NCBI GenBank assembly: GCA_964453345.1
Contig: CAYVOC010000030.1
Location: forward strand, 1 to 16,589
DNA: 16,589 bases
Origin: an uncultured Aquificales bacterium
Lineage (GTDB): Bacteria > Thermosulfidibacterota > Thermosulfidibacteria > Thermosulfidibacterales > Thermosulfidibacteraceae
Reading direction: 5' to 3'
The stretch's first letter is position 1. Every line of letters starts with the position of its first letter. Below, piece by piece: positions 1-16,589 of this stretch. The position numbers were made by a program, and so were the translations under genes. The notes beneath the pieces were generated by a model. It did no database searches. It was not told the origin of the DNA and worked only from the letters and a program-made list of their open reading frames with translations.

Positions 1-2
1 CG

Positions 3-575
3 ATCTTTCCCTTCTTCTCCTTCTGCCCCTACTGCGGCTCTTCCCTCTCCTTTGGCGGGGATCCTCCCCGTCCCCGATGTGGATCCTGCGGCTATGTCCA
101 GTATCTCAACCCCACCGTTGGCGTTGCCGTAGTTCTAATTGAGGGGGGAAAGATCCTGCTTGGTAAAAGGAACAGGCCACCCTTCGCTGGTTTGTGGTGC
201 ATCCCCTGCGGGCATGTTGAGTGGGGCGAGGATGTTAGGGAGGCTGCAAGGAGGGAGTTTCTGGAGGAGACGGGGCTTGAGGTGGAGGTGGGAGAGGTCC
301 TTGAGGTGCTTTCCAACTTCCACAATCCCCTCTCTCTAACTGTGGGCGTCTGGTTCTGGGGGCGGAGGGTGGGGGGCAGACTGAGAGCCGGTGACGATCT
401 GGACGAGGTGGGATTCTTTCCCGTTGATCGTATAGATGTGCCGCTGGCTTTCCCAACGGACGAAAAGGTGATAAAGAAAGTAAAAAACCTTTTGCAGGAG
501 GGTGGCCATGAAGATGCTGCTTGCGGGAGAGTGGGTGGACAGAGACGAAAAGATAGAGGTAAGAAACCCCTATGA
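3..575 (+). CDS. Zinc-ribbon Nudix hydrolase (5'-truncated by window edge)
   Basis: Frame 3 is open from the window start: [14 protein letters not shown]...[22 protein letters not shown] (two CxxC, Zn ribbon). It carries a complete Nudix box [23 protein letters not shown] (Gx5Ex7REUxEExGU) and a typical 'LAFPTD' near the C-terminus. The ORF-track start at 192 is internal. Confidence 0.9.
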
Positions 576-1923
576 TAACAGTTTAATAGATACTGTTCCC
601 AAGGCCACGCCCGGGGATGTTGAAACGGCGGTTGAGGCTGCCAGGAAGGGTCAGAAAGAGATGGCGTCCCTTTCCGCCTACGAGCGCTATGAGATACTCA
701 AAAGGGCTGCCGAGATAATGGAGAGAAGAAAGGAGGAGCTTGCCACCCTTGTTTCCAAGGAGGTGGGCAAGACCATAAGGGAGGCGAGGGGTGAGATAGC
801 AAGGGCACTTCAGACCCTCACCCTTTCTGCCGAGGAGGCGAAGAGGCTGACAGGAGAGGAGGTTCGCTTTGATGCGGCCCCCACGGGCAAGGGCAAGGTG
901 GGCATGTATATAAGGGTTCCCGTGGGGATTGTGGCGGCGATCACCCCCTTCAACTTTCCCGTCAATCTTGCCATGCACAAGATAGCGCCGGCGCTTGCGG
1001 CCGGTAATGCGGTGATCTTGAAGCCGCCTTCCGTGACTCCCCTTTCCAGCATACTTATGGCCGAGATCTTCCTTGAGGCCGGCGTTCCTCCTCTGGCCTT
1101 CCAGGTGATAACCGGTCCCGGCGGAACGGTGGGGGAGGCCTTGGCCGCCCATCCTGGGGTGAGGAAGGTCTCCTTCACCGGAAGCAGGGAGGTGGGCAAG
1201 AGGATCATGAGCGTTGCAGGCTTTAAGAAGTGCACCATGGAGTTAGGATCCAACTCCGCCGTAATCGTCTGTGAAGACGCCGAGCTTGACAAGGCCTTTC
1301 CGAGGGTGGTGCTTGCCGCCTATGCCCTTGCGGGCCAGGTCTGCATATCCGTCCAGAGGATATTCGTCCACAGAAGCCTCTTTGACGAGTTTGTGGACAG
1401 GTATGTTGAAAAGGCAAAATCTTTAAAGGTGGGCGATCAGCTGAAGGAGGAGACCGATGTGGGACCCTTGGTGGAGGAGAAGGAGGCGAAGAGGGTCAGG
1501 GAGTGGATAGACGAGGCGGTGGAGAAGGGGGCCAAGTTGCTCACAGGCGGCGAGGTTGATGGGGCGCTTATGACCCCTGCCGTTGTGGTGGACTGTCCGA
1601 AGGATACGAAGCTCTTCAGGAGCGAGGCCTTTGGTCCGGTTGTTCTGATCAATCCCGTTGACAGTCTTGAGGAGGCCATAGCGGAGGCCAACGATTCCGT
1701 TTACGGCCTGCAGGCGGGAATCTACACGAAGAACCTTTATTATGCCTGGAAGGCGGCCTATGAGGTTGAGGTGGGCGGGGTTATCATAAACGATGTTCCC
1801 ACCTTCAGGGTGGATATAATGCCCTACGGCGGCGTAAAAGAATCTGGCATAGGTAGGGAGGGACCCAGATACGCCATAGAGGAGATGACAGAGATAAAGC
1901 TAATCTGCTTCGATGTTTCCTGA
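508..1923 (+). CDS. NAD(P)-dependent aldehyde dehydrogenase family protein
   Basis: Motifs ITPFNFP, KP, FTGS, MELGSN (catalytic Glu), GQVCIS (catalytic Cys), EAFGPV and [19 protein letters not shown] at 497-501 lies 6 nt before ATG 508. Confidence 0.95.
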
Positions 1924-1933
1924 AAAACTTTTC

Positions 1934-1963
1934 GGGTGCGGGTTGCACACCCGCACCCCTTTT
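1934..1963. terminator. Intrinsic terminator hairpin between convergent ALDH and diguanylate cyclase genes
   Basis: Perfect 10-bp stem GGGTGCGGGT (1934-1943) / ACCCGCACCC (1949-1958) with a 5-nt loop, followed by CTTTT on +. An A-run at 1923-1927 could give a displaced U-tract on -. Confidence 0.75.
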
Positions 1964-3812
1964 ACGCCACCACCACCCTGTTTCTCCCGCTTCTTTTGGC
2001 CCTGTATAGGGCCTTGTCGGCTTCCTTTATGCATTTTTTGATGATTTCGACCATGTTTTTACAGTTGGGATCTTCCGCGTTCCAGCAGGCGGTTTTAACA
2101 CCGATGCTCACGGTTATCTGGATTTTCTTTTTGCCCACCCTTACTGGCTGGGCTTCTATCTTAGATCTTATTCTTTCCGCCACCGCCTTTCCCGCCCTGG
2201 GATCTGTGCTGTCGAAGGCTACCAGGAACTCTTCGCCCCCGTATCTTCCCATGACATCGTAGGGTCTCAGGCAACTCTTCACGGTTTCAGCCACTCTCTT
2301 TAAAACGGCGTCCCCTACGGGATGTCCAAAGGTGTCGTTTACCTTTTTGAATCTGTCCAGGTCTATCATAAGTATGTGAACGCAGCTTCTGCTTCTACAG
2401 CTCCTTTCAAAAAGCTCTTTGAGCTTGGCCATCAAAGCTTCCCTGTTGAAGAACTTTGTCAGGGGATCGTAACTCATCAGGGTTGACCAGTCCTGTATCT
2501 CCACAAGAACTATGACCACTAAAAGATTGAAGACTATCCATATAAGCAGGGTCTCTCTTTCGTAGATGTTGATGATGTTTAGGGGAGCTATCTTGAGTAT
2601 GTAGTATTCCGTGTTCGGTATAGTGGCCTTCACGGCGGTGTAGCATTCCTTGGGGTTTCTTTTGTTGCATATTATGTTCTGTCCCCTTGGGACGAAGATC
2701 TGGCCCCTGTAGGCGGTGTTGCCCAGAATCTTTTCCTTTAGGATTTGCCTTAACAGATCTTCTTTGCAATATATGCATGTTCCTACGAACCTTTCCGGTC
2801 CCTCAATGACGAGGCCGCTTTTATCGAGTAGAAGGAAGTTTCCCTGGAAGATGTTGATGGGGAAAATTGAACTGAGGGAGTATTTGAACACCATAACCCC
2901 CGCTATTTTTCCCGAGTGCCAGTAGGGGAAGGCGAAGGAGAGGCCTGTTATGTTGGTGATTAGCCCCCTTGATATGTAAACGCTGGGTTTTCCGGATATC
3001 GCCCTTTTGAAGTAGGGCCTGAAGCTGAAGTTTCTGCCCGTCGGTTCGGGCATGGACGAGACCCTCACCACGCCCCGATCGTCCACAAAGTAGGCGATAT
3101 CGCTTTTGTAAAGGTCCCTCAGAAGGTGTAGGTATAGGATAGATCTTTTGTCGGTGGGGTTCAGTATGACCTTTCGGGTTTCTTTCATGAGAAGGGCCGA
3201 TTTGAGCAGGCGTTTAAAATAGTTTATCCTGAACATGAACGCGCTGGATGCCTTTTTCGCATCCATCAGATTTCTCACCGCTATTTGGGACTGATAGTTG
3301 TTGATGAGGGTAACCACGGTATATCCGGATACGAAGGTGAAAATGGCGTATAGTATGCATATCTTTTCTGCTATTCCGGGAAAGAGTAGGAAGGAAAAGA
3401 GTTTTATAAACAGATAGCAGCTTATCAAAAATACGGCAATTGATAAGAAAACATGCGGATTTACAAGATTCTCCACTGCTGAAATCAGCGCTATTGCGGG
3501 GATAATGACATAAAATTTCCTGTCCTTTATGTGCAATTTTATTTTTAAATAAGCCATGGTGATTAGCGAGATAGCGACTATGAGCAGGGCGTTTGTTCTT
3601 GCGGGAAAGATTCCCAATAGCTCTGCGAATCTTGATAGGATCAGAACGGCTGTGGTTGTGAGTATCGCCTGTATGTAGGGGGTGTTGTGGGTTCTCTTCT
3701 CTATTATGCTTACTATCATCAGCGATAGGTATAGAAGGGAAAAGGTCACGGTTGCGATGTTTAGGAAGTTGACCCACAGCTTGCTGTATTCTATAAAGAC
3801 TATGCTTGTCAT
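1962..3812 (-). CDS. Membrane-bound diguanylate cyclase (multi-TM N-terminus, dCache-like sensor, GGDEF)
   Basis: C-terminal YDPLTKFFNR, MIDLDRFKKVNDTFGHPVGDAVL and RYGGEEF, with an RxxD I-site (RPYD) and ADKALYRAKRSGRNRV. The Cache signature is GRNFSFRPYFKRA...G. About 6 hydrophobic segments lie in the first 170 aa and one more precedes the GGDEF domain. Confidence 0.93.
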   Translation of the reverse strand: MTSIVFIEYSKLWVNFLNIATVTFSLLYLSLMIVSIIEKRTHNTPYIQAILTTTAVLILSRFAELLGIFPARTNALLIVAISLITMAYLKIKLHIKDRKFYVIIPAIALISAVENLVNPHVFLSIAVFLISCYLFIKLFSFLLFPGIAEKICILYAIFTFVSGYTVVTLINNYQSQIAVRNLMDAKKASSAFMFRINYFKRLLKSALLMKETRKVILNPTDKRSILYLHLLRDLYKSDIAYFVDDRGVVRVSSMPEPTGRNFSFRPYFKRAISGKPSVYISRGLITNITGLSFAFPYWHSGKIAGVMVFKYSLSSIFPINIFQGNFLLLDKSGLVIEGPERFVGTCIYCKEDLLRQILKEKILGNTAYRGQIFVPRGQNIICNKRNPKECYTAVKATIPNTEYYILKIAPLNIINIYERETLLIWIVFNLLVVIVLVEIQDWSTLMSYDPLTKFFNREALMAKLKELFERSCRSRSCVHILMIDLDRFKKVNDTFGHPVGDAVLKRVAETVKSCLRPYDVMGRYGGEEFLVAFDSTDPRAGKAVAERIRSKIEAQPVRVGKKKIQITVSIGVKTACWNAEDPNCKNMVEIIKKCIKEADKALYRAKRSGRNRVVVA

Positions 3813-4882
3813 TTGATTATTACCTCATCTGCGATGTTCAGAAGATTATCCTTGGGAGGTAGGCCGCATTCTACCGTTCTGTTGAAGTTTATTACCACCT
3901 CAAAATCTTTAGCCCTTTCCACTGGGATTTCCTCGATCCCCTCTCCGAGGATGATCTTTGCTGCCATCTTTCCCGCCTGATAGCCCATCATTTGAAAATC
4001 TACCCCTATCCCTCCGAAAAGACCGATCTGGGCTGCCCCTCTTGCGTTCGGAAATAGATCGGGCTTTTTGATCCACTTTTTTATATATTGGGCCACTTCT
4101 GTGAAGGATACCTGTTTGTTGTGCGCATCGTCCCTTATGGACATAACGAAGGGGAAGTAGCCGCAGACTTCCCGGTCTTCTTGCAAAGTTTTTAGGGCCT
4201 TTTTGAGATCCGAGAGGGTGGACACCTCTATGAACTGTTTTATCCTGCCCTTCAGATCCGTTCCCTCAAGCTCCTCCCTCAGCTGCTCTTTGAGAATCCT
4301 GCCGACTGCGTCGCTTGAATATACCACGGCGAATTTGCAGCTGTTGTCGTCCATCCACTCGTCAAGGAACCTGATGGCTTCCTGCGAGAAGATGTATTCG
4401 TAAACCCCGGTGACATTCTTTGCAGGTCTGCTTCCTTTGAACAGGTGGTATTCCTCGTTGTAGTATTTCAGAGGCCTGTTGACCCCTGAGAACACGATAT
4501 AGGGAGGCCCCTCTCGGCCGAGGAAATGTTCCAGTGCGACCCTGAAGGCGGGATCGTCTATGGTGATGATGATGTAGGGATCAAAGAGATTGATCCGCTT
4601 TATTGCTTCCTCTATTCTTCTTTTCAGGCGTTTTCCCTTGAGGTGTCTTGTATCCAGCCAGAAGTCTTCTACTGTGAGTCTTCCCACCGTTTCGGAGTTC
4701 AGGGCTTCTTTAACCCCTCTGTATTGCATGTCCCCGCAGATGTCTCCCCTGTGGTAGGAGGAGAGGATGAAGATCTTTACGCTCTTTTTAATTTCCATCT
4801 GGCTTTGCTGTATGATGAGGTATAGGATGAAAAGGGAGATGGAGAGAAGGCAGAAGAGCAATATGAACCTGTGAAGTCTCAA
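3809..4882 (-). CDS. Periplasmic substrate-binding protein (ABC_sub_bind-like, type I PBP fold)
   Basis: N-terminal signal/anchor, ILSSYH, IITIDDPA, IVFSGVN, NVTGVYE and MGYQAGKMAAKIILGE...IPVE...VINF, all typical of this family. TTG start preceded by GGAGGTG. ATGA 4-bp overlap with the DGC. Confidence 0.8.
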   Translation of the reverse strand: MRLHRFILLFCLLSISLFILYLIIQQSQMEIKKSVKIFILSSYHRGDICGDMQYRGVKEALNSETVGRLTVEDFWLDTRHLKGKRLKRRIEEAIKRINLFDPYIIITIDDPAFRVALEHFLGREGPPYIVFSGVNRPLKYYNEEYHLFKGSRPAKNVTGVYEYIFSQEAIRFLDEWMDDNSCKFAVVYSSDAVGRILKEQLREELEGTDLKGRIKQFIEVSTLSDLKKALKTLQEDREVCGYFPFVMSIRDDAHNKQVSFTEVAQYIKKWIKKPDLFPNARGAAQIGLFGGIGVDFQMMGYQAGKMAAKIILGEGIEEIPVERAKDFEVVINFNRTVECGLPPKDNLLNIADEVIIK

Positions 4883-4912
4883 GCAGCACCTCCGTGAACC
4901 CTGGGAATTTGG

Positions 4913-4942
4913 TTAATAGAATAGAGAGGATCTATATGTCAA
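4913..4942 (-). promoter_or_regulatory. Putative sigma70-type promoter for the SBP-DGC pair
   Basis: Perfect TTGACA (4942-4937), an 18-nt spacer and a weak -10 TATTAA (4918-4913) within the 83-bp intergenic gap. Confidence 0.4.
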
Positions 4943-4965
4943 GAGGTGCATGTTAAATGATGTTA

Positions 4966-5787
4966 TCACAAACCTGTTTCGGTTAGAATTTTAAAAGTTC
5001 CGTTGTCGTATTTTATCAGCAGCCCCTTTAGCGCATCCACCCTTTTGATGTTGCTGCGGTATATCTGCCAGAAGAAGGCGGCAAATAGATCCTTTGTGGA
5101 TGGCATTTTAACGAACACGGGATCCTCTATGATGAGATCTATGTATTTGATTCTTTTGAGATTGGCCCTTCTGTATGTCAACCAGCCTTTCAGGTTTCCG
5201 TATCTGTTTCTGAAGTTCTCATGGTAAAACTTTGCGTAGGCATCAAAGTTGTTTTTTATGTTCATCCAGGCGATTTGCCAGCTGTTCAGGAAGCTGAGCA
5301 GTTGCTTCGGGTAGAGGGTTTCCTCTTCCCCTTCGGCCACCACAAGCAGTTCGCACCTCAGGGGCAGGTAGGCCTCCCTGTAGTTCCCGTTTCGGAACAG
5401 GCACAGAAATCTTCTCGCCTTTATCTTGTGGCATGCGCAGTTTTTGAGGCCCGCCCTTTTCACCCTGTAGAGTATTCTTCTTTTCACCCTTTTGCTCAGC
5501 TTTTCCGGGTTGGAATCGGCAAAGGCGAGAACTTTCTTCTCTTTTAGCAGAACTATGTAGGTGTGTCTGTTTTGGGTTATCACGAAGGGGATTTTGCTTT
5601 TCAAGAGCACAGGTTTTTTAGGGGATTCCGTTTTGTTTTCCGATTTTGGCGGGGTTTTTTTAGGGATGGGTGAAGCCTCCTTGTGCTCGGGCGGCTTTGA
5701 TGTGAGGTAGTGGTATAGTTTAACGGAAAAGGAGACGAAGGAGATGAGCGCCACTGCGGCGATTGCGTAAAGGATGAGCCTGCGCAT
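4966..5787 (-). CDS. Membrane-anchored exported protein with C-terminal NTF2-like (Csd6 C-terminal-like) domain
   Basis: N-terminal TM followed by a Pro/Lys-rich linker. The C-terminal pattern W-x3-W...DAY..FY...F......W....R...F.QIY.S.......K.L......FKILTE resembles the NTF2-like domain found on Csd6-type L,D-transpeptidases. Confidence 0.6.
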   Translation of the reverse strand: MRRLILYAIAAVALISFVSFSVKLYHYLTSKPPEHKEASPIPKKTPPKSENKTESPKKPVLLKSKIPFVITQNRHTYIVLLKEKKVLAFADSNPEKLSKRVKRRILYRVKRAGLKNCACHKIKARRFLCLFRNGNYREAYLPLRCELLVVAEGEEETLYPKQLLSFLNSWQIAWMNIKNNFDAYAKFYHENFRNRYGNLKGWLTYRRANLKRIKYIDLIIEDPVFVKMPSTKDLFAAFFWQIYRSNIKRVDALKGLLIKYDNGTFKILTETGL

Positions 5788-5797
5788 GGTTTTTGGT

Positions 5798-5819
5798 TAG
5801 GGGGGCATGCGGCCCCCTA
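5798..5819. other. GC-rich inverted repeat directly after the octaheme cytochrome stop
   Basis: TAGGGGG (5798-5804) / CCCCCTA (5813-5819). There is no U-tract on the - strand, so it is more likely a stabilising or pausing hairpin than a terminator. Confidence 0.4.
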
Positions 5820-7046
5820 TTTGTGGGCCGCATGCTTTCTCATGCACTCCGCCATGTGCTTTATCTTCACGAGGGTCTCCTTCATCTTGGCGTATCCATA
5901 CCAGGTGGTGTAGTCGGGCATTATGTGGAAGGCTGCCTGGTAGGTCTTCATGCGGTAGTCCATGAACATCTCATACAGAAGCTCCTCTATGGGCGTTTCC
6001 ACCTCGTAGAAGGTGAGAAGATCGGGGTAGGGCCAGGTGAAGGGCTTTTTCTTGGGCTTTATTATGCCGTCCTTGTAGAGGTCCCTCACGATGTCTATGG
6101 CCTCGGCAAATATTTTGTCCGCAGCCTTTATCATGAGGTCTGCGTTTTTGAGGTTTTCCCTGGCAAAGTTCTCGGAATGGCACCTCTTGCAGACGGCGAC
6201 CATCCTCTCCCTTTCCCTCTTCCAGTCTTCGGCGGTCAATCTTGCGAGCTTTGCCTTCTTGACGATTTCCAGGCGCTTGGTGGGCTTCCCGTTGGCATCG
6301 AGGACGCCCAGGGCCTTCAGTATCTCAACCCTGTATTTCATCCACTCCTTGTCGGGCTCAGGAAGCCTGAGGGCCAGAAAGCCCCACGCCGTCATAACCC
6401 TGTGGTCCCCGTTGGGCATGTGGCAGTCCTGGCAGGTGGGTCCCCTGTGGGCCTTTCTGTCGGTGACGTAGGCTGCGCCGTGCTTGGAGTGGAACCACAT
6501 CTCCCACTGGGCGTGGTCAAAGCCGGTGTGGCAGCTGTTGCAGGCTTCAGGTTCCCTTGCCTCCTTGACGGAGAAGGCGTGTCTTGTGTGGCAGTTCTGG
6601 CAGTCCATGCCGTATTTGTAATACTTTCTGTATTCCACGGCGTGCCTGACCTTGTCGTCCACTATGCCCAGGTTGTGGCAGCCGTTGCAGCCCTTCTGCC
6701 CCGCAATGAAGGCCTTGGGCTGCGTGTGGGCGAACTCCGGAAAGGCCACAACGGGAAGAAGTCCCAGGGCGTGCTTTCCGGACATGTATTGCTTCACCTG
6801 ATTTCTGTGGCACCTTTTGCATGTGCTGATGGTGGGAAGCTTTGCCTTGTCCGCATCCTTGGCGGTTTTGTGGGCGCTTCCGTGACAGGACTTGCAGGTG
6901 AGCCTCTTTGCCATCTTGCCCCGGTTGAAGTCTTTGACGATTTCCGGGGTCACCTTTTTGTGGCAGTCCTCACAGGAAGAGGGACGGGCCAAAGATGGTC
7001 CGGAAATGAGCAGAACCAGGGCCACCAGTAGACTGAACACTCTCAT
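5817..7046 (-). CDS. Octaheme c-type cytochrome, hydroxylamine oxidoreductase (HAO) family, reductive type
   Basis: Sec signal peptide and eight CxxCH motifs (CEDCH, CKSCH, CKRCH, CNGCH, CQNCH, CNSCH, CQDCH, CKRCH). HAO-family signatures CHTRHxFS..xA..PExC..CHxGFDH...W..SKHG and PTCQDCHM, plus C-terminal FHIMPDYTTWYG. SD GGGAGG. Confidence 0.9.
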   Translation of the reverse strand: MRVFSLLVALVLLISGPSLARPSSCEDCHKKVTPEIVKDFNRGKMAKRLTCKSCHGSAHKTAKDADKAKLPTISTCKRCHRNQVKQYMSGKHALGLLPVVAFPEFAHTQPKAFIAGQKGCNGCHNLGIVDDKVRHAVEYRKYYKYGMDCQNCHTRHAFSVKEAREPEACNSCHTGFDHAQWEMWFHSKHGAAYVTDRKAHRGPTCQDCHMPNGDHRVMTAWGFLALRLPEPDKEWMKYRVEILKALGVLDANGKPTKRLEIVKKAKLARLTAEDWKRERERMVAVCKRCHSENFARENLKNADLMIKAADKIFAEAIDIVRDLYKDGIIKPKKKPFTWPYPDLLTFYEVETPIEELLYEMFMDYRMKTYQAAFHIMPDYTTWYGYAKMKETLVKIKHMAECMRKHAAHK

Positions 7047-7057
7047 TTCAAACCTCC

Positions 7058-7336
7058 CTATTCATATTCGAATTCTACCCATACGCCGTGGTTGGAGAGC
7101 TTTTGCCTTTCGATCTCCACGGCTTCCCATATGGAGTTGAGCAGATCAAGGTATTTGGCAAGCACCTTGAGATGCACGTTGTTTATGTGGGAGAGACCGT
7201 CTTCTCCGCATTCGGGGCATGTGAAGATGGGGGTGGGACTCTTCTTGACCCACTCCAAGAGCCTTTCCAGTTCCACAACCTCTCCGTGCTCCTTGCCGCA
7301 TATGTTGCATTTGAACTTTATGGCCTTCACCTTCAT
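7058..7336 (-). CDS. Small zinc-ribbon/rubredoxin-like hypothetical protein (92 aa)
   Basis: FKCNICG ... FTCPECG followed by a helical C-terminus. A strong SD AGGAGGTG 6 nt upstream of ATG 7336 favours this start over GTG 7345. Confidence 0.75.
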   Translation of the reverse strand: MKVKAIKFKCNICGKEHGEVVELERLLEWVKKSPTPIFTCPECGEDGLSHINNVHLKVLAKYLDLLNSIWEAVEIERQKLSNHGVWVEFEYE

Positions 7337-7365
7337 GGCTGGCACCTCCTTTAAAATTTTGTGTT

Positions 7366-7394
7366 ATTCTACCATGCCAGCCAGCCGCCGTCCA
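7366..7394 (-). promoter_or_regulatory. Putative internal sigma70 promoter for the Zn-ribbon and octaheme cytochrome genes
   Basis: TGGACG (7394-7389), 17 nt, then TAGAAT (7371-7366) with an extended TGn motif. It overlaps the SDR stop codon. Confidence 0.55.
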
Positions 7395-8133
7395 CCACAA
7401 GGCAGTGTCCTGTTATATAAGACGCCATGGGAGATGCCAGAAACAACACCGCATTTGCTACCTCATCGGGAGAGCCGAATCTTGACATGGGTATCCTGGA
7501 TATGAGCTGTTTTCTTATTCCCTCTATGGACTGGACGCCCGCCGTCATATCGGTTGTGATGAAGCCGGGGCAGATTGCGTTTACCCTTATGCCGAAGGGT
7601 GCCCACTCCACCGCCAGGGATTTGGTGAAGGTGGTCATGGCGCCCTTGGTGGCGGTGTAAACCGCTATTTTTGCCATGCCCACAATCCCCACGATGGAGG
7701 ATATGTTGATCGTGGACGGGTCCTCGCCCCTTTTCAGCAGCTCAAAGGCGGCCTTGCAACAGTAAAACATCCCCTTGACATTGACATCCAGCATGAAGTC
7801 CCAGTCCCTTTCGGGGCTTTTGACGAAGGATGTGAAATGAGGGCTGACTCCCGCATTGTTGACCAAAATGTCGAGCTTCCCCTCTTTTTCTTCTATCAAA
7901 TCGAACAGGCTTTGCACGTCTTCCTGTCTTGAGACATCGCATCTTTTTATCACAGGTTCGGGCCAGCCTGCTTCTGATATCTCTTTGCAAAGGTTCTCTA
8001 ATAGCTCCTGGTTTCTCCCCACGGCGTAAACCTTGGCTCCTGCTTCGGCAAGTTTTTTGGCTATGGCCTTGCCTATTCCCCTTGTGGCTCCCGTAACGAC
8101 GGCGACTTTGCCTGAAAGGTCTATCTCTACCAT
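7369..8133 (-). CDS. Classical short-chain dehydrogenase/reductase (FabG/KduD-like)
   Basis: TGATRGIG, LDILVNNAG, NISS, YTATK (YxxxK), IRVNAICPG and VDGG. SD GAGGAGGTG 6 nt before ATG 8133. Confidence 0.93.
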   Translation of the reverse strand: MVEIDLSGKVAVVTGATRGIGKAIAKKLAEAGAKVYAVGRNQELLENLCKEISEAGWPEPVIKRCDVSRQEDVQSLFDLIEEKEGKLDILVNNAGVSPHFTSFVKSPERDWDFMLDVNVKGMFYCCKAAFELLKRGEDPSTINISSIVGIVGMAKIAVYTATKGAMTTFTKSLAVEWAPFGIRVNAICPGFITTDMTAGVQSIEGIRKQLISRIPMSRFGSPDEVANAVLFLASPMASYITGHCLVVDGGWLAW

Positions 8134-8146
8134 GCTTTTCACCTCC

Positions 8147-9424
8147 TCAGAGTCTGAGTTTCTCCTTTATGGCCGCTTCAAGGGCCTCGTTCCTTCTTTT
8201 AAGGTAGGATAAATGGGCCTTTCTTGAGTGCAGCACCTGAAGGTAGTGTAAAAGGGCTATGAGGATCATCCCTCCCAGGGTGTTTCCCAAGGTTGCGGGT
8301 ATGAAGAGTCCTGTGAACCATCGGGACAGACTCACGCCCGCTCCGTAAACCCTGCCCAGAAGGATCTCGCTTGTGGAGACCACCACATGGGTGAAGTGCC
8401 CGATGGCCATTACGAATATGCACGCCCATACGGCTATCAGCTTTGCCACATCGCTTTTCGTTGCCAGCACAAGCCAGGTCATGGTGGTTATGATGGCACC
8501 GGCGAACACGGCGCTCACAAGGGTTTCCGCAAAGGGCCGGGACAGCTTGTAGAGGGCGAGGGCCTGAAGGTGTTCAACGGGTAGGTGTCCGAGGGATCCC
8601 TTGCCCCCTGCCAGAACAAGCAGGGAGAAGACAAATGCCCCTATAAGGTTTCCGGTCAGGGTTAGTCCCCATAGCTTGATAAGCTTTCCCATTTTCTCTT
8701 CCCCTTCAAGGACGGGGATTACGGGAACGAGGAAGTTTTCGGTGAATAGCTCGCTGTGGGAAAGCTTCAACAGTATGAATCCTATGGGAAAGAAGAGGGC
8801 TCCTATTAAGGTGGATAGTTTGGAGTTTGCCGTGGCTCCAGCGGCGGCCGCCATGGCCACGGCGCCGAAGGTTACATGTATGGCTCCTATGATGCCTGAC
8901 ATGAGCATCTCAAGCCAGGGCCTTGAGAGCCTTTTGATTCCGGTTTCAATGGCCCTTTGAAAGACCAGAAAGGGGCTTTCTTCCTCTTTACCTTCCTCTT
9001 TGAGCATCATCAGCGCCTGGATGAAGCGTTCAATGTGGTTCGCTTCGTCCTTCATTATGCTCTCAAGCACTTCGGATACCTGGGGGTCCTCGGAGAACAG
9101 GGAGTCTTCCTTGTAGCTGTTGAAGGCCTTTTCTTCCAGAATGATATTTAGCCTCAAAATATCTGCATCGGTGTGCATGCTATCCACAAGCTCTATGATG
9201 CGTTCCTCTTCGTAGGGGATACCGGGCTTCACCTCGCCGCCGAGCCTTTTTATGAGCTGGGCGAGTATGGAGGCGTGGTAGGCTTCGGTGTTTGCGATGC
9301 TTCTTAAAAGCAGGGCTATGTCCGTGTCCTTCACCCTCTGGGCCTGGTAGTGGTATATCTTTACGGCGATTCTCTCGGCGTATAGGTTTTTCTCGAGCTT
9401 TTCTATGATTTTATCTGAGGACAT
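8147..9424 (-). CDS. Fusion: N-terminal ferritin-like diiron four-helix bundle plus C-terminal formate/nitrite transporter (FNT, YfdC-like) channel
   Basis: aa 1-141 contain E17, E47xxH50, E97 and E127xxH130 with the RLGG turn. aa ~150-396 contain FPIGF, ELFTEN, GNLIGA, FTHVVVS and TLGNTLGG with six TM helices. It is one uninterrupted ORF. Confidence 0.88.
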   Translation of the reverse strand: MSSDKIIEKLEKNLYAERIAVKIYHYQAQRVKDTDIALLLRSIANTEAYHASILAQLIKRLGGEVKPGIPYEEERIIELVDSMHTDADILRLNIILEEKAFNSYKEDSLFSEDPQVSEVLESIMKDEANHIERFIQALMMLKEEGKEEESPFLVFQRAIETGIKRLSRPWLEMLMSGIIGAIHVTFGAVAMAAAAGATANSKLSTLIGALFFPIGFILLKLSHSELFTENFLVPVIPVLEGEEKMGKLIKLWGLTLTGNLIGAFVFSLLVLAGGKGSLGHLPVEHLQALALYKLSRPFAETLVSAVFAGAIITTMTWLVLATKSDVAKLIAVWACIFVMAIGHFTHVVVSTSEILLGRVYGAGVSLSRWFTGLFIPATLGNTLGGMILIALLHYLQVLHSRKAHLSYLKRRNEALEAAIKEKLRL

Positions 9425-9430
9425 TGCCCG

Positions 9431-10276
9431 TCAGGCACCCCATTTGAGCTTGGTTCTCAGCACTTCAAAGAAGTCCCTGTTGGGGTTCTTTATGATCTTT
9501 ATTGTTTTTGGCGCCTTTCTCACCTTGACGAGGTCCTTGACTTTAAGGGCAAAGCCCACCTGTCCGTCAAGGGTGACAAAGACATCCTCGTTTTCCGTGT
9601 TGAGAACAACTTCAATTTCGCTTGTGTCCGGTATGACTATGGGGCGCTGGCTCAGGGTGAAGGGGCATATGGGATTGAGGATGAAGGCTGGTATGGTTGG
9701 ATACATTATGGGGCCTCCCGCAGCCAATGAGTAGGCGGTTGAGCCGGTGGGGGTGGATATGATCAGTCCGTCGGCCCTGTAGGTGGTTAAAAACCTTCCG
9801 TCCACCCTGGTTTCAAGCTCTATTATCCTTGCGAGGGTTCCCTTGTTTATCACCACATCGTTGAGCACACGGTATTTGGCCATCATCTCTCCATGGCGGT
9901 AGATGATGGCTTCAAGCATGAAGCGTTCATCCACTGCGTAATCACCTGAGAGCACCTTTTCCATCATCTCGTGCATCTCATCTAAGGTGACTTCCGTTAA
10001 GAAGCCGAGTCTTCCGAGATTTACACCCAAGATGGGAACATCATTCCCGTAAACGAGCCTTGCAACGGAGAGGAAGGTCCCGTCTCCTCCTATAACAACG
10101 ATCACATCGGAAACGTAGGGGATTTCCGATTTTTTGTAAGAGGATTCCGTGCCCGCTATCACCGCCGTCTCTTCATCCATGAAAACTTCCGCACCCTTGC
10201 TCTTCAACCACTCGGCCAGTTTGGAAACCACTTCATCTGCGGGCTTTTTGGGCTTGGCGATTATGCCTATCCTCAT
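9431..10276 (-). CDS. nadK: NAD(+) kinase
   Basis: GGDGTFL, GVNLGRLGFL, LNDVV, ADGLIISTPTGSTAYSLAAGGP and KLKWG. GGAGG 6 nt upstream of ATG 10276. Confidence 0.97.
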   Translation of the reverse strand: MRIGIIAKPKKPADEVVSKLAEWLKSKGAEVFMDEETAVIAGTESSYKKSEIPYVSDVIVVIGGDGTFLSVARLVYGNDVPILGVNLGRLGFLTEVTLDEMHEMMEKVLSGDYAVDERFMLEAIIYRHGEMMAKYRVLNDVVINKGTLARIIELETRVDGRFLTTYRADGLIISTPTGSTAYSLAAGGPIMYPTIPAFILNPICPFTLSQRPIVIPDTSEIEVVLNTENEDVFVTLDGQVGFALKVKDLVKVRKAPKTIKIIKNPNRDFFEVLRTKLKWGA

Positions 10277-10304
10277 CGTCACCTCCCTGCGCCCTGCATG
10301 TTAA

Positions 10305-10333
10305 AGTTTAGCAGGGGATGCTACTCAACACAA
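10305..10333 (-). promoter_or_regulatory. Putative sigma70 promoter of the nadK-led operon
   Basis: TTGTGT (10333-10328), 17 nt, then TAAACT (10310-10305) with an extended TGn motif. Confidence 0.5.
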
Positions 10334-10425
10334 GGTTGCTGGGATCGGTGGGATGTGGTCGCTTTGTTGATTTTTCCGGTTCTCTGTGGGAGAGTGCTGA
10401 GGCATATCTACAGGGAGGTGCGGTT

Positions 10426-10728
10426 TTGAGAAGGATTGTGATGATCGGTTTGGGGCTGCTTATGTGCGGGCTCGTGTATGCGTATCAGCCCGACTATCGC
10501 ATGACCCCTGGGGGAAGAAGCGGTGGTATGTCCGATAGGGAGGTGGAGGAGTCGTTCAAGCGGTGTCTTGATTCCTGCAACGAGCATAGTAACAGGCGGG
10601 ATTTCCTCAAGTGTTACGAGGAGTGTGAGAGAATCTTTAAGAGGGGCAAAAGGCAGTATTTGAGACATCGCAGGGGCAATGGGCACAGGAACGGAGGACC
10701 CAGCGGATACACCGGAGTTAAGGGTTAG
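10426..10728 (+). CDS. Small secreted protein with twin CX3C motif (100 aa)
   Basis: SD GGGAGGTG then TTG 10426. Signal peptide RRIVMIGLGLLMCGLVYA, then CLDSC...CYEEC and a basic Gly-rich tail. Confidence 0.65.
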   Translation: MRRIVMIGLGLLMCGLVYAYQPDYRMTPGGRSGGMSDREVEESFKRCLDSCNEHSNRRDFLKCYEECERIFKRGKRQYLRHRRGNGHRNGGPSGYTGVKG

Positions 10729-11581
10729 TGGGGCTGCTTTTTGCGCTTTTTCCGCTGAAGGCGAGTTTCCCCTTCTCCGAGCCGTATAGCAGATCCATCA
10801 GGGCCTCGCGGAGGGTATCCTTGTCGAATTCCCTTTTTATCCTGCCCTCAACCGCCAGGGATATTATGCCCGTTTCCTCTGACACCACAACCACCACCGC
10901 GTCCGTCTCCTCTGTGAGGCCTATGGCGGCCCTGTGGCGGGTGCCGAGGGCCTTGCTTATCATGGGATCTGAGGAGAGGGGCAAAAGGCATGCGGCCGCC
11001 GCGATCCTGTCCCCCCTGATGATAACAGCCCCGTCGTGCAGGGGGGAGTAGGGGAGGAAGATGGATGTGAGCAGTTCCTCGCTCACGATGGCGTCGAGCA
11101 TTATTCCGGAATCCACGTAGTTTTTAAGCCCCATGTTCCGTTCAAAGACGATGAGGGCCCCTATTCTCTTTCTCGAGAAGTATGCGCAGGCGTCAACCAC
11201 GGCGTTTACCACCATGGTCTCCTTGAGGGTTGGACCGAGGGGATAGATGGTTCCCACATCCGCAAGGCCCCTTCTCAGTTCCGGCTGGAAGAGAATAACT
11301 ATTATGAGCACTCCCACCTGCCAGAAGTTCTGAAACAGCCACATTAGGGTCCTTAGCTCGAACCAGCGGGCTATAAAGGAAAGAAGGACAAGTATCAGAA
11401 GGCCCAGAAGCATCCTCAGGGCCTTTGTGCCCCTTACAATTTTTATCACCTGATAGACCATAAAGGAGACTAAGAGAATGTCCAGAACATCCTTTATGGT
11501 CATGGAGTGGAGGCGGCCGGTGAAGGAGTAGAAGGCTATTGTCAGCTGCTGTTTAAACTTTAGCAGTTCCTGTTTCCACAT
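10718..11581 (-). CDS. cdaA: Diadenylate cyclase CdaA (DacA)
   Basis: Three N-terminal TM helices (DVLDILLV..., ILFQPELRRGL), then GALIVFER, PLHDGAV (DGA), LGTRHRAAIG (RHR) and VVSEETG. The start could alternatively be ATG 11503. Confidence 0.96.
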   Translation of the reverse strand: MWKQELLKFKQQLTIAFYSFTGRLHSMTIKDVLDILLVSFMVYQVIKIVRGTKALRMLLGLLILVLLSFIARWFELRTLMWLFQNFWQVGVLIIVILFQPELRRGLADVGTIYPLGPTLKETMVVNAVVDACAYFSRKRIGALIVFERNMGLKNYVDSGIMLDAIVSEELLTSIFLPYSPLHDGAVIIRGDRIAAAACLLPLSSDPMISKALGTRHRAAIGLTEETDAVVVVVSEETGIISLAVEGRIKREFDKDTLREALMDLLYGSEKGKLAFSGKSAKSSPTNP

Positions 11582-12413
11582 GGGCTATTTCCCAGGCTAC
11601 CGTGGCGGCTCTCTTTGCCTCTCTTACATCATGGACCCTGATGATCCTCGCCCCTTTGAAGACACCTATTGCCACAGCTGCGAGGGTTCCCTCAAGCCTC
11701 TCCTCAGGGGGCAGATTGAGGATGGCTCCTATAAAGGACTTGCGGGAGGGACCGAGCAGCACAGGAGCTATCTTCGAAAATTCGTCCAGATGCTTTATTA
11801 ACAACAGATTGTCCTGAAGCCTTTTGCCGAAGCCTATGCCGGGATCGATTATTACAAGCTCTTCCGGCAGACCGCATTCGTTGATGACGAAGTTTTTTCT
11901 CTCTTCCAAGAAAGCCTTTATCTCTGCCACGGGATCCTCGTAGAAGGGGTTCTGTTGCATATCCTTCGGGGTTCCCTTCATGTGCATGAGGACGACCATG
12001 GGTGTGTATCTTTTTATCACCTCGGGCATCCCGGGATCGAACCTCAATGCGCTTATGTCGTTTACGATCTCCGCCCCTGACGCAAGGGCCTCTTCTGCAA
12101 CCCTTGCCTTGTATGTGTCAACGGATACGGGAAGATCGGGGAATCTTGCCTTTATGGCTTCAACCACAGGAATTACCCTTTTGAGTTCCTCCTCCAGGGG
12201 AACGGGATCGGAGCCCGGACGGGTGGATTCCCCTCCCACATCCACAATGTCCACCCCCTCCTTCAGCATCTCCTCAACCCTCTTCAGGGCCCGATCCACT
12301 CCGGCGTATCTGCCCCCGTCGTAGAAGGAGTCAGGCGTGACGTTGAGTATGCCCATTATCAGGGGAGGGCTTTCGGGGTCCTGTATCCGGGAGGCGAGGG
12401 CTTCAGGCCGCAT
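11553..12413 (-). CDS. folP: Dihydropteroate synthase
   Basis: [43 protein letters not shown] and RVHDV. The ATG at 12413 has GGAGGAG upstream. Confidence 0.97.
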
Positions 12414-14340
12414 CCTTCTCCTCCGCAAAGAGCCTGCTTCTCTTCAGCTCGAATTGAGAAAGGATATTGTCAAGCTCTTCTCCGGAGATCACCTCCTTAT
12501 CGAGCAGTGCTTTGACGATGGCGTCAAGGGCGCTTCTGTTCTCCTTGAGAAGCCACTTGGCTTCATCGTAGCACATATCGACTATGCGTCTTACCTCTGC
12601 GTCTATCTCCTGGGCCGTCTTTTCGCTGTAGTCCTTGCTGAGGGCAAGATCTCTGCCTAAGAAGACCAGTTCATCCTTTTTGCCGAAGGAGAGGGGACCG
12701 AGCTTCTCGCTCATGCCGTAGAAGCAGACCATCTTTCTGGCTATGTCCGTCGCCCTCTCAAGATCGTTGGCGGCGCCCGTTGTCTGCTGGTTGAAGACCA
12801 CTTCTTCGGCAGCCCTGCCGCCTAAGAGCACGGTTATGAGCTTTAGCAGGTAGTCCTTGGTGTGGATGTATCTGTCCTCTTCCGGCAGCTGCTGGGTTAC
12901 CCCCAAGGCCATTCCCCTGGGGATTATGGTTACCTTGTGAACGGGATCGGTTCCGGGTATGAGCTTTGCAACAAGGGCGTGCCCTGCCTCGTGATAGGCT
13001 ATGAGGCGCTTTTCGTTTTCGTTTATCACCATGCTGCGTCTTTCCACGCCCATCAGGATCTTGTCCTTGGCCTCCTCGAAGTCTTCCATCTCTATTTTGT
13101 CCTTGCCCTTTCTTGCGGCTATCAATGCAGCCTCGTTCACCAGGTTTGCTATGTCGGCTCCCGAGAATCCGGGGGTTCCCTTGGCGATCACCTCAAGATC
13201 AACATCGTCGGCTAAGGGCTTCTCCTTGGTGTGGACCTTCAGGATTTCGAGTCTGCCCTTCACATCGGGTAAAGGAATGACGATTCTTCTGTCGAATCTT
13301 CCGGGCCTCAAAAGGGCGGGATCCAGCACATCCGGACGGTTGGTGGCGGCAAGAATGACGATGCCTTCCGATGTGTCGAAGCCGTCCATCTCCACGAGGA
13401 GCTGATTCAGGGTCTGCTCCCTTTCGTCGTGCCCGCCGCCGATCCCGGCTCCCCTCTGCCTTCCCACGGCGTCTATCTCGTCTATGAAGACTATGCAGGG
13501 GGCATGTTTCTTCGCCTGCTCAAACAGATCTCTGACTCTGGCTGCGCCCACTCCCACAAACATTTCCACAAATTCTGAACCGCTTATGCTCAAGAAAGGC
13601 ACCCCCGCTTCTCCTGCAATGGCCTTGGCAAGCAGGGTCTTTCCCGTTCCGGGGGGACCCACGAGGAGCACTCCCTTGGGCATCTTGCCGCCCAAGCGCT
13701 GAAATTTTTTGGGATCCTTGAGAAACTCTATTATCTCCTTGACTTCTTCCTTTGCCTCCTCTATGTCCGCCACGTCCTTGAAGGTTACCCTTTTGCCCTG
13801 ATCTATAACGAGCCTTGCCCTGCTTTTGCCGAAGGTGAAGGCCCTTCCGCTTCCCACCTGCATCTGGCGCATGAAGAAGATCCATATTCCAATGAGTATG
13901 ATCAGCGGCAGCCAGTTTGAGAGGAAGTTCATATACCAGGAGGGCTTCTCCGGAGGCTTAACGTATATCTGGATCTTTCGTTCTTTGAGGAGCTTTATCA
14001 GATCGGGGTCGTTGGGATAGACGGCCTTTATTCTGATAAGCTTTGGTGGACTTTTCTTCGCCAGGGGAACAATGGGCTTCACCTTCACTCCTATCAGCTC
14101 AAGCGCTGATGGTGGGACCTGGGTGTATATTGCCTGCTCCTTTATCAGAACGCTTTTGACGATTCCCCTTTCCACAAGCTCAAGAAACTGCGTGTAGTTT
14201 ACCTCCTGAACAGGTTCCGTGGGCATGTTGGAAAAGTTGAATATCAGAATCACTACGACCATTATTATGAGCCATATCATAAGCCCCCTTATAAAGCTGG
14301 GGCCCTGGGATCCGCCACCGGGTGGTTTCCTGTTTGGCAT
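12403..14340 (-). CDS. ftsH: ATP-dependent zinc metalloprotease FtsH
   Basis: Two TM helices, Walker A GPPGTGKT, Walker [30 protein letters not shown] and Zn-binding HEAGH. Confidence 0.98.
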
Positions 14341-14351
14341 GCAGTTTCCTC

Positions 14352-14819
14352 CTAATCCCTGGTTGTGGCCTTGATCCTTGCGGGCTTGAGGAGCAGCTCT
14401 ATTGCGTCCTCCGGATTTGTGACCACAATGTCCGCTGCTTCAAGGGCCGACAGGCAGGCTCCTTCCCTCCAGCACACGGCTATCCCCAGACGGGCTGCTG
14501 ACAGCATGAGGTGGTCGTTGTATCCGTTTCCCACCGCCACCGTCCTTTCGGGACCGAGTTTCTCTATCCACTCCCTCTTCTGTATGCTGGCGGACCTTTT
14601 GGGGTCCAGCACGATCACCTCTATCCCCTCTATTCCCAGATCCTTGGCCGTTCCAAAGGTGTCCGAGGTGAGGATAAAGACCTTGGCTTTGTTGGAGAGT
14701 TCCGACAGCAGCCCCTTGATGTTTTCGGGGATGCGCCCGTCAACCGCAAGGGTGCCGTTGAGGTCGAAGACCACGTTCTCCGCCTCTATCCTCTCTCCAA
14801 AGGCTTCAATCTCTATCAC
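14352..14819 (-). CDS. Capless HAD-family hydrolase (soluble P-type ATPase-like, COG4087)
   Basis: Motif I FDLNGTLA, motif II LTSDTFG, Lys in QKREW and motif IV VGNGYND. SD GGAGGGAG before GTG. Confidence 0.85.
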
Positions 14820-16095
14820 ACACTCCCTCCAGAGCCTCTACAATCCTCTCAACTGCTCCAGCTGCCCTTGCGAAGGACTCCTTTAGCCTGTTGCTATCTA
14901 AAGCGTATTCGCCCTTTAACACTTTTCTTACGGCTTCGGCAAGCTGTTCGGAATCTTTCACAAATATGAGAAAATCCCTCATCTGCTCAACCACATCCCT
15001 GAAGTTGTGGTAATAGGGACCCATGATGGTGGGCTTTCCGAAGACCAAGGGTTCTAAGGGGCTGTGCCCTCCCACATTTACTAAGGTTCCTCCAACGAAG
15101 ACCGCATGGGCCACGCTGTATACACCGAACAGCTCCCCCATGGTGTCCAGAAGCAGGACGGGGTGGTCCTTCAGGGTTTCCTGCTTGCTTCTCCTCCCGA
15201 ATTGTAGGCCGGCTTCTTTGAGGAGGGAGGCCACCTCATTGAATCGCTCCGGGTGCCTGGGGGCTATTATCAGCTTGGGCTTTTCTTCGATTCTCCTGTA
15301 GGCTTCTATTATTATTTTTTCCTCTCCGGGATGGGTGGATCCGCACACCCAGACGGGTTCGCTGGATACGCCGAGGGCTTCCCTTATCCTTTCCGCATCA
15401 ATCTCCTTGGAGCGGGAATAGACCGAGAAGAACTTTATGTTCCCCAGAACCTCCACCTTATCCGATGGAACACCGAGGGCGATAAGCCTTGCGGCGTCCT
15501 CCCTGCTTCTTGCGAAAAACCTTTCGTATTTGGAGAGAACCCCTTTTATGAAGGGCCGCAGCTTCAAATAGCCTGAGAAGGAAGAGTCGGATATCCTGGC
15601 ATTTATGGAGATGAGGGGGATGCCCCTTTGGGCGCATAGATGGGCTAAGGAGGGCCATATCTCGGTCTCCACTATGCAGACTGCGCAGGGCCTCACCCTG
15701 CTGAGCACCTTTAGAACGATGGGGTAAAAGTCCAGCGGAAAGTAGAAGAAGCTGTCCACCACACCGCCAAGCCTCTTTTTCGCCACATCCATCCCCGTGT
15801 AGGTGGTGGTGGAAAAGTAGATGCCGAGCTCAGGGCGTCGGTTTTTGAGCCTCTCCACCACGGGTGCAACCGCCAAGGTCTCGCCCACGGAGACAGCATG
15901 AAACCAGATGCGTCTTTTGTGGGGGATCTCCTCGGGCAGCTCAAGCCCCAGCTTCTGGGACAGCCCCGCCCTGTATTTATACTGGCTCGCCAGCTTGTAG
16001 ATGATAAAGGGAGCCCCCAAGGTTCCCAGCAGGGGGTAAAGTGCGTTATATGTGAAGAAGGCAACGCCCTCCAGTTTATCAATCAATCCACCCAC
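14806..16095 (-). CDS. waaA: 3-deoxy-D-manno-octulosonic acid (Kdo) transferase
   Basis: IWFHAVSVGE, STTTYTG, FPLD, ETEIWP, NARIS, GNIKF, GSTHPGEE, APRHPERF, DTMGEL and GGHSPLEP. Confidence 0.96.
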   Translation of the reverse strand: MGGLIDKLEGVAFFTYNALYPLLGTLGAPFIIYKLASQYKYRAGLSQKLGLELPEEIPHKRRIWFHAVSVGETLAVAPVVERLKNRRPELGIYFSTTTYTGMDVAKKRLGGVVDSFFYFPLDFYPIVLKVLSRVRPCAVCIVETEIWPSLAHLCAQRGIPLISINARISDSSFSGYLKLRPFIKGVLSKYERFFARSREDAARLIALGVPSDKVEVLGNIKFFSVYSRSKEIDAERIREALGVSSEPVWVCGSTHPGEEKIIIEAYRRIEEKPKLIIAPRHPERFNEVASLLKEAGLQFGRRSKQETLKDHPVLLLDTMGELFGVYSVAHAVFVGGTLVNVGGHSPLEPLVFGKPTIMGPYYHNFRDVVEQMRDFLIFVKDSEQLAEAVRKVLKGEYALDSNRLKESFARAAGAVERIVEALEGVCDRD

Positions 16096-16101
16096 GGGGG
16101 C

Positions 16102-16131
16102 ATATTAACCCGATAATTTTCCTAAACTCAA
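16102..16131 (-). promoter_or_regulatory. Putative sigma70 promoter for the waaA-HAD-ftsH-folP-cdaA operon
   Basis: TTGAGT (16131-16126), 18 nt, then TAATAT (16107-16102). The waaA GTG lies 6 nt downstream. Confidence 0.5.
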
Positions 16132-16157
16132 GAAAGGGGAAATGCCTATCACAAGGA

Positions 16158-16589
16158 TCACACCACCTCCGGATTCAGGGCCTCAAGGTAATCCCCGCCC
16201 ATCTTCACAAGCAGAACGCCTCGCTTGGTGGCGTAGTTTACCAGGTGCTCCGGGATTCTTAAGGCTGCAAGAACAGGCTTTATGGGGAGATCCCGCCTCA
16301 TCCCGATCTCCCTGTAAAGTTCGCACTGTTTTTTGAGCTGCTCGAAGTGCTTCTCCTCCAGCTTGCTCTTCACCTCACAGAGAAACAGCAGCTCACGCCC
16401 GTTCTTTTCGGCTACGACCGCCACATCAAACTCACCGCACCTTCCGTCGGCAAGCTTCACTTCCTCATTGACCCACATGCTCTTTACCCGAAAGCCCAGC
16501 TTTTCAAGCAGATAGGGAACGCCGGGGGCCAGTATATCCTCTGCGAGGGTGCCAAGCCGCTCCGAAATCCCCTCCAGCTTGCGGGTGAG
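16158..16589 (-). CDS. PD-(D/E)XK nuclease-like protein (DUF3782-like family), 5'-truncated by window edge
   Basis: The frame is open to the window end: LTRKLEGISERLGTLAEDILAPGVPYLL...GEFDVAVV...FLCEVKSKL. The E...D...EVK catalytic pattern follows an LGTLAED motif. Confidence 0.65.
   Translation of the reverse strand, partial: LTRKLEGISERLGTLAEDILAPGVPYLLEKLGFRVKSMWVNEEVKLADGRCGEFDVAVVAEKNGRELLFLCEVKSKLEEKHFEQLKKQCELYREIGMRRDLPIKPVLAALRIPEHLVNYATKRGVLLVKMGGDYLEALNPEVV

Follow-up and report, generated by a model that had tools for sequence, protein, structure and literature searches.

The window, the whole 16,589-nt stretch of contig CAYVOC010000030.1 that was analysed, carries on its reverse strand a single open reading frame of 425 codons plus stop (8147–9424; ATG start, codon coordinates checked by script), in which a ferritin-like domain precedes a formate/nitrite transporter (FNT) channel (Table 1). 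The composition described in the earlier note, a diiron domain, an acidic linker and a full FNT within one frame, was borne out by the ORF, by Pfam and by AF2. The product is one polypeptide, in which the N-terminal helix of a YfdC-type FNT is preceded, across a short acidic linker, by a cytoplasmic, haem-free and cage-less Bfr/Dps-like diiron bundle. In the full-length AF2 model (pLDDT 81.8, pTM 0.57) the domains have no defined orientation to each other, and aa 145–150 are the sole internal stretch with a pLDDT below 50. Linker length depends on the clade, with clade D ~12 residues longer at this point in an alignment of 22 family proteins. A complex prediction for the N-domain (aa 1–146) against the channel (aa 151–425), each with an alignment, returned ‘no answer’ (score 0.00) and is neutral as evidence. 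Solved FNTs assemble as homopentamers in which every protomer has its own pore and cytoplasmic termini, so the cytoplasmic face of the assembled fusion protein would bear five diiron domains. The NAD kinase, fusion and SDR genes are probably on the same transcript.

Table 1. Features of the fusion gene and of the adjoining genes, in window coordinates.
Feature	Coordinates	Strand	Basis or remark
NAD kinase gene, 6 nt upstream of fusion gene	9431..10282	-	Linkage kept in loci L004 and L006, not in L005
Whole fusion ORF: Bfr/Dps-like diiron domain, linker, YfdC-type FNT channel, C-terminal helix	8147..9424	-	
N-terminal ferritin-like four-helix bundle, aa 1–144	8993..9424	-	AF2 models, Foldseek, profile against PDB
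E17, diiron ligand, helix A	9374..9376	-	Invariant, 22/22 and 14/14
Y24, second-sphere Tyr beside the metal site	9353..9355	-	Invariant
E47-A48-Y49-H50, ExxH motif of helix B	9275..9286	-	Two alignments, codons checked
E97, diiron ligand, helix C	9134..9136	-	Alignments, codon checked
E127-x-x-H130, ExxH motif of helix D	9035..9046	-	Alignments, codons checked
Acidic linker aa 145–150, inside KEEGKEEES	8975..8992	-	pLDDT <50
Amphipathic helix aa 151–166, with R165 and R168; aligns with FocA N-terminal helix (Y25/K26/T28/K29)	8921..8974	-	
FNT channel domain, aa 154–394	8243..8965	-	Pfam PF01226; same span from whole-genome scan
Omega-loop L226-F227-T228-E229-N230; T228 = FocA T91	8735..8749	-	
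K293, aligned with FocA K156 (periplasmic vestibule Lys)	8546..8548	-	EcYfdC lacks it
S-loop/TM5b T345-H346-V-V-V349-S-T-S-E353; H346 = FocA H209	8366..8392	-	
C-terminal cytoplasmic helix aa 395–425, final Leu invariant	8150..8242	-	AF2 and family alignment
SDR (FabG-like) gene, 4 nt downstream of fusion gene	7369..8142	-	Kept in loci L004 and L011

The junction between the domains (~8960–9010), flagged in the earlier note as the place where an assembly error would lie, was bridged by Logan contigs from four of four independent runs (at least three studies; one run may be the source sample of the window), with no indel, joint or loose end. The pairing of a ferritin-like domain with an FNT was found in 53 of 120 protein clusters among the matches listed (34–100% identity) and at 35 of 80 kept genome loci from several studies and phyla, with MAG labels that include Aquificales, Thermodesulfobacteriota, Campylobacterales, Hippea and Ca. 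Acididesulfobacter. The fused frame was full-length or near full-length at 31 of the 35 loci, and the remaining four were cut by contig ends (L008, L011, L013, L036), with only L011 showing no part of the N-domain. Within the window's order the fusion occurs in 13 of 17 other sampled genomes, nine of them with full-length, stop-free matches, and for this reason the gene is probably physiologically important in that order. A search of 1.84 billion representatives with the N-domain alone gave 75 matches (E ≤ 1e-3) and no stand-alone close homologue, as the three matches at E ≤ 1e-10 all belonged to the fusion family (one being cluster P0121); nor did an N-domain HMM detect split forms, the surroundings (up to 8 kb) of 45 stand-alone FNT relatives being free of any ferritin-like ORF. 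Some relatives are broken or short: the frame breaks after H50 in one relative genome (G010), cluster P0121 runs out of frame from ~aa 136, and P0026 (Thermosulfidibacter takaii, 346 aa) and P0029 are annotated from an internal Met. Because of the first two, and possibly the T. takaii record, either the fusion is dispensable in some lineages or these assemblies are faulty. At locus L037 (Bacillota MAG) the match starts at aa 98 with no N-domain HMM match, on a high-GC contig with unreliable ORF calls. The broken and short versions are what speaks for two genes merged by mis-assembly or sequencing error, a reading so improbable as to be rejected, with the unbroken frame in all four run assemblies, the fused loci of different studies and phyla, the stop-free genomes of the order and the N-domain search all against it. 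The fusion is real and ancient, and the gene is conserved among sulfur bacteria of hot vents and acid mines. In a quick tree the fused proteins fall into four groups on an unsupported backbone, an arrangement with which one origin may be compatible.

The N-domain was matched by the Pfam families Rubrerythrin (E = 1.7e-11) and Ferritin_2 (E = 7e-9) over aa 9–66 and beyond, and AF2 modelled it (pLDDT 93.4, pTM 0.88) with helices at 3–30, 34–60, 86–110 and 114–144 and a short helix at 71–82. Foldseek matched the bundle to Dps-like, thioferritin, Bfr and DPSL structures at TM 0.77–0.86 (Dps-like PA4880, 8w1d, at 0.83; B. fragilis thioferritin, 2vzb; S. solfataricus, 2clb; D. desulfuricans Bfr, 1nf4). 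A family profile found 9viw (1.3e-22), 8w1d (6.8e-13) and 1nf4 (3.7e-12) in the PDB, so that Bfr/Dps-like chains scored 1e-22 to 1e-12 and sulerythrin/rubrerythrin chains only ~E 3e-4. The proposal of a bacterioferritin-like domain therefore stands, whereas the rubrerythrin kinship does not, with both profile and Foldseek favouring bacterioferritin/Dps-like proteins; a rubredoxin-like FeS4 domain (two CxxC) was not found by Pfam in the fusion protein. The metal site has the symmetric E / ExxH / E / ExxH arrangement plus Tyr of Bfr and DPSL proteins. All seven residues named from the letters alone (E17, E47, H50, E97, E127, H130 and Y24) are present and are invariant in 22 of 22 family proteins whose N-domains are merely 25–72% identical to that of the window. 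A second alignment, built from the N-domains of 14 loci, likewise showed the ligands and Y24 to be invariant, and the six ligands align with those of solved Bfr chains; near E97, residues D88, R91, A100 and Y104 are invariant or almost so. Since the ligands and Y24 are invariant even though the N-domain evolves faster (25–72% identity) than the channel (39–75%), metal binding appears to be under selection.

Departures from the Bfr and DPSL proteins were equally consistent across the family. The Bfr haem-ligand Met, seen to be missing from the window's sequence, is replaced at aa 48 by A, R, E, Q or S, with Met in 0 of 22. DPSL ‘thioferritins’ have a conserved Cys pair beside the diiron site that is not conserved in the fusion, in which the N-domain has no Cys in 15 of 22 proteins, the window's included, and one or two non-aligned Cys in the other seven, although a protein of this Dps-like group gave the best fold match of all (TM 0.83). 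As a single tethered domain it would be unable to form a 12- or 24-mer shell or hold a mineral core, a 24-mer shell with such a core being implausible on a membrane pentamer. The lack of the haem Met, the tether and the single bundle together make the fusion protein implausible as an iron store.

The channel domain was matched by Form_Nir_trans at E = 2.9e-53 (181.2 bits against a cut-off of 34.6; profile positions 2–239 of 240) and has the aquaporin-like six-helix fold with broken TM2 and TM5 (target-normalised Foldseek TM of 0.78–0.86 to LCIA, PfFNT, FocA and HSC). It is complete, as had been proposed, with the pore residues T228 (ELFTEN) and H346 (FTH) both invariant (22/22). Its assignment to an anion channel of the nitrite/HS− type did not survive comparison with the YfdC-alpha markers taken from Mukherjee 2017 (PMC5525234, Table 4) and the preprint 10.1101/637116. 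The E229/N230 pair carries the two changes, S92→E and T93→N, that mark YfdC-alpha, and T345, V349 and E353 are YfdC-type markers in the S-loop. Both YfdC-alpha vestibule Glu are kept, E229 in 21 of 22 proteins and E353 (M216→E) in 22 of 22, in an alignment that reproduces the numbering of EcYfdC E115/E237 in 10.1101/637116. Further markers agree at N230 (T93), F216 (L79→F/Y), H223 (G86→R/H/D), G309 (N172), M339 (F202), T345 (E208→A/S/T) and V349 (A212). The exceptions are N254→F/Y, where the window has L373 and other tabulated members L, I or Y, and the YfdC-alpha loss of K156 and of basic K26, where the family keeps K293 in 15 of 22 proteins (Y in the other 7) and R165 in 20 of 22.

Sequence scores and a quick tree pointed the same way. 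By phmmer, the channel domain scored 72 bits against EcYfdC, 43 against FocA and 39.5 against NirC, and it remained below the cut-offs of the NCBIfam models for FocA (TIGR04060, 61.4 vs 290), NirC (41.9 vs 293), FocB (26.8 vs 499) and the fnt subfamily (112 vs 232). In the quick tree, which had three reference sequences only and an unsupported backbone, EcYfdC falls within a 121-row group that holds the fusions, without being their sister, and FocA and NirC lie outside (99% SH-aLRT). E. coli YfdC shares its Pfam family and fold with the fusion channel, as well as the markers L79→F, G86→basic/polar, S92→E, T93→N, N172→G, F202→M/I/L, E208→T/S, A212→V and M216→E. It is only 25% identical, has E51/V179 at the positions of R165 (K26) and, in 15 of 22, K293 (K156), and carries a ~45-aa acidic tail where the fusion has a folded diiron domain. 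The HSC/FNT3 fold is close (TM 0.80–0.86), and some clades have the fusion gene near sulfur or nitrate enzymes, a point of likeness to HSC and NirC, but the HSC/FNT3 and NirC markers at N172, E208, A212, F202 and S/G92 all differ in the fusion. Judged by its sequence, the channel is YfdC-type and not FocA, NirC or HSC. To our knowledge no substrate has been assigned to the YfdC branch, which is one of the eight subgroups of FNTs, and no function to YfdC itself; because the channel belongs to this branch, the term ‘anion channel’ is not established for the fusion. [quoted passage not shown]

Between the linker and TM1, the helix at aa 151–166 occupies the place of a known control element. The FocA N-terminal helix, as presented in PMC12559229, rests flat against the cytoplasmic side, where it regulates translocation and is able to block the channel; an order–disorder change of this helix is coupled to pore opening, with Y25/K26/T28/K29 crucial. 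Like FocA, the fusion has a cytoplasmic N-terminal helix directly before TM1 and basic residues at the K26 and K29 positions: FocA K26 corresponds to R165 and K29 to R168 (22/22), the latter pairing read by eye from the alignment, outside the residue table. The two differ in their pore signatures and in that the FocA regulator, PflB, is a separate protein, whereas the metallodomain of the fusion is built in.

Gene neighbourhoods were specific to clades, with no universal context of the fusion across them. The window itself has a gene for an octahaem HAO/HDH-like cytochrome c 1.1 kb downstream of the fusion gene, and its order shows housekeeping synteny only (ftsH-folP-cdaA-nadK). In clade D, an sHdr-like hdrC-B-A-hyp-C-B set follows the fusion gene at 18 of 20 loci, which count as about one observation because they are close kin, and a VIT1 gene lies 1.5–3 kb upstream at six loci. 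Clade C has narGHJ ~2 kb downstream (2/3 loci) and clade B a D-cysteine-desulfhydrase-family gene (1/5 loci). As the neighbourhoods differ between clades, context supports no particular signal or permeant. No site for an iron or peroxide regulator was detected upstream; a Fur-box scan of the 250 nt upstream of 29 family genes, run without a shuffled control, gave best matches with 6–11 mismatches in 19. The only conserved neighbours that clustering returned for the stand-alone FNT relatives were spurious high-GC overlapping ORFs.

Our preferred reading, held tentatively, is that the diiron site may be an iron or redox sensor that gates the pore through the cytoplasmic N-terminal helix. A change in the state of the site, between apo and Fe-loaded, between Fe(II)2 and Fe(III)2 after O2 or H2O2, or on binding of a small ligand, would rearrange the bundle and, by way of the linker, helix 151–166. 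This counterpart of the FocA helix would be the transmission element, with each pore opening or closing according to the iron or redox state of the cell. The permeant, the weakest step, would more likely be a small sulfur or nitrogen compound that can be protonated (H2S/HS−, bisulfite, nitrite) than formate. Such a gate is consistent with a fusion that is real, ancient and widespread, with a metal site whose invariance points to selected binding and with an N-domain that is implausible as an iron store. The FocA N-terminus offers a precedent for control (PMC12559229), and the aligned R165 and R168 are kept in 20 and 22 of 22 proteins, respectively. Three haloarchaeal YfdC-type proteins (P0096, P0099, P0110) have a DsbA/thioredoxin-like domain at the same N-terminal place before the FNT, which fits a general design of a redox module on the N-terminus. 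The genome also encodes a separate MbfA-type erythrin-VIT1 protein, so that iron export is already covered. Against the gate stand the pTM of the full-length model with its undefined domain orientation, a five-fold symmetry at odds with the usual ferritin-like dimers, the missing regulator site upstream, the clade-varying neighbourhoods that back no signal or permeant, and the broken copies (G010, P0121, possibly the T. takaii record).

Invariant ligands would suit a catalytic site just as well, and the main rival of the gate is a tethered diiron enzyme at the cytoplasmic mouth of the pore that converts the permeant and so couples transport to detoxification. Its chemistry could be of the peroxidase/ferroxidase type, as in Dps-like proteins, or a reaction of nitrite/NO, sulfite or sulfide. 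The full ligand set with its Tyr accords with this, as do the top structural matches, given that the diiron sites of Dps-like/thioferritin and Bfr proteins are catalytic and use H2O2 or O2. Enzymes making cytoplasmic reactive sulfur or nitrogen species are encoded nearby in three clades (sHdr-like, narGHJ and the D-cysteine-desulfhydrase family), and the octahaem cytochrome lies close in the window. An enzyme of this kind would, however, have no module for electron delivery, with neither a rubredoxin domain nor any Cys in the window's N-domain, and the thioferritin-type Cys pair is missing. The contexts on which it draws vary by clade, the clade-D loci amount to roughly one observation, and the window's own order has nothing beyond housekeeping synteny. 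We consider it unlikely, though a serious competitor.

A docking or assembly role, in which the bundle would recruit a soluble partner (the cell's ferritin or another enzyme) or link pentamers and the metal would be structural only, is improbable. Pairing is common among ferritin-like bundles. The FocA N-terminus binds PflB (PMC12559229), and the ferritin-like domain of MbfA, which dimerises, was tested for interaction with Bfr (PMC4902296). No neighbouring gene is conserved across clades as a candidate partner, however, and the 45 stand-alone relatives have no ferritin-like gene within 8 kb. Strict invariance of the ligands also exceeds what a purely structural metal usually needs.

The last alternative takes the protein as an analogue of MbfA, with the N-domain capturing cytoplasmic Fe(II) and the YfdC-type pore exporting either iron itself or another species that is coupled to its detoxification. 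The constrictions of FNT pores are hydrophobic and let through monovalent species that have been neutralised; a divalent metal cannot be neutralised in this way and is unsuited to them. MbfA, the one characterised fusion of a ferritin-like domain with a transporter, exports iron (PMC4902296) and likewise places an N-terminal cytoplasmic ferritin-like diiron bundle on a membrane transport domain. Its membrane part is VIT1/CCC1 whereas that of the fusion is FNT, with no VIT1 match by Pfam, so the contrast drawn in the earlier note was correct. The ferritin-like domain of MbfA forms dimers, and that of the fusion sits on a presumed pentamer. The NCBIfam MbfA model (NF045676) matched the fusion weakly, over aa 15–60 only (E = 2.9e-5; 23.6 bits against a cut-off of 450). 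The proposal that YfdC-alpha passes neutral species or cations (10.1101/637116), together with the vestibule Glu E229 (21/22) and E353 (22/22), favours iron export, as does the VIT1 gene upstream at six clade-D loci. On the other side, the genome already has the erythrin-VIT1 protein and a ferritin, the N-domain is nearest to tandem ferritin-like, Bfr and Dps-like proteins and not to MbfA, the basic residues at the FocA K26 and K156 positions are kept, unlike in E. coli YfdC, and no Fur-like site was found upstream. An MbfA-like function is thus very doubtful.

The architecture seems unstudied. A literature search, conducted in part on titles and abstract starts, found no paper on a diiron–FNT fusion, and the text of the FNT survey PMC5525234 does not contain the words fusion, fused, ferritin or rubrerythrin. 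The claim that the architecture is uncharacterised accordingly holds for papers but not for databases: JGI automatically names the protein ‘FNT family/rubrerythrin’ or ‘/bacterioferritin’, and the ESM Atlas gives it a 57-member cluster of its own, with other matches in YfdC-type clusters at 0.80, as a lead only.

There is some chance, though not a large one, that this is the first FNT with a built-in metallocofactor, in which five diiron centres gate the pore or, at its mouth, convert sulfur or nitrogen compounds that are toxic (sulfide, bisulfite, nitrite/NO). If true, this would reveal the cargo of the large orphan YfdC branch. The diiron domain is spectroscopically tractable, and whatever binds or alters its site would be a strong candidate for the signal or permeant. 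The fusion extends the principle of MbfA, a ferritin-like bundle on a transporter, to another, unrelated membrane fold in the same organism, and would extend that of FocA, in which the N-terminus controls the pore, from a partner that is recruited to a sensor that is covalently attached. Together with the MbfA of the same genome and the haloarchaeal DsbA–FNT proteins, it would, if true, define a general design of redox modules on the N-terminus of channels. Across sulfur-cycling bacteria, both thermophilic and acidophilic, the gene is widespread.

[quoted passage not shown] In the window, the NAD kinase gene ends 6 nt before the fusion gene and the SDR gene begins 4 nt after it, all on the same strand, and Pfam matched Rubrerythrin and Ferritin_2 to the N-terminal part of the protein, ahead of the FNT domain (see table). 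At the junction region (8960–9010), the Logan contigs of all four runs compared are continuous, with no indel, joint or loose end; the runs, which come from at least three studies, are hydrothermal-vent metagenomes or unlabelled, and one run may be the source sample. A whole-protein AlphaFold2 model built on a 22-row alignment had a mean pLDDT of 81.8, and the N-domain modelled alone reached a pLDDT of 93.4 (pTM, 0.88). The residues named in the earlier note were all found where it had placed them.

Coordinates of the fusion gene, its predicted parts and associated loci (L, genome locus; G000, the window's genome; G009 and G010, genomes of relatives)
Feature	Position	Strand	Detail
Fusion ORF	8147–9424	(-)	single open frame, 425 aa, ATG start
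Four long N-domain helices	aa 3–30, 34–60, 86–110, 114–144		AlphaFold2 model
Linker	aa 145–150		only internal low-confidence stretch of the AlphaFold2 model; channel after it
Form_Nir_trans, full domain	aa 154–394		Pfam, E 2.9e-53
Octahaem cytochrome c	5817–7046	(-)	periplasmic, 409 aa; signal peptide, eight CxxCH motifs
412-aa ORF	5793–7031	(+)	mirror image of octahaem cytochrome gene, probably spurious
95-aa ORF	7058–7345	(-)	two CxxC pairs (zinc-ribbon-like), between SDR and cytochrome genes; no Pfam match
136-aa ORF	10318–10728	(+)	between nadK and cdaA; no Pfam match
c-di-AMP synthase CdaA	10718–11581	(-)	
Cache-GGDEF diguanylate cyclase	1962–3812	(-)	
Fusion copy of G010 (L092)	G010:C10, 700–1994	(-)	frame break right after H50
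MbfA-type protein	G000:C44 (L093:602–1468)	(-)	288 aa, Rubrerythrin-like N-domain + VIT1
MbfA-type version in a relative	G009:C91 (L091:989–2110)		373 aa, directly after feoB
Six-gene set, sHdr-like	L020:9608–15864 and 17 further acid-mine loci		after fusion gene; includes Ca. Acididesulfobacter MAGs
narG, narH, narJ-like set	L017:3595–9366 and L018:3941–9580		two Hippea MAGs

In a search of 5.8 billion proteins, the N-domain and channel occurred together in 53 of the best 120 clusters (34–100% identity). The fused form was present in 35 of 80 kept loci from a one-genome-per-species collection, from MAGs labelled Aquificales, Thermodesulfobacteriota, Campylobacterales, Hippea, Ca. Acididesulfobacter or plain ‘bacterium’. 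Among the 17 other genomes of the window's order, 13 carry the fusion gene (nine full-length without stops, three cut by contig ends and one with a broken frame), and it was not found in the other four (completeness, 71–94%). It is the sole FNT gene of the window's genome (1.5 Mb, 99.9% complete). The G010 copy, protein cluster P0121 (the N-domain, then an out-of-frame tail from about residue 136) and the Thermosulfidibacter takaii record (P0026, whose first residue is an internal Met corresponding to about residue 80) represent pseudogenes or else errors of sequencing or annotation.

The ferroxidase-type ligands E17, E47, H50, E97, E127 and H130, together with Y24, are invariant in all 22 aligned members and in all 14 locus-derived N-domains. 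Across the family the N-domain evolves faster, with an identity of only 25–72% compared to 39–75% for the channel; judged from these alignments, the diiron site has evidently been selected for. A family profile of the N-domain, scored against all PDB sequences, ranked a tandem ‘bacterioferritin’ (9viw, E = 1.3e-22), the Dps-like protein PA4880 (8w1d, E = 6.8e-13) and Desulfovibrio bacterioferritin (1nf4, E = 3.7e-12) ahead of several sulerythrin/rubrerythrin chains (E about 3e-4), while Foldseek matched the model to PA4880 (TM, 0.83), Bacteroides ‘thioferritin’ (2vzb), several bacterioferritins and archaeal DPSL proteins. The label ‘bacterioferritin-like’ was therefore right and more precise than ‘rubrerythrin’; the subtype is refined to Bfr/Dps-like. 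None of the 22 aligned members has a Met at the Bfr haem-ligand position, and the window's N-domain has no Cys. Searched alone against 1.84 billion representatives, the N-domain gave only 75 matches at E ≤ 1e-3, of which the three at E ≤ 1e-10 were all from the fusion family; the next best were tandem (~300 aa) and single (~150–190 aa) ferritin-like proteins and not MbfA, the erythrin–VIT1 iron exporter. Iron storage would be excluded as a role, since a tethered single bundle cannot form a ferritin shell.

The predicted channel fold matches LCIA, PfFNT, FocA and HSC (target-normalised TM, 0.78–0.86), and the universal FNT Thr and His (T228 and H346) are invariant in the aligned family. FocA, NirC and HSC were rejected as subfamilies, and all NCBIfam equivalog models scored the protein far below their cut-offs. 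The fusion was aligned with E. coli FocA, NirC and YfdC from NC_000913, reproducing the published YfdC numbering (E115/E237). The fusion carries YfdC-alpha markers tabulated by Mukherjee et al. 2017 (PMC5525234, Table 4): FocA L79, G86, S92, T93, N172, F202, E208 and A212 correspond to its F216, H223, E229, N230, G309, M339, T345 and V349. In addition, FocA M216 corresponds to E353, the second YfdC-alpha Glu. The channel domain scored 72 bits with phmmer against E. coli YfdC (FocA, 43; NirC, 39.5). A quick maximum-likelihood tree built from 123 channel domains separated FocA and NirC by a branch of 99% support and placed E. coli YfdC within the group that comprises every fused protein and the stand-alone relatives of these proteins. 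The complete FNT domain claimed in the earlier note is present, with its subtype corrected to YfdC-like. Unlike E. coli YfdC, which has E51 and V179 at FocA K26 and K156, the family has a basic R165 (20/22) and a Lys (K293, 15/22); a basic residue at FocA K29 (R168, 22/22) is a further departure, and at FocA N254 the window's fusion has L, not the F/Y of the YfdC type. The vestibules mix YfdC-type Glu with FocA-type basic residues, and thus the charge of the permeant cannot be told from sequence.

Across the loci of the compared clades, no neighbourhood common to the whole fusion family was found. In the window's order, the fusion lies in a housekeeping string (kdtA-HAD-ftsH-folP-cdaA-nadK-fusion-SDR) that loci L004 and L006 keep, L011 keeps in part and L005 lacks. 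The 136-aa ORF lies in the only gap of this minus-strand string and may represent the nadK-fusion-SDR promoter region instead of a gene. A copy of the 95-aa ORF (74% identical) has the same position in L011, and CdaA and the diguanylate cyclase, both within 8 kb of the fusion, have no evident link to it. The octahaem cytochrome c gene, 1.1 kb downstream, could belong to the operon of the fusion gene, but relatives do not conserve it at this place; its product is a distant relative of hydrazine/hydroxylamine oxidoreductases (NCBIfam HDH, 82.9 bits, cut-off 900; Pfam Multi-haem_cyto, 9.4e-25). In the acid-mine clade, six same-strand genes follow the fusion in 18 of 20 loci, close kin that weigh roughly as one observation, and in the two remaining loci the contig stops just past the fusion gene. 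Their order (Fer4, CCG, a 347-aa FAD protein, a hypothetical, Fer4, CCG) is that of sulfur-oxidising heterodisulfide-reductase-like (sHdr) clusters. A divergent MFS gene lies upstream, with VIT1 and Usp genes farther upstream in some loci. Two of the three loci from Hippea, a genus of sulfur reducers, and Campylobacterales have narG (1446 bits, cut-off 1084), narH and a narJ-like gene ~2 kb downstream; the window's genome encodes no molybdoenzyme of NarG size. One of five Thermodesulfobacteriota loci has an amino-acid ABC transporter and a D-cysteine-desulfhydrase-family gene after the fusion. Enzymes making or using reactive sulfur or nitrogen species form a weak common theme, treated as such because chance links come easily in chemolithotroph genomes.

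A single polypeptide joins a diiron site to a YfdC-type FNT by way of the channel's N-terminal helix. As a member of the FNT family, the protein would form pentamers in which each protomer has its own pore and the N-terminus lies in the cytoplasm. The 2025 report of the full-length FocA structure (PMC12559229) describes an N-terminal helix on the cytoplasmic face that can block the channel and whose order-disorder transition is coupled to pore opening, names Y25, K26, T28 and K29 as crucial for translocation, and has the N-terminal region binding the regulator PflB. In the fusion, about six flexible residues connect the last helix of the diiron bundle to the equivalent helix (aa 151–166, which includes R165 and R168), and therefore the best, though tentative, reading is a channel with a built-in diiron sensor. 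The bundle would change with the metal occupancy or oxidation state of the diiron site, or with ligand binding there, and would in turn move the gating helix. The main rival, a diiron domain acting as a tethered catalyst on the permeant, would account for the invariant ligands just as well and agrees with the Dps-like structural neighbours, but it is without an obvious electron-delivery partner and seems rather unlikely. A docking role for the bundle, without a candidate partner, is improbable, and least probable is an MbfA-like iron exporter, because the species that FNT pores pass are neutralised and monovalent, the N-domain does not resemble that of MbfA and the genome already holds an MbfA-type protein. 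That gene stands separately from the genome's one ferritin gene and from the fusion, so that the organism bears two distinct designs in which a ferritin-like bundle is fused to a transporter.

Each of the two domains is known, and in automatic annotation the protein already bears both names. Full-text searches, with some matches judged by title and the start of the abstract, found no paper on a ferritin-like, rubrerythrin or bacterioferritin plus FNT architecture; the words fusion, fused, ferritin and rubrerythrin do not occur in the main text of the 2017 survey of 2206 FNTs (PMC5525234), and the fusion goes unmentioned in both papers dealing with the acid-mine clade. Overall, the observation of the earlier note was confirmed and its interpretation upheld in part, the channel being YfdC-like and the ferritin subtype refined. 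Haloarchaeal proteins P0096, P0099 and P0110 (e.g. Haladaptatus litoreus; 510–524 aa), which group with E. coli YfdC in the channel tree, carry a DsbA/thioredoxin-like domain (PF01323, PF13462) before a YfdC-type FNT, a second type of N-terminal redox domain on channels of this kind.
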